Shown piece after piece: positions 1 through 64,000 of a stretch of 64,000 nt of DNA (positions are counted from its first letter, which is position 1; each line of letters begins with the position of its first letter). The notes under the pieces were generated by a model. The model was given only the letters and a program-made list of their open reading frames with translations, made no database searches and had not been told where the DNA came from. This DNA is from Nitrospinaceae bacterium (GTDB taxonomy: Bacteria; Nitrospinota; Nitrospinia; Nitrospinales; Nitrospinaceae): positions 1,856,001 to 1,920,000 of the forward strand of contig OZ250172.1 in NCBI GenBank assembly GCA_965237905.1, read 5' to 3'. The position numbers and the translations under genes are program-made.

Positions 1-1108
1 ACAGAAAGTTGAGCCAGTCCGGTCCCTCGTACCACCAGTGGCCGAACAGTTCCGCATCGTACGGGGCCACCACGAGGGGTGGCCGGTCCATCACTCTCGC
101 CAGAAGATTGATCTGCCTCTGCCGGTTGAACAGAAAATCGCTGGCATGGGACGCCGCCTTGCTTCGCGCGTGTTGCGGTTGATACGGTTCCTTGTGATCG
201 GTTGTTCCCGTGATGCGGTGGTACTTGAAGCCGGTCATTTTGCGTTCGCCGGTGGCGGCGATGTAGGGCCGGATGTAATCGTGATCGAGGTCGTACCCGA
301 TATCACGGTAAAAATCCCGGTAGTCGACATCGCCGGGATAGCCTTCCTCAGAACTCCACACCTGTTTGGACGATTTCGCGTCGCGTCCGAAGGCCGCCAC
401 GCCGTTGGGGCAGAAGATGGGGGTGTGCACGCCATGCTGGGGTCGCGGCTGGGCGAACAGCAGTCCGTGGGTTTCCAGAAAGAAATAGCCGAATCCCGCC
501 TCCGCCAGATAAGTTTCGATGCCCGGTACGTAAGCGCATTCGGGCAGCCAGATGCCGGAAGGTTTGATGCCCAGGAAATGCTCATGCGTCTGCACCGCGA
601 CTTGGATTTGGGCGCGCACCGCGTTGGGCACCAGATTCATCAGAGGCAGATAGCCATGCGTGGCCGCACAGGTGATGATCTCGAGATGTCCCTCCTCCAT
701 GAAATCCTTGAAAGCCTGCACGAGGTTGTGGTGGTAGCGGTCGACGAACAGATCCCGCGCCTGATTCAGCTTATCAAAATACATCCGGGCCAGCGGCTGA
801 ATCTCCGGCTGGTTGCGGGTGCGCTCGATTTCCTTTTCCGCAAGTTCCAGCGAGCGGTCCAGAAACCGGATGGTGCGCCGCTGCAGCAGGTCGTCGCTCA
901 ACATCGACAACAGAGTCGGTGTTAGGGACATCGTCAACTTAAAGGGCACACCATCCTGCACCAGTCCGTGGAATACTTGAATCAGGGGAATATAGGTTTC
1001 GGTGATGGCCTGGAACAACCAGTCCTCTTCTAAAAATTCCGGGTGCTCCGGGTGCCGGACGAAAGGCAGGTGGGCATGCAGGACCAGCGACAGATAACCT
1101 TGGGTCAT
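1..1108 (-). CDS. Glycoside hydrolase family 57 / DUF1957 protein (alpha-glucan branching enzyme-like); runs off the window edge
   Basis: Not in the ORF track. Manual minus-strand translation from ATG at 1108 gives MTQGYLSLVLHAHLPFVRHPEHPEFLEEDWLFQAITETYIPL, plus the GIWLPECAY nucleophile motif at about 531-556. It follows the DUF4912 gene directly. Confidence 0.9.
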   Translation of the reverse strand, partial: MTQGYLSLVLHAHLPFVRHPEHPEFLEEDWLFQAITETYIPLIQVFHGLVQDGVPFKLTMSLTPTLLSMLSDDLLQRRTIRFLDRSLELAEKEIERTRNQPEIQPLARMYFDKLNQARDLFVDRYHHNLVQAFKDFMEEGHLEIITCAATHGYLPLMNLVPNAVRAQIQVAVQTHEHFLGIKPSGIWLPECAYVPGIETYLAEAGFGYFFLETHGLLFAQPRPQHGVHTPIFCPNGVAAFGRDAKSSKQVWSSEEGYPGDVDYRDFYRDIGYDLDHDYIRPYIAATGERKMTGFKYHRITGTTDHKEPYQPQHARSKAASHASDFLFNRQRQINLLARVMDRPPLVVAPYDAELFGHWWYEGPDWLNFL

Positions 1109-1109
1109 A

Positions 1110-2030
1110 TTATTCGGACTGGGAAGACGGCGGTTTGGTGAAGCCGGATCCGCTGGGAGAGGCCGGCGTTTCCGAAGGAGCGGTTCCCTCTGGGGCGATT
1201 GTTTCCGAGGGATGGTCCAGAGGCAGAATGACGGGATTCGATTGGGCGGTGGCCCGGAACATGCCGGAAGTATCCATCACTCCGATCTCTACAGTGAACC
1301 GCGCGCCCGGACGCGAAAGGTCCAAGTAATAGCTACCGGTTTTTACGTTGATATCGATATCAAAATAGTGGCCCTTGTCCTCCACCGGGTGGAGCGCGGC
1401 GGAATACACCCGCAATACCCAGCGGGCATCGGTAGCGGATTGGCCCGTTCTTTTCAATAGATCCCGCACTTGTGCCGCATCAAGATCCCAATAGGCATAG
1501 GCCCAGTTGGGATCGCGCGCCAACACCGCCAGACGATGATCGCCATAGCGTTCGGGCAGGTCTGATGGGATTTCCACAGATTTAGAGAGCGCCTGGCTTT
1601 CAATCGTTTCGGGAGAGCGGGCCGTTTGGGATTTGCGCGTGACGGACTTTTTCGCGGGAGCTTTTTTTACTTTTCCTTTTGCAGGACTTTTTTTGAGCAT
1701 CGCCTTCTTTTTAGTCGGAGTTTGTTTCCGTTTAGTAGAAGCAGTTTTACGCGAGGTGGATTTGGGTTTCCGCGCCATTTTAGCCTTGGATATCTTCGAG
1801 CCTTTCTTTTTCGAGGTCTTTTTGGCTGTTTTGGAAACGGGGGTTCGTTTACGGGTTTTTGCGGTGGCCGTCTTGGATTTTTTTTGTGCTTCGATTTTCC
1901 GGAGACCTTTTTTGATGGCTTTGATCAATTCATCCTTGAGCATTCCGGACGTCACCGGAATTTTTTTGCGCCGGGCCAGCGCTGTTAATTCGGCTTTGGT
2001 TTTGTTCGATAAATCCGAAGTCCGCTTCAT
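1110..2030 (-). CDS. DUF4912-domain protein with a Rho-N-like N-terminus and Lys-rich linker
   Basis: N-terminal LSNKTKAELTALARRKKI...MLKDELIKAI; Lys/Thr/Ser-rich middle; C-terminal LPERYGDHRLAVLARDPNWAYAYWD typical of DUF4912; adjacent to GH57. Confidence 0.8.
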   Translation of the reverse strand: MKRTSDLSNKTKAELTALARRKKIPVTSGMLKDELIKAIKKGLRKIEAQKKSKTATAKTRKRTPVSKTAKKTSKKKGSKISKAKMARKPKSTSRKTASTKRKQTPTKKKAMLKKSPAKGKVKKAPAKKSVTRKSQTARSPETIESQALSKSVEIPSDLPERYGDHRLAVLARDPNWAYAYWDLDAAQVRDLLKRTGQSATDARWVLRVYSAALHPVEDKGHYFDIDINVKTGSYYLDLSRPGARFTVEIGVMDTSGMFRATAQSNPVILPLDHPSETIAPEGTAPSETPASPSGSGFTKPPSSQSE

Positions 2031-2304
2031 GAGTTTAAGTCCAGGAGAAGATTATTGTTTTCTGTCGGGGTCGGACAAAATGCCAACAGGATCATTTCCT
2101 ATTATAGGAACGTGGGTTTTACAATGGTTTTTCAGGAAGGGCTGAGAGAACCTCCTGTCCCATAATACTTCGACTTATAGTGCAGTGATTTTTTTTGTAG
2201 CGTATTTTAATTGAATCGTTTCTAATTGTAGCAAGGTATAAAATGGAAATCATCCAATCATCTGAAGCCAATAGCTGCAAATCTCCTTAGCTGGCCGTTT
2301 ATCT

Positions 2305-3189
2305 ATGTACGAAGTTAACAAAATATGCGAGCAGGGGAAACCCCTTTCCTTGAAGACGGACGGCCATTTGCGCGTGGTTTTTATCGGCGTGGGGTCTGCA
2401 TTTGCCAAAAGGCGGCGTCAATCCAACATCCTGGTGATCCAGGGGGACCACCATATACTGATTGATTGCGGTACCCAGGGGCCTTTGGCACTGAATGATA
2501 TCGGCTTGAGCGTGCAGGATGTGACTTGTTATCTTCCGACCCACAGTCATGCCGACCATATTGGTGGTTTTGAGGAAATCATGCTGATGAACCGGTACAG
2601 CCCATCCCCGCGGCAACCGAAGCTGGTTATTCTGCGGGATTACCAGGATCTGCTGTGGAGTAAAAGTTTGTCGGGCGGTGCGGAATACTGTGAAGTCGAT
2701 CAGGGTCGGTCTCTCCAAATAATCGATTTCTTTGATATTCTTCGGCCTAATCCAATCGAAGCCTATGGCCGGAAATGCTGGGTGCTTCAATACGGACCGA
2801 TCGAGTTGTTGATTACACGAACCCGTCATTTCCCGGACAGTGCCCTCAATGTGGATGAATCCCAATGGTGCTCGGGGGTGTTTATCAACAAAAAGGTATG
2901 GATTTCCGGGGACACCATGTTTGACCGGGAATATCCGGAGCGCTTCAGCGAGGAAGCGGAGGCGATGTTTCATGATTGCCAGTTGTTTCAAGGCGGAGTG
3001 CACGCCTCCTATCAGGAGTTGATGACCCTGCCCCGGGAGGTTCGACAAAAGATGTACCTGTATCATTTTGGCGATAATTGGGATGCTCCCGAGACATGGG
3101 TGCAAAATGCCGACAAATTTACCGGAGATCCCCTGCAGGACGGTTTTCTGGGTTGGACCCAACAGCAAGTAGCCTACGACTTTTATTAG
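2305..3189 (+). CDS. MBL-fold metallo-hydrolase, Apyc1-like cyclic-nucleotide phosphodiesterase family
   Basis: GVGSAFAK, LIDCG, THSHADHIGGFEE, SGDTMFD, FHDCQLFQGGVHAS and LYHFGDN motifs. Confidence 0.8.
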   Translation: MYEVNKICEQGKPLSLKTDGHLRVVFIGVGSAFAKRRRQSNILVIQGDHHILIDCGTQGPLALNDIGLSVQDVTCYLPTHSHADHIGGFEEIMLMNRYSPSPRQPKLVILRDYQDLLWSKSLSGGAEYCEVDQGRSLQIIDFFDILRPNPIEAYGRKCWVLQYGPIELLITRTRHFPDSALNVDESQWCSGVFINKKVWISGDTMFDREYPERFSEEAEAMFHDCQLFQGGVHASYQELMTLPREVRQKMYLYHFGDNWDAPETWVQNADKFTGDPLQDGFLGWTQQQVAYDFY

Positions 3190-3389
3190 GCCTTCTCCTA
3201 TCTTCCGCTTTCCAACCGCTCACGGTTTCTCCTGAAAACACATCCCAACGGACCAGCTGGCACAACGCTCTTATAACCTTATAGAACAATCACTTGTGGG
3301 GTAAAAATTTTACTTTAAATTTTTGAGGTTATAACGGATACTGTTTAGACATAACACATTAACAATAACTGTAAGTATTGGGAGGCATC

Positions 3390-3722
3390 ATGAGCTGTTT
3401 CTTAATGATTAATAATTGGTCCGGCGACGATCAAATGCATGCTACGGAAAAAATGGCCCGTGTGTTTCGTATGGATCCTGAGGAAGCGGATGCTGTTGTT
3501 GATAACCTGGCCCACGGCAATCCCTGGCAGTTCGACCATCAGGTTTCTGACCGGCAATCTGAGGTTGCGGAACCCTACCTGCAGAGCCTGGGTTTTGAAG
3601 TGGAACGCATTCCCGTGATGATGGATGATGGCATGGGTATAGGCATGTCGATGGGTGACTTCAGCGAAAGCAAACCGGGTCTTTTTGGCAAGATCAAAGG
3701 TTTGTTCAAGAAAAAACGTTAA
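3390..3722 (+). CDS. Hypothetical protein, paralogous to the N-terminal domain of the next gene
   Basis: GGAGG RBS before ATG 3390; aligns by eye with aa 1-75 of 3782..5164. Confidence 0.7.
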   Translation: MSCFLMINNWSGDDQMHATEKMARVFRMDPEEADAVVDNLAHGNPWQFDHQVSDRQSEVAEPYLQSLGFEVERIPVMMDDGMGIGMSMGDFSESKPGLFGKIKGLFKKKR

Positions 3723-3781
3723 ACGCATTGGTTGGTTGACTGGTGGCTTTCTATTAACTTCTTTCAAATTCGATTTCCATT

Positions 3782-5164
3782 ATGAGCTATTTCCTTATTC
3801 TGAGCGCTTTTGCCGGTGGTGACAAGGACGCCGCCGCGAAAAAACTAGCGTTGATGTTTCGCATGACGCCTCAGCAAGCGAACGCCATTATTGAGAAGGT
3901 TGCGAAGGGTCAGGCGTGGCAGGCCCCGACAAGAGTCTCGGACAAGCAGGCCTCCGTTGCGGAAAACTATCTGAGAGCCATCGGTTTTCAAGTCGAGCGA
4001 TCTGGAGAGCAGGAGGGGGTGGACCCGATTGCCGAGTCGGTCACTCTCGAAGAAGAGCCACAAAATAAAGCCCCTCAACCTCAAACGACCGCGGCATCCA
4101 CCTCACGCGCCGCCGCCCCAGGTACCCCTCCATCGGGTTCGAATGGGTTGTCCATCGGCTTTCATGGCAGCGGGGGCGGACTGTTCAAAATCATGCTGGT
4201 CAACTGGATCTTGACGATTCTCACTTTGGGAATTTATTCTTTTTGGGGGAAAACCAAAGTTCGCCGTTATTTGTGCGAGCAATCCTCCTTTGTGCGGGAT
4301 CGGTTTTATTATCATGGCACCGGAGGTGAGCTGTTTAAGGGAGCTATGATTTTTGGTGCAATGTTTGGCTTGTTCAATCTGGGGGTCTACTCCGTAGGCC
4401 AGGTTTGGGGGGTGCAGGCTCAGGGGATAGCGGAAATCTGTGGAGCCTTTCTTATTCTACTCCTTTTGCCAGTAATCATGGTCGGCGCTTTTCGGTACCG
4501 ACTATCGCGGACGGCGTGGCGGGGCATTCGATTTTCATTTCGGGGCAAGCGTAAAAGTGCTCTATGGCTCTATATCAAGGGATGTATATTGATGATTTTA
4601 ACCTTCTATTTTTACTGGCCGTTCTTTATTGTCAAGATCCAGAAATTCTGGAGAAGTGAGTCCTATTTTGGCAGCCAGTCTTTTAATTATGATGGAAAAG
4701 GTGGAGATATTTTCAAAGCTTTTCTTTTGATGATTTTATTGTATATCGTGACCATAGGCGTTTCGGTTGCGTTGCCAACGCTGTTTCCGGGGATTGACCA
4801 AAAGCTGGTCAAGATCATTTTACCAGTCATGTGGATTCCTTTGATGATAGGCTTCCTGTATTATACTGTTTACATGGATCGATATCACTGGTCCAAAACC
4901 CAATTTGCCGGCGGCAGGTTCAACTATGATGCAACGGCCTGGCAATGGTTCTTTTTGAGCTTTACCAATTTACTTATCGTTGTATTTACACTGGGCTTTG
5001 GCATTCCATGGGCTACTGTCCGGTCCCGCCAGTTTTTGGCGGATCACCTGGCAGTGGCCGGCAACATGCAGTTGTCCCAGGTTGTCCAGGAAGCGCAAAA
5101 GAGCAGTGCCCTAGGTGAAGGCGTGGCTGATGGTTTTGATATGGACATCGACATTGGAATTTGA
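3782..5164 (+). CDS. YjgN/DUF898 family inner-membrane protein with an extra N-terminal domain
   Basis: FHGSGGGLFKIMLVNWILTILTLGIYSFWGKTKVRRY and TAWRGIRFSFRG motifs; several TM helices; paired with an M48 peptidase. Confidence 0.88.
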   Translation: MSYFLILSAFAGGDKDAAAKKLALMFRMTPQQANAIIEKVAKGQAWQAPTRVSDKQASVAENYLRAIGFQVERSGEQEGVDPIAESVTLEEEPQNKAPQPQTTAASTSRAAAPGTPPSGSNGLSIGFHGSGGGLFKIMLVNWILTILTLGIYSFWGKTKVRRYLCEQSSFVRDRFYYHGTGGELFKGAMIFGAMFGLFNLGVYSVGQVWGVQAQGIAEICGAFLILLLLPVIMVGAFRYRLSRTAWRGIRFSFRGKRKSALWLYIKGCILMILTFYFYWPFFIVKIQKFWRSESYFGSQSFNYDGKGGDIFKAFLLMILLYIVTIGVSVALPTLFPGIDQKLVKIILPVMWIPLMIGFLYYTVYMDRYHWSKTQFAGGRFNYDATAWQWFFLSFTNLLIVVFTLGFGIPWATVRSRQFLADHLAVAGNMQLSQVVQEAQKSSALGEGVADGFDMDIDIGI

Positions 5165-5194
5165 CCGATTCGAACCCCTGTTTCCCCATAAAAT

Positions 5195-6460
5195 ATGAGC
5201 GCCACGAAATCCGAGTTCTCGGGTACCTTTTATGACGGGAGAAGCGCCAACAAATACCCGGTCAAGCTTTTCCTGACCAAGGCCCAGGTGGAACTTGTTT
5301 TCCCGGACGGCCGCCGGATTTCCTGGCTCTATCCTAACCTGAAATTATCCAAGACGAGCGCCACAAGCCCTGCTCGCCTGGAACGTTCCACTTCCAACCC
5401 GAATGTAATCCCTGAATCCGTAGTTATCGAAGATCCGGATTTTCTTCATGAAGCACACCGAGTGGCCCCGGGAGCGTTGGGAACCGTTTGGAACCAACCC
5501 CATAAAAGGAAGTTGAGATATGTGTTGATGATTCTGGCGTTGGTAATCCTTCCTCCTTTTGTTTTTGCGATTTGGGTGTATGCCATCCCGGCAATGACCG
5601 ATGCGGTTGCCGATCAAATTCCGACGGAATGGGAAGAGAAGTTGGGCCAAGATTACTTTCAGGTTTTATTTAAAGAATCCTTGAAGGAACCGGATCCCAA
5701 AGTACAAAAAGCACTGGATACCATTTCCAAGCGATTGCTTACGGCGGTTCCGGATCAACCTTATCATTTTAGGATTTATGTGCATCCGTCCAAAATGGTC
5801 AACGCCCTGGCCTTGCCGGGTGGAACTGTTGTGGTGTTTCAGGGGCTTATCAATATCACGGAAACACCGGAAGAGTTGGCGGGGGTGTTGGCGCATGAGT
5901 TTCAGCATGTATTAAAGCGTCACTCCACGCGCGGTATTATTCGGTCTGAGGCGATCAATATATTTGCAACCGTTGTTTCCGGCGACTCCATGATGAATGT
6001 TATTTTACAGGCGGGCGGCATGATGGAATTTTTACGTTACAGCCGAAAGTTGGAGTCGGAGGCAGATGCCGAGGGGATGAAGATGATGGTGGCCGCCCAG
6101 ATCGATCCCCAGGGGATGGTCCGGATGTTTGAGCATTTGGAACGAGAACAACATCGGCAACTGGAAGCGCTCGAAAAAAAATCGGAAGGTATTGATCCTA
6201 AAGAAGAAGATTCGCCTAAGAAAGATTCCAAAAAGGAAGCGCCGAAGGATAAGGATAAGGATAAAGATAGTGAAGCGTCAAAAACTCCAGAGTGGATGAA
6301 ATATTTGTCCACCCATCCCGCAGGCGAGGACCGTGTTGAAATCCTCAAAAAAATGGCGGAAGCCTCTACCACGAAACCCAAGCCTCTTCTCCCCGGTTTT
6401 GACTGGAAAAGCATGCACCGGGAAACGAAAGAATCAAAAGAATCAGGTTTCATCTTCTAA
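5195..6460 (+). CDS. M48 family zinc metallopeptidase
   Basis: VNALALPGG, LAGVLAHEFQHV (HExxH), YSRKLESEAD and YLSTHP motifs. Confidence 0.92.
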   Translation: MSATKSEFSGTFYDGRSANKYPVKLFLTKAQVELVFPDGRRISWLYPNLKLSKTSATSPARLERSTSNPNVIPESVVIEDPDFLHEAHRVAPGALGTVWNQPHKRKLRYVLMILALVILPPFVFAIWVYAIPAMTDAVADQIPTEWEEKLGQDYFQVLFKESLKEPDPKVQKALDTISKRLLTAVPDQPYHFRIYVHPSKMVNALALPGGTVVVFQGLINITETPEELAGVLAHEFQHVLKRHSTRGIIRSEAINIFATVVSGDSMMNVILQAGGMMEFLRYSRKLESEADAEGMKMMVAAQIDPQGMVRMFEHLEREQHRQLEALEKKSEGIDPKEEDSPKKDSKKEAPKDKDKDKDSEASKTPEWMKYLSTHPAGEDRVEILKKMAEASTTKPKPLLPGFDWKSMHRETKESKESGFIF

Positions 6461-6478
6461 ATACTTCTCGGAGTCTTC

Positions 6479-7450
6479 ATGATCGTCGTTACCGGCGGGG
6501 CGGGTTTTATAGGAAGTGCCCTCGTTCATGCCCTCAATCGGCGCGGATGCACCGATATTTGTGTCGTCGATATTGAGGATCATCCAGAAAAGAAGAATAA
6601 TCTGGCCCCGCTGAAATTTGCGCGTCTCGTTAGCCCGGACACATTCCTTGAACAGGTGCTTGCCGGGTCCTTGAAAGGAATGGACACCTTGTTTCACCTG
6701 GGCGCTTGTTCCTCAACCACGGAAACGGACGTTGACTTTCTCAACCGAAATAATTTTCAGTTTACCCAGCATTTGGCGCGGTACTGTTTGGATCGGGGCA
6801 TCCGGTTCATCTACGCTTCCAGTGCGGCCACCTATGGTGATGGTCAGCAAGGGTATTCAGATGACGTTTCCCGTTTGGCAACGTTAAAACCTCTCAATCC
6901 GTACGGTCAGAGCAAACAGGATTTTGACGTATGGGCCCAGCAGGAAGGAGTGTTGGACCGGATGGTGGGCCTCAAATATTTTAACGTCTTCGGGCCCAAC
7001 GAGTATCATAAGGAAGACATGCGAAGCATGGTGCTGAAAGGGTACGAGCAGATTCGCGACACGGGCAAGATCCGCCTGTTCAAGTCCTATCGCAACGAGT
7101 ATGGCGACGGGCAGCAGGTGCGGGATTTTATTTACGTTCAGGACGCGGTGGCGATGACCCTGTTTTTCCAGGACCACCCGGAGATCAACGGACTGTTCAA
7201 CGTAGGGTCCGGGCAGGCGCGTTGCTGGAACGATCTGGCGGGGGCGCTCTTCGGCGCCATGAGCCGGGAGCCGGTGATCGAATACATCGAGATGCCCGAC
7301 TCCATACGGGACCAGTACCAATACCACACCTGCGCGGAGATGGATGAAATTCGGCGCGCGGGGTATGACCGCCCCACGCTCTCCCTGGAAGATGCTGTCA
7401 GCGATTACGTCAACCAATACCTCATTCCCGGCAAGCACCTGATTCCCTGA
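6479..7450 (+). CDS. hldD: ADP-L-glycero-D-manno-heptose 6-epimerase
   Basis: MIVVTGGAGFIGS, HLGACSSTTE, YASSAATYG, LKYFNVFGPNEYHK and YQYHTCA motifs. Confidence 0.95.
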   Translation: MIVVTGGAGFIGSALVHALNRRGCTDICVVDIEDHPEKKNNLAPLKFARLVSPDTFLEQVLAGSLKGMDTLFHLGACSSTTETDVDFLNRNNFQFTQHLARYCLDRGIRFIYASSAATYGDGQQGYSDDVSRLATLKPLNPYGQSKQDFDVWAQQEGVLDRMVGLKYFNVFGPNEYHKEDMRSMVLKGYEQIRDTGKIRLFKSYRNEYGDGQQVRDFIYVQDAVAMTLFFQDHPEINGLFNVGSGQARCWNDLAGALFGAMSREPVIEYIEMPDSIRDQYQYHTCAEMDEIRRAGYDRPTLSLEDAVSDYVNQYLIPGKHLIP

Positions 7451-7558
7451 TACGAGCGGTAAAAAGCGGCCAGAATTATGTTGGATTTAATTCCATTCCT
7501 CTCCAGGTTTTGATACCCTTTTTGGCGAACTTGCCCACAGATTAGAAGGAAAATACCG

Positions 7559-8218
7559 ATGAATGATTTTTCTGAAGAGAGCTTAGTCGCGTTTCTCGAA
7601 GATAACAGAGAGCAGACAGAAACGGAGACTGTTTTGAAAAAGGGGGAAGCCATCCTAACACTGTTGTCGAATCAGCTCAGTCTTCCTTCCATGGCCCACA
7701 TGCATTTATCCAGCGTGGATTTATGCGGGGTGGATATGGCCTATGTCGATTTGTGCGGAGCCAATCTGGAAGACGCACTTTTGATCGGCACGGTTTTCTC
7801 TCAGGCGGATTTGATGGAGGCTAATCTTACCCGGGCCAATCTGGGCGGCACCACCTTTTTCGACGCTGATATCAGCAATGCCTGTTTTCAGGAAGCCAAC
7901 CTGGCCAAGGTGGATTTTACCGAGGTGAATGCGGAAGGAGCCAAATTCACCGGCGCGGATATTGGTCACGGATCGATTCTGATGGATGCTAATTTTGCCG
8001 GCGCCGATTTATCCAAGGCCAGCCTGCAGGGCGCCAAGCTGAGGTCGGCTGACTTGACCGGCGCGAATTTGATAGGAGCCGACCTGCGTGGGGCTGAGAA
8101 TCTGACCTGCGATCAACTCCGTTCCGCAATCATCGATGCCACGACACGGCTCCCGGCCTATATGAAAATCAACTGGATCAACGACAGCGAATACGATTGT
8201 CAAATCAATGAGGATTAG
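7559..8218 (+). CDS. Pentapeptide repeat protein
   Basis: Many A(D/N)Lxx repeats (ADLME ANLTR ANLGG ... ADLTG ANLIG ADLRG). Confidence 0.9.
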   Translation: MNDFSEESLVAFLEDNREQTETETVLKKGEAILTLLSNQLSLPSMAHMHLSSVDLCGVDMAYVDLCGANLEDALLIGTVFSQADLMEANLTRANLGGTTFFDADISNACFQEANLAKVDFTEVNAEGAKFTGADIGHGSILMDANFAGADLSKASLQGAKLRSADLTGANLIGADLRGAENLTCDQLRSAIIDATTRLPAYMKINWINDSEYDCQINED

Positions 8219-8235
8219 CAGCTTCGACTCATCGA

Positions 8236-8391
8236 CCAGCGTGACGCTGGACCCAATTTTTCCTCTCCTCCAGAGTGACGGTCAAGGTGAGCCGGCGTAG
8301 CGCCGGGGCAGATTTCGCAGGGGAGTAAGGGGCGCTAGAATAGTTATCTTCGCCAATCGGGGTTTTAAAGTTACCAGCGGAGGTACTCCGC
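8236..8391. repeat. Composite palindromic repeat family A, copy 1
   Basis: CCAGCGTGACGCTGGACCCA at 8236 and TTAAAGTTACCAGCGGAGGTACTCCGC at 8365-8391; both ends recur at 41436-41565 and 59321-59413. Confidence 0.8.
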
Positions 8392-9572
8392 TAGGTTTTT
8401 TGCAGAAAGTCGGAGAGCTTGTCAAAGGTGGCGGCGAAGTATTCGTGGGAATAATTGACGCCATTGTGATGCAAGAGTTCCTCCAGCTCGTCCGGAATCT
8501 TTTTCTTGGGAGGGTATTGAAATTCATCCACCATGAGAGGAACAATATTCCTGTGAGTGGTGATGGCATGGGAGATTTCCCTCCGCAACCAGTCGTCATG
8601 GTCCGTGCACCGGTCCATAGAGCCGGGCGACAAGACCACCACGAAATTGGGAACCGATTCGATTTCCCGCAATAACCGCTCACCGAACTGCTTCGGCCCG
8701 AGATCGTCCACATCCAGAAATGACAGATGCCCCCTTTTTTTCAATTCCGATTGAACGATGCGGGCCATGATGGAACCGGTCTCCCTGCGATAACTGATGA
8801 AGGTCGTTTTTTTCTCCGGCAGTTTCATTCCCATTACGGTGGCGCCCTGGGTCGCCAGTTCCGGTTGCACCTTTTTAATTTTATCCACAATCCGGTGATC
8901 CCACAGAACGGCCAGAGACGCACTGAAGACGCCTAAAAATCCGCCCATGATCAGATCCGGCACCCAGTGGATGCCCAGGGTGAATGAAGAAAGAATCACC
9001 ATGATTCCCAGCAGGCAAATGGGATTTTTGAATTTAAACCGGTAACGGTAACAGACAAAAATCATCACCAGAGTAAACGCAACCGGCAGACTGGGGAATG
9101 AGTTGTCCAACGCTCGGAACGATCTGTAAAACTCAATCCAGCCGGTGGACCACATATCGGATAGCAATGTGGCATTGGCCGGCGGGAAAGCCCACCGTTC
9201 CGGAACCGGGAAAAAGATAAAGAAGCATAGGGAGATCAAATAACTGATTGCGAGTCCCAAGGTCATCACGCGGAATGGAGTGATTTCTCTGCGGAAAAGA
9301 AGACCGGCAATCACCATCAGCAACAGCACGGGAAACAAAATGTAATAGGAAATGGAATGGGCTATCGCGGCCCCTTTCCCGAGGCCCGCAAACTGGGAGA
9401 AATCCAGATTTCCCTCCAATTCCATAAACGCCTGGGCGATTTTATAACCCGTTTCATACTGTGCAGGGTTCTTCAGGTTCGTCTTCATCTGGGTCTGGAT
9501 AGAGTTCACGATGAACAGCGCGAGTAGAATGAAGATCAATCCCAGGCGATTATTTAAAATTCGATGATTCAT
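8391..9572 (-). CDS. PAP2/AUR1-like multi-pass membrane protein fused to a C-terminal SARM1-like TIR domain
   Basis: About 6 TM helices with NSFPSLPVA and GIHWVPDLIMG (PAP2 C2/C3-like). The C-terminal TIR reads TFISYRR...FLDVDDL...NFVVVLSPGSMDRC...DWLRREI...NIVP...NGVNYSHEY. Confidence 0.88.
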   Translation of the reverse strand: MNHRILNNRLGLIFILLALFIVNSIQTQMKTNLKNPAQYETGYKIAQAFMELEGNLDFSQFAGLGKGAAIAHSISYYILFPVLLLMVIAGLLFRREITPFRVMTLGLAISYLISLCFFIFFPVPERWAFPPANATLLSDMWSTGWIEFYRSFRALDNSFPSLPVAFTLVMIFVCYRYRFKFKNPICLLGIMVILSSFTLGIHWVPDLIMGGFLGVFSASLAVLWDHRIVDKIKKVQPELATQGATVMGMKLPEKKTTFISYRRETGSIMARIVQSELKKRGHLSFLDVDDLGPKQFGERLLREIESVPNFVVVLSPGSMDRCTDHDDWLRREISHAITTHRNIVPLMVDEFQYPPKKKIPDELEELLHHNGVNYSHEYFAATFDKLSDFLQKT

Positions 9573-11263
9573 GATTTTTCTTTACGAGGCTTCGGCGGTT
9601 TGGGTTTAATGATCACCTCGACCAAAGTGAACAAGGCGGCCAAGCCGAACAGCCCAATCAAAATTTTGGTTGTTATTTTGTATGTGTCCCCGGCATTTGG
9701 GGTTCGCTCCAGAAACACCCGGTAGGCCACATTGCCCAGAGGCTCGAACCCGAACTTGCCGTCCTCCTTTTGCGGAAAACCCTTGCCCTTCAGTTGGAAG
9801 GAATGAAAATCCGATTGTGTGACTTCTACGTTAAAAGGCGTGTCTACGGTGTATTCGTTGGTATTGAAATCGCTCCACGTGATTTTTTGGACTTTCAGCT
9901 GTTGGCCCACAAGAATTTGAAAATCGACATCCCGCAGTACCCGCGCGGTTTCGTCATCAAACGGCCAGATATAACGGATGCGGTGCATTTTATGATCGAT
10001 CACCCAACTGATGCGCGACGCCAGGCTTTCCATATCCCCTATGCGGTAGCTTACGGAGAATTCCTGAGTCAGACCGGAATCCATGATCGTACTGGTCAGC
10101 AGGATCGAGTGGTCATGCCGGGTTTCCAGCGTCCAGAGAACGTCAAATGCGCTGTGGTAGTCTTCATCGAAGAGTTTCATTTCCGTTCCGGAAAAGCGCA
10201 CCGCCTGGCGGGCCGCCTCCAAATGTTTTTCATCGATTCCGGAGTTTTCCTTTTGAGATTTTCGAATATTGACCACCACGGGATGGGGCGTGGTTTTAGC
10301 CAGGTGACGCAGGGTGGCCAGTGACTTCCGCGCCTTCGGGCTGGCGTTGAAATCTTCCCACTTCAATATGTCTCCTTCACTGATGTCGGTCGCCTCCATC
10401 TTCCGGATGGTTTCGAGAATCTGGTCCTCGATCTGCTTGATGAGTTTATTAAACGGTTTGACCATCACCAGGAGGTCGTTGGGAGTCGAGTAAGGCAGTC
10501 GGATGAATTTGAGATCCGTATCGGTGTCGAACTTGTTTTTGACGCTTTCACGAACTGCCGCGAAATCTGCCTGCCTGCCCTTGATTATGGGAATCAAATC
10601 CGAAGAGGTAGTAATGCCATCCGGTGCCAGACTGTGAATCGTGATGAACTTCTGTTTGCCTTTAGGTTGCGTGAACAGAGAAAAGATGCCTTGCCTCTTG
10701 AAATATAAAGAAGGAAGAAAATGGCTCATGGTGCTGAACTTGCTGTGATAGACGAAACGCGCGGGTGTTTCCCTCTGTTTTAGAATGTTGATGAAATCCT
10801 TTATCTGGGCTTTCTGATTGCCCAGGTGGCGGGCAAAATCTTCCAGGGCCTCGGTTTTTTCATAGCCGAAATCTTTGTGGACAACGAAGTAACTGCCACT
10901 GGTAACTCTATGGTATTTTTTGTTTGAATACGTTCCCACAATCTCCATATTCGCCCCCAGCATTTCCGCGACGACAAAGGCGTAAGGGGCGACCCGGGCC
11001 AACAGCGGACCTTGTTTTTCCGGATCCCAGTCCACCAGGGTTTTGATTGCCAATTCATATTCCATTTCCTGTTTTTCAAAGGTCACGGGGACTTTGTGAC
11101 GCAAATAATCCAGAAGTTTCTGGTCGGCCAGCTTGGTATCGGCATCCGGTGCCACCGACAGAAATTGAATGGGGGTTCTTTGTTGGGAAACCGCGGTTCC
11201 TGGAAATACCACACTCCAGAGCAAGGCCAGTGCCCATAAATAGATCAAATGCCGTCGTGCCAT
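9569..11263 (-). CDS. Exported PhnD/phosphonate-binding-like solute-binding protein with a C-terminal TM anchor
   Basis: Signal peptide MARRHLIYLWALALLWSVVFPGTAVS; PBP2-like segments SYFVV, STMSHFLPSLYFKRQGI, ADFAAV, TPNDLLV; C-terminal hydrophobic helix with a basic tail. ATG lies 1 nt after the upstream stop and the gene overlaps the downstream start (ATGA). Confidence 0.7.
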   Translation of the reverse strand: MARRHLIYLWALALLWSVVFPGTAVSQQRTPIQFLSVAPDADTKLADQKLLDYLRHKVPVTFEKQEMEYELAIKTLVDWDPEKQGPLLARVAPYAFVVAEMLGANMEIVGTYSNKKYHRVTSGSYFVVHKDFGYEKTEALEDFARHLGNQKAQIKDFINILKQRETPARFVYHSKFSTMSHFLPSLYFKRQGIFSLFTQPKGKQKFITIHSLAPDGITTSSDLIPIIKGRQADFAAVRESVKNKFDTDTDLKFIRLPYSTPNDLLVMVKPFNKLIKQIEDQILETIRKMEATDISEGDILKWEDFNASPKARKSLATLRHLAKTTPHPVVVNIRKSQKENSGIDEKHLEAARQAVRFSGTEMKLFDEDYHSAFDVLWTLETRHDHSILLTSTIMDSGLTQEFSVSYRIGDMESLASRISWVIDHKMHRIRYIWPFDDETARVLRDVDFQILVGQQLKVQKITWSDFNTNEYTVDTPFNVEVTQSDFHSFQLKGKGFPQKEDGKFGFEPLGNVAYRVFLERTPNAGDTYKITTKILIGLFGLAALFTLVEVIIKPKPPKPRKEKS

Positions 11264-11264
11264 T

Positions 11265-13106
11265 TCAATTTTCTCCCAGGTGGTACATGCGGATTCTTCC
11301 AAAATTCTTGGGCAGGGGATGATTGCCTACATATTCACACCGATAAACCCCTGGCGCCTCAATTGAAATAAGCGCCGCAAAGGGTTCAGTCACATAGACC
11401 GATCCCACCGGAGTGCAGGGCTCCAGCCGGGCGGTTTTGTTGACATGCGTCCCGAAATATTCTTTTTTACGGGTGAGTGGATTGTACCCCTCAAAAATCG
11501 GCCCCACGTGTGTTGCCACCCGTAACCCCAGATCCTCAGGCAAATTCAGTTCGGCTAGCTCTTTGTCGGAGAAAATCCGGGTCAGCTCCAGCGAAACCCG
11601 GGCCGCGGAAGAAACGGAATCCATGACCAGATAAATCGCATCTCCCCACGTATTGGCAAACAGAATTTGCTTGGAATGGTTATTGAAAATCTGTTCCAAG
11701 TGGTGGAACCACCTGGAAATAAATTGCGGTAGTTGTTTTTCCTTGAGACTGCTGTAGCCTTTGACATCTGCAAAAATCATGGCCTTCATGTGTCGCTTCA
11801 GCTCTATTTTTTGGGATGAAGAAACCGGTAACGGGGCCACCCCTTTGGAGCGGGGCTCCGGCACCGGGATGACCAGGTTTTTTTGTCCCAAAGTTTCCCA
11901 ACGTTCCATGGCAGAGGCAGTGCCACCGGGGCTGGCGGAAGGTTGACCGTTCCACAACGCCACCTGGTAGGCCTGCGACCCCAGAGTTTGTGATCGCAGA
12001 TAAGCCAGTCCCATGATCTGCAGGGAACACGCCTCGTACAGCAGGTCGTAGCCGGTGTAGGCGTCCTCCACGATTTCATACACCGAGGCCGCGCGTTCCA
12101 ACGCCCGGTCAAATTTTTCCTCCCAGTCCGGACCCGCCGGGGAGACCGAGGTGCGTTTGAATTCCTCCCGGGAGAATGGCAAAATCACGTTCAATTCCCC
12201 GTCCGGTTGTTTCAATATTTCCTCAGCAATCATTAAATCTGCGCCACAGGCCAGCGCCCCGAACGCGATTTTGACTTTATGTTTTTCCAGAAGGTTACGA
12301 ATCTGTTCGCGGAGCATCTCTTCGTCCGCAGGATCGATGCCGGGCGATTTCCCCATACCATGAATGGTTTGGCCCATGAAAGCGATCACCGTGGGAGGCT
12401 GGATGGCTTCGATGCAATCGGTTGAGATCTCCCGTTGTTCGCAGATCAGAGACAACTGTTTCCAGGTGGTGCTCAGTTTACCATAATCATGAGAATGACC
12501 CCGATAGGCATGAGATAGAATCGGGGCTATTTCGTTATCGTTTTCCAAAAGAAGATTCGCTTCGGCACGCGTTACGTCGAGATAATAATCTTCACCGCCA
12601 TAGGTGGAGGAACTTTGATTGCAAAGTTTCAAAACTTCCTTTGCCAAACGACGGCAGGAGCTTTTATCGCCAATGATCAACGACAAGGTCGCGGCATTGA
12701 TGGCGGGATAGTAATTATGGTTGATCCGATATGCTTTGAGATAAAGGTCCCGGGCTTTTTTCCCCAACGATGTTTTGTTTCCGGGATCCTTTGCTTTCAA
12801 AAATTGATCTTTGTACAATCGTGCTTCCAGCGAAAGATTATCCTCGGTTGGAGGCAGTATGTCTTTCACTTTCCGGTAGAAATGTTCCGCCTGGGTCGTC
12901 GCGCCGCTTCTGGCCAGACTGAGGACCGCCAAATGAGCCAACGTTGGGTCGGCATTCTCCTGGTCCTCGAGGGCTTTGCAGGCCACATCATAGACCCCGA
13001 CAAAATCTCCTTTTTTGAGTAGCTCGCGCGCCTGGCAAACCAGTGACTCCGACTGCATGTCCTGAAATCCTTTTATAGTACTGAAATTACTTGGGTAAGG
13101 TGACAT
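11265..13106 (-). CDS. TPR-sensor (TRAFs-binding/DUF4071-like) + SLOG-like + class III adenylate/guanylate cyclase domain protein
   Basis: YYPAINAATL helical domain; ALACGAD, ILPF and LWNG...PGGTA SLOG-like motifs; cyclase motifs IFADVKGYS, NTWGDA, LRVATHVGP and YFGTHVNKTARLEP. Confidence 0.85.
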   Translation of the reverse strand: MSPYPSNFSTIKGFQDMQSESLVCQARELLKKGDFVGVYDVACKALEDQENADPTLAHLAVLSLARSGATTQAEHFYRKVKDILPPTEDNLSLEARLYKDQFLKAKDPGNKTSLGKKARDLYLKAYRINHNYYPAINAATLSLIIGDKSSCRRLAKEVLKLCNQSSSTYGGEDYYLDVTRAEANLLLENDNEIAPILSHAYRGHSHDYGKLSTTWKQLSLICEQREISTDCIEAIQPPTVIAFMGQTIHGMGKSPGIDPADEEMLREQIRNLLEKHKVKIAFGALACGADLMIAEEILKQPDGELNVILPFSREEFKRTSVSPAGPDWEEKFDRALERAASVYEIVEDAYTGYDLLYEACSLQIMGLAYLRSQTLGSQAYQVALWNGQPSASPGGTASAMERWETLGQKNLVIPVPEPRSKGVAPLPVSSSQKIELKRHMKAMIFADVKGYSSLKEKQLPQFISRWFHHLEQIFNNHSKQILFANTWGDAIYLVMDSVSSAARVSLELTRIFSDKELAELNLPEDLGLRVATHVGPIFEGYNPLTRKKEYFGTHVNKTARLEPCTPVGSVYVTEPFAALISIEAPGVYRCEYVGNHPLPKNFGRIRMYHLGEN

Positions 13107-13388
13107 TCTATTCTAACTCAAAGGACGCCTTTTGATAAATGAAACCGGAAATTTTCCAGTCCATATTCCAAAATAAAAACCCCTGATTCTCTGTGGGTTG
13201 AGAGAATCCCATTGATTTGGGGTGAATTGTGGATAATCCGTTGCCGCATCCACTCTAAAAATGGGGGACTCGAAGGTTTTCCGAAACCCTCGAAAAAGGT
13301 CTGGAGTCGCGTCAGTGCGGGCCTTATACTCAAAGGCGAACAGGGAGATCCTTCGGTTATATGTGTTGTCCGATACGGCAGATTCAAT

Positions 13389-15452
13389 ATGACGACTCAT
13401 CATCAGGTATTGAAAATAATTGCTCTGGCCGTGATGTATTTTGTTACGGCCTGGAGTGTCAGTATTTTAGGCCTGCCAGACGACTTTAGTTTACCCATTT
13501 ATCCTGCGGCCGGGGTGGCGTTGGGAGCGTTGATCTGTTGCGGGGTTCGATTGTGGCCGGGGATTTTTTTAGGAGGCTTGGCGTTTAACTTCTGGTTCAT
13601 GAATGCCAGGGATCCTGCTTCGGATTTGCCGGTTGTTGCCATGCTGTTGACAAGTTCCGCAATGGCTTTGGCGGCCGTCGCCCAAGCGCTTGTGGGGGCC
13701 TTTCTGTTTAACCGATTTGTCAGTTCACCCAACCCGTTGAACCGGACGAAAGATGTCCTGATTTTCATATTCCTTGTGGCGGCGGTGGGATGTGCCATCA
13801 GTAGTTCTATATGTATATCGATTCTGGGTTGGGGCGGTCATCTGCCCTGGGAGAAATCTGTTCAGGAAGGGATCACCTGGTGGCTGGGGGATGTCATGGG
13901 GGTTCTCCTGATCACCCCCCTGTTTTTTGTATTTCGTCAGCCTTTAAGTTATAGGTGGACCCCTGCCCGCAGGATTGAGGCCGGCATATTATTATTGATA
14001 TTTTACATCACCAGCCAGGTGGTGTTTGGGGATTGGTTGCAATACAACCATTACCCCTTGGTCTACCTGCTGGCCCCGTGCCTCGTTTGGGCCGCGTACC
14101 GGTTCAGCCATCCCGGTACCGTAATTGTGATCCTGATGGTTTCCACGGCGGCGGTCTGGGGAACGATGGGGGGGAGAGGGCCGTTCACACTGGTTTCTTT
14201 GGAAGAATCGTTTGCCTTGTTGCAATCGTATCTGTTGGTCCTGACGATCATGACGCTGATTCTATCTGCGGCGGCAACTGAAGCGGAGACCGCTCACACA
14301 CAATCGGTCCGGTTGGGTCGCGTGCTGGACGAATCCTCCAATGAAATTTATTTGTTCGACGCGAAAACTCTCAAGTTCATTCTAGTCAACCGGGGAGCCC
14401 AGGAGAATCTGGGTTATACGTTGGAAGAGCTACAGTCCTTAACGCCCACGGATCTGGAACCGAATTTCACGCGAAAGGATATTGAAACGATTCTTAAACC
14501 GCTACGCTATGGAACAGATGATCTGGTGGTTATCCAGGCCCGGCACCAGCGTAAAGATGGAACTTTTTACCCGGTGGAGGTGAGACTTCAACTTTCACGA
14601 GCCGAGGTGTGGCCGGTGTTCGTGGCTATCGTTCAGGACATCACCGAAAAGAAAAAGACTGAAGAAGAGTTAGCCGTACACCGTCATCATCTTGAAGAGC
14701 TGGTCATGCAAAGAACGGCCGACCTGGAATCGACGCATTTGCAACTGCTACACGCCGAAAAATTGTCCGCCACCGGCAAGATGGCCGCTTCCATGGCTCA
14801 TGAATTCAACAATCCCATCTATGGCATTCGTAATATTCTTGAAAAAATATTGAGGCGGGTCCAAATGGAGGACAACAACAAACGCTTTGTCCAATTAGCT
14901 ATACAGGAGTGTGACCGGGTAACGATACTGATCCGGAAAATTCTCGATTTTCACAGTCCGTCAACGGATGAAACAGAATGGATTGATGTTCATGAATCCA
15001 TCGACGACATGATTCTTTTGATCCAGAAGACATTCAGTATGCGCGATATCCGTCTGATCAAAGAATATGCGGCAGACATGCCACACATTGAAGCTGTCCG
15101 GGATCAGTTCAAGCAGATTATTTTAAATATTTTACAAAACGCCGAAGAGGCGATCCCCGAGGGTGGGGGTCGGGTTACCCTGACCACCTCTGCCGCAAAC
15201 GGGAAGGCGCAGATTCAAATCAAGGATACCGGAACAGGGATTTCCACCCAAGTGATGAAGAATATTTTTGACCCGTTCTTTACCACCAAACCCAGTGTCA
15301 AGGGCACGGGACTGGGGCTTTCCGTGACCTATGGCATCATCAAAAAACACAACGGGGAAATTCTGGTAGACAGCCTGCCGGGACGTGGAACCACCTTTAC
15401 TGTTTTGCTTCCGGTCAAGCAGGAGAAACCCGCCGCCTTGTCCGGTGGCTAA
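13389..15452 (+). CDS. MASE1-PAS sensor histidine kinase
   Basis: MASE1 TM region (IYPAAGVAL, WWLGDVMGVL); PAS (HQRKDGTFYPVEV); H-box AHEFNNPI; NAEEA, DTGTG, FDPFFTTK and GTGLGL boxes. Confidence 0.92.
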   Translation: MTTHHQVLKIIALAVMYFVTAWSVSILGLPDDFSLPIYPAAGVALGALICCGVRLWPGIFLGGLAFNFWFMNARDPASDLPVVAMLLTSSAMALAAVAQALVGAFLFNRFVSSPNPLNRTKDVLIFIFLVAAVGCAISSSICISILGWGGHLPWEKSVQEGITWWLGDVMGVLLITPLFFVFRQPLSYRWTPARRIEAGILLLIFYITSQVVFGDWLQYNHYPLVYLLAPCLVWAAYRFSHPGTVIVILMVSTAAVWGTMGGRGPFTLVSLEESFALLQSYLLVLTIMTLILSAAATEAETAHTQSVRLGRVLDESSNEIYLFDAKTLKFILVNRGAQENLGYTLEELQSLTPTDLEPNFTRKDIETILKPLRYGTDDLVVIQARHQRKDGTFYPVEVRLQLSRAEVWPVFVAIVQDITEKKKTEEELAVHRHHLEELVMQRTADLESTHLQLLHAEKLSATGKMAASMAHEFNNPIYGIRNILEKILRRVQMEDNNKRFVQLAIQECDRVTILIRKILDFHSPSTDETEWIDVHESIDDMILLIQKTFSMRDIRLIKEYAADMPHIEAVRDQFKQIILNILQNAEEAIPEGGGRVTLTTSAANGKAQIQIKDTGTGISTQVMKNIFDPFFTTKPSVKGTGLGLSVTYGIIKKHNGEILVDSLPGRGTTFTVLLPVKQEKPAALSGG

Positions 15453-15602
15453 AAACAAAGCTGGATTTCCTCTATATTTTCCCCTCCTATTTGCTGATCT
15501 CCCCTGTTAAATGCCTTATAATAGACGAGTTATAGTAATACTAATTTATCGAGCCGCAGTGCATCCAGCGGGAGCCCCTGTCTCTCGGGTTCCGTTGGAG
15601 AG

Positions 15603-16148
15603 ATGCCGGCCCCGATCAGAGCGCCCCGGATTTTCATGTCTGTTTTAACCATCAAGAATTGTCTCGATCCCGTTCTTCGTAAAAAGTGCGACTTGATCCA
15701 AAATATCAATCAGGGTCTCGTGACTTTGTCCGAAGACATGATCGAAACCATGTATGCCGCCACGGGAGCGGGTTTGGCCGCCAATCAGGTCGGTATTGCT
15801 TCGAGATTGATCGTCGTAGATTTGGGGTTTAAAGAAGAAAAGCATGAGCCTCTGATTATCGTCAACCCCGTCATCACCGCCTCAGAGGAAGAGCAAATGG
15901 GACAAGAGGGCTGCTTGAGCATTCCCGAGGTTTATGCGGATGTCAAACGATTCCAACAGGTGGAGGTCAAGGGTGTGGACCTGGACGGCAAGGACGTTCG
16001 TCTGGAGGCGAAAGGTTTTCTGGCACGCGCGTTCCAACATGAAATGGACCACCTCGAGGGAAAGTTGTTCTGGGATATGCTAGGCAAGGTCAAGCGGGAC
16101 ATGTTGAAGCGGAAGTTTAAAAAAATACTGAAAGAGATGCAGGAATGA
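15603..16148 (+). CDS. def: Peptide deformylase (start may be 15636)
   Basis: GAGLAANQVG, EGCLS and QHEMDHL motifs. Confidence 0.96.
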   Translation: MPAPIRAPRIFMSVLTIKNCLDPVLRKKCDLIQNINQGLVTLSEDMIETMYAATGAGLAANQVGIASRLIVVDLGFKEEKHEPLIIVNPVITASEEEQMGQEGCLSIPEVYADVKRFQQVEVKGVDLDGKDVRLEAKGFLARAFQHEMDHLEGKLFWDMLGKVKRDMLKRKFKKILKEMQE

Positions 16149-17092
16149 ATCTCGTTTTCATGGGTACACCGGATTTTGCCGTGCCGACTCTGAAGACGCT
16201 CCACACTTCCCGGCATTCCGTTCTAGCGGTGGTGACTCAACCGGACCGGCCCAAAGGTCGTGGACAGGCAATGCAGGCTTCCCCGGTTAAGCAGTATGCT
16301 TTGGAGAAGGGTCTTAAGGTGTATCAGCCCGAGAAGGCCAGCGCACCCGAATTTGTTGCGGAACTTGTAGCATTGAAACCCGACCTGATTGTGGTGATTG
16401 CCTACGGTCAAATCCTGCGGGAAAATCTTTTATCACTGCCGCAGTATTTTTGCATGAACGTTCATGCGTCCCTGCTACCCCAATACCGGGGAGCGGCACC
16501 GATCAACTGGGCCATCATCAACGGTGATAAGGAAACCGGCGTCACCACCATGAAAATGGACAAAGGACTGGATACCGGCGATATCCTGCTCATGCAAAAG
16601 GTCGCGATTGAAAATGACGATACCGCTCAACACCTGCACGATAAATTATCAGAAGCGGGAGGGGCGTTGGCTTTGGAAACGATCGACCAATTGGAAAAGA
16701 ACCAGTTGAAGTTCATTCCCCAAAATGATGCCGAGTCTACCTATGCTTCAAAACTGAAAAAAGAAGACGGTTGTGTGCATTGGGATCAGGAGGCCGAAGC
16801 GATCCGCAACCGGGTCCGCGGCATGGAACCCTGGCCGGGAGCATTTGGATTTTTAAAAGGAAAGCGTCTGCGTTTCTGCACAGTGGAAACCGCTCCGGGA
16901 ACGAAGGACGATGCGCCGGGAGTGGTGATGCGTGTGTCGGATTATGGAATTGAAATCGGAACCCTGAAAGACAGGATCATCGTGACCGAAATTCAACCGG
17001 AAGGTAAAAAGAGGATGACCGTCAAAAGTTATTTGCAGGGGCATGCGGTGGAACCCGGTGAACGATTTGACGTTTCCGGGGCTTCCGTTTAA
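16145..17092 (+). CDS. fmt: Methionyl-tRNA formyltransferase
   Basis: FMGTPDFA, VTQPDRPKGRG, NVHASLLPQYRGAAPI and LDTGD motifs. Confidence 0.96.
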   Translation: MNLVFMGTPDFAVPTLKTLHTSRHSVLAVVTQPDRPKGRGQAMQASPVKQYALEKGLKVYQPEKASAPEFVAELVALKPDLIVVIAYGQILRENLLSLPQYFCMNVHASLLPQYRGAAPINWAIINGDKETGVTTMKMDKGLDTGDILLMQKVAIENDDTAQHLHDKLSEAGGALALETIDQLEKNQLKFIPQNDAESTYASKLKKEDGCVHWDQEAEAIRNRVRGMEPWPGAFGFLKGKRLRFCTVETAPGTKDDAPGVVMRVSDYGIEIGTLKDRIIVTEIQPEGKKRMTVKSYLQGHAVEPGERFDVSGASV

Positions 17093-17104
17093 AGGAAAAA
17101 TACT

Positions 17105-18055
17105 ATGGCAAGAACATTGGTGACAGGCGGCGCGGGTTTCCTGGGTTCTCATTTGTGCGACACTCTGTTGAGCGCAGGCCATGAAGTCATTTGCATGGAT
17201 AACCTGATCACCGGGAGTATGGACAACATTACCCATATCCAAAGTGACCGGTTTCACTTTGTAAAACAGGATATTTCTCAACCTTTCACGGTAGTGGGAT
17301 CTCTGGATAACATCATGAACCTGGCGTCTCCCGCCAGCCCTGTGGACTACTATGCCTATCCCGTAGAAACGCTCAAGGTGGGATCGTTTGGTACTTACAA
17401 CACTTTGGAGTTGGCCCGCGAAAAAGGAGCGGTATTTTTCATGGCATCCACTTCGGAAGTGTACGGCGACCCATTGGAGCATCCGCAGAAAGAAACGTAC
17501 TGGGGCAACGTCAATCCCATCGGTCCGCGCAGTGTGTACGACGAGCCCAAACGTTTTTCCGAAGCCCTGACCATGGCTTATCGTCGCACCCACGGGGTCG
17601 ATACACGCATCGTCCGCATCTTTAATACCTACGGACCGCGCATGGCGATCAACGACGGACGCGCTATCCCCAATTTTCTCTGTCAGGCGTTGAAGGGGGA
17701 GGATCTCACTGTGTATGGCGACGGATCACAGACCCGCAGTTTTTGCTATGTGTCCGATCTCATTGAGGGCCTTGTCCGGCTTCTAAAATCCGGGCACCCT
17801 GATCCGGTCAATATAGGGAATCCTATTGAAATGAGCCTGCTTGAGATGGCGGAGAAAATTTTGCAAGTGACCGGGAGCCGGAGTAAAATCGTCTTCAAAC
17901 CATTGCCCGAGGACGACCCCAAGGTGAGACAACCGGACATCAGCCTGGCGCGAGAGCTGTTGGGATGGGAACCGAAGGTCAAGCTGGAAGAAGGGTTGCG
18001 GGACACATTGGACTATTTCCGAAAGAGTATCGACGGGCACAAAGCCGGGCCGTGA
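17105..18055 (+). CDS. UDP-glucuronate decarboxylase-family NAD-dependent epimerase/dehydratase
   Basis: [37 protein letters not shown] and [10 protein letters not shown] motifs. Confidence 0.92.
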
Positions 18056-18059
18056 GCTT

Positions 18060-18758
18060 ATGGGAAAAGAGGACGCTTCTTCAATCAAGCATTGGCCCGA
18101 AGATGAACGTCCTCGCGAACGGCTGGTCAAATTTGGAGGAGACGCACTTTCCGATGCTCAATTGCGGGCCATTCTGATTGGCTCGGGGACCAGCGGCGCC
18201 AACAAAAACGCCGTTGATATCTGCCGGGACCTTCTCAAGGCGTTTGATAACCTGAGTAATCTGGACCGCGCTTCGATTCATGAGCTCTGTCAGGTGAAAG
18301 GCATCGGGTTGGCGAAGGCGACTCAAATCAAGGCCGCGTTGGAGGTGGGCAAGCGAATGGCCTCCACCCGGTCCGGAAATACCTCAAAAATGACCACCAG
18401 CCGGGCACTCGTGGAATACTTTGCGCCCTTCATGAAAGGCCTCAGAAAGGAAGTCGTCAAAGTCGCCTTGTTGGATAACAAACTTCATATCATCAAGGAT
18501 TTTGTCATATCGGAAGGCAGTGTCAATTCCAGCATTGTGCATCCGCGGGAAGTGATGATTCCCGCGATCAAAGAATCGGCCACCAAAATTGTTCTGGTCC
18601 ATAACCATCCCAGTGGCAACCCGTCACCCAGTCAGGCGGATATCGAAGTCACCCACCGGGTGAGTAAGGCCGGAGAAATCATTGGAATCAAATTGTTGGA
18701 CCACATCATAATCGGCGGAACGGAGTTTTACAGTTTTGCCGACGAAGGGATGATTTAA
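18060..18758 (+). CDS. radC: RadC/JAB-domain protein
   Basis: ERPRERL, HhH KGIGLAKA, VHPREV, HNHPSG...SQAD and LLDHIII motifs. Confidence 0.93.
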   Translation: MGKEDASSIKHWPEDERPRERLVKFGGDALSDAQLRAILIGSGTSGANKNAVDICRDLLKAFDNLSNLDRASIHELCQVKGIGLAKATQIKAALEVGKRMASTRSGNTSKMTTSRALVEYFAPFMKGLRKEVVKVALLDNKLHIIKDFVISEGSVNSSIVHPREVMIPAIKESATKIVLVHNHPSGNPSPSQADIEVTHRVSKAGEIIGIKLLDHIIIGGTEFYSFADEGMI

Positions 18759-18760
18759 AT

Positions 18761-19324
18761 ATGGATCGAATCAAAAAGTTTCTTTATGAAAGCGCAGAGG
18801 TGAAAAAAGCCGTTGCGGATACGCTGGCGGGCACAATTAACGAAGCGATCTCTATGGCCCGAACCAGTTATCAAAACGGCGGCAAGATGCTGCTCATGGG
18901 CAATGGAGGGAGCGCGGCCGACGCCCAGCATATCGCCGCCGAATTCATCGGACGGTATAAAAAAGAGCGCCGGCCGGTAGCCGCCATCGCCCTGACGGTG
19001 GACTCGTCCATTCTGACCTGTGTCGGTAATGATTACGGGTATGATGCCGTATTTTCACGCCAGGTCGAAGGATTAGCCAAAAAAGAGGATATCGTCATCG
19101 CCATCAGCACCAGCGGTAACTCGGAAAACGTCATCCAGGGGGTCGACAAGGCCCGCGAAATAGGTGCTAAAACCATTGGACTTTTGGGCAATCAGGGCGG
19201 AAAATTAAAGGATAAGGTTGATCTGGCCATTGTGGTCCCATCTTCAAATACTGCCCGCATTCAGGAAGCGCATATCACCATCGGGCATATCATCTGTGAA
19301 ATACTCGATGAGGATTTTGACTAA
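18761..19324 (+). CDS. gmhA: Phosphoheptose isomerase
   Basis: GNGGSAADAQH, GNDYGY, STSGNS and RIQEAH motifs. Confidence 0.95.
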   Translation: MDRIKKFLYESAEVKKAVADTLAGTINEAISMARTSYQNGGKMLLMGNGGSAADAQHIAAEFIGRYKKERRPVAAIALTVDSSILTCVGNDYGYDAVFSRQVEGLAKKEDIVIAISTSGNSENVIQGVDKAREIGAKTIGLLGNQGGKLKDKVDLAIVVPSSNTARIQEAHITIGHIICEILDEDFD

Positions 19325-20794
19325 ATGAAAGCCAAGTTCAAACACTTCTTCGACAATAAAAAACGTCCCAAGATTCTGGTGGTAGGCGACCTGATTCTCG
19401 ATGAATATATCTGGGGATCGGTCAACCGCATCTCTCCAGAGGCACCAGTGCCGGTACTGGAATCCAAATCGGAAAACCTGTCGCTGGGCGGAGCCGCCAA
19501 CGTCGCCAACAACCTGGTGGCGTTGGGTTGCGACGTGTACATTGCCGGCGGCATCGGACGCGACGAAAAAGGCGATAAACTGCTCGAACTGATCAAGAAC
19601 CGCTCCATTCACACCGACGGCGTTTACCGGTTTGTGCATCGGCCCACTACCTCCAAGGTGCGTGTCATTGCAAACAACCAGCAGATTCTGAGGATCGATA
19701 AGGAAGACGACCGACCCATCACCGAAGAAACGGAAAACAAATTCATCAAATACCTCAACGCCATCATTCCGGAAATGGACGGTGTGATTTGCTCCGACTA
19801 CCACAAGGGTATTCTTTCAGAGAAGATCGCCAACGCCATCATGCACCGCGCCAAAAAATCCAAGAAGCAGGTGGTGGTGGATCCCAAGGGAACCGATTTC
19901 CACAAGTACAATGGCGCCACGGTCATCACCCCCAACCAGAACGAAGTGGAACGGGTGGCGCCCATCAAGATCAACAGCCGGGAGGATTTGGACCGGGCGG
20001 CGGAGTACCTGCTCACCCTGACCAAGTCGGAAGGTATTCTCGTCACGCGCGGCAAAGACGGGATGATTTTTTATCACAAAAAAGACAAGCCCTTCGAAAT
20101 CTCAACGGTGGCCAAGGAAGTGTACGATGTGACCGGAGCGGGCGATACCGTCATCAGCGTGTTCGGAATGTCCCTGTTCAGCGGTTTCAGTTACGAAGAA
20201 GCGGCGTGGCTGGCCAACATGTCGGCGGGCATCGTTGTCGGCAAAATCGGAACCGCCGTGGTCACGCTGGAAGAGATCAACGAGTTTCTGAAAGAGGAAA
20301 TGCTCCGCACCTCCAGCACCGTGCTGGAGTTGAACGAAATCAAACAAGTCGTGAGTCTGGCCAAAAGCGTCGGCAAGTCGATCGTGTTCACCAACGGCTG
20401 TTTCGATTTGATCCACGGCGGACACATCGAGTTTTTACAGCAGGCTAAAAAGCAGGGCGATATCCTGATCCTCGGGATCAACAGCGACGAATCGGTCCGC
20501 GCCATCAAGGGCGACGGACGGCCCATCAAATCCCAGGGAGAGCGGGCCAATATCCTATCCGCCTTGCAGGATGTCGATTACATCACCATCTTTAATGAAG
20601 AAACGCCCGAAAGCCTGATCCGCGAAATCCGGCCCGATGTTCTGGTGAAAGGTGACGACTACAAACTGGAAGATGTGGTCGGGCGGGAAATCGTCGAGGG
20701 TTACGGCGCGCGGGTGGCGCTCATCCCCATCGTCAAAGGCCTGTCCACCTCCAGCACTGTCGACAAAATCCTGCAGGCCAACCGCGGCAATTGA
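19325..20794 (+). CDS. hldE: Bifunctional heptose 7-phosphate kinase / heptose 1-phosphate adenylyltransferase
   Basis: RISPEAPVP and DVTGAGDT in the kinase half; FTNGCFDLIHGGH and LVKGDDY in the transferase half. Confidence 0.95.
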   Translation: MKAKFKHFFDNKKRPKILVVGDLILDEYIWGSVNRISPEAPVPVLESKSENLSLGGAANVANNLVALGCDVYIAGGIGRDEKGDKLLELIKNRSIHTDGVYRFVHRPTTSKVRVIANNQQILRIDKEDDRPITEETENKFIKYLNAIIPEMDGVICSDYHKGILSEKIANAIMHRAKKSKKQVVVDPKGTDFHKYNGATVITPNQNEVERVAPIKINSREDLDRAAEYLLTLTKSEGILVTRGKDGMIFYHKKDKPFEISTVAKEVYDVTGAGDTVISVFGMSLFSGFSYEEAAWLANMSAGIVVGKIGTAVVTLEEINEFLKEEMLRTSSTVLELNEIKQVVSLAKSVGKSIVFTNGCFDLIHGGHIEFLQQAKKQGDILILGINSDESVRAIKGDGRPIKSQGERANILSALQDVDYITIFNEETPESLIREIRPDVLVKGDDYKLEDVVGREIVEGYGARVALIPIVKGLSTSSTVDKILQANRGN

Positions 20795-20881
20795 TCCGCC
20801 TTATCCCGAAAAACTATTAGACAGGATAACAGGATAAAATCTGAAAAAGAAAGAAGGGCAAAAAAGAGAAAAGCCAAACAT

Positions 20882-20965
20882 GGATTCTTCGCTTTACTTC
20901 GTTTCGCTCAGAATGACAGAGATTTACGTATTGTCATTCTGAGGAGCGTTAGCGACGAAGAATCT
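20882..20965. repeat. REP-like inverted repeat pair between convergent genes
   Basis: GATTCTTCG...GCTCAGAATGACA pairs with TGTCATTCTGAG...CGAAGAATC; flanked by GACAGGATAACAGGAT (20820) and ATCCTGTTAT. Confidence 0.75.
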
Positions 20966-21062
20966 GTGTTTAGATTTTTCAGATTTCATCCTGTTATTCG
21001 TTCCTCCAGGATGTTGATGGTTATCACCTGTTTGGGAGGACCTGTCAAATTTTTGGTCCTAG

Positions 21063-21728
21063 TCAAATCATCTTCACCAGTTCTTTAACCGCCTTCTCGA
21101 TGCCCTGCGCCACTTCACCGATGTTTTGCCCCAGCATGTAAGCCGGAGTGCTGACGATCCGGTTGGGAGCGTCCACCACTGCTTCGGTGACCACGGCGTT
21201 CTGGTGTTGGGTCCCCATTGCTTCCATTTTGGCGCTGGTGTCCGGATCGTTGCCGATGGTCAACGTTGGGTGGGCATCCGAATCCTCATAAATTTTCGCC
21301 ATCATTGCCGGGGCGATGCAACACACTGCCTGCGGCTTCTGCTTCTGTTCGAATTCCTTGACCAGCCGTTTGACTTCCGGGTGAACCTCGCAATTTTCAC
21401 CCTTCACCGCGAAGTCGCACAGGTTCTTGGCCGCGCCGAACCCGCCGGGGAAGATCAGCGCGTCGAGATCGTCCGCCTTCACTTCAGCGATGTCTTTGAT
21501 GTTGCCACGCGCGATGCGCGCCGATTCCACCAGCACGTTGCGTGTTTCGCCTTTCACTTCCTCGCCGGTGAGGTGGTTGATGACGTGCAGTTGATCCGTG
21601 TTGGGGGCCATGCAGACCGCCTCCGCACCCGCCCGGTCGATTGCCAGCAGAGTGATGACCGATTCATGGATTTCCGCGCCGTCGTACACGCCGCATCCGG
21701 AGAGCACGACTCCGATTTTCTTTTTCAT
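21063..21728 (-). CDS. elbB: Glyoxalase ElbB / ES1 (DJ-1 family)
   Basis: LSGCGVYDGAEIHE, RNVLVESARIARG, PGGFGAAKNL and STPAYM motifs. Confidence 0.94.
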   Translation of the reverse strand: MKKKIGVVLSGCGVYDGAEIHESVITLLAIDRAGAEAVCMAPNTDQLHVINHLTGEEVKGETRNVLVESARIARGNIKDIAEVKADDLDALIFPGGFGAAKNLCDFAVKGENCEVHPEVKRLVKEFEQKQKPQAVCCIAPAMMAKIYEDSDAHPTLTIGNDPDTSAKMEAMGTQHQNAVVTEAVVDAPNRIVSTPAYMLGQNIGEVAQGIEKAVKELVKMI

Positions 21729-21985
21729 ATCCCGCCTCCGCCTGTTGCTTCAGGACTTATAAAGTTAGCGATTGAGCTATAAAACACTCTATTTTCGGAT
21801 TGATTGAGCAAATTTTAGCATAAATCCATTCAGCGGGCTATACGCGGAAGCCCTGCATGAAGGTTGGAGAGAAGTTAATCGCTTTAAAGGTCGGATTTCA
21901 TTTGGGAGAGTCCGATGTTTATATTAGAATCAGCTTCATCACTATAAATCCTGAATATTTTCATCGGTTGAAATTCTTTTAAGAA

Positions 21986-22441
21986 ATGACCATGAGCACA
22001 TCGAACCCGGTTGCAGACAGTATCAGGCATTCGATTACCAAAAGCGGGTTTCCGGGGAAGGTGGTACGCCTGCCGTTCAAGCCGGTCTACGACAGTTGCA
22101 AGAAGAACGGCACCGCGCTGGCCGACATTCTGGACCATTTAAAGGGGGAGAGCATCCTCGGGTCGATGGAAGGCGATTACATCGTGTTCCGCTCCCCGGA
22201 GAAAGCCGCGGAAGCGGTCCAGGCCAGGGAGGCCGCTCCGAAGGAGGATTCCGGTGTAGATGACTCGTCCTGGTGGAGCAAGCTGGGTGATCTGCCGGCC
22301 ATGGCCAAGGACGCGATGGCCAAAATGACTCCGGAGCAATTGGCGGAGATTAAAAATCGCGTCGCGAACATGAGTGACGAGGAAAAGAAAAATATACTTA
22401 AAATGATGTCGCAATTTAGCAATCCCTTTAAAGGCAAATAA
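21986..22441 (+). CDS. Hypothetical protein
   Basis: 151-aa ORF with natural composition filling the gap. Confidence 0.7.
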   Translation: MTMSTSNPVADSIRHSITKSGFPGKVVRLPFKPVYDSCKKNGTALADILDHLKGESILGSMEGDYIVFRSPEKAAEAVQAREAAPKEDSGVDDSSWWSKLGDLPAMAKDAMAKMTPEQLAEIKNRVANMSDEEKKNILKMMSQFSNPFKGK

Positions 22442-22487
22442 GCACGGGTGTGCCGCTGCCAGGAACCTGAATCGATAGGAAACGTGT

Positions 22488-23354
22488 ATGCTGATTTTCG
22501 CGAAAGACATTGGGGAACGGGATCATAATCACAGCCGGGAGGCCGAAAACCCGGCGTTGCGCGAGTATATGGAATACCAGCGCAAGCTGTTTCCCTATAC
22601 GGTCATCCGGGCAGGATTGGACCTGGCGTACAAGGAGCTGGACGATATCCTGAACTATATCGACAACGATCACCAAAAACCGGAAGACTCGATGCGCGAC
22701 GATTATCCGTCCGACATCCCCGAATGGTACCGCCAGCAGTTTCCCTGGTCGGGGTCGTTCATGGAAATGGAGGATATGCATTCCCTGCTGGTCCTATTGA
22801 TCAAGGCGATGGATTCCTTCCGCACGTATGAGAAGGGCAATACCTATCATTGGACCGTGTTGTACGACACCACCCGGAATATTGTGAAGGTCTATAATGA
22901 ACTGCTGAGCGCAGACCCCACGCACGCCCGGGATATTCAGTTGAGCCAGGGAGCGGAGGTGAACTTTGAAGATTTCATCAACAACTATTGGCCGCATCTG
23001 GAGTTCATGATTCTGTCCAAACCCGATTTCGCCCATACCCGGCTGATGGAGCGGGTCCAGCAGGTGGAAGATTTCGTTAAGGAGCGTATGGCCGAGGGAG
23101 AGGGGCCTCTGGCCGCCCTGGAACAAGCTGGAAAACAGTATGGCCTTGATCGGACGACCCTGTCCCTCCTGCGGCGCGATCCAATCAGCCCCGATCTGGC
23201 CGCCCTGAAAACCTTTTCGTTAAAAGAATCCCCCTATGACCCTCTATTTCAAATAGTTCCTGACAGCGAGAACTCGCCTCACACCGGGCTCTCGCTCGTA
23301 GATGCGGAATATGAAAAAAATTTCCAGCTGACCCAGAGCCAAACCCCGGCTTAA
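22488..23354 (+). CDS. Hypothetical protein
   Basis: 288-aa ORF with host-like codon usage. Confidence 0.75.
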   Translation: MLIFAKDIGERDHNHSREAENPALREYMEYQRKLFPYTVIRAGLDLAYKELDDILNYIDNDHQKPEDSMRDDYPSDIPEWYRQQFPWSGSFMEMEDMHSLLVLLIKAMDSFRTYEKGNTYHWTVLYDTTRNIVKVYNELLSADPTHARDIQLSQGAEVNFEDFINNYWPHLEFMILSKPDFAHTRLMERVQQVEDFVKERMAEGEGPLAALEQAGKQYGLDRTTLSLLRRDPISPDLAALKTFSLKESPYDPLFQIVPDSENSPHTGLSLVDAEYEKNFQLTQSQTPA

Positions 23355-23487
23355 TGATTGAATTTTCGCAAGTAAAAAGCTTCAGATTTCCAATGTTTGC
23401 GCAAGGCGTTTTAGTAATTTACAAAAGCGAGGCAGGCCTTTACTCTGAATATCAAGTTAAATAACGCATATGAGTTAAGGAAACGAG

Positions 23488-23679
23488 ATGGAAACAATTT
23501 TGCAAACTTTAAACATGTGTGATTTCTGTACGCATGAAAGAAAAAGTTGTGGTGTGGAGCCTATATTCAGCCAGAGCGTGACTCTGAATAATGGTTCCCA
23601 GCTGGACTCGCAGGAGGCGGTCGTGGCTTGCGTCAAATATGAAAGTCCCGTCGAATTATTGAAGAAAAAGTTTCACTAG
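23488..23679 (+). CDS. Small Cys-rich hypothetical protein
   Basis: TAAGGA RBS; CDFC...C...C pattern. Confidence 0.55.
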   Translation: METILQTLNMCDFCTHERKSCGVEPIFSQSVTLNNGSQLDSQEAVVACVKYESPVELLKKKFH

Positions 23680-23952
23680 CAAAAGCCTTTTGCTTTTTCT
23701 GATGGTATCTGGGGAATTATGATAATAGAGTTCAATCAATTCCGATTTGTTTTGTAACCAGGCGTAAAACAATAATTTTTATTATAATATTTACATTTAC
23801 CTTCTATATTTAGAATATTGCGGTATTAAGTGTTACAAACTTGTGACATAACGATGACTTTGTTGTGATATCGGATATTTAAACTAGTTCTGATATGAGG
23901 AGAAAGGTTATACCACGATTTAGAATTTGGGAAGAAGGAAGAGGTGTAAGAA

Positions 23953-24300
23953 ATGAAAGAGCGAAATAAAAAAGAACTGGCAGAATTTTTATGGCTGGAA
24001 ATCAACCGGGCCATCATCAACTCGAACAGCGTTCGTAATTGCCTCAAGATTTTGAAGCAGATGGACATGTTGGATTTTCTCTGCAAGCACGACTACATTC
24101 TGGACGGCAAAAAGCTGGTCGAGAAGTTATTGGATGAACCCCAAAAGCTGGATGAATCAGAGGACGCCCCGGAAGATTCCATGGCGGTGTTTTTGGAGGG
24201 AGAGACCGCTGCTGCTCCTTACACCAATAAGGAAGTGGATTTATCCCAAGGGGTACTTTCCAAGCAATTGATTCGAGCGTACGGCTTCTGCAAGAATTGA
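23953..24300 (+). CDS. Hypothetical protein
   Basis: GAGGTG RBS; 115-aa ORF followed by a terminator. Confidence 0.65.
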   Translation: MKERNKKELAEFLWLEINRAIINSNSVRNCLKILKQMDMLDFLCKHDYILDGKKLVEKLLDEPQKLDESEDAPEDSMAVFLEGETAAAPYTNKEVDLSQGVLSKQLIRAYGFCKN

Positions 24301-24405
24301 GCAGTGAGGCGTTTTACATAAAGTTTTACCGGAAGTGATTCTGCTCCCTGGCGCAAGAATACAAAGTGACTTCCCATATAAAGGCTGGCGAGTATTGCCT
24401 GTCTG

Positions 24406-24438
24406 AAGGCCCAGACTGTTTATCAGTTTGGGCCTTTT
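24406..24438 (+). terminator. Rho-independent terminator
   Basis: AAGGCCCAGACTG-tttat-CAGTTTGGGCCTT followed by a T run. Confidence 0.7.
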
Positions 24439-24504
24439 ATGTTACAATTCCAGCATTAATGATCTCTGTCCTTCCTTGATTTTCCTGACCGTTCACTTAA
24501 ATTC

Positions 24505-26571
24505 ATGACTCCCCCAAAGCCTCCAATTCCTCGTCGATTCCGTTTGCAAGGCACGGATGGTATTCGCCGGGAGGTGTGTCCAGCGGCTGACCCTTCGTTG
24601 AAGGGCCTGTCCCCGATCCAGGCTTTTTTGGACCAGGGAGTGATGACCGACGAGTTCATGGAGCGCTACGTCTATGCCCATGCGATTTCGCTGATCCACG
24701 ACCGGCAACTCAAGCGTGGCGATTCCTGTGTCGTGGGTTGGGACCCCCGCGACATCAAGGGAAAATACACCGGGGCGGCGGTCCGGGGAGTCCGTAAAGC
24801 CGGGATAAACGCCCTGGTGCTGGGGGTGGTGCCAACACCCCTGGCGCCCATATACATGCTGTATAAGCGGGCTGGAGGGGCTTTCATGGTCACCGCCTCG
24901 CACAACCCGAAAGACCAGAACGGGATCAAAATCTTCCTCGCTTACCGGGGAATGAAGCTCCTGCCGGAAAACGATATCACCTTGACCCGCACCCTCTTGT
25001 CTCTCGGCTCCATCCGCAACAAACCCCTAAGAGGCAAGCGTATCGACAAAAGGCGAGAAGCGCTCGATTTGTTTCGGCGCTTTTCACTGGACGAGGAGAA
25101 TTCCTGGAGCCGGGATGTCTCATTTCAGGACATTATCCTAGTGGTGGACCCGGCACGCGGATCGCTCACCGGCATTGCGGCGGAGGTATTCAAAAGGGCC
25201 GGATTCGGCAAGGTCATCGAACTGAATAACCGGTTGAACGGCGATGTCAACCTGCGAAGCGGCGTGGCCGACCTGGAAGGGTATAAAACCATCTCCCGCG
25301 AGATGACGGTCAAAGGTTCCGGTCTCTTTGCAAGACACACCGCCATCCTGAAATTGTTCGATCTGGGTAGGAAGCATAAAAGCGCATTGCGCTCGGGAAA
25401 ACTCCGCCTCAGCGGGGCGGTGTTCGATGCGGACGGGGACCGTTTTTACCGGCTGGACTATCATCCCAACAAGGACTGCTTGCTGGTGTTGAGTGGCGAC
25501 GAAACGGCGTATTTGCAGGCAGAGTACCTGATGAAGCGCGATCCCGCAAAATACAAAGGTACGGTTTATATCAATACCGTCGAAAGCGATCTCAATACCT
25601 CGCGAGCGGTGGAACGGCTGGGATTCAAACCACAGTTGTCTCCCGTCGGCGACAAATGGGTGCTCCTGCGCATCGCTTTGTTGATTATTGAAACGCGGTT
25701 GAAAGGCTTCAAAGGCGCCAAAGCGGCAGTACTGAAAAAACGGCTGGCGCGATTGAAAAAATCCGATGCGCTGGATGTGTCGGCTCTACAGAAACTGGAG
25801 GCACAAATCGATTGCGCGCACATCGGTGACCATGGATTCAGGGATTTTCCCTTCGCGGTGGGAAGCGAAGAGACGGGTCACAATATTACGTTGGGTTGGA
25901 TGGATGGGGGACAGGAAGAAGGCATGCCCGTATTCTGCGGCAATGGTTTGAAAAGCGCCCTCAATACGTTTGCGGCATCCCAGTTTCTGCTGGCAGACAA
26001 GCCGGTGGCAAAATATTATGCGAGGCTGGAGCATCCGTTTGCTCCGGGATTCAAGGGCACCCGTTATGTCTATTATATTCATCAGGAAAAATTTTCTAAT
26101 GGCTCCGCCGTCTGGCACCGGGTTCGCAAATGTATTTTGAAGGCTGGACGCGAACGCGGTTACCGGGGCCGGATCATCCCGTTCCAGGAGGACAAGGATA
26201 TGTTGTATATCTCTCTGGCTTCGTCAAAGGGGAATCAGGCCGGGGTATTCGTCCGCAACTCCGGGACGGAAAACAAGATCAGCGTCAACCTGCGCGGAAC
26301 AAAAGGCGACGCCGCCTCATTAAAAGCGATCGGCGAGCAGGCAGTTCGCATTCTCTTTACAACCCTTAAAAACCAGAATAGCCATCATTATAAAGTGGAA
26401 TTGGACCTGCTCAGCCGCATCGCGGCCCAGCCCCTGAAGGAGGCCCAGGTTCCTGGTTCAGCCCAGCGGGTATTGATGGAGATGGCGAAACAGAAGCTGG
26501 TACGACCGTCCGCCGGGGGCTGGCGGTTGACCCCTCTGGGAACATGGTATATTACCAGTGCGCCGGAGTAA
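24505..26571 (+). CDS. Alpha-D-phosphohexomutase family protein (GlmM/PMM-like, enlarged)
   Basis: GTDGIR, TASHNP (phosphoserine), FDADGDR (metal loop), GSEETGH and VRNSGTE motifs. Confidence 0.88.
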   Translation: MTPPKPPIPRRFRLQGTDGIRREVCPAADPSLKGLSPIQAFLDQGVMTDEFMERYVYAHAISLIHDRQLKRGDSCVVGWDPRDIKGKYTGAAVRGVRKAGINALVLGVVPTPLAPIYMLYKRAGGAFMVTASHNPKDQNGIKIFLAYRGMKLLPENDITLTRTLLSLGSIRNKPLRGKRIDKRREALDLFRRFSLDEENSWSRDVSFQDIILVVDPARGSLTGIAAEVFKRAGFGKVIELNNRLNGDVNLRSGVADLEGYKTISREMTVKGSGLFARHTAILKLFDLGRKHKSALRSGKLRLSGAVFDADGDRFYRLDYHPNKDCLLVLSGDETAYLQAEYLMKRDPAKYKGTVYINTVESDLNTSRAVERLGFKPQLSPVGDKWVLLRIALLIIETRLKGFKGAKAAVLKKRLARLKKSDALDVSALQKLEAQIDCAHIGDHGFRDFPFAVGSEETGHNITLGWMDGGQEEGMPVFCGNGLKSALNTFAASQFLLADKPVAKYYARLEHPFAPGFKGTRYVYYIHQEKFSNGSAVWHRVRKCILKAGRERGYRGRIIPFQEDKDMLYISLASSKGNQAGVFVRNSGTENKISVNLRGTKGDAASLKAIGEQAVRILFTTLKNQNSHHYKVELDLLSRIAAQPLKEAQVPGSAQRVLMEMAKQKLVRPSAGGWRLTPLGTWYITSAPE

Positions 26572-26610
26572 TGCCGTCGCATTTTAAAAACCACCCACAG
26601 TCTGAATACG

Positions 26611-27411
26611 ATGGACCTTCATAGCTTTTACGATCACCTCGACGAATTTACCTACAGGCAATGGTTTGAGGGCATCGAAACGCCCTGGCAACCGCTGGAT
26701 ACGCTGAAGCAATGCGTGAGCGATGCCGTGGCCGGTTTGTCGGATGTCCGGCAGGTGCAATCTCTCGACGGATTGACGTTTGCAAAGAACGATTCACTGC
26801 CCCGGTTAAACGAGCCGGCATGTTATGTCGAGAGGTGGGTGGAAATTGAGGAGCCCGTGTTTCTAAAACCGCTGGATATTTTTCTGGATAAAGGAACCGT
26901 GCTGGAGCCTTCGGCGATCATCAAAGGGCCGGCCCTCATCGGCAAGGGATGCGAGATTCGCCAGGGCGCGTACCTGCGCGGCAATGTCGTCGTCGGCGAT
27001 CATTGCGTCATCGGGCACAACACCGAGATCAAGAACAGTATCCTCATGAACCATAGCGAGGCCGGACATTTCAATTATATCGGCGACAGTATCATCGGCA
27101 GTTACGTCAATCTCGGCGCCGGGTCGCGCCTCGCCAATCTGGAGTTCCGGTTACTTGCGGATAAAAAAGACATGCTCTTCCCGCGCATTCTGATGGAGGT
27201 GGAAGGCAAGGAAATCCATACCGGGCGTTCCAAGTTCGGCGCGGTGTTGGGCGATTATGTGGAAGTCGGATGCAACGCCGTGTTGTCCCCGGCAGTGCTG
27301 TTGGGCAAGGAGTCCTGGGTGTATCCCAATTTCACCGTACCCAAAGGTTATTATCCCCCGCAAACCCGCTTCGCCCCGGCCGACCGCAAAATCAAACCGA
27401 GAAAGCAATAA
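26611..27411 (+). CDS. Left-handed beta-helix acyltransferase (GlmU C-terminal-like)
   Basis: IKGPALIG, IRQGAYLRG, HFNYIGDSIIG and VNLGAG motifs; no nucleotidyltransferase domain. Confidence 0.82.
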   Translation: MDLHSFYDHLDEFTYRQWFEGIETPWQPLDTLKQCVSDAVAGLSDVRQVQSLDGLTFAKNDSLPRLNEPACYVERWVEIEEPVFLKPLDIFLDKGTVLEPSAIIKGPALIGKGCEIRQGAYLRGNVVVGDHCVIGHNTEIKNSILMNHSEAGHFNYIGDSIIGSYVNLGAGSRLANLEFRLLADKKDMLFPRILMEVEGKEIHTGRSKFGAVLGDYVEVGCNAVLSPAVLLGKESWVYPNFTVPKGYYPPQTRFAPADRKIKPRKQ

Positions 27412-27457
27412 GGCATTTCCCGATCCATTACGGACACCCCGAGACCCGCAAAAAAAT

Positions 27458-27488
27458 ACCGGAGCCTTTTTTAAAAGGCTCCGGTTTC
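27458..27488. terminator. Likely bidirectional terminator between convergent genes
   Basis: ACCGGAGCCTTTT-tt-AAAAGGCTCCGGT perfect hairpin with A and T flanks. Confidence 0.7.
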
Positions 27489-27592
27489 TAAATGATCGTT
27501 CCAGATGGGACCAAGGTTGATGAGGTTCGGGAGTGTTAAGTGTATGAGAGTTCAACCTGTGGTTCGTCCAAAGAATTTTCTCTCTCGTTGTT

Positions 27593-28318
27593 TTACTTGT
27601 AAATCGATACGCTGATGGCGCCGCCCAGTTGGCCTTCCAAGCCGGGCATCTTGCTGGCGTGAATCTTGGCGCCGGCTTTACCTCCGTGGCAACCCATACA
27701 ACCCTTCTTGTAATACTCAGGCGAAATCAAGCGGAACGCTTTTTTGCCATTGTGCTTGGACACCTGGGAGAAAGATTTCCCCTTTTTCCAGCCTTTTTTC
27801 AGAAATTTCCCATCGATAACGCCTTTTTCCCAGGCATCGGCTTTGTTGGAAGCGTTCACCAGGTATTCATCGCGTGTGGTGAGTTTCAGGGTCATGTGGC
27901 CTCCCGAAACCTGGCCGAACTTGGCCGCCGCTTTCCGGGCAAAGATAGCCGGTAGAAAACGCCCCTGCGGGTCCAGCGCCGTGTCTTTGCCGCTGACCAC
28001 GTCACCAACTACCTGTTCGATGGCCTTGATCAGCTGATCCTGGGCCTTGCCTACATTGCCACTACCCTTCTTGAACTTTTTGCCGGTGGCTTTTTCGTAG
28101 TTGTTGTAAGTGATCGACAGAAACTTATCGACGTCGATACCGGCTCCCTTGGGATTCTTAATCAGAGGTTTGTTTTGAACCAAAACCGCGCGGGATGCTT
28201 TGAGTAGAGTGGTGAGCTCATTGGCGACGGCTTCGTCTTCACCGGACCACGCAGGCGTGACCCCTAAACCCATGACAAAACCTAGTAGAATTACGAATGA
28301 AACGAACTTGTTGGTCAT
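27593..28318 (-). CDS. Periplasmic c-type heme protein, DUF3365/Tll0287-like
   Basis: GGGGGG RBS; signal peptide; NKADAWE and FRLISPEYY motifs; CMGCH heme motif; GGAISV C-terminus. Confidence 0.8.
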   Translation of the reverse strand: MTNKFVSFVILLGFVMGLGVTPAWSGEDEAVANELTTLLKASRAVLVQNKPLIKNPKGAGIDVDKFLSITYNNYEKATGKKFKKGSGNVGKAQDQLIKAIEQVVGDVVSGKDTALDPQGRFLPAIFARKAAAKFGQVSGGHMTLKLTTRDEYLVNASNKADAWEKGVIDGKFLKKGWKKGKSFSQVSKHNGKKAFRLISPEYYKKGCMGCHGGKAGAKIHASKMPGLEGQLGGAISVSIYK

Positions 28319-28476
28319 ACAATACCCCCCTTCATTCAGGTTATAAGGCATGAGACGAACAGCTCTATCTGGAAGGACGATCGAATAATGAATCAATCCT
28401 ACGTGTTTGGCAACGACTATTTTGCCCCTCTATTTTAGCAAGCCTATTTTCAAAGTTTTCTGCGCGGGCTCACGGT

Positions 28477-28505
28477 TTGACACGCCTGATAAAAGGTGAT
28501 TTAAT
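28477..28505 (+). promoter_or_regulatory. Sigma70-type promoter for tRNA-Leu/tig
   Basis: TTGACA-17 nt-TTTAAT. Confidence 0.65.
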
Positions 28506-28521
28506 CGATGCCTCAATATAC

Positions 28522-28601
28522 GCGAGGGTGGCGGAACTGGCAGACGCGCTGGTTTTAGGAACCAGTGGGCAACCGTGGGGGTTCGAATCCCCCCCTTCGC
28601 A
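28522..28601 (+). tRNA. tRNA-Leu(TAG); CCA not encoded
   Basis: Acceptor stem GCGAGGG/CCTTCGC-A; D-loop TGGCAGAC; anticodon arm CTGGT-TTTAGGA-ACCAG; variable arm; GGTTCGAATCC. Confidence 0.95.
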
Positions 28602-28634
28602 TAGGCAAATTAAACCTATAAAATACAAATACTT

Positions 28635-29972
28635 ATGAAATGTGAAGTCGAGGAAATTGACGCCTGCAACCGCAAGCTGAAGATCGAAATTCCGCTGGGC
28701 GATTACCAGTCCAAGCTCAAGGCCTACTATCAAAAGCTGGGCCGCGAGGTGAAGGTTCCCGGATTCCGCCCCGGCAAGGTGCCGGCGTCTATCATGGAAA
28801 AGCGCTTCGGGCCGGAGGTCAAACAGGAGGTGCTGACGCAGATGGTTTCGGACAGTATCAGCCAGGGCATCCAGGACAACAAATTGCGGGCAATGGGCGA
28901 CCCGTCCATCGTCGAGATCAATGCCGAAGAGGGTACGGACATCAATGTGACCGCCAACGTCGAGGTCCTTCCAGATATAGAGATCAATGATTACAAAGAT
29001 TTGGAAGTCAGCCTGAAAATTCCCAAAATCACCGATGAGGATGTCGACAAGATGATCGAGGCCTACCGCCAGCAGAAGGCAGAATCCGTCCAAGTGACCG
29101 ACCGTGCCTCGCAGAAGGATGACCTCATCAAAATCAATTTCGATTGCTCCGTCGACGGCCAGCCCATCGAGGAGGGTTCCGCCAAGGATTACGTTATCCA
29201 AATCGGTGCCAAGAATCTGGTCGAGGGATTTGACGAACAGGTCACCGGCATGCAATTGGACGAGGAGCGGACCTTTCAGCTAGCCATGCCGAAGGACCAC
29301 CCCAATGCCGCCATCGGTGGTAAGGAAGTCGAGTTCAAGGTACTCCTGACAGGAATTCAGATCAAGGAGTTGCCGGAGGTGAACGACGAGTTCGCTCAGA
29401 CCGCCGACCCGAAGAAGGTCTATAACAATGTCGAGGAAATGCGCCAGGGCATTCGCGACGATTTGTTGGCCTACGAGCGCACTCAGGCCAAAAAAGCCTC
29501 CCGCAAGGAAATGGAGGAGAAGCTGGGCGAGGCCAATCCCATCAATATTCCGGAAAAGCTGGTGAAGGAGCAGATTGCCTTCATGGTGAACAAGGAGCAA
29601 CAGGCCGCCACCGGCAATCCGGTGGATACTTCAGCGGAAGGCGCCCAGACTGCGGACACGATCACTCCTGAAGATGAGAAAAAGCACCGCGAGGCAGCCA
29701 TCAAAATTCTCCAGCAGGAGCTGGTCATCGGGCAGTTGTCCGACGATTTCAACATGGAAGTCAGCGAACAGGATCTCAACCGGGAGATGGCAAGCTTTGC
29801 GCAGATTATGGGAAGCGACCTGAAGAAGCTGAAAAAGGAATGGTCCGAGTCCGGAGCCCTGTTGAGATTGCATTCCCGGATGCGGCGCGAGAAAACCCTG
29901 GACCGGTTGATCGATCAGGTGAAGGTCACCGAAGAAATGGTTGACAGAAGTGAGTTGGAAGTCAATAATTAA
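28635..29972 (+). CDS. tig: Trigger factor
   Basis: VPGFRPGKVP ribosome-binding motif; FKBP domain; upstream of clpPX. Confidence 0.95.
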   Translation: MKCEVEEIDACNRKLKIEIPLGDYQSKLKAYYQKLGREVKVPGFRPGKVPASIMEKRFGPEVKQEVLTQMVSDSISQGIQDNKLRAMGDPSIVEINAEEGTDINVTANVEVLPDIEINDYKDLEVSLKIPKITDEDVDKMIEAYRQQKAESVQVTDRASQKDDLIKINFDCSVDGQPIEEGSAKDYVIQIGAKNLVEGFDEQVTGMQLDEERTFQLAMPKDHPNAAIGGKEVEFKVLLTGIQIKELPEVNDEFAQTADPKKVYNNVEEMRQGIRDDLLAYERTQAKKASRKEMEEKLGEANPINIPEKLVKEQIAFMVNKEQQAATGNPVDTSAEGAQTADTITPEDEKKHREAAIKILQQELVIGQLSDDFNMEVSEQDLNREMASFAQIMGSDLKKLKKEWSESGALLRLHSRMRREKTLDRLIDQVKVTEEMVDRSELEVNN

Positions 29973-30097
29973 AGAAGATACCGATTTATCGACCGGCTAG
30001 CCAGGCTTGCCATACCACCTGTTTCCGGTGCGTGGTGCCGGATTTTTGAACAGGCCCAATCTGATCCTACCATCCTTTACAGAAAGCGAACAATTAG

Positions 30098-30754
30098 ATG
30101 ACAAGTAGCGAGACTTACAATTCGATTACGAACCAACTGGTACCGATCGTGGTCGAGCAGACCAGCCGCGGCGAACGATCTTACGATATCTATTCCCGCC
30201 TGCTGAAGGACCGCATTATTTTCATAGGAACGCAGGTGGAAGACCACATGGCCAACCTGATCATCGCACAATTGCTGTTTCTGGAATCTGACGAACCGGA
30301 TCAGGACATTTATCTTTACATCAATAGCCCCGGCGGGCACGTTTCTTCCGGGCTGGCGATTTATGATACCATGCAGTATATCAAGCCGGATGTGCAGACC
30401 ATCTGCCTGGGGCAGGCCGCCAGTATGGGCGCTCTGTTGCTGGCCGCCGGTGCCAAGGGGAAACGCTATACCCTGCCCAATTCGCGAATCATGATTCACC
30501 AACCGTCCGGCGGATTTCAGGGCCAAAGTACCGATATCCAGATCCAGGCCAAGGAAATTTTAATGATACGGGAGAGACTGGATGACATCTTGTCCAAGCA
30601 TACCGGTCAGTCCAAGGACAAGGTCCGTGTGGATACGGAACGGGATAATTTCATGACCGGCGAAGAAGCCAAAGAATACGGTCTCATCGATAGTGTGATC
30701 GCTAACCGTATCGAAGCGCACAAGGGTAGTAAAGACAAGAAAGATAAAAAATAA
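30098..30754 (+). CDS. clpP: ATP-dependent Clp protease proteolytic subunit
   Basis: [26 protein letters not shown] and RIMIHQP motifs. Confidence 0.98.
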
Positions 30755-30803
30755 AATCCATCAACCGATTGGACGGGACATCCCAATACAATTGGAGGAC
30801 TGA

Positions 30804-32051
30804 ATGGCAAAGAAAAGTTCTGCTTCTGGAAATTACCGTTGTTCTTTCTGTGGCAAAAGCCAGGAGGAAGTTAAAAAGCTGATCGCGGGCCCCACGGTTT
30901 ACATCTGTGACGAGTGTATCGAGCTGTGTAATGAAATCATGGTGGAGGAGTGGGCTCAGGAAAAGAGCGAAGACTTCAAACACCTGCTCAAACCCAAGGA
31001 GATTTTCAAGCACCTCGACCAGTACATCATCAGCCAGGAGCGGTGCAAAAAGATTTTATCTGTTGCCGTTCACAACCATTTCAAGCGGGTCGATTCCAAT
31101 GTCGACCTGGAAGATGTCGAACTGCAGAAAAGCAATGTTCTGCTGATTGGCCCCACCGGTTCCGGGAAAACGCTGATGGCTCAAACCCTGGCCAAAATCC
31201 TCGACGTGCCGTTTACCATCGTCGATGCCACCACGCTGACTGAAGCCGGTTATGTGGGTGAAGATGTCGAAAACATCATTCTCAAACTTCTGCAGGCGGC
31301 GGATTACGATGTGGAGAAGGCCGAGCGCGGCATCATCTATATCGATGAAGTGGATAAGATCAGCAGAAAATCTGAAAATCCGTCGATCACCCGCGACGTG
31401 TCCGGCGAGGGTGTGCAACAAGCCTTACTGAAGATCATCGAAGGCACCCAGGCGAGTGTGCCTCCGCAAGGCGGCCGCAAACATCCACATCAGGAGTTCC
31501 TGCAGGTCAATACCACCAACATCCTGTTCGTCTGCGGCGGCGCTTTCGTGGGCCTGGATAAAATCATCCGCAACCGTATCGGTAAAAAAATGCTGGGATT
31601 CGGACAGGAGCTGGTTACCAAGGAATCCAAGGATATATCTGAAACTCTGGCACAGGTGGAGCCGGAAGATCTGCTCAAATACGGACTCATCCCGGAATTC
31701 GTGGGACGCCTTTCCATCACCGCCACCTTGAGCGAACTCGACGTGGAGGGCTTGGTGAAAGTGCTGACGGAACCGAAGAACGCGCTGGTCAAGCAGTACA
31801 AGAAGCTGTTCGAATTTGAAAACGTGAAGTTGAAATTTACTGACGGTGCTATCCGCGCAGTCGCCGAAAAAGCCTTCAAGCGCAAAACCGGTGCGCGCGG
31901 TCTCCGATCCATCCTCGAAGATATCATGCTGGATATCATGTACGACCTGCCCTCGAGTGAAGATGTCGAGGAAGTCGCCATCAACGAAGAGGTCATCAAC
32001 AAGAGAGAACAACCGCTCCTGGTCTACGCCAACCAGCAACAAGCGAGCTGA
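30804..32051 (+). CDS. clpX: Clp protease ATP-binding subunit ClpX
   Basis: CSFCGK zinc finger; [25 protein letters not shown]. Confidence 0.98.
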
Positions 32052-32053
32052 TT

Positions 32054-34468
32054 ATGAGTGCAGAACGTCTGGTGCTTCCCCTCGTCCCGCTCCGGGATAT
32101 CGTGGTGTTCCCTTTCATGGTCATTCCTTTGTTTGTCGGACGGGAGAAGTCCGTCCGCGCGTTGGAAAAAGCCATGGCGGAGCAGAAAAGCGTTTTTCTT
32201 TCCGCCCAACGCCATGCCAATACGAACGATCCCAAACCCAGCGACATTTATGAAACGGGAACCTTCGCGAATATTCTGCAAATTCTGAAACTCACCGATG
32301 GCACCATGAAGGTGCTGGTGGAAGGGATGCAGAGAGGGCGTATCATTGGGTTCGAGGAAAACTCCAATTACTATGAAGTGGAAGTCGCCCGTATTGAGGA
32401 AAACGTCCAGGTCACTCCGGAGCTCAAAGCGCTGATGCGCAGTATCGAAGGCCAGTTCGAGCAATACGCCAAGCTCAACCAGAAAATCCCTCTGGAATCC
32501 ATTACGGCTATCTCCAATATCACCGAGCCGCACCGTTTCGCCGACACCATCGCATCCTACATGGTGTTTCAAACCGGCGAGAAGCAGGACATGCTGGACA
32601 CGTTCAGTCCCGAAGACCGCCTGAACAAAATCATCACCAGCCTGAAATCGGAAATGGAAATTCTCAAGATCGAAAAGCGGGTGCACGGTCGTGTGCGCAA
32701 GCAGATGGAGCGCAGTCAGAAAGAGTTTTATCTGAATGAGCAGATGAAGGCCATCCAGAAGGAACTGGGCAAGCGCGACGAATTCAAGTCCGACATCGAC
32801 GAGCTGACGGCGAAAATCAAAAAAGCCAAGATGCCGAAAGATGTCAACGAAAAGGCGGATAAGGAATTGCGGCGTCTCGAAGGCATGCAACCCATGTCCG
32901 CTGAAGCAACGGTCGTTCGTAATTACATCGACTGGTTGGTCGATCTGCCTTGGAAGAAAGGCCCTGGTTCCGACAAGGTTAACCTGAAGCAGGCGCAAAA
33001 AATTCTGGACGACGACCATTACGGTCTGGAAAAAGTCAAAGAACGCATCGTCGAACATTTGGCTGTCATGAAACTGGTAAAAAACATGAAAGGACCCATT
33101 CTGTGTCTGGTGGGTCCTCCGGGTGTGGGTAAAACCTCTCTGGGCAAATCCGTCGCCCGCGCGACAGGGCGCAAGTTCGTGCGCATCTCCCTGGGCGGCG
33201 TGCGCGACGAAGCGGAAATCCGCGGTCATCGCCGCACTTACATCGGCGCCCTGCCCGGAAAAATTATCCAGGGCATGAAAAAAGCCGGAACGCTCAACCC
33301 GGTGTTCCTGCTCGACGAAGTGGACAAGATGAGTATGGACTTCCGCGGCGATCCCTCTTCGGCTCTGCTCGAGGTGCTCGATCCGGAACAGAACAGCAAC
33401 TTCAACGATCATTTTCTGGAAATCGACTACGATCTGTCGCAGGTGTTATTCATCTGCACCGCCAATGTCCTGCACACCATCCCACAGCCATTACAGGATC
33501 GCATGGAGATCATCCGCCTACCCGGTTACACCGAGGAGGAAAAACTGTCCATCGCCACTAAATTTCTGGTGCCCAAAAAACTGAAGGAACACGGCCTCAC
33601 CACTCGCAACCTGAAGATTGGCAAAACCATTCTTCAGGCAGTCATCCAAGAATACACGCGGGAGGCAGGGGTGCGCAGTCTCGAACGCGAAATCGGCACA
33701 CTCTGTCGGAAAACTGCGACCCAGGTGGTTGAGAAAGGCAAGAAAACGTCCATCGATTTAAAACCGGCCAGACTGAACAAGTATCTGGGCGTTTCCAAGT
33801 TTTCGAAAAATGCGGAACGCGCGGAATCGGAAGTGGGTGTGGCCACTGGCCTGGCGTGGACGGAGTTCGGTGGCGAATTGCTCAACATAGAAGTCATCAC
33901 CACTCCCGGCACGGGCAAGGTGTCATTGACCGGCAAACTCGGTGACGTCATGAAAGAGTCGGCTCAGGCCGCGCTCAGTTATGTGCGTCAGCGGTCGGCG
34001 GAGTTGGGCTTGCCCAAAAACTTTTATCAGAAGGTGGACCTGCACATGCACATTCCCGAAGGCGCCATCCCAAAAGATGGCCCCTCGGCGGGCATCACCA
34101 TCGCTGTGGCGATCATCTCCGCGTTGACGGGGAATCCGGTGCGCCGGGATATTACCATGACGGGTGAGGTGACTCTGACCGGCAAGGTTTTGCCTATCGG
34201 CGGTCTGAAAGAGAAAGCCCTGGCGGCGCACCGTGTGAAGATTGCAAACATCATCATCCCGAAGGACAACGAAAAAGACGTGTCGGAAATTCCGGAGAAC
34301 GTTCGCAAGAAGATCAAGTTCATCGCAGTGGAATCGATGGACGAAGTGATCAAGCACAGTTTCAAGCAGAAGTTCAGCCTCGAGAAAACGAAGAAGGCCG
34401 CCCTAAAAACCGCAAAGCCGAGCAAAACGAGTACCACACGCCGCCCCTCCGTCTCTCACTTGAATTAG
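32054..34468 (+). CDS. lon: Lon protease
   Basis: [27 protein letters not shown] and PIGGLKEK motifs. Confidence 0.98.
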
Positions 34469-34519
34469 CACTCTCATTTGCTAAAAGAATTCTTAACCCT
34501 CTAATCGGATTGATTACTA

Positions 34520-35058
34520 ATGTTAAGTCCCTGGCATGATGTGGAGTTGGGTAATGACCGCCCGGAAATTTTCCCGGCATCATCGAAGTCCCCAAAGGCT
34601 CCAAGACCAAATACGAACTGGACAAGGCGACCGGCATGATCCGCGTCGACCGTATCCTATACAGCTCCGTGCAGTACCCCGCCAACTACGGCTTTATTCC
34701 CCGCACCTATTGCGAAGATCACGATCCGCTCGACGTTCTTGTGCTCGGACAGGAACCGGTGGTGCCGCTTTCCATCATGCGGGCGAAGCCTATCGGTCTG
34801 ATGAAAATGATCGATCACGGTGAGGCCGACGACAAGATCATTGCCGTGCACGCTGACGATCCAGAGTATGCGCATTATGAACTGATGAGCGAACTGCCGC
34901 CGCATCGCATGATGGAAGTGAAACGGTTCTTCGAGGATTACAAGGAGTTGGAGGACAAAAAAGTCGTGGTCGAAGACTTCTTCGGCAAAAAGGAAGCCCT
35001 CGAAACCATCGCCGCCGCCATGGTCCTCTACCAAAAAGAATTCGGCAATAAAAAGTGA
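34520..35058 (+). pseudogene. ppa: Inorganic pyrophosphatase (family I) with a -1 frameshift near 34570-34579 (sequencing error, pseudogene or recoding)
   Basis: ATG 34520 gives [19 protein letters not shown]. The conserved [16 protein letters not shown]...[16 protein letters not shown] continues only in the -1 frame. Confidence 0.8.
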
Positions 35059-35087
35059 AATAGGAATTAATTTTTGGGAATTTAAAT

Positions 35088-35762
35088 ATGCCGGGACACT
35101 TATATTTGTTTTTAGACGAAGGCGGCAACTTGGATTTTTCAGCTTCCGGAACAAAGTATTTTACTCTGACCAGTGTGACCATGATCCGTCCCTTTCATAT
35201 GGCCGACCCGCTGGATGAATTGAAATACGATTTAATCGAATTGGGATTGGAAATTGAATATTTTCACGCTTCAGAGGATAAACAAAAGGTGAGAGATAAG
35301 ATTTTTGACATTATAAAAAATCATTTGAATCATATTCAAATCGATTCCCTAATTGTCGAAAAAAGGAAAACCGGTCCCGCTTTAACAAGCGAAGCCCAAT
35401 TTTATCCAAGAATGCTTGGATATTTATTAAAATATCCTTTGACCCATCAGGTTTTTGGGAAATATAGAGCGGAAGATTTTGACGAGGTGATTATCGTTAC
35501 GGACGCTATTCCGGTCAAAAGGAAAAAAGCGGTGGTCGAAAAAGCCATCAAATATTACTTAAAATCACTACCGCAGAAAACTCAATACCGGATCATGCAC
35601 CATTCGTCAAAATCCAGCATGGAACTCCAAGTCGCAGATTATTGCAATTGGGCGATTTTCAGGAAATGGGAAAGAAACGATACCCGGTCATACGATTTGA
35701 TCAAGGGTGGGATCAAGAGCGAATTTGATATTTTCAGGACTGGAACTAGTAATTACTACTAA
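35088..35762 (+). CDS. DUF3800-family protein (RNase H-like fold)
   Basis: N-terminal LFLDEGG, YFHAS and C-terminal LQVADY (QxAD) motifs; AT-rich relative to its flanks. Confidence 0.82.
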   Translation: MPGHLYLFLDEGGNLDFSASGTKYFTLTSVTMIRPFHMADPLDELKYDLIELGLEIEYFHASEDKQKVRDKIFDIIKNHLNHIQIDSLIVEKRKTGPALTSEAQFYPRMLGYLLKYPLTHQVFGKYRAEDFDEVIIVTDAIPVKRKKAVVEKAIKYYLKSLPQKTQYRIMHHSSKSSMELQVADYCNWAIFRKWERNDTRSYDLIKGGIKSEFDIFRTGTSNYY

Positions 35763-35763
35763 A

Positions 35764-35845
35764 AAAATGACCTCCCGAGCTATCCTTCAAGAGGAAGAAC
35801 CCCATGGGTTCTTTTCGCAAGGGAGGAACCTTTTCATATTTTCTT
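35764..35845 (+). ncRNA. Candidate structured RNA directly downstream of the DUF3800 gene
   Basis: CCTCCC(35771)/GGGAGG(35821) closing stem enclosing TCCT/AGGA and AGAACCC/GGGTTCT hairpins; outer ATGA/TCAT pairing. Confidence 0.6.
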
Positions 35846-36054
35846 TTCTAATATCAATTTATCTTCAATTTAACAATTTGTCAAATTTTGACAAATAGAT
35901 TAATTTGTTAAACCTTATATTTATTCCCTTCATATATATTTAATTTATCAGGGATCGAAAGTTGTAACCTGATACTTTAAAAGGGATTACCCGCTTTCAA
36001 GGAAAAGTGTTTTGGCAACTTTTTTATATGGTTCTTATTGCTAAACCTGTTCGG

Positions 36055-36888
36055 CTACATTTCCCAGCGGGATGGGAGGGGGGCTTCGGTGTCTTCCTTC
36101 ATGGCCATGACCACGCGCGGCTCGTTGGCCATACGGTTTTTGATGACGGCCAACAGGGTGACGCTGTCGGACAGGAAGGCATCTTTATTGGATTCGTCCA
36201 CCTTGCGGTCCCACAAACCTTTATAGAGATCAATCAACGGTTGGGTTTTCAGGATCAGCTCCTGAATTTCAGAATAGGGCACCTTGCGAGTCGCGTTTTT
36301 CCTCGAAAACTCGGCGTGCTTCAGCCACAGATCGACATCCGCCGGCGCTTCGCCCACCACTTCGGTAAAATGTTCGCGCGCTTTTTCTTTTCCCATTTGA
36401 TCGATGACTCCGTTAACCTTGACGGCCAGATCATTCTGCGGCACACCTTGGGCAGTCCGGCATAAATGCCGCAGGGAGAACACCAGTGTGTTCATGTTGC
36501 TGTCGATTTGCATCCCGTTGTTGGAATGGGGCCTGATCAGTGCCGACCGCTCGAACATACTCCAGGCGCCGCCTTCCCGCTGAACGTATTTGCGCGTTTT
36601 GTCCAGTGGATCGAGCAGGGCCAGGCAGGAGGCGGTATCTTTAACCGGGGATTTTGGAGCGGGTCCGCTGGTGCGCATCAGTGTGTCATACAGATCCTGA
36701 TTGATGGGGATGTGGATCGCGGTTCCGCTTTTGGGCGCCAGGGCGGCGTCTTTGGTGATATCCACCTGCTCGGTTTTGACCCAGGTTTTTTCCCTTTCCG
36801 GCAGGCGCAGAGGTTCTTCTGCCGACTGGTCCGAACCGCAAGCGGTCAATAGTAATAAAGCGATTCCCCCCACCCCTGCTTTCAACAT
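36055..36888 (-). CDS. Hypothetical lipoprotein
   Basis: LLLTAC lipobox; 277-aa ORF. Confidence 0.75.
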   Translation of the reverse strand: MLKAGVGGIALLLLTACGSDQSAEEPLRLPEREKTWVKTEQVDITKDAALAPKSGTAIHIPINQDLYDTLMRTSGPAPKSPVKDTASCLALLDPLDKTRKYVQREGGAWSMFERSALIRPHSNNGMQIDSNMNTLVFSLRHLCRTAQGVPQNDLAVKVNGVIDQMGKEKAREHFTEVVGEAPADVDLWLKHAEFSRKNATRKVPYSEIQELILKTQPLIDLYKGLWDRKVDESNKDAFLSDSVTLLAVIKNRMANEPRVVMAMKEDTEAPLPSRWEM

Positions 36889-36919
36889 AAAAATCTTTTT
36901 TTCATCCTTATATATTTTA

Positions 36920-37246
36920 TTAATGGGTGTAGTGCTTCTTTTGATTGAGCTTCAACAGGTCCTTCACTCTTTGTTTGTCAACACCCGTGTCCTTGCTTCC
37001 AGAACCTTCTTTTTTAGCTCCAAGATGTTTCCGTGCTGGAGCGGGCGCCGCCACCGGGAGGTTGCCTGCATTTCCTTTGCTGGATTTCATTTTTTTTATG
37101 TGTTTTTTGTTCCGCTGATCCAGCGGCACCTTGCTGAGACTGTCGGTAAAATGAATTTTACCGTCCTTATCCGTCCACTTGTACAAGCCCGCAAACGCCG
37201 GTGAAGCCAGCGCCAAACAGACCACAGTGATGATAAAAATTCGCAT
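36920..37246 (-). CDS. DUF4124-domain secreted protein
   Basis: Signal peptide followed by AGLYKWTDKDGKIHFTD. Confidence 0.85.
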   Translation of the reverse strand: MRIFIITVVCLALASPAFAGLYKWTDKDGKIHFTDSLSKVPLDQRNKKHIKKMKSSKGNAGNLPVAAPAPARKHLGAKKEGSGSKDTGVDKQRVKDLLKLNQKKHYTH

Positions 37247-37708
37247 GTGACACCTCACTTTAAGGACCGCCGGGTACCGGCGACCGGTTCACATTCAGCC
37301 AAAGAAGCCACCCCTTTTTATAGAGTGCGCTCCCCCCGTCCCAAAGCGAATGTCTCATTATCTATTAATTTTACAGGAAAAGCCGGGCCCACGCTACTCG
37401 AAGACCCGATAAACCCGGCACGGATTAGGGCCCAGGCACCCAATTGATTGAAAAATAGATCGCTACATGGTTTTTTCGCTGAAGAATTTTTAAAGGTTGG
37501 GCAGGATCAGGGTACGAAAAAGAGACGTGGGTTCGATTAAAGTTTCGTTGCCGCGTGGACCGATAAGGAGGGTGTTGCTATGCAGGTAAAAAAGGATCAC
37601 AGGGGCAAAGTTTTCCCACTATCGCCGAGAAATACAGATGAAGGCGAAACTCCTGAACCCTATTTGATATAAGGGGTTGGACAATTAACCCGGTGTTCCA
37701 GAGAGGGC

Positions 37709-37738
37709 TTGACAACCCCGGTATGGGTTTTGCATAAT
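37709..37738 (+). promoter_or_regulatory. Sigma70-type promoter
   Basis: TTGACA-18 nt-CATAAT upstream of 37777. Confidence 0.6.
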
Positions 37739-37776
37739 CATAGAAAAAACAATACTTTAAAAGGAAGCTCCAGCGT

Positions 37777-38349
37777 ATGACCACTCTCAAGTCCAAGTCG
37801 ATCCGGCTCGTTGCTCTTTTTATGGCAGTCAGTTTTCTGGCCGGTTGTGAGGTCAAGTTCGGTCCGTCCAATTTCTGGGATAAATGGTTCAAGCCCGAAA
37901 CCGATACCGAGTATTACCAGGACAAATCCGAGGATCTGGTGGACACCATCACCCGCGACGTGGAGGAGTACGAGATCAACAAGATCGTGGTGCTGGATCT
38001 GGTGGACGACAAGGACAAGGTGCCCATCCTCGGCCAGTACATGTCCAACCGGGTGGTGGAAGCCATGACGCGCAACAAGACGTTCCGGGTGGCCCAGCGC
38101 GGCGAGGTCGAAGAAACGCTGAACCGGCTGGACCTGAAACATTCCTTCAAATACACCAGCGAGGACATTCAACGCCTCGGCAAGGCAATGAACGCCCAGG
38201 CACTGGTGATGGGCAAACTGCTGGATATCGGCGCGAACATCGACGTGCACATCGCGTTGGTGGATATCGCCAGCGGCGAAGTCATCGCCTCCGCCTCCGA
38301 ACAACTCATCCGCACCCGCTCCGCCGTCGAACTCCTGCGGCACTATTAA
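37777..38349 (+). CDS. FlgO/CsgG-like outer-membrane lipoprotein
   Basis: FLAGC lipobox; IVVLDLVD, RLGKAMNAQALVMG and LVDIASGEVIAS motifs. Confidence 0.75.
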   Translation: MTTLKSKSIRLVALFMAVSFLAGCEVKFGPSNFWDKWFKPETDTEYYQDKSEDLVDTITRDVEEYEINKIVVLDLVDDKDKVPILGQYMSNRVVEAMTRNKTFRVAQRGEVEETLNRLDLKHSFKYTSEDIQRLGKAMNAQALVMGKLLDIGANIDVHIALVDIASGEVIASASEQLIRTRSAVELLRHY

Positions 38350-38368
38350 AAACCAAACTCTATTTTAA

Positions 38369-40321
38369 TTATCTGATTTTGTTCCTATATCGGGCGAGGG
38401 CCATGAGGGGGAAGAAGATCTGGTACAGGTGGTACTTGATATAAAAATGGCGCGGGAAACCGGTGCCGGTGAATTCATGTTCGTACCAGCTGCCATTCTT
38501 TTTCTGATGTTTACCGAGGTATTGAATGCCACGCTTGGCGGCGGGGCTTTCGGCGGCGTCGGCTTCGATCAGTCCCATCACCGCCCAGGCGGTTTGTGAG
38601 TTCGTGCTTTTACCTTTCCCGCGGAGATTGGACATTTCATAACTCCGACAAGTTTCGCCCCAGCCGCCGTCCTCGTTCTGATGTTCCTTCAACCATTCAG
38701 CGGCACGGCGGATGTAGGACTGGCTGGGGTCTTCGCCGATCGACCGCAAGCCGCTCAACACCAGCCACGTCCCGTAAATATAATTCACTCCCCATCGACC
38801 GAACCAGCACCCGTCGGCTTCCTGCTCGCTCTTGATGAACTGTAAGGCGCGTTGCACCATCGGGTCGTCGATGTCGTGATTGATGCGCCCGAGCATCCAC
38901 AGAATGCGGCCCGTCACGTCGACCGTCGGCGGGTCGAGCATGGCACCGTGGTCGGCGAAAGGAATCTTATTAAACAGTTCGTGGTCGTTGTCCTGGTCGA
39001 ACGCCGCCCACCCGCCGTTTTTGCTTTGCATGCTGAACAGCCAGGTGAGGGCGCGCTGCATTTCCTTGCCCTTCCATATCGTGTCGGGAATAGCGGTGCG
39101 GTCCAACGCCATCAGAATTTCCGCGGTGTCGTCGCAGTCCGGGTACGGTTCGTTGTAAAACTCGAACGCCCAGCCACCTGCCGGGGTTTTCGGATTTTTA
39201 ACCATCCAGTCACCGGGACGCGTCACCTGTTTTCTCAGCATCCATTCTCCGGCCTTGACGATGGCGGGATGATCGCCCGGCACCCCGGCATCCATCAACG
39301 CGTTGCAGGAGAGCGAGGTGTCCCACAGCGGCGAGACGCAGGCCTGGGAAATCAGTTGGTTCCCGCGGTCGATGATGAACCGGTCGATGGCCTCGTAGCC
39401 TTTGACCATGAGTGGGTCATCGTTTTCGTATCCCATTAGTTTCAACGCCATCATCGAATTCAACATGGCCGGCTGGATACCGGCGAAGTCGCCTTCCGGC
39501 TCCTGATGGTCGAGCGTCCACTGCAAGGCGCGCCTCAAGGCCCAACCCCGGAACGGCTTGATGGGTGATTTGCCGAGGAACTTAAGGAACCGGTCGACTT
39601 TCAAAAAAAAGTTCGGCCAGTTCAATCCGCTTTTTTTGGATTGGAGGGACAAGTCCTGGTCGGCACTGGTGAATATCTCCTGCACCGACTGCTCGGCTTT
39701 CAGCGGCCACACCGGTTTGTGGGCGGCGACGATAGTCAGCGGCACCACGGTACCGCGCGACCAGCTCGACATCTCGTAAATATTGAAGTAGAAACTTTTG
39801 GGGAGCAGGATGATTTCCACCGGCATGGCGGGCACGTCGTCCCACGAACTTTGCCCCAGCATGGCCAGAAAGACTTTGGTGAAGACCCGGGCCTTGCGTA
39901 CCCCGCCCCGGGTGAAGATGCATTTGAGGGCGCGGGCCATCTCCGGCGCGTTGAGGTCCATCCCCGCCATGCGGAGCGCAACGTAGGACTCTACCGTGGT
40001 GCTGATATCGCTGGTCTCTCCGTAATACAGGGGCCATCCGCCGTCCGACTGCTGGGTTTTCAGCAGGGTATTCTTGCACTTCTCCACCCGCTCCGGGTTC
40101 CAGATCCCCATAAAATGCATGAAAAACACATATTCCGCGACCATGGTGGCGTTGGATTCCAGCTCGGCCACCCAGTACCCGTCCGGATGCTGGAGGGAGA
40201 ACAGGTAATCCTTCGCCCGGTCAATCGCCCTGTCCAGGGGTGACTCCGTCTTTGCCTTGGGTACCGGAGAACCCAAGGGTGATGCTGATTTTTCAACGGT
40301 TTCAGGTTTTTGCTCGGGCAT
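38369..40321 (-). CDS. shc: Squalene-hopene cyclase
   Basis: QW repeats (QxxDGxW); YPDCDDTAE catalytic motif; WFGRWGVNYIYG; GTGFP. Confidence 0.96.
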   Translation of the reverse strand: MPEQKPETVEKSASPLGSPVPKAKTESPLDRAIDRAKDYLFSLQHPDGYWVAELESNATMVAEYVFFMHFMGIWNPERVEKCKNTLLKTQQSDGGWPLYYGETSDISTTVESYVALRMAGMDLNAPEMARALKCIFTRGGVRKARVFTKVFLAMLGQSSWDDVPAMPVEIILLPKSFYFNIYEMSSWSRGTVVPLTIVAAHKPVWPLKAEQSVQEIFTSADQDLSLQSKKSGLNWPNFFLKVDRFLKFLGKSPIKPFRGWALRRALQWTLDHQEPEGDFAGIQPAMLNSMMALKLMGYENDDPLMVKGYEAIDRFIIDRGNQLISQACVSPLWDTSLSCNALMDAGVPGDHPAIVKAGEWMLRKQVTRPGDWMVKNPKTPAGGWAFEFYNEPYPDCDDTAEILMALDRTAIPDTIWKGKEMQRALTWLFSMQSKNGGWAAFDQDNDHELFNKIPFADHGAMLDPPTVDVTGRILWMLGRINHDIDDPMVQRALQFIKSEQEADGCWFGRWGVNYIYGTWLVLSGLRSIGEDPSQSYIRRAAEWLKEHQNEDGGWGETCRSYEMSNLRGKGKSTNSQTAWAVMGLIEADAAESPAAKRGIQYLGKHQKKNGSWYEHEFTGTGFPRHFYIKYHLYQIFFPLMALARYRNKIR

Positions 40322-40481
40322 GAATCACCTGGAAAAACTAAGTGGGTGGCTGTGGTTCCGGTCCGGGATGTCCTGGGACGGGGTGACAGTCCTGATAGAG
40401 GGTTCAAATATCAGTGACCTTCCCTCATTATAATCAAGAAACGGAAATTTACAAATAGTCATAAAGGGGTCGCTTTCCCTG

Positions 40482-40510
40482 TTGACAGACTGGCCGGAAT
40501 TTCTTATTAT
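40482..40510 (+). promoter_or_regulatory. Sigma70 promoter of rplM-rpsI
   Basis: TTGACA-17 nt-TATTAT. Confidence 0.7.
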
Positions 40511-40549
40511 GACTGGTTTTAAACCCTTACATAAATATCTGATTTTTTT

Positions 40550-40978
40550 ATGAAAACGTTTTCAGCCAAGCCACAGGACGTCGTCAAAAACTGGGTCGTG
40601 ATCGATGCGGCGGACCAGGCACTGGGCCGGGTCGCCAGCAAGGTGGCGGCGATTGTCCGCGGCAAGACCAAGCCCATTTACACCCCGCATGTGGATACCG
40701 GCGACAATGTCATTATCATCAATGCCGCGCAGGTCAAACTGACCGGGAACAAGTGGGGCAATAAAATTTATCATCATCACACCGGTTACATCGGGCATTT
40801 GCGATCCGCCAGCGCGAAGCAGATTATGGAAAAGAATCCGCGCGAACTGCTCAAGAAAGCGATCAACGGCATGTTGCCGAAGACTCGGCTGGGGCGGACG
40901 CTACGCAGTAATTACCGGATTTATGATAACGCAGAACATCCTCACAGCGGACAAAAACCCGAAGTGGTTTCCGTTTAA
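40550..40978 (+). CDS. rplM: 50S ribosomal protein L13
   Basis: WVVIDA, LGRVAS, YTPHVDTGD and GMLPK motifs. Confidence 0.98.
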   Translation: MKTFSAKPQDVVKNWVVIDAADQALGRVASKVAAIVRGKTKPIYTPHVDTGDNVIIINAAQVKLTGNKWGNKIYHHHTGYIGHLRSASAKQIMEKNPRELLKKAINGMLPKTRLGRTLRSNYRIYDNAEHPHSGQKPEVVSV

Positions 40979-41027
40979 GTAATCATCTTTGAAGGACCGG
41001 GGCAATCCCCGGTATGGAGCACACTCA

Positions 41028-41417
41028 GTGGAAGATAGATATTACGCAACTGGCAGAAGAAAAGAAGCGACCGCCAAGGTCTGGATTCAGGCCGGCGAAG
41101 GCAGCATCATCGTCAATGGCAAAGAACTCAGTGCCTACTTCGGACGGAAAACCGCTGATATGATCGTGCATCAACCACTGGTCCTCACCGACAATCTTAA
41201 ATCTCTCGATATCAAAGCCACCGTTTTGGGCGGTGGATTATCCGGCCAGGCCGGAGCGCTCCGATTGGGTATTTCCCGAGCCCTGATCGTATCCAATCCC
41301 GAACTCAGGCCTCCTCTGAAAAAAGCCGGGTTCCTCACCCGTGATCCCCGCGAAGTCGAACGTAAAAAATATGGACGTGCCGGGGCTCGTAAACGTTTCC
41401 AGTTCTCCAAGCGTTAA
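41028..41417 (+). CDS. rpsI: 30S ribosomal protein S9 (GTG start after GGAG RBS)
   Basis: [16 protein letters not shown] and ERKKYG...QFSKR motifs. Confidence 0.97.
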
Positions 41418-41435
41418 CCACCGGCGAAGCGCCTG

Positions 41436-41565
41436 CCAGCGTAACGCTGGACCCAGCTTGGCTTGGGGCGTTGCGGAGTTTTCTTCCGTTTCTTTCGCAT
41501 CAAAAGGTTTTTAAATATCCCCTGCGGGCGTGGCCCGCTTAAAATTACCTGCGGAGGTACTCCGC
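41436..41565. repeat. Composite palindromic repeat family A, copy 2
   Basis: CCAGCGTAACGCTGGACCCA ... TTAAAATTACCTGCGGAGGTACTCCGC. Confidence 0.8.
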
Positions 41566-41669
41566 ATTTCCCTGTATAATTAATCTCTGTTAGCGATTGT
41601 GGCAAACGTTTGCCGTTTGCCGGACCGTGCGACTCTCTTTTATCGGAGTCCATGGCACAAGGATCTGTT

Positions 41670-42707
41670 ATGAAAAAAATCAGTATTGCAGGCGCGACCG
41701 GGTACACGGGTATCGAACTACTCCGCCTTCTGGTGAAACATCCAGAGGTAGAGATAGGTTCCCTCACCGCCGAGTCGCATGCCGGAAAAAATATCGCCAC
41801 CGTGGCCCCTTCGTTGAAGGGTTGGGCCGATCAGACGCTGGTCAAGCTGTCGCCGGCGGTGGCGCAGGAGTGTGATGTGTTGTTCCTCGCATTGCCGCAC
41901 ACCACTTCGATGAAGCATGTGCCGGAGTTGTTGCAAAGCGACTGCAAGATCATCGACCTCAGTGCCGACTACCGCCTGCATGAGGCTGAGGTGTACGACC
42001 AGTGGTACCAGACGTCGCACCTCAATCCGGAGTTGTTGAGTCAGGCGGTTTACGGATTGCCGGAGTTGCACCGGAAGGCAATCAAAAAAGCGCAACTGGT
42101 GGCGAATCCGGGATGCTACCCGACGAGTGCGATACTAGCACTGGCTCCGTTCATGCAGCAGGACTGGGCGGACCGGGAATCGATCATCATCGATTCCAAA
42201 TCCGGTGTTTCGGGTGCCGGACGCAAACTCAGCCAGACGACGCAGTTTTGCGAAGCCAACGAATCGGTCGCCGCTTACGGCCTGGGCGAACACCGTCACA
42301 CGCCGGAGATCGAGCAGGAGTTGAGCGGTCTCGCGGAACAGAGCATCACCGTATCGTTTTCGCCGCACCTGATGCCGATGACGCGCGGCATGCTCACCAC
42401 CGCTTATGTCAATTTGAAGAAAACCGTAGCCCGCGACGAGTTGCACGATCATTTTGCAAAATTCTATAAGAATGAGCGGTTTGTACGGGTGCTCGAGGCG
42501 GGGCAGTATGCCAACACCGCCCATGTCGCCGGATCGAATTTCTGCGACATCGGCGTGCAGGTGGACACGCGCAACCAACGCGCCATCGTCACCAGTGCGA
42601 TCGATAATTTGATGAAAGGCGCCTCCAGCCAGGCGATCCAGAATATGAACCTCATGCTGGGGATCGACGAGACCACCGGGCTCGATGCGCCTCCCCTGTT
42701 TCCATAA
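41670..42707 (+). CDS. argC: N-acetyl-gamma-glutamyl-phosphate reductase
   Basis: GATGYTG, IDLSADYR, ANPGCYPT, SGVSGAG and IDNLMKGA motifs. Confidence 0.96.
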   Translation: MKKISIAGATGYTGIELLRLLVKHPEVEIGSLTAESHAGKNIATVAPSLKGWADQTLVKLSPAVAQECDVLFLALPHTTSMKHVPELLQSDCKIIDLSADYRLHEAEVYDQWYQTSHLNPELLSQAVYGLPELHRKAIKKAQLVANPGCYPTSAILALAPFMQQDWADRESIIIDSKSGVSGAGRKLSQTTQFCEANESVAAYGLGEHRHTPEIEQELSGLAEQSITVSFSPHLMPMTRGMLTTAYVNLKKTVARDELHDHFAKFYKNERFVRVLEAGQYANTAHVAGSNFCDIGVQVDTRNQRAIVTSAIDNLMKGASSQAIQNMNLMLGIDETTGLDAPPLFP

Positions 42708-42713
42708 TTCAAA

Positions 42714-43910
42714 ATGAAATTGAAAGAGTTGAAACAGTTTCAGGTGCCCGGTTTTCTGGCCGGAGGCATCGCGTGCGGTCTCAAGAAGAAGGGCGTCAAG
42801 GACCTCACCCTGATTGTCTCCGAAGTGCCGGCGACGGCGGCGGGGATGTTCACGCAAAACCAGATGGTGTCTCCGACAGTACCGATCAGCCGGAAAGCGC
42901 TCAAGGCCTCCCAGACCATTCGCGCCATTATCGCCAACAGCGGCAACGCCAACGCCTTCACCGGGCCGCAGGGAGTGAAAGATTGCCAAGCGGTGGTGGC
43001 GGCAACCGCGAAGGCCCTGGATATTCCGGCGCAAGAGGTGCTGACCGCATCCACCGGTGTCATCAGCGTTCCCCTGGCGGTGAAAACAATTGAAGCGGGT
43101 ATTCCCAAACTGGTGAATCAGCTGTCCCCGAAGGGATGGAGTCAAGCCGCCGAAGGCATCATGACCACCGACCTGGTGTCCAAAACCTGCGCCGTGCAGT
43201 ATGGAGATATTATCGTGGGCGGCATTTCCAAAGGATCGGGCATGATCCAGCCGAACATGGCGACCATGCTGGCGTTCCTCGCCAGCAACATCCGGATCGA
43301 CAAGCGAACATTACAAAAAGCACTGAAAGCGGCGGTGGACCCGACGTTCAACTGCATCACCGTCGACGGCGAAACCAGTACCAACGATATGGTGCTGTTA
43401 CTGGCCAACGGCCAGGCGGGTAACTCATCGGTGAAAGCGGGATCGAAAGCGTACAAGGGTTTTGTAATCGCGCTGACGCATGTGTGCAAAACGCTGGCGT
43501 TTAAAATCGTGGAAGACGGAGAAGGCGCCACCAAGTTCGTCACCTTAAAAGTGAACGGCGCGAAAACGACCAAGCAGGCGGAGCAGATTGGTAAACGGCT
43601 GGCCAATTCCCTGTTAGTGAAAACGGCGCTGTTCGGGGAGGACCCGAACTGGGGGCGGATTATCTCCGCTGTGGGAAGCGCCGGGGTGCTGATCAAACCC
43701 GAGAAGCTGGAGGTCGTTTTGAACGGGACATCGCTGGTCAAAAACGGCGAGCATGTCAAAGGCGTGTCCGCGTCCGCGCTGAAGAAAAAAATGAAGAGCA
43801 AGGAAATTGAAATCGTCATCGGCCTGCACATGGGCAAAGCTCATGCCGAGACCTACACCTGCGATTTGTCCTACGATTACGTCCGCATCAACGCTGAATA
43901 CACGACTTAA
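42714..43910 (+). CDS. argJ: Ornithine acetyltransferase
   Basis: NSGNANA, KGSGMIQPNMATML, VDGETSTND and DGEGATK motifs. Confidence 0.96.
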   Translation: MKLKELKQFQVPGFLAGGIACGLKKKGVKDLTLIVSEVPATAAGMFTQNQMVSPTVPISRKALKASQTIRAIIANSGNANAFTGPQGVKDCQAVVAATAKALDIPAQEVLTASTGVISVPLAVKTIEAGIPKLVNQLSPKGWSQAAEGIMTTDLVSKTCAVQYGDIIVGGISKGSGMIQPNMATMLAFLASNIRIDKRTLQKALKAAVDPTFNCITVDGETSTNDMVLLLANGQAGNSSVKAGSKAYKGFVIALTHVCKTLAFKIVEDGEGATKFVTLKVNGAKTTKQAEQIGKRLANSLLVKTALFGEDPNWGRIISAVGSAGVLIKPEKLEVVLNGTSLVKNGEHVKGVSASALKKKMKSKEIEIVIGLHMGKAHAETYTCDLSYDYVRINAEYTT

Positions 43911-43917
43911 AATTTTA

Positions 43918-44379
43918 TTATTTGAAGACGGCGCCGCATCCGCGGCATTGAAGTTGGGCGGGGAAGAACAGGCCGGGGAGGCCAAGCAGCAGCATGTTCA
44001 GCCACAGGGGTACGGGACCGGGCAGGGTTTTGTGGGCATTGATGCTGAGGCACCGCGGGCAGATCACGGGTTTGGTGCCCTCCGGGATATCTTTCCAGGA
44101 TGACGCGGTTTCCTCCTCCTTTATTTCCATTTCATAATCCTCTTCGATGTCTTCCAGAAGATCGACCCCCTCCTCCATCATCAGGTCCAGAATGTCGAGC
44201 GCGTCGTCAGCGTCCTGTTCCGGCACCTGCAGGCGAATTTCCACGTACCCGCCCTGCATGGGGTTGGTGTTGTCGTCCCGAATCACAGTTGAGATGCCTT
44301 TTTCCTCGAGGAAGGACGCGGCCATCTCGGCCTCGTGCGGCATTTGAAAGCTGGCGATGGTCACGAATCGGTTTTCCAT
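43918..44379 (-). CDS. DUF2007-domain protein with a C-terminal CxxC...CxxC
   Basis: MENRFVTIASF...EAEMAASFLEEKGI...IRLQVPEQD; CPRC and CRGC. Confidence 0.75.
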   Translation of the reverse strand: MENRFVTIASFQMPHEAEMAASFLEEKGISTVIRDDNTNPMQGGYVEIRLQVPEQDADDALDILDLMMEEGVDLLEDIEEDYEMEIKEEETASSWKDIPEGTKPVICPRCLSINAHKTLPGPVPLWLNMLLLGLPGLFFPAQLQCRGCGAVFK

Positions 44380-44422
44380 ACCGTCAGTGTATGACAAAAA
44401 GGAACGCGGTTGAAGGGAGTGT

Positions 44423-44869
44423 TTACTGTGCCCGGAAGGTGTGATCGCAGGCGCGGCAGTGCAGGGGGCGTCCAATCCATAAGTAGGGCAATCCCAACAG
44501 CAATCCATTGAGAAATCGTTCGATGGGATAGTGGAGTTCCTCTGCGAATCCTTCGCTGCCGCAGTGCGGGCATTCGATCGACTCCGGAGGTCTCGGGCCG
44601 TGTTCTTCGGGCATCGTGGCTGATAATGCTTCCTCATCCTGCAGTTCCACGTCGGGCACCGAGTCCAGAATTTCCTGCGCCTCTTTGAGATTGACGCTCG
44701 GCACCTGCACTTTGACTCCACCGAGTGCCGGGGAATAGAGTTGGTTGATGCTGATGAGATGTTCGTCTTGGATGAAGACGGGAATATCCGCCGCCTCCAG
44801 GCGCGATTTGGCGAGGTGGGCCTGGTAAGGCATGTTGAACGAAGCGACGGTGACGAGTTTAGATTCCAT
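44423..44869 (-). CDS. DUF2007-domain protein with a C-terminal CxxC...CxxC (paralog)
   Basis: AHLAKSRLEAADIP...GGVKVQV; CPHC and CRAC. Confidence 0.8.
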   Translation of the reverse strand: MESKLVTVASFNMPYQAHLAKSRLEAADIPVFIQDEHLISINQLYSPALGGVKVQVPSVNLKEAQEILDSVPDVELQDEEALSATMPEEHGPRPPESIECPHCGSEGFAEELHYPIERFLNGLLLGLPYLWIGRPLHCRACDHTFRAQ

Positions 44870-44943
44870 AGCCTCAGTCTATCGCAATAAGGCCGATCTG
44901 AACACTCCATCGCCGGGATAACGGGAGAAAGTGACAGAGGCGG

Positions 44944-46119
44944 TCATTCTTTAGCCCCGTGTTTCCTGAGAAGGTCGGCTACTTTTTCCTTCTTCCCAAG
45001 GATTGCCCTTTGAAGCGGCGTTCTGCTTTTAATGTCTTTGGCATTGACGTCGGCACCATTTTGGATGAGCAATTGAACCATCTTGGTGTAACCGAAAAAA
45101 ACCGCACTGTGAAGCGGCGTTGAGCCGTATTTGCCGGCTTTAACGTTGACGTCGGCACCGTTTTGGATGAGTAGTTGGGCCGTCTTATAGCGACCCTCAC
45201 CGGGTCCCTCACCGGCCGCCCAGAAAAGCGGTGTGTGTCCTTTATTGTCTTTAGCATGGACATCGGCACCTTTTTGGATGAGGAGTTGAGCCACCTGATC
45301 GCGGCCATGACGTGCCGCCCACATCAGCGGCGTTTGGCCATTGTCGGCTTTGGCATTGACGTCGGCGCCTTTTTGGAGGAGTCGTTCAACCTCCGTAACG
45401 GAGCCGCCAAAAACCGCCATGAAAAGCGGTGTTTGTCCAAATTGATCTCTATGGTAGACGTCGTCGAGAAAGGCAAATCTGGAGTCCGAAACTCCGTACG
45501 AACCTCTATTGTTGGCGTGGGCGCGAGCGGCAGAGCCGGATTCCGAAGCTCCGTGTTTTCTGAGCAGGTCGGCCATTTTTTTATTGTTCCTTTGGAGTGC
45601 TCTGTCAAGCGCCGTGCCTCTCTCGTTTGCGGTATTGAGGTCGGCGCCATTTTGGATCAGCAATTGGGCGACCTCATAATAGCCAAAAGAGGACGCCCAC
45701 ATAAGCGACGTGCCTCCATATGCGTTTCTGGCATTGACGTCGGCGCCGTTTTTAATGAGTAGTTCGGCCGTCTCAGGGTGACCCTTACTCTTATCCTTAC
45801 CCTTATCGACCGTCATGTGAAGCGGCGTGTTTCTTGACCCGTCTCTGCCATTGACGTAGGCGCCTTTTTGCAGGAGTAGTTGGGCTGTTTTAGTGTGACC
45901 GTAAAAAGCCGCAGTGTGAAGCGGCGTTCTGCCCCATCTGCCAGCATTAGAGTTGACGTCGGCGCCTGCTTGTATGAGTCGTTCGACCTCTGCATCCGAA
46001 CCATTCCGGGCGGCAGTGTCGATTTTTGAGACAGGCAGTATCGAGCATGCCTGGCATGCCAGGCTTGATATCGCAACCAACAGAAAACATTTCCAGAAAG
46101 TACGGGTCATTTGTTTCAT
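44944..46119 (-). CDS. Ankyrin-repeat protein, probably exported
   Basis: Repeated TPLHxA...LLIQNGADVNA in two blocks; hydrophobic Cys-containing N-terminus. Confidence 0.93.
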   Translation of the reverse strand: MKQMTRTFWKCFLLVAISSLACQACSILPVSKIDTAARNGSDAEVERLIQAGADVNSNAGRWGRTPLHTAAFYGHTKTAQLLLQKGAYVNGRDGSRNTPLHMTVDKGKDKSKGHPETAELLIKNGADVNARNAYGGTSLMWASSFGYYEVAQLLIQNGADLNTANERGTALDRALQRNNKKMADLLRKHGASESGSAARAHANNRGSYGVSDSRFAFLDDVYHRDQFGQTPLFMAVFGGSVTEVERLLQKGADVNAKADNGQTPLMWAARHGRDQVAQLLIQKGADVHAKDNKGHTPLFWAAGEGPGEGRYKTAQLLIQNGADVNVKAGKYGSTPLHSAVFFGYTKMVQLLIQNGADVNAKDIKSRTPLQRAILGKKEKVADLLRKHGAKE

Positions 46120-46206
46120 CGGATGGTACCCCCCCTAAAGTTTATAAGCGCATCCTCGAGATGGATAATATCATGTGAAGCGGATTCAATTTCCATTTTT
46201 TTTCTC

Positions 46207-47847
46207 TTATTGACGCTGATTTTCAAGGGCCGGCTTGAGACGGTACTCGGTGTAGGCGGAGCCGAGGTAGAGGGCGATGTCGCCTTCATCTGTCTCACTG
46301 TCAAAAACAGCACCTTGATCATCCGTAAGGTCGGGGCCGACGCCGTATAGAATCATTCCATTATCCATCGCCTTCATTTTAAGCGGTTCGCCGCTGAACG
46401 GGTCTATGGGAATTTCCGTGATGTATTTCGGCACCAGAGCGTCCAATTTTTTCGGATATCTCCCGTGATCGGAATGGTACGCGGCGGCAGCCAATCCCAG
46501 TTGGGTCAGAAGTCTATGGGTTTGGCTATGGGCCACTCGCTCAAAGTAGTTCGAAATCTCGGAAAAGGCTATTGTTGTTAAAAGTCCAAATTCGGGGTTA
46601 TCGCTTGGCTCGGTATCCCATTCTTTAAATTCCGGTCCGGATTTGTGATATGGTTTTTGTGTGAACTTGTGAATTTTTTCCCAGTATCTTTTATGACTCA
46701 CCACGTCGTCATGGTAAAGGAATATCCGGTACAGGATGCCAAATGAAAACAATGTGGGGAGACTATTGGGTTCCAGGGGTGCCAAAGCATAATGTTCCAA
46801 GATATTGGTTGAAGGACGATGCAGTAAAATGTCAGCTATAATGAAAGTTTGCACGGCCTCTTCAAAGATCATACTTTTGTGGAAAGCCTGCGCAATGTGA
46901 TCGTGGGGTTTGACCGGCAGATGGATTTTGATCTTTGACTTGCCGGGTTGTTCGGCAAGTATCGTTTCCAAAGCTTGCTTGGATTTCGCACGGATCGCGT
47001 TTGCTATCAGGATATTGATCAAATGAGGTGTTTGCTCCAGATGTTCCGCAATTTTGTTCATGTAAGATATATTTTCCAATGCGGCGGCCATCTGTCCGCT
47101 CAAAGCATAGGTGCGGGCCTCCAGTCCCAGTAGTCGGGTGGCGTTTCTCAAGGGAGTAATCGGTTCGAGAATAAAATCGAACGATAATCTCAAGGGTTGG
47201 TAGTAATTGGGTTTTTGAGACGCTTCTTTGAATAAAGCCAGAGCTCTTTTTTTCTCCCGTAGCAGGTTTTGGGCTTTATCCGATTTGGGGTCAAAGGCCG
47301 GGTTAGCTGTCTCCTTCTTAAGCCAATCGGGGACGTCCCCCAACTCCTGGGCGGCTTGGTCATACAGTTCGGCAGCGTTTTGGTCATGCGCAGGGGGAGC
47401 CTGTAACAGGGTCTGGACTTTGTTCAAGGCCGAGGTTTGGGCGGCGATTGCCTCTAGCCTGGCAGTGTTGTCCAGGACCGTCATCGTGAACCATTGGAAG
47501 ACGAGGACGATGAACAAAACTCCTGACAATTTGGAGCGGGACCAGTGAGCCGCCCTTGGGATTGCGCCGGTGGGTTGACGGCCCCACTTAATTAGAATCC
47601 AACTCCCGGAGATGAAGAGTAGGGTCCAGAGCAATGTGTAAGGGAATAACCATTGTGGACGGACGTTAAAGTAAAGTAAAAATCCCGCGAAGACAGTTGC
47701 GGCAATGCCTAGTCCGCCGAGTAGCAACGCCATCAGGATGGGCCACAGGGCCGGCCATTTTTTCAGCCGTCCGGAACAAGCAAACACCACCGCCACCATC
47801 AGTAGAGCCGAGGCCATCGCTTCCAGCCAGAGCAATAAGTATCCCAT
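46207..47847 (-). CDS. Membrane protein with a GspG/pseudopilin-like C-terminal domain
   Basis: Four N-terminal TM helices; C-terminal AYHSDHGRYPKKLDALVPKYITEIPIDPFSG. Confidence 0.7.
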   Translation of the reverse strand: MGYLLLWLEAMASALLMVAVVFACSGRLKKWPALWPILMALLLGGLGIAATVFAGFLLYFNVRPQWLFPYTLLWTLLFISGSWILIKWGRQPTGAIPRAAHWSRSKLSGVLFIVLVFQWFTMTVLDNTARLEAIAAQTSALNKVQTLLQAPPAHDQNAAELYDQAAQELGDVPDWLKKETANPAFDPKSDKAQNLLREKKRALALFKEASQKPNYYQPLRLSFDFILEPITPLRNATRLLGLEARTYALSGQMAAALENISYMNKIAEHLEQTPHLINILIANAIRAKSKQALETILAEQPGKSKIKIHLPVKPHDHIAQAFHKSMIFEEAVQTFIIADILLHRPSTNILEHYALAPLEPNSLPTLFSFGILYRIFLYHDDVVSHKRYWEKIHKFTQKPYHKSGPEFKEWDTEPSDNPEFGLLTTIAFSEISNYFERVAHSQTHRLLTQLGLAAAAYHSDHGRYPKKLDALVPKYITEIPIDPFSGEPLKMKAMDNGMILYGVGPDLTDDQGAVFDSETDEGDIALYLGSAYTEYRLKPALENQRQ

Positions 47848-47912
47848 TGAAAAACTCCCGATAGATTTCTTCTATTCAGGGTAAGGCAAAACGGGCGAGA
47901 TGCTAGTGCTTT

Positions 47913-48278
47913 TTAGTCACAGTTGCGGTTGTAGGTGTTGATGAGGGTGCTGACTTCGTCGCCATCGAGTGACTGGGTCCATTCGTAGACGTATTTCAAT
48001 TGTTCGATTTTGGAGCGGAGGAGGTCGCTGAGGTCGCGGCGCAGGATTTCACGGAACATGGTTTCGACGGTCAAAAACTGAGGTTGTCGCGGATGCCTGC
48101 CGAAAATGGGTGGCAGGTTGGACGGTTTGTAAGTCTTGATGGCCTTGGCGAATATTTCTTCCCATTGCAGGCCGGCTTTCTCACGGATCTCGTTGGCCTT
48201 GCGGATGGCGTTCAGCGCCTCGGCGTCGTTGGAAGATTTGGTCAATTCCAGGAGTTTGAGAATTTTATCCTGTGGCAT
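47913..48278 (-). CDS. Hypothetical protein with a DUF2786-like N-terminus
   Basis: DKILKLLELTKSSNDAEALNAIRKA. Confidence 0.65.
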   Translation of the reverse strand: MPQDKILKLLELTKSSNDAEALNAIRKANEIREKAGLQWEEIFAKAIKTYKPSNLPPIFGRHPRQPQFLTVETMFREILRRDLSDLLRSKIEQLKYVYEWTQSLDGDEVSTLINTYNRNCD

Positions 48279-48926
48279 GGTAATTCTGTTGGCCTTCCGG
48301 TTACGGGATGATTTCATTCAATTATACTTGAAACCCAAGAGCAATCCAGCCCTGTTCCTCACCCTGAGAGGTGAACCCTCCTTGGGTTCACCCCTGTAGC
48401 TCCTCATTAGGATTTTGGTGAGTATTTTCCCGATCGGTTACAGGGGGGGAATTGGGAATATCTTTTTTGGAACCACAGATTTCCTCCAATAGCCTAGCTA
48501 TCCGAATGCGGATAATAGCGGGTTTCCGAAAGGCCTGGGCGGGGTCCTCCCGGGAATAGAAGCAGAGTGGCTGAATTTACGGGGCTTTCTGGATCCAGGA
48601 AAGTCTCAAGGCCTCTATTTACCAAGGGTTGCTTTCCATCCGGAATTATATAACCGCTTGATATTAATATGGTTCCTGTTATCCTGATAATATTCTAAGT
48701 TAAAACAACCCCCGTAAGGGTCTTTGACAGTGCGTGAACAGGCGAATTCTCCTCGGGAAAATCCAACGAGGGCCGTTGTCTGGGTGCGCCGATGGTGGAT
48801 GGGCGTGAGTGTGGTTACGGCGGTGGGTTTCAATATATTTGCGGGATGCATTGTTTAAAAAAACGCAAAACTTCCTGAAGGGTCTCAGGAAGAGTCGATT
48901 AACCTTATCATTTTTTTTCGAGTTTT

Positions 48927-51878
48927 ATGCAGTCTTCAGGTTCCATAAATAAGTTCGTCGATCGCCTGTTTGAATCCAAGATGGAGAAAAACGGGGTTAT
49001 CCTGTTGATGGGCGAGGAGTGCTCACTGCGCTCCGGGATGCCTACGGCATCTGAATGGGTTGCGGCGATCAAAAAAAGTTACCCCAAGGCCTACGAAAAA
49101 GCCCGAACCAAAGACCTCCAGCATTGCGCGGCGGAATTAGCGGCCACTCAGAAATTCGAACTATTCAGTTTTTATCTGCGAAAATCGAAAGTCAGTTGGG
49201 CGCATTTATGTATAGCCCTGCTCATGAAAGAGGGATTTTTGAACCGGGTGTATACCACCTGCCCCGACCCTCTTTTGGAGAGGGCCTGTACTTTGGTGGG
49301 AGAGTTCCCAACCGTTTACGACTGTACGGTAGGAGCGATCACCAAACCGGAGTTGATACCCCCAAAATCGATCATTCATCTGAAGGGCCAGACTCTGGGT
49401 GCGAAGCCCGGTTCTCTGGAGGGCGTACTTTCCAGCGCGGGACGCAGCGGCCCCTGGTTGGTACTGGGATATAACCCCGATTCCAAAGACCCGGTTTACG
49501 AACAGGTCGCCTGGCTCGATAACATCAGTAAAGGATTGCTCTGGGTATTTTCGGGAAGCCAGCCTCCGGCGCGGTTTCTGCAGGAGCAGGTTTTTTCCAA
49601 AGCGAACAATCATTACACCCATTCCGAGGATCCGGACGTTTTTCTGGTTTCGCTGATTCGCATGATGAAGATCGGCATCCCCGAACTCATCGGTTACCCA
49701 TTTACGTTTTTGGGCCAATGGCTGAATAAAGTGGGCGCCTACCCTGCGCCCGGTCAGAAGGATGGGCTGAATATAGCGGATATTTCCCTCAAACAGACGA
49801 AAGCGGCTATCCAGCAGTATGAAGGTCCAGAACGGGGTAGCGATATCGGAGATGAAGAAGAAGCGGCAGGCGGGGTGGATGACCCGGAATTGTTGAAAGC
49901 CATTCAGGCGGCGCGCACCGGTTTGATGGCGGGGAACCCGAAGAAAGTGATCGAGCAGCACAAGCAGTTTGAAGAGACCCCTTCCGTTCAATTAGGTCAT
50001 CTTTTGAATTGGGCCTACCAGGTAGAAGGAGACTCCGCTGTTGAGGAAGCCAATAAACTGTTCGGCCCAAAAGCCTTGAAAAAATTAAAAGAGGCCCAGC
50101 CTCATTATGAAATGGCCCTTCAGATCAGGCCGGACGCTCCTCACACCTATTTCAAATTGGGCCGGTTGCTGGTTGAGCAGGCCAAAATTCAATCCGATGA
50201 CAATACTGCCGATCTGCTGGAGCAGGGCTCTGAACAATTCAAAAAGGCTCTCGAATTGAATCCTGATTTTTATGAAGCCAATTACGAGTTGGCGATGGTG
50301 CTTACAGAATTAGCCGGCACCAAAACCGACCCGGAATCGGATCAGTTATACGAGACGGCCGCAAAACAATTTCAAGAGAGCCTACGCGTCCAACCCAATC
50401 ATCCCGAGGCCGCTTATGGGGCCGGCCATGTGATGTTTTCTCAAGGGCGCCGCAAGAAAGGCGCGGATGCCGTACGGCTATACACCCAAGCGGTGGAAAT
50501 GTTTAAAATCGCCTTGCATGGCAACCCAGACAAAAGGGAGGCAATGGTGGAAATGGGGCAATCGCTCTTTATTCTTTCCAAAACCAAAAAAGGGGAAGAC
50601 GCCGATCGGTTTCTGATGATGGCCGAAGAAAAATTCCAGCAAGCCATACAACTGGATTCCACACTGGCAGAGGCTCAGTTCGGGTGGGCCGACGTTTTGA
50701 TGGAACGCGCGACATTGAAAAATGACGCGACTTCTGACCGGTTCTTCAACAAAGCGTTCGAAAAATACCAGGAAGTTTTGAATCTCAAGCCGGATATGCC
50801 GCGCGTGAATTTCCGATGGGCCGTGGGGCAATACAATATGGCGATGAAAAAATCCGGTGACGAAGCTGTCGGTTTGCTCAAGGATGCGGCGGCAAAATTT
50901 AAAAAAGCCCTCCAACGCAATCCCAAAAGTATTGAAATCCTGAGTCGCCTGGGACGCGTGTACTTTGAGTTAGCGAACAAACATAAAGGTTCTAATGCGG
51001 AGAAGCTCTATTCCCAAACCGTGAATCATTTCCATGACCTGCTAAAGCTACAACCGAAAAATTATAAAGTTATCTCCCAAGTGGGTGAAATTTATTACCA
51101 TATTTCCATGCTTAAAAAAGACAAGGAAGCGGAAAACCTGGTTCAAGCTTCCATCGAGAAATATCAGGATGTTCTTAAGATCAAACCTGACTACAGCCGG
51201 GCTATCATGTTGTGGGGAAATGCACTATTCCGGTTGGCAACTCTCAAGTCGGGCGACACGGGAGAGGATCTCTATAACCAAGCTGAGAAGAAATATGCGC
51301 AGGCCCTGAAAATTCATCCCAATGATGCCACCGCCTTGAGTAATTTTGGTTCGATCCTGTTGAAACGAGCCAAAAGGGAAGATCCGGACAAGGCAGGTCC
51401 CTTGTTGAATAAAGCGGTTGATTCCTTTCAGACCGCCATTGAGATTCGGGAGAACAATCCGGAAGCGCTCAACATGATGGGAGAAGCTTTAATCGCCCAA
51501 GCCAAAAGCAAACGGGGTATCAATGCGCATCCTCTGTTGGCCGAAGCGAAAGGGGTGCTTCAAAAAGCTGAAGAATACCAACCCGGCGCCGGGTGTTATA
51601 ACATGGCGAGACTCCAGGCTCAATTGGCGAACGAAACAGGGTGCCGTCAATGGCTGCAACGGTGCCAGGAACACAATGTTCTCCCCGATGCCGATGTGCT
51701 TACTGGGGAAACCCTGTTTGCCTCGGTGCGTGAATCCAATTGGTTTAAAAAACTGGTGCCCGATTCAGAACAACCGAAAGAGGGGCAGGAAGAGGTTGAG
51801 AACGGAATCGCCATGCCTACCAGTGACAATGCACCCGCCCCTTCCCCCAACAAGTCAACCAAACCTGCCAACGCGTAA
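48927..51878 (+). CDS. Degenerate SIR2-like domain plus a long TPR array
   Basis: LLMGEECSLRSGMPTA, AHLCIA, VYTTCPDPLLERA, IIHLKG and LVLGY map onto SIR2 motifs; about 12 helical repeats ending A(L/I)xxxP. Confidence 0.8.
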   Translation: MQSSGSINKFVDRLFESKMEKNGVILLMGEECSLRSGMPTASEWVAAIKKSYPKAYEKARTKDLQHCAAELAATQKFELFSFYLRKSKVSWAHLCIALLMKEGFLNRVYTTCPDPLLERACTLVGEFPTVYDCTVGAITKPELIPPKSIIHLKGQTLGAKPGSLEGVLSSAGRSGPWLVLGYNPDSKDPVYEQVAWLDNISKGLLWVFSGSQPPARFLQEQVFSKANNHYTHSEDPDVFLVSLIRMMKIGIPELIGYPFTFLGQWLNKVGAYPAPGQKDGLNIADISLKQTKAAIQQYEGPERGSDIGDEEEAAGGVDDPELLKAIQAARTGLMAGNPKKVIEQHKQFEETPSVQLGHLLNWAYQVEGDSAVEEANKLFGPKALKKLKEAQPHYEMALQIRPDAPHTYFKLGRLLVEQAKIQSDDNTADLLEQGSEQFKKALELNPDFYEANYELAMVLTELAGTKTDPESDQLYETAAKQFQESLRVQPNHPEAAYGAGHVMFSQGRRKKGADAVRLYTQAVEMFKIALHGNPDKREAMVEMGQSLFILSKTKKGEDADRFLMMAEEKFQQAIQLDSTLAEAQFGWADVLMERATLKNDATSDRFFNKAFEKYQEVLNLKPDMPRVNFRWAVGQYNMAMKKSGDEAVGLLKDAAAKFKKALQRNPKSIEILSRLGRVYFELANKHKGSNAEKLYSQTVNHFHDLLKLQPKNYKVISQVGEIYYHISMLKKDKEAENLVQASIEKYQDVLKIKPDYSRAIMLWGNALFRLATLKSGDTGEDLYNQAEKKYAQALKIHPNDATALSNFGSILLKRAKREDPDKAGPLLNKAVDSFQTAIEIRENNPEALNMMGEALIAQAKSKRGINAHPLLAEAKGVLQKAEEYQPGAGCYNMARLQAQLANETGCRQWLQRCQEHNVLPDADVLTGETLFASVRESNWFKKLVPDSEQPKEGQEEVENGIAMPTSDNAPAPSPNKSTKPANA

Positions 51879-51919
51879 CCCTTATCCCAACCCAAATGAT
51901 CATCTTGCCGTTCTACCCC

Positions 51920-53902
51920 TCACGTCTTGGGTACACCGGTCCCATTGGAAAGAAACTTTTTCACATCCTCCAGGTTTTGCGTCTGTGTGCACTCGGGGAG
52001 TGAATTTAAAAACTGCTTGCCGTAACTGCGTTGGGTCATGCGCGAATCCAGAATTGCCACCACCCCCTTGTCAGTGCGTTTGCGGATGAGGCGGCCAAAT
52101 CCCTGGCGCAGTTGAATGATCGCCCGCGGTACCTGGTAGTGCTTGAATGGATTGAGCGACCGTTTTTTCATATCTTCAATGCGCGCTTCAACCAACGGTT
52201 CTGTCGGCACATCGAACGGTAATTTGGTAATGATGACACTCGACAACGCATCACCGGGAATATCCACCCCCTGCCAGAACGAACTGGTTCCAAAAATGAC
52301 TGAAGGTTTTTCCTTGAAGCGCTGAATCATCCGGCTGGGTGCCAGGTCCCCTTGCTTTAATATTTGATATTGGTGGAGCTTGGGATCAAGAATCTGGTGC
52401 ACACGGTTGAGGATGTCGTAACTGGTAAACAGAACGAACGTTTTTCCACCGGTAGCGTGAATCAGGTCCAACGTCCGATCAGCCAGCGCGGTGACGTACC
52501 TGGCGACATCTTCTCCCGGCTCCGGCATGTCCCGAGGCAGGTACAGCAGAGCCTGGCTGGCGTAATCGAAGGGCGAATCCAGAGTCGTTTCCTCTTTAGG
52601 CGTACACCCAAGACGTTCTTTAATGTGCTCGAAATTGCGGTTGGTGGTTAAGGTGGCGGAGGTCAGGACCGCCCGGTCAACCTTGGAGAACACCTGTTCG
52701 TGCAGTTCTTCATTGATGTTGATGGGCATCCCCCGCAGGGTGGCGCGGGTGAACCTTTTTTTAGGCGTGACCTCCAGCCAGTAGACGTACTCTTTCATGT
52801 TCTGATTCAGCAAAGCGGAGATTGTATTGTTGTATTCAAACACGCGGGTGGCTGCGGCCGAAACCTCCAGTTGCTCCTCTTCCGAAGTTACCCGGTGCTC
52901 AAGGGATTTCAACGCTTCGTGCAAATCCTGTAAAGGAATGAACAGCGTATTGTTCAAAGTGGGCGGACTGTAAAAGCGCAGGGTGCGTTCCTTTCGCCCG
53001 AATTCGTCAAACAGGTTCGCAAAAAATCCTTCCACAGCGATCCGAACCTTGCTTATCTTGTGCCGGATTTCCACCGTCAAGTCCTCACGCATTCGGCCCA
53101 GCGTACCACGTTTCGTTTTGGCGTTGTAGAGACGGTCGAGAAAATAGAACAAGCCAGAGTTGGAAATATCCAGTCCCAGAAAAGAAGTGGCGGCCTCTTC
53201 CAGATTCTGCGCTTCATCGAAAATGACCGCGTCGTAACGGGGAAGCACCGCGCCGCTGTTCGCCACATTGGCAAAGAACAGGTGGTGGTTGACGATCAGG
53301 ATATGCGCCCCGAACCATTTGCGCCGTTCTTTAAAATAAAAACACGAATTGAAGGTTTCGCACTGTTTGCCCATGCACAAATCTTTCTGCCGTCCGACTT
53401 CTTCCCAGACGGAAGGCGAGGGCTCGAACGGCAGATCGTTGCGGAAACCGGATTCCGTAAGGCCGGCCCAATGAAAAATTTTGTTCAGCTGTTCGTCTTC
53501 TGCCACATTGCCGAACAGGCGGGTCTGGCTGGCCCGTTTCATCCGCCGCAGGGACAGGTAGTTTTCGCTTCCCAGACACAGTGAGTATTTGAACGGTAGC
53601 CCCAGCACATCGCGCAGAAAGGGAATGTCCTGATTCACAATCTGTTCCTGCAGGGTTTTGGTGTAGGTCGATATGATGACGCGGGTTTCGTTTTGCAGAG
53701 CCCACAAGACCGCCGGGATCAGATAGGCCAGGCTTTTCCCGGTTCCGGTCCCGGCTTCGACCATCAGGTGATGGCCTTCCTCCAGAGCGGCGGTCACTCC
53801 ACGGGCCATTTCCAGTTGTTGAGGGCGGAATTCAAAAGAGCTCAGTTTTTGCGACAGTACTCCGCCGCTTTCGAAATAAGTTTTGATTTCGGCGACATTC
53901 AT
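51920..53902 (-). CDS. DinG/YoaA-family ATP-dependent DNA helicase
   Basis: FRPQQ Q-motif; EAGTGTGKS; FDEAQ; TSATL; FWQGVD; QGFGRLIR. Confidence 0.93.
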   Translation of the reverse strand: MNVAEIKTYFESGGVLSQKLSSFEFRPQQLEMARGVTAALEEGHHLMVEAGTGTGKSLAYLIPAVLWALQNETRVIISTYTKTLQEQIVNQDIPFLRDVLGLPFKYSLCLGSENYLSLRRMKRASQTRLFGNVAEDEQLNKIFHWAGLTESGFRNDLPFEPSPSVWEEVGRQKDLCMGKQCETFNSCFYFKERRKWFGAHILIVNHHLFFANVANSGAVLPRYDAVIFDEAQNLEEAATSFLGLDISNSGLFYFLDRLYNAKTKRGTLGRMREDLTVEIRHKISKVRIAVEGFFANLFDEFGRKERTLRFYSPPTLNNTLFIPLQDLHEALKSLEHRVTSEEEQLEVSAAATRVFEYNNTISALLNQNMKEYVYWLEVTPKKRFTRATLRGMPININEELHEQVFSKVDRAVLTSATLTTNRNFEHIKERLGCTPKEETTLDSPFDYASQALLYLPRDMPEPGEDVARYVTALADRTLDLIHATGGKTFVLFTSYDILNRVHQILDPKLHQYQILKQGDLAPSRMIQRFKEKPSVIFGTSSFWQGVDIPGDALSSVIITKLPFDVPTEPLVEARIEDMKKRSLNPFKHYQVPRAIIQLRQGFGRLIRKRTDKGVVAILDSRMTQRSYGKQFLNSLPECTQTQNLEDVKKFLSNGTGVPKT

Positions 53903-54252
53903 AACCTCGCATGGTATGTGGGATTAAGGGGTGCGTAAAGATATATTTAACTCGCGGACCCGTTGGATGAAAAATTGTTGTTAGTTGTGGACGTCCTTTG
54001 AAATTGGAATCGCTAAGCTTTGCCGACTCCATTGAATAGGCCTTTTGCAGGGTTTTTCAGTTGAAGGCCCCGAATCTTCTATTTAACTCATTGAACTTAT
54101 GGAAGTTAAGCCAATAAAAAAGGGATTTATCGATTGAATTTGCTTTTTTTAAATTGTAAGATTATTGCAGTTGTTTTCAGTGAGATAAGTCCTAAACAAT
54201 CAATATCTTAATACCCACCCCCCAAACCTTTTCATTCGAAGGAGTCTCACCC

Positions 54253-55092
54253 ATGAAAATCCTCTCATCTTTTCTGCTATTGGCGTTCCTTTTCACTTCC
54301 AACGCCTATGCCGCTGATGAAACCTCCCAGCAGGAATTGTTGAAGGACTCCAAGTCCGTGGTGGAAGAAATCATGAACACGCCGGATCTGGGGATTCCTT
54401 CCGGTCTCATGTCCAGGGCGCAAGCGGTCATCATATTTCCCGCCATGTTCAAAGGTGGATTTTTTATCGGTGCCCGGTACGGCAAGGGGGTTGCAACGGT
54501 TAGGAATTCCAAAACCGGCCAATGGGGACCGCCGTCGTTCATTACCACTCTGGGCGGCAGTTTTGGTCTCCAATTCGGAGCTCAGGCGGTGGACCTGATT
54601 TTAATCGTCATGACTGAGAAGGGTATCAAGGGCCTTCTGCACAACAACTTCACCTTGGGTGGAGATATTGCCATCGCAGCCGGTCCGGTGGGCCGCCACG
54701 CTGAGCTGGGTGTCGATATTTTATTGCAGGGTGACATGTATTCGTATTCCCGCAGTAAGGGTCTTTTTGGCGGAGTGTCTTTAAAAGGAACCATTATCAA
54801 GCAAAATGTGGGCTACAACGAGGCGCATTACAATGCAAAACTGACGCCGGAAGAAATCATGATTGATGGCAAGGTTAAAAACGTGCCTGAATCATCCCGG
54901 CAGTTCACCAAATATATGAACCAGATCGCGCCGCCGGAAAAGCCTGAATACGACAAGTCAGAATGGATGGGCTGGACAAATGATCCCAAATACGGTTTTG
55001 CGCCCAAGTATGAACCCAAGGTGATGGCTCAAAACACGCAGGTGGAGCCAGAGCCGGCACGTCAACCGAAGGAAGCGTTGCCGCTCTGGTAA
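54253..55092 (+). CDS. Lipid-binding SYLF/Ysc84-domain protein
   Basis: Signal peptide; KGGFFIGARYGKG, GSFGLQFG, AAGPVGR and YSRSKGLFGG motifs. Confidence 0.9.
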   Translation: MKILSSFLLLAFLFTSNAYAADETSQQELLKDSKSVVEEIMNTPDLGIPSGLMSRAQAVIIFPAMFKGGFFIGARYGKGVATVRNSKTGQWGPPSFITTLGGSFGLQFGAQAVDLILIVMTEKGIKGLLHNNFTLGGDIAIAAGPVGRHAELGVDILLQGDMYSYSRSKGLFGGVSLKGTIIKQNVGYNEAHYNAKLTPEEIMIDGKVKNVPESSRQFTKYMNQIAPPEKPEYDKSEWMGWTNDPKYGFAPKYEPKVMAQNTQVEPEPARQPKEALPLW

Positions 55093-55103
55093 GGAGACCT
55101 TTG

Positions 55104-55164
55104 TGTCAGCCTGAGCTTGCCGAAGGGGGACACGGTGTCATACTTCGACAGGCTCAGCATAACA
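55104..55164. repeat. REP-like inverted pair (family B)
   Basis: TGTCAGCCTGAGCTTGCCGAAG ... CTTCGACAGGCTCAGCATAACA; the second arm matches 59777-59802 in reverse complement at 25 of 26 nt. Confidence 0.8.
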
Positions 55165-55296
55165 CCGATTATATGTTCCTGTCCCAAGCACCATACAAAA
55201 ATAGACCGGCCCGTGGAACCGTATCAGGTACCCGGCCCGGTTATTTTTTTGCGCAAACGCGCGCCTCCGAGGAGCTGTATTTATCTGTTGAGGGGT

Positions 55297-55749
55297 TTAC
55301 GTTAAGCGCATGGCGGTGGTCCACAGCAGGCCCAGCCCGAAGATCAATACGGTGGCGTTGAGACGGACCGACCATCCATGCAGGGATCGGAATTGCGGTT
55401 CCAGAGCTTCGCGGTTTTCCGGTTGCTCCTGCATCTGTTGCTTCAGGACACGCGCCTGCGGGTTGATGATCAGACCCGCATAAAACGTACAGGCCGCCAT
55501 GACGGTGAGAAATATCAGAGGCGGACCTGCCATTCCACGAGGGCTCAGCATCAGCGTGGCGGCGGCCAGAACACTGCAGATGTATCCGATGGCGTAGTAT
55601 TTCGGGAAAATCGCGCCCACCACTTCCCCGGCTTTCTCCCGGTCGAGCAGGCGAAACACGGCCGGCGCGGTGAAGAAGGAGAAGAAAATAATACTTCCCA
55701 TCCACATTACGAGACTGAGTAAATGTATGAAATGGATCAGGGTCTCCAT
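55297..55749 (-). CDS. DUF4149-family membrane protein
   Basis: WMGSIIFFSFFTAPAVF, FPKYY and FRSLHGWS motifs; 4 TM helices. Confidence 0.85.
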   Translation of the reverse strand: METLIHFIHLLSLVMWMGSIIFFSFFTAPAVFRLLDREKAGEVVGAIFPKYYAIGYICSVLAAATLMLSPRGMAGPPLIFLTVMAACTFYAGLIINPQARVLKQQMQEQPENREALEPQFRSLHGWSVRLNATVLIFGLGLLWTTAMRLT

Positions 55750-55789
55750 GGCACTTCATCATAACGAAGGATGGCGGGAGGAGGTAGAA

Positions 55790-56530
55790 TTATTTTGCGC
55801 TGGCGAGAGCTTCGGAAATTTCCTGTACGATGCGTTGCGCCGCCGCTTTGGGATCGGCCGCGTCGCGAATGGGACGCCCCACCACCAGATAATCGGCGCC
55901 GGACTGGATGGCCTGCGTGGGAGTAGTTATGCGGCTTTGATCATCCTTCTTTACAGCACTCTCAGAAGGACGGATTCCCGGCGTGACTGTAAGAAACGCT
56001 TCGCCCAGTTGATTGCGTATCATGTGTGCCTCGGTTCCGGAGCAGACCACGCCAGCGCACCCTGCATTTTTAGCCCGCCGGGCATACTCCGCAATCAATT
56101 CAGTAATGTTTATGCCCTCGCGGAAGCCTATTTCTTTCGTCAGGTGTTCCGTTCCTATACTGGTGAGCACGGTGACTCCCAGAATCTGCAAGCCGGAGTC
56201 GCCGGCACCCTGCACCGCGGTTTTTAACATCGCCTCGCCTCCTGCACAATGCACGGTCAGGAAACGGACTTTGTGGGCGGCGGCGGATTGGACGGCTCTT
56301 TCAACGGTGGCGGGGATATCGTGCAGTTTGAGATCGAGAAATATTTCGGCGTCGCTGTGGTCCTTGATGGCGGTGAGAACGGCAGGTCCTTCTTTGATGA
56401 ACAGTTCCAATCCCACTTTAAACATGCCCACGCAACCGTCCAGCTTTTGGACAAAAGAAACCGCCTCATCCACCCCCGGAACGTCCAGGGCGAAGATGAG
56501 GCGGGATTTTGGGTCATTGAGACCAATCAT
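55790..56530 (-). CDS. pyrF: Orotidine 5'-phosphate decarboxylase
   Basis: FKVGLEL, FLDLKLHDIPAT, VTPGIR and VVGRPI motifs. Confidence 0.97.
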   Translation of the reverse strand: MIGLNDPKSRLIFALDVPGVDEAVSFVQKLDGCVGMFKVGLELFIKEGPAVLTAIKDHSDAEIFLDLKLHDIPATVERAVQSAAAHKVRFLTVHCAGGEAMLKTAVQGAGDSGLQILGVTVLTSIGTEHLTKEIGFREGINITELIAEYARRAKNAGCAGVVCSGTEAHMIRNQLGEAFLTVTPGIRPSESAVKKDDQSRITTPTQAIQSGADYLVVGRPIRDAADPKAAAQRIVQEISEALASAK

Positions 56531-56540
56531 GTATTAATCA

Positions 56541-58358
56541 TCAGAAGTTTCTGAACGAGTAATCGTTAGCATCGACTGCTCCATCGTCCGATGATTCGTC
56601 CGTGGTTTCCTCGGGAGCCGGTTCTTCAACCATCGCTTCGCCACCGGTGTTCGTTTCAAACGAATCCTCGGACGTGCCGATCGGAGTGACTTCCGGATTT
56701 TCCTCCGTGGTGCCCACGGGGGTCACTTCGGGAGATTCCGAACCGTCTGATGATTCTACACCAGATTCCCCGGCGTTTTCAAAGGATTCCTCAGCCGGAG
56801 TTTCTTCTGCAGTTTCCATGGCAGGTTCTTCTACAGGAGTTTCCTCAGCGGTCTCCATGGCAGGTGCTTCCGCAGGAGTTTCCTCGGCAGTGCCAAAAGA
56901 CTCTTCGACAGCCGGGGCTTCCTCTGCAGTCTCCATGGCAGGTTCTTCCGCCGGAGCCTCTTCAGCCGTCTCCATCATGGGTTCTTCAGCTGGAGTTTCC
57001 TCGGCAGTCTCCATGGCGGGTGCCTCCGCAGGAGTCTCTTCTGCAGTCGCGAAAGGATCTATAAAAGGAGTTCCCTCAGCCGGAGCCTCTTCAGCCGTAT
57101 CGAAAGACTCTTCTACAGGAGTTTCCTCGGCAGTCTCCATGGTGGGTTCTTCAACTGGAGTTTCCTCAGCGGTTTCCATAGCAGGTGCTTCCGCAGGAAT
57201 TTCTTCCTGCACGGCATCAAAAGACTCTTCGACCGCAGGAGTTTCCTCCTGAACAGCATCAAAGGACTCTTCTACTGCGGGAGCCTCTTCCTGAACGGCG
57301 TCAAAAGACTCTTCCATCGCAGGAGCTTCCTCCTGAACAGCGTCAAAGGACTCTTCCATCGGAGGAGTTTCTTCTACCGGAGTTTCATCGATAGCTGGTG
57401 TTTCCTCTACAGCGGGCTCGAATGTTTCTTCCGGTGTTTTTTCCAGAGTCATTTGACCGGCGGCTTCCTGCTGTTTTTTCTGACGTTCGAGGTAACCCTT
57501 CAGGTATTTCAGATTGCTGGACGCCTCCTTAAGCCTCGGATCAAACTTCAAAGCCTTCTCATAACTCTCCATGGCTGACTCCAGTTGCTCGGAGTTCTGG
57601 TGCATGGCGCCGATATTATAGTAAGCCGAAGCGAGTCCCGGTTTTTCATTGAGGGCCAGCTCGAAATAACGGATGGCATCGTCATGACGTTCCAGGTAAC
57701 CATAGACCAGACCCATGTTGTAATATTTCACGGTCCGGGAAGGAGCGGAACTCAGGGACTGTTCCAGATTGCCTACCGCGTTCTCATAATCTCCCGTACG
57801 GGCCTGCACTTCGCCCAGGCGATAGGCGGTCAGGTAGTCCGAGGAATTCAAATTGACTGCCTGCTGCAGGGGATCCAACGCGCTTTTATAGTGTTTGAGT
57901 CGGTAATGCGCCTCACCCAGCTTGGCAAAGTATCGGGAGTTGCTTCCATAATTTTGTGTCAGAGATTTCAAAGGCCCGACCATTTGTTTCCAGGAACCCC
58001 GGATTTCATAAATCCGCACCAGGGTCTGGTTCGCCTCTTCATTAGTGGGGTCCAGCTTCAATGCCTTTTTAGCCGTTTTGATAGCACTGCTGTAGTGTCC
58101 GGTATTGGCATAGACCATACTCAAATAACTGAGAGCGCCCACGTGTTTGGGATCCTGCCGCACTGCCTGCTCGAACAATTGTTGCGCTCTCTTGTAATTC
58201 CCGTCCTGCGCTTGCTGGACGCCCTTGTTGTAGGTTCCCGTAGCGTCGGACACCACGTAATCCTTTAATATTAGGGTGCTCAGGTTTACAGCGGTAGCAT
58301 TGCCAACGATGCCCAGGACGAAAAAAATACTTGCGATCCAAGCCAGGGGCCTTTTCAT
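56541..58358 (-). CDS. Exported TPR protein with a long acidic low-complexity repeat tail
   Basis: Signal peptide; about 7 TPRs; repeated EETPAEAPAMETA and EESFDAVQEE units. Confidence 0.88.
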   Translation of the reverse strand: MKRPLAWIASIFFVLGIVGNATAVNLSTLILKDYVVSDATGTYNKGVQQAQDGNYKRAQQLFEQAVRQDPKHVGALSYLSMVYANTGHYSSAIKTAKKALKLDPTNEEANQTLVRIYEIRGSWKQMVGPLKSLTQNYGSNSRYFAKLGEAHYRLKHYKSALDPLQQAVNLNSSDYLTAYRLGEVQARTGDYENAVGNLEQSLSSAPSRTVKYYNMGLVYGYLERHDDAIRYFELALNEKPGLASAYYNIGAMHQNSEQLESAMESYEKALKFDPRLKEASSNLKYLKGYLERQKKQQEAAGQMTLEKTPEETFEPAVEETPAIDETPVEETPPMEESFDAVQEEAPAMEESFDAVQEEAPAVEESFDAVQEETPAVEESFDAVQEEIPAEAPAMETAEETPVEEPTMETAEETPVEESFDTAEEAPAEGTPFIDPFATAEETPAEAPAMETAEETPAEEPMMETAEEAPAEEPAMETAEEAPAVEESFGTAEETPAEAPAMETAEETPVEEPAMETAEETPAEESFENAGESGVESSDGSESPEVTPVGTTEENPEVTPIGTSEDSFETNTGGEAMVEEPAPEETTDESSDDGAVDANDYSFRNF

Positions 58359-58519
58359 ACCTCGTCTCCTCATGCAAAAGTATTGGGTAAGATTTTCATA
58401 GAAAGTAAAGTGAATTTAATTAATGATAAATCCCGGCAGAAGGATTGTAAACCCCGACCTCCCCTGATTGACTTTAGTGCGCAAGTTTCAATGGAATTCG
58501 TTTATCTGGGAGGGGATGT

Positions 58520-59074
58520 TTATGGCCTCGAATCCAGTCTTCTGATTTGGTGTAGGATTTTAGCCGTGGCCCCCCAAATATGGTGCTCCAAGTACCAATA
58601 TGCAACCATTTGTTTTTGTGGGGGATAGCCCATTTCCGGGTGGTGGGTGGACAGCAGAGGTAGGAGAGGAGTTTCCAACACTTTTTGCACCTCACTCGGA
58701 TTTTTGCGGTATTGCGGCAGTTTATCGAGAATCGTGATAAAAGGCGCAATATCAAATCCTGTAAGGGTTGTGACAGCTGGAAGTAGACCCAGCACCTGAG
58801 ACGCCGGTATATCCAGGTCCAGCTCTTCCCGGGTTTCGCGCAGAGCCGTGGTCAGCAGGGTGCCGTCCTGTTCCTCAAAGAAGCCGCCGGGAAAGGAGAT
58901 TTCCCCGGCATGCAGGCGCAACTGTTCAGACCGCTGGATCAACAGGACGTGCGGCTGGCGGTGTCGGGTGTAGAGGACGACCAGCACCGCGGAGGATTTC
59001 TTATTTTCCGGCAACGGAGCTTCTGGTAACGGGCACTCGGATCGCAACCGGTCGGCTAGTAAATTGAGATCCAT
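58520..59074 (-). CDS. Nudix CoA pyrophosphatase
   Basis: SAVLV, HAGEISFPGG, TALRETREE and IWGATA motifs. Confidence 0.9.
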   Translation of the reverse strand: MDLNLLADRLRSECPLPEAPLPENKKSSAVLVVLYTRHRQPHVLLIQRSEQLRLHAGEISFPGGFFEEQDGTLLTTALRETREELDLDIPASQVLGLLPAVTTLTGFDIAPFITILDKLPQYRKNPSEVQKVLETPLLPLLSTHHPEMGYPPQKQMVAYWYLEHHIWGATAKILHQIRRLDSRP

Positions 59075-59125
59075 AATTCGGGTTGTGGTCACAGAGACCT
59101 TTGCGTAACGCAGATAATAAAATAT

Positions 59126-59210
59126 TCCTCCCCTCACCAAGGGGAGGATACAGGTGGGGTTATGACAACTCCACCCCTCACCTTAATCCTCTCCCCATGA
59201 GGGGAGAGGA
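59126..59210. repeat. REP-like hairpin doublet (family C)
   Basis: TCCTCCCCT-cacca-AGGGGAGGA...GGTGGGG and CCCCTCACC...TCCTCTCCCC-atga-GGGGAGAGGA. Confidence 0.7.
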
Positions 59211-59214
59211 GAAA

Positions 59215-59413
59215 TTGAGTCTAGCGTGACGCTGGCCGGGCTAGGCCCGGAGCAAACTAAAATTGCGTCCAATGATTTTCGTTTGCCGTTACCGGTCAGC
59301 CAGCTCCCCCTCCGGGCAGGCCAGCGTCACGCTGGACTCAAAGTTATCCACTGGCGATTCGCCGGCCCCCAGCCGAAAGCCGGGGTTTAAAATTACCTGC
59401 GGCGGTTCGCCGC
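59215..59413. repeat. Composite palindromic repeat family A, copy 3, with an extra inverted arm
   Basis: TTGAGTCTAGCGTGACGCTGGCC inverted to GGCCAGCGTCACGCTGGACTCAA; ends TTAAAATTACCTGCGGCGGTTCGCCGC. Confidence 0.8.
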
Positions 59414-59752
59414 CCAGACCTGTTTGTATTCATCTTCATCGAATCCAACGGTGATGCGATCGCCGTCCACCGCAATGGGACGTTTCACCAGCCGCCCGTT
59501 GGAGGCCAGCAGGTCGAGCGCCTGCGCTTCCGTCATCCCCTTCAGCTTGTCTTTGATATTGAGTTCCTTGTATTGCACGCCACTGGTGTTGAACAGTTTT
59601 TTAAGCTCGCGCGACTTGAGCGCTTTTTTCAGCACCGTCTTGGGTGGCGGCGTTTCCGTGATGTCGATGGATTGGTACGTCACCTTTTTGCCGTCCAAAA
59701 ATTTCTGCGCCTTTCTGCAGGTACTGCATTTATTGTATCCGTAAAATTTCAT
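59393..59752 (-). CDS. ArsC/Spx-family (YffB-like) protein
   Basis: YNKCSTCRKA, LFNTSG, LVKRP and VGF motifs. Confidence 0.9.
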   Translation of the reverse strand: MKFYGYNKCSTCRKAQKFLDGKKVTYQSIDITETPPPKTVLKKALKSRELKKLFNTSGVQYKELNIKDKLKGMTEAQALDLLASNGRLVKRPIAVDGDRITVGFDEDEYKQVWAANRRR

Positions 59753-59776
59753 ATTTTGTTTCTCCTCGTGACAGGC

Positions 59777-59802
59777 TGTCATGCTGAGCCTGTCGAAGTA
59801 TG
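59777..59802. repeat. Single REP-like unit (family B)
   Basis: TGTCATGCTGAGCCTGTCGAAGTATG. Confidence 0.75.
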
Positions 59803-60052
59803 GCAGCCAATCAATGTGTCTGTCAGCAATTTATGATGAGGGCTTAATAATAAGGAAGATCATATCGAAAAACCCCCTCCCGGGACAAATTTTTATAATT
59901 TCGTTGCCGGGAGCTTTGAGAATTGAAACCCAAGCCAGGGTATTGCCAATTTGGACCCATATCGATTATCTTAAAGATGGAATTAATCGCAGAATTTAGC
60001 GGCAAAGCGAATGCGTTTTTCAGCAGACACTTTTAGGTTGAAAATTTGATTG

Positions 60053-60505
60053 ATGGCTCATTACTCAGAAACAGCTGAAGAAATCAAAAAACATTTCAAT
60101 TTCTTATGCTCGGAATTGGGGTGCGCCATTGCAAAAGAAGAAATTGATAACAATGGAGCTTATATTACCTATACCAATGAAGTAGCAGGGCTACGCGTCA
60201 GTTTTGAGAGGTTGGATGGAGGGGTCTTCGTTATGGTTTTCAAGCTTAAAGATCATAAAATTCCCCCATATGAGGGGAGCGGCTGGATGGATATTATTGA
60301 TCTTTTGAATGTCAAAGGAGTGGAATTTGTTGAACCGAATGTAAAGAATTTTGAGAATCCCGAACCAAAAGAATTAAGGAGAGTGTTGACCCACTTTGCG
60401 GATAATGTTCGAATTCATGCGCAAAGTTTTCTTCAAGGAGATTTCAGCATCATTGAAAAAGTTGAAAAAATTATTGAAGAGAGGAGAAAAGAATTAGGGC
60501 ATTAA
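60053..60505 (+). CDS. AT-rich hypothetical protein
   Basis: About 150-aa ORF with low GC relative to its flanks. Confidence 0.65.
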   Translation: MAHYSETAEEIKKHFNFLCSELGCAIAKEEIDNNGAYITYTNEVAGLRVSFERLDGGVFVMVFKLKDHKIPPYEGSGWMDIIDLLNVKGVEFVEPNVKNFENPEPKELRRVLTHFADNVRIHAQSFLQGDFSIIEKVEKIIEERRKELGH

Positions 60506-60605
60506 AAAATGGGTCAGGTCTCTTCTTGGCTGCATATTGGTAACTTTACCCATCAATTCCTGGTTCATCCTGTGATCCTGTCCAAAAATAGATTCTTTTC
60601 ATAAA

Positions 60606-60688
60606 CCACAATATGTAGTGGATTTTAATCAGGTTTACCCCATAAATTGTATAAAAATTACTTTACATCCTTTTCTGGATGTTATAAT
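60606..60688 (+). promoter_or_regulatory. Tandem NrdR-like boxes and extended -10 promoter upstream of smc
   Basis: CCACAATATGTAGTGG (60606) and ACCCCATAAATTGTAT (60637), 31 nt apart; TGtTATAAT at 60680-60688. Confidence 0.6.
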
Positions 60689-60748
60689 CTGCGAAGAAGT
60701 GTGATTATGCCTTAAACGGTTCTTTTTAAAAGGCCTATTGGAGTTTCA

Positions 60749-63700
60749 ATGATTCTCAAACAGCTTGAGCTTGCCGGTTTCAAATCCTTCGTCGATACCA
60801 CCCGCCTCGATTTCACCAACGGATTCACCGCCGTGGTGGGCCCCAACGGGTGCGGCAAAAGCAATATTTCTGACGCCATCCGCTGGATCATCGGCGAGCA
60901 GAGCTCCAAAGCCCTGCGCGGCACCCGCATCACCGATCTGATTTTCAACGGTTCCGCGGCCCGCAAGCCGGTCAACCGCACGGAAATTTCCCTGACCCTG
61001 AGCGATGTGCCGGAGGGTCTCAGGGTGGCCAGTGTTCCCAACCTGTCGGATGAGATCAAAGTCACCCGCTGTTACCACCGTTCCGGCGACAGCGAATTTT
61101 ACATCAATAAGATTCCCTGCAGACTGAAGGACATCACCGATCTGTTTCTCGACATCGGCATCAGCCCCAAGGTGCTGACGGTTATCGAGCAGGGCCATAT
61201 TCAGGACATGATCAGCTCCAAGCCGGAGGAGCGCCGCATCTGGATTGAAGAAGCGGCCGGCGTGTTGAAGTTCAAGGTCCGCAAAGCGGAAGCCCTGCGC
61301 AAGCTTGACGCCTCCGGCCAGAACCTGGACCGTATTTCCGACATCGTGCATGAGTTGGAGCGGCAGGTGGGATCCCTGAAGCGGCAGGCCGCCAAGGCGG
61401 AGCGCTATAAAGCATTCCAGGGGGAGATCAAGGAGTTGTCGCTCGGCCTGTTTTCGAAAAAAATCCGCGGCCTGAAAGTACAGTTCGATGAATTGGAAGC
61501 GGCTTACAAGGAGAAAGCGGAGCAGAAAACGCAATGGGCCGCCCGGTCGTCGACTCTGGAAAACGAAATCAGCCTGATGAAAATTGAAATCGACGAGTTG
61601 ACCACCACCCTCAATCAGAAGCGCGAAACCCTGCATCAGCTGACGGCGGAGATCAGCCATAGTGAGCACAATATCGAATTGAGGAATTCCCAGATCCAGC
61701 AGGCGCAGTCGGATAAGGAAGCCGCGGCGCGGGAAATTCAGCAGATGCAGGACGAAATCGGATCCCACAGCGAGGAGCGGGAAACGCATCGCAGTGAGTT
61801 GGAAGCCGCAGATGAAAAAATCCGTGAGCAGGAACTGGAATGTGAGGAAAAGACCCGGGAATGCGAACACAGCAGAGGGTTGATGCGGACTTTGGAAAAG
61901 GAGCTTCAGGACCGGGAAAGCCGGGTTCTCGATTTATTGCACCACCTGTCCGGGAAAAAGAATTCACTGACGGAGTTGGAAGCCCGGCGAAAATTCCTGA
62001 ATGATCAGGGAGAAAAGCTGGCCCGCGAGCGGGAGGAAACACGCGGGCAGATGGAGTCGGCTCAAGCCGCAGTCGGCGAAGCCCAATCCCAACACGATCA
62101 AAAAAATCAGGATCTGGAGACCCGCAAGCAGGAGCACCTCAGGCTTCAGGAACGGTTGGGCGAGTGTAAGGAGCAACTCAAGGACGGAGAAGAGAAGGCT
62201 CATGCCGCCAAGGAGGTTTACCTGTCCAAGGCCTCGCTGTTGGGCTCCCTCAAGGAATTGCGCAATCAATATGAAGGTTTTGGGCAGGGCGTCCGCTCCC
62301 TGATGAGCCAGAATTCCCGGCCCGATGGTTTGCGCGAAGTGGTGGTGGACGTCATTCAAACTCCCGCCGAATATGAAAAAGCGGTGGAAGCGGTGCTGGG
62401 TGAAAAACTGCAGAGCATGATCGTCAATTCCTACTCGGATACTTTGGGTGTCATTCGTTACATGAACGAACATCACTCCGGGCGCGGCTCGTTCATTCCG
62501 CTGAATCCGAAATCCATTCCCCTCAAGCCGGTGTATCTGAATGGAGACACGGGCGTGGTCGGCAAACTGGCCGATCTGGTGGAGACCCGTGAGGAGTACA
62601 AATCTGTTTTTGATCATCTGCTGAACAATGTGGTGCTGGTGCGCGATCTGGAAACCGCTCTCAAACTGCATGGGAACAGCGAATTTGAGGGAACGGTGGT
62701 GACCCTCGACGGCGAGGTGATTGATGCGCAGGGCCTTGTCACCGGCGGTCGGAACGGGGAAGACCCCGGTGGGTTGCTGTCGCAGACCCGCGAAATGGAA
62801 GAGTTGGGTGGGCAGGTGGCGGACCTCCAAAAAGATTTGGAGCAGCTTGAGGAAGCCAATCGTAACGCAGAGAATGAATTTTCGGCAGTGGAAGAGAGCC
62901 ATCGGGCCGCCGGGGTGTCGGTTCATCAGGTGGACATCGAACAAACGCAATGCCGGAACAATCTGGAGCAGGCCCAAAAAGAATTGGAACGGTTGGAGCA
63001 AAAACAGTCTCACCTCGAACATGAATTGTCCTCGGGAGCGCGCGAGCTGGAAGAGCTGACGCAGGGATTTGACTCTCTGACCCATGAGATCCGAACCGGC
63101 GAGGAAGAAAAAGAGCAGACCGAGGCGGTCGTCGAAGACCTGCGCGTCACGCTTCGGGACCAACGCCAGGAAATCGAAGTGATGGCCGGGTGGATCAATG
63201 AAGTGAATGTGAAAATCGCTTCCATGAAAGGCCGGCGCGACAATGTCCGGCTGGAAATCAAACGGCTGGACCTGCAGGAAGAAAACCTGAACCAGCGCAT
63301 CGCGCAACGCAGTGAAGACAGCCGGATTAATTCCGAGAAGATTGGCGAAAATCAAAAAGCGATTACGGAGATCGAACAAGGCATCCTCGACAAGGTGAGA
63401 GAGAAGGATCGTTTGTCCGAGGAAGTGGTTCGCGAGGAAGAGGGCCTGCGGGAGAAAGAAGAAACGCAGGAAGCCAAGAATCGCGAAAGCCGCGAACTGG
63501 TTCACCGGATTCAGGAGATGACCGAGGAGGTTTCCGCCGTGGAGTTGAAGCGCTCCGAGGTGAAAATCCAGATCAGCCATATCGAAGAAAAGGTGTTCGA
63601 AGATTTCAACGTCAGCTTGCAGGAAATGTTGAATCAATACGACGGCGAGGTCGACGAGGAAGCGGTGACCGGGGAATTGAATGAACTGAAAGAAAAAGTC

Positions 63701-64000
63701 GCCAAACTCGGAGAAGTGAATCTGGCGGCTTTGTCCGAATATCAGCAAGCCAGCGAGCGGTTTACCTTTTTACAAAAGCAGCAGGAAGATCTGGCGGACT
63801 CCATTCGCGCCCTGCACGAAACCATTGAGAAAATCGACCAGACCACCCGCAAATTATTCAAGGAAACCTTCGAGCAGGTGAACGAGCATTTCCAGGACAA
63901 CTTCAAGCGCCTGTTCCTGGGCGGTAAGGCGGAGTTGTCCCTGACCGACCCGGACAATATTCTGGAATCGGGGATCGATATCACTGCCAGCCCGCTGGGC
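60749..64000 (+). CDS. smc: Chromosome segregation protein SMC (3' end beyond the window)
   Basis: Not in the ORF track. Manual translation gives MILKQLELAGFKSF...VVGPNGCGKSNISDAIRW, IEEAAG, coiled coils and a hinge (GRGSFIPL, VTLDGE..VTGG). Confidence 0.96.
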   Translation, partial: MILKQLELAGFKSFVDTTRLDFTNGFTAVVGPNGCGKSNISDAIRWIIGEQSSKALRGTRITDLIFNGSAARKPVNRTEISLTLSDVPEGLRVASVPNLSDEIKVTRCYHRSGDSEFYINKIPCRLKDITDLFLDIGISPKVLTVIEQGHIQDMISSKPEERRIWIEEAAGVLKFKVRKAEALRKLDASGQNLDRISDIVHELERQVGSLKRQAAKAERYKAFQGEIKELSLGLFSKKIRGLKVQFDELEAAYKEKAEQKTQWAARSSTLENEISLMKIEIDELTTTLNQKRETLHQLTAEISHSEHNIELRNSQIQQAQSDKEAAAREIQQMQDEIGSHSEERETHRSELEAADEKIREQELECEEKTRECEHSRGLMRTLEKELQDRESRVLDLLHHLSGKKNSLTELEARRKFLNDQGEKLAREREETRGQMESAQAAVGEAQSQHDQKNQDLETRKQEHLRLQERLGECKEQLKDGEEKAHAAKEVYLSKASLLGSLKELRNQYEGFGQGVRSLMSQNSRPDGLREVVVDVIQTPAEYEKAVEAVLGEKLQSMIVNSYSDTLGVIRYMNEHHSGRGSFIPLNPKSIPLKPVYLNGDTGVVGKLADLVETREEYKSVFDHLLNNVVLVRDLETALKLHGNSEFEGTVVTLDGEVIDAQGLVTGGRNGEDPGGLLSQTREMEELGGQVADLQKDLEQLEEANRNAENEFSAVEESHRAAGVSVHQVDIEQTQCRNNLEQAQKELERLEQKQSHLEHELSSGARELEELTQGFDSLTHEIRTGEEEKEQTEAVVEDLRVTLRDQRQEIEVMAGWINEVNVKIASMKGRRDNVRLEIKRLDLQEENLNQRIAQRSEDSRINSEKIGENQKAITEIEQGILDKVREKDRLSEEVVREEEGLREKEETQEAKNRESRELVHRIQEMTEEVSAVELKRSEVKIQISHIEEKVFEDFNVSLQEMLNQYDGEVDEEAVTGELNELKEKVAKLGEVNLAALSEYQQASERFTFLQKQQEDLADSIRALHETIEKIDQTTRKLFKETFEQVNEHFQDNFKRLFLGGKAELSLTDPDNILESGIDITASPLG

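Follow-up and report, generated by a model that had tools for sequence, protein, structure and literature searches.

A bacterial SARM1-type TIR domain as one of several swappable outputs of a two-gene pair encoding a PAP2-like membrane protein and a predicted periplasmic binding protein

The window analysed here is a stretch of 64,000 nucleotides of contig OZ250172.1 from a Nitrospinaceae bacterium. The original prediction placed within it, at 8391..8810, a TIR domain closely resembling that of SARM1, with the catalytic Glu intact. This interval corresponds to residues 255-393 and the stop codon of an open reading frame on the minus strand (9572..8391), and the plus-strand frame across it is interrupted by stops. 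The complete gene (8391..9572, minus strand) encodes a protein of 393 aa composed of a PAP2/Aur1-like membrane domain, a flexible linker and the SARM1-type TIR domain. Its ATG overlaps the stop codon (ATGA) of the gene for a 564-aa partner protein (9569..11263, minus strand), and one base upstream of the partner gene lies a third gene (11265..13058, minus strand) coding for TPR-S, a middle domain and a class III nucleotide cyclase. The operon is flanked by hldD/pentapeptide genes on one side and by a MASE1 histidine kinase gene on the other, with def, fmt and gmhA nearby (names assigned by inspection). Scans for promoters and terminators gave results at chance level.

The Pfam analysis of the 393-aa protein returned PAP2_3 (E 7.5e-9), PAP2 (E 1.5e-6) and TIR_2 (E 1.4e-9) only, with no ARM or SAM domain, and the TIR_2 match is the sole one in the genome. 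The TIR domain (residues 255-393; 8394..8810, minus strand) is supported by Pfam, PDB and fold matches. All 19 distinct PDB matches obtained with phmmer (E<=0.1) were SARM1 or TIR-1, the best being SARM1 with an E value of 1.4e-30 (109.7 bits), and 56 of 136 aligned residues are identical to SARM1 (about 41%, counted by hand on the alignment). In the AlphaFold model of the 393-aa protein (mean pLDDT 83), the TIR part superimposes on the SARM1 TIR with Z 23.6 and an rmsd of 1.6 Å over 137 residues, whereas the next non-SARM TIR structure reached Z 15.8; Foldseek gave concordant results. By sequence and fold alike, the nearest characterised TIR is SARM1, and the close resemblance that had been claimed is confirmed. 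The motifs quoted with that claim are all present in the minus-strand translation, and the pairwise alignment with SARM1 and TIR-1 proposed as a check matched both proteins. The resemblance was also said to extend along the whole length of the domain, which holds for the overall alignment but not for the BB loop or for the positions of SARM1 H640, W662, W683 and Q688.

Based on the PDB alignment, the SARM1 residues F565, Y568, R569, R570, D594, F603, D627, C629, W638, E642, N679, H685, E686 and Y687 are retained in the domain. The Glu of the WxxxE motif had been equated with the catalytic Glu of SARM1, and correctly so: it is E332 (codon GAA; 8577..8579, minus strand), aligned with E642. The EE-loop residues H685-E686-Y687 align with H376-E377-Y378 (8439..8447, minus strand). 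K597, E599 and G601 of SARM1 are replaced in the BB loop by D290, G292 and K294, K628 is replaced by R, and H640, W662, W683 and Q688 are replaced by R330, Y353, Y374 and F379, respectively. The BB loop reads D-D-L-G-P-K and departs from the consensus E(R/K)LEAG given for SARM1 group 24 in an excerpt of PMC7075850; in the EE loop, compared with the group 24 motif H(D/E)YQ, H-E-Y is retained and Q is replaced by F. According to an excerpt of PMC8266388, the residues Y568, D594, G601, D627, K628, C629, W638, H640, E642, H685 and E686 are important in SARM1, while a passage of PMC11874154 presents E642, H685 and Y687 as key and W662 and Q688 as minor; in SARM1 the effect of Q688A is modest.

Among 120 full-length homologues, E332 is retained in 119 (the remaining one has a gap), and the EE-loop His and Tyr in 117 each. 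The wider set of F258, Y261, R263, D287, F296, W328, E332, N370, H376 and Y378 is retained in 117-120 of the 120, and the position of G601 is occupied by K or E in 100 of them. The dN/dS values of the TIR domain, between 0.03 and 0.15 against ten orthologues, point to purifying selection. Because Y568, D594, D627, C629, W638, E642, H685, E686 and Y687, positions at which mutation reduces the activity of SARM1, are retained, cleavage of NAD+ by this TIR domain is a well-founded prediction, with the BB loop as a caveat; the loss of G601 in this loop may alter filament assembly.

A phmmer scan for relatives of the TIR domain, covering 1.84 billion representatives, retrieved 8550 clusters with E<=0.001, of which 4273 passed a threshold of 1e-10 and 262 one of 1e-30. 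The Pfam scan of partner domains, performed on 103 of 146 new top matches, showed that the same TIR is fused elsewhere to kinases, WD40, STAND/NACHT, double GTPases and caspase/CHAT, as well as to FGE-sulfatase, Sel1/TPR, CHASE2, colicin V production protein, FtsK and HSP70. All of 173 aligned related TIR domains, selected for their likeness to the query, have the catalytic Glu, 169 have the Trp and 150 the EE-loop His; at the position of G601, Gly is found in 76 but not in the TIR described here. Three other members of the subfamily, chosen on visual inspection because their BB loop resembles that of SARM1, scored 120.8, 117.2 and 100 bits against the human SARM1 TIR, compared with about 109 for this TIR (P0226 and P0220 being the two that outscore it), and 121, 112 and 102 bits against TIR-1, compared with 88. 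In the FastTree tree of TIR domains, built from 141 columns and including no SARM1 sequence, ten PAP2-fused TIRs belong to a set of 16 rows (support 99) that excludes the two higher scorers. Among the 23 long proteins found in a search for long relatives, none had SAM/ARM domains and none was a SARM1 orthologue.

The 2020 survey PMC7075850 states, in one of its passages, that a bacterial SARM1 homologue was not found, and the part of the 2026 preprint PMC13142454 concerned with SARM1 nests it in Clade 8, whose members are mainly bacterial, and refers to Zhang 2011. The domain had been proposed to bear on the bacterial origin of SARM1; this bearing is weak, given the 262 clusters at the strictest threshold, the two of three tested members that outscore it and the nesting that is already published. 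As judged from sequence comparison, its likeness to SARM1 is genuine and of a sort already known, and this copy is not the closest. Taken alone, the TIR adds one member to an already large SARM1-type subfamily of bacteria, which constitutes a useful pool for testing the provenance of SARM1 and the products of such domains.

The TIR was originally described as membrane-tethered. A membrane domain is indeed present, but the description understated it, as the tether is the PAP2-family half of a conserved two-gene module. The PAP2/Aur1-like domain (residues 1-233; 8874..9572, minus strand) has six predicted membrane helices, and its model is closest to Aur1 (Z 14.5, rmsd 6.2 Å over 226 residues) and LpxE (Z 13.7, rmsd 2.9 Å over 159 residues), with SMSr and PgpB also among the closest structures. 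The family profile matches PgpB/YodM (E 5e-4), and the invariant R150 aligns with the C1 Arg. R150, H202 and D206 are retained in the window protein; P163 (9084..9086, minus strand) replaces the C2 catalytic His of the family, a position occupied by P, S or F in this genus, and the catalytic triad (C2 His, C3 His and C3 Asp) is incomplete. The dN/dS values of this domain against ten orthologues were between 0.12 and 0.18. The PAP2-TIR fusion family comprises 196 proteins at E<=0.001; the 120 matches listed are mostly full-length, with 40-93% identity, and the named relatives among them belong to Nitrospinota, Methylococcales and Verrucomicrobia.

The partner protein was characterised based on its model (pLDDT 93, pTM 0.87) and fold matches. 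It consists of an N-terminal hydrophobic signal helix, a PhnD/XAC2383-like domain, an alpha/beta plus beta domain and a C-terminal membrane helix. The PhnD/XAC2383-like domain has a class II binding-protein fold, with XAC2383 as the best structural match (E 7.9e-12) and HtxB, PtxB, ArrX, PhnD and AioX as further ones; sequence and profile searches of the PDB with the partner gave no sequence match. The Pfam family Phosphonate-bd was found in all ten partner homologues scanned, the diverged copy from the window being unmatched, and both the class II binding-protein fold and an export signal are found in the partner family. Neither the second domain nor the 265-aa cytoplasmic tail of some partner homologues had a match in Pfam or the Atlas. 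Most rows of the partner family carry S-T-S where the copy in the window has S-T-M. S-T-S is an oxyanion-binding motif, and by analogy with PhnD this motif and Y122 of the partner may line the ligand pocket. XAC2383, ArrX and AioX are sensors paired with a membrane transducer, as the title of the XAC2383 paper states for that protein. A phosphonate ABC transporter (PhnCDE) was considered and rejected, as permease and ATPase genes do not recur beside the pair.

Searches with PAP2-based patterns found 97 loci in species-representative genomes, 80 of which were kept; they belong to Nitrospinota, Pseudomonadota, Verrucomicrobiota, Acidobacteriota and Gemmatimonadota. A partner homologue adjoins the PAP2 gene, upstream or downstream, at 74 of the 80 loci, and at the remaining six a contig ends within 140 bases on one side. 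When the partner was used in reverse to search metagenomes, 80 of 154 loci were kept; PAP2 was present at 54 of the 80 and, counted by hand, at all 21 that extend 2.5 kb or more in both directions. Some organisms are represented among both the metagenome and the genome loci. In whole-genome searches of 120 genomes of the phylum, the PAP2 and the partner profile matched the same 15, which all belong to one family. No third gene recurs beside the pair across phyla, nor does an ABC permease or ATPase, and the viral contigs contained one TIR-methyltransferase gene and no PAP2 fusion. Literature searches on PAP2 with TIR, CHAT, periplasmic binding or phage defense returned no description of the pair, although the architecture tables of earlier surveys may list the fusion; the term PAP2 is absent from the main text of PMC7159879, PMC13069673, PMC13142454, PMC7075850, PMC8195603 and 10.64898/2025.12.03.692087.

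The domain attached to the PAP2 protein varies among the 80 loci: a C-terminal SARM1-type TIR is present at 28, an N-terminal Ser/Thr kinase at 28, an N-terminal CHAT at eight, an unrelated TIR (at either end) at three and BTAD at two, and the PAP2 gene is unfused at 11. At five of these 11 loci the partner bears the 265-aa cytoplasmic tail and at one a TIR; a TIR occupies an adjoining frame at two, and contig ends truncate the other three. Since most unfused loci carry such a tail or a TIR nearby, an output is present at nearly every locus. Of the 28 kinases, 27 have intact motifs and the remaining one is truncated; five of the eight CHAT domains match both catalytic patterns, and three match the His pattern only and not the Cys one. 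In a quick tree of 77 PAP2 domains, from which three cut-off rows were left out, the output label changes at least 11 times, compared with a minimum of six. Fusion at either end fits a predicted topology in which both termini are cytoplasmic and the PAP2 site is periplasmic, together with the binding domain.

The residues R150/H163/H202/D206 (R/H/H/D) are intact in 63 of the 79 complete family loci, comprising all 51 that lack a SARM1-type TIR and 12 of the 28 that have one. The broken triads with a SARM1-type TIR are of two kinds: eight loci, from this genus, lack H163, and eight, from one Opitutae clade, lack H202 and D206. The PAP2 domain of the lineage studied here is predicted, from these residues, to be catalytically impaired. 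With other outputs the domain is probably a real enzyme, because the triad is intact in all such complete loci, and there it may not be a transducer. The catalytic residues of PAP2 were lost twice, and both clades also lack Y122 of the partner: in the paired alignments Y122 is present in 47 of 49 rows with an intact triad and in none of 11 with a broken one. Of the partner columns with >=90% conservation where the triad is intact, 58 lie in the binding domain and 33 elsewhere; 15 of the former and three of the latter were lost in at least one broken clade. This correlated loss points to coupled sites in PAP2 and the partner, but general relaxation could also explain it, since there are two events only, both on long branches (0.52 and 1.18). 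The pairwise identities of the PAP2 protein and the partner are correlated as well (rho 0.71), which was set aside as evidence because kinship alone yields such a correlation.

The operon is present in all ten other genomes of the genus, at an identical site wherever the flanks are visible, while six genomes of the family (94-99% completeness) are without it. Among the neighbours listed at other loci are hemA-prfA-prmC, glgB, glnE, pantothenate kinase and aconitase-like genes (by inspection), and the neighbourhoods of the pair look like housekeeping regions. PADLOC was applied to 97 of 189 neighbouring ORFs, from 16 loci; at 1e-12 it matched 11 of the 97 proteins, each readable as a generic domain (methyltransferase, GlgB, cyclase, cysteine desulfurase, ABC ATPase, dGTPase, cNMP-binding, MBL and radical SAM). 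The operon's own proteins gave only weak TIR-domain matches to defence profiles, including NCBIfam ThcB4 at 23.9 bits compared with a cut-off of 220. Thoeris was rejected as an identification, as there is no stand-alone ThsB-like TIR with a SIR2-SLOG, Macro-TM, caspase or SLATT effector; SIR2_2 had no match in the genome, which is 96% complete.

The third gene, recognised based on Pfam, encodes 597 aa when counted from the ATG at 13058 (the longest ORF starts at 13106). It co-occurs with the pair in the same 15 of 21 genomes of the family; it is an operon member in this family only and is absent from the loci of other phyla. The cyclase retains the metal-binding residues D447 and D489 as well as N556 and R560, and its base-selecting positions are the non-canonical N485 and E549. 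By its motifs, the middle domain may resemble SLOG. It had no Pfam match, was aligned by hhalign to one STALD-bearing protein with a probability of 0.2%, found no SLOG in the best 60 of 69 rows of a PDB profile search and was unmatched in scans of the genome with three SLOG families. A relay from the TIR product to the cyclase, modelled on that from ThsB to the SLOG of ThsA in Thoeris (as outlined in parts of PMC9503650 and 10.64898/2025.12.03.692087), is proposed as a hypothesis only, because these searches for SLOG gave no support.

We propose, at about even confidence, that the pair is a previously undescribed ligand-triggered receptor module, whose output in this organism is cleavage of NAD+. 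The membrane-anchored PhnD-like partner would pick up a ligand with a phosphate group in the periplasm, and the PAP2-like membrane domain, in physical contact with it, would relay the signal inward, a direction we infer from the outputs. Binding of the ligand would cluster the cytoplasmic outputs; TIR, kinase, CHAT and BTAD belong to classes activated by dimerising or clustering. The clustered TIRs would form shared active sites in the manner of SARM1 and would convert NAD+ to nicotinamide and ADPR or cyclic ADPR. PAP2 with an intact triad would either bind the ligand or remove its phosphate, a chemistry that this genus has apparently lost while retaining the TIR. A further possibility, which we consider rather unlikely, is that a PAP2 phosphatase fold turned receptor reads a phosphorylated lipid or solute together with the tethered PhnD-like co-receptor and triggers any output fused to it, and that in Nitrospinaceae an ADPR-type messenger made by the TIR activates the TPR-S cyclase, as a relay of two second messengers in the service of ordinary physiology and not of defence.

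An anti-phage or cell-death system would offer another explanation, in which the pair detects infection or damage to the envelope and the TIR either depletes NAD+ or produces an ADPR signal for the cyclase in a Thoeris-like way. Conflict systems typically have TIR, CHAT and kinase as outputs (according to excerpts of PMC7159879 and PMC8195603), the third gene combines TPR-S with a cyclase of non-canonical base-selecting residues, and the distribution is patchy, between phyla as well as inside the family (14 of 20). Such a role is nevertheless rather unlikely considering the presence of the operon in ten of ten other genomes of the genus, its fixed site wherever flanks are visible, the generic character of all PADLOC matches among the neighbours (11 of 97), the weak TIR matches that are all the operon proteins give and the lack of SIR2_2 in the genome; envelope or nutrient signalling is more likely than a mobile anti-phage cassette. 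The reverse, inside-out arrangement would make PAP2 an enzyme of the Aur1/LpxE type (lipid phosphatase or phosphotransferase), to which the partner delivers its phosphorylated substrate and which the fused domain regulates or simply accompanies. We regard this as unlikely: the triad is broken in 16 of 28 fusions with a SARM1-type TIR while the TIR and the membrane domain remain under purifying selection, and an output is nearly always present, even at most of the 11 unfused loci. It would, on the other hand, account for the intact R/H/H/D at 63 of 79 complete loci, the nearest folds (Aur1, LpxE, SMSr and PgpB) and the 11 of 80 PAP2 genes without a fusion, and the joint loss of pocket and catalytic residues fits a hand-over of substrate.

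Two explanations concern the TIR domain itself. That it is a non-catalytic or weakly catalytic scaffold, merely oligomerising the membrane domain, is improbable with the entire set of NAD-binding residues retained in 117-120 of 120 homologues, even though the BB loop is changed at K597, E599 and G601, a conserved Glu is not always matched by activity (a passage of PMC7075850) and phylogenetic nearness of TIRs need not imply like chemistry (a passage of PMC13142454). We consider it highly improbable that this TIR stands close to a bacterial donor of animal SARM1. SARM1 and TIR-1 are its only PDB sequence matches and rank well above other TIR structures by fold, and the subfamily is under-described insofar as PMC7075850, in the passage cited above, reported no bacterial homologue of SARM1; but P0226 and P0220 outscore it on human SARM1 and all three tested members do so on TIR-1, it has no Gly at the position of G601, unlike 76 of 173 related TIRs, the PAP2-fused TIRs are a derived group of their own (the 16-row set with support 99), and SAM and ARM domains are absent.

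The main interest lies in the module and not in the TIR by itself. If the ligand-triggered receptor module proposed above is real, it would represent a class of membrane receptors built on a lipid-phosphatase fold and present in five phyla, and it would include a natural bacterial SARM1-type NADase under ligand control, encoded in a stable, housekeeping-like operon of relatives of nitrite oxidisers. The outputs exchanged in nature (kinase, CHAT, BTAD, TIR) open the module to direct testing, because a kinase or transcription output can report the ligand without toxicity.

Compared with the TIR of SARM1/TIR-1 (group 24 of Toshchakov and Neuwald, and Clade 8 in the part of PMC13142454 that treats it), the window protein shares the fold, about 41% of residues, the catalytic Glu, W638, the SS-loop residues D627/C629 and the EE-loop H-E-Y. 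It differs in being bacterial, in having a PAP2 membrane domain instead of ARM/SAM and in its altered BB loop and H640, W662, W683 and Q688 positions. With Thoeris and other TIR signalling defence (as presented in part of 10.64898/2025.12.03.692087) it has in common a TIR with a catalytic Glu and an operon with a possible nucleotide-responsive enzyme, but here the TIR and a membrane domain form a single protein, which is paired with a predicted periplasmic receptor, no SIR2, Macro or SLATT effector adjoins, and the operon lies outside defence islands. The EACC1 system (PMC7159879) likewise has two genes, a constant membrane component and interchangeable effector domains; its constant domains are EACC1 and caspase, whereas here they are the binding protein and PAP2, with far fewer effector types and stable inheritance in the genus. 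The six-helix fold is shared with the PAP2 superfamily (Aur1/IPC synthase, sphingomyelin synthase, LpxE and PgpB), and so are, in most family members, the C1 Arg, C2 PSxH and C3 HxxxD motifs. In contrast to that superfamily, the proteins described here are fused to signalling outputs and linked to a binding protein, the C3 Arg is absent, and the C2 His is lost in this genus and the C3 His and Asp in one Opitutae clade. XAC2383-XAC2382, AioX-AioS and ArrX-ArrS are bipartite pairs of a binding protein and a membrane transducer. As in these pairs, a PhnD-like periplasmic domain is encoded beside a signalling membrane protein and a transporter is absent, but here the partner carries one more domain and is anchored in the membrane at its C-terminus, the membrane component has a PAP2 fold and not HAMP/GGDEF or a histidine kinase, and the outputs are TIR, Ser/Thr kinase, CHAT and BTAD. 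The module is a variation on signalling by a binding protein and a membrane transducer.

The class III nucleotide cyclase of the operon (11265..13058, reverse strand) retains an intact catalytic Asp pair, while its base-selecting positions are occupied by Asn and Glu. Relatives combining TPR-S, the middle domain and the cyclase are also known beyond the family Nitrospinaceae (P0316-P0321), and one of them is fused to RyR. The metallo-beta-lactamase gene located 8 kb from the cyclase gene (2305..3189, forward strand) matched the Pfam family Anti-Pycsar Apyc1 above the cut-off (E = 2.9e-25), and its product is a possible cNMP phosphodiesterase. Three PAP2-TIR loci (L027:12830-14692, L034:9467-11203 and L033:11168-13297) have, at a distance of no more than a few kb, either another gene for a class III cyclase or one for a cNMP-binding protein.

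The analysis of binding-protein homologues showed that some of them carry a conserved cytoplasmic tail of 265 aa (L035:2890-3684, L039, L066, L069, L077, L078 and L081). The searches of Pfam and the Atlas gave no match for this tail, which may be an unnamed output domain. The PAP2 and binding-protein genes lie on opposite strands but are still neighbours in two metagenome loci (L148:1960-3459 and L166:3456-4715). In one relative (L004 and L017, the same contig), an insert of about 2.4 kb (9180-11620 of L017) separates the PAP2-TIR and pentapeptide genes.

Elsewhere in the window, a 983-aa protein (48927..51878, forward strand) has, by inspection, a SIR2-like N-terminus followed by many TPR repeats; the SIR2_2 profile scan of the genome gave no match. 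The 224-aa ORF (35088..35762, forward strand), resembling the RNase H-fold DUF3800 type by inspection, sits in a low-GC patch (GC about 0.45) and was possibly inserted.

SARM1-type TIRs also occur in other fusions. On a viral-collection contig, such a TIR is joined to a methyltransferase-like domain in one protein (L177:4998-6296), whose gene adjoins one encoding a RyR-like protein (by inspection). P0127, in which a close SARM1-type TIR is joined to a membrane domain of the CvpA (colicin V production) family, is a further membrane-tethered form.
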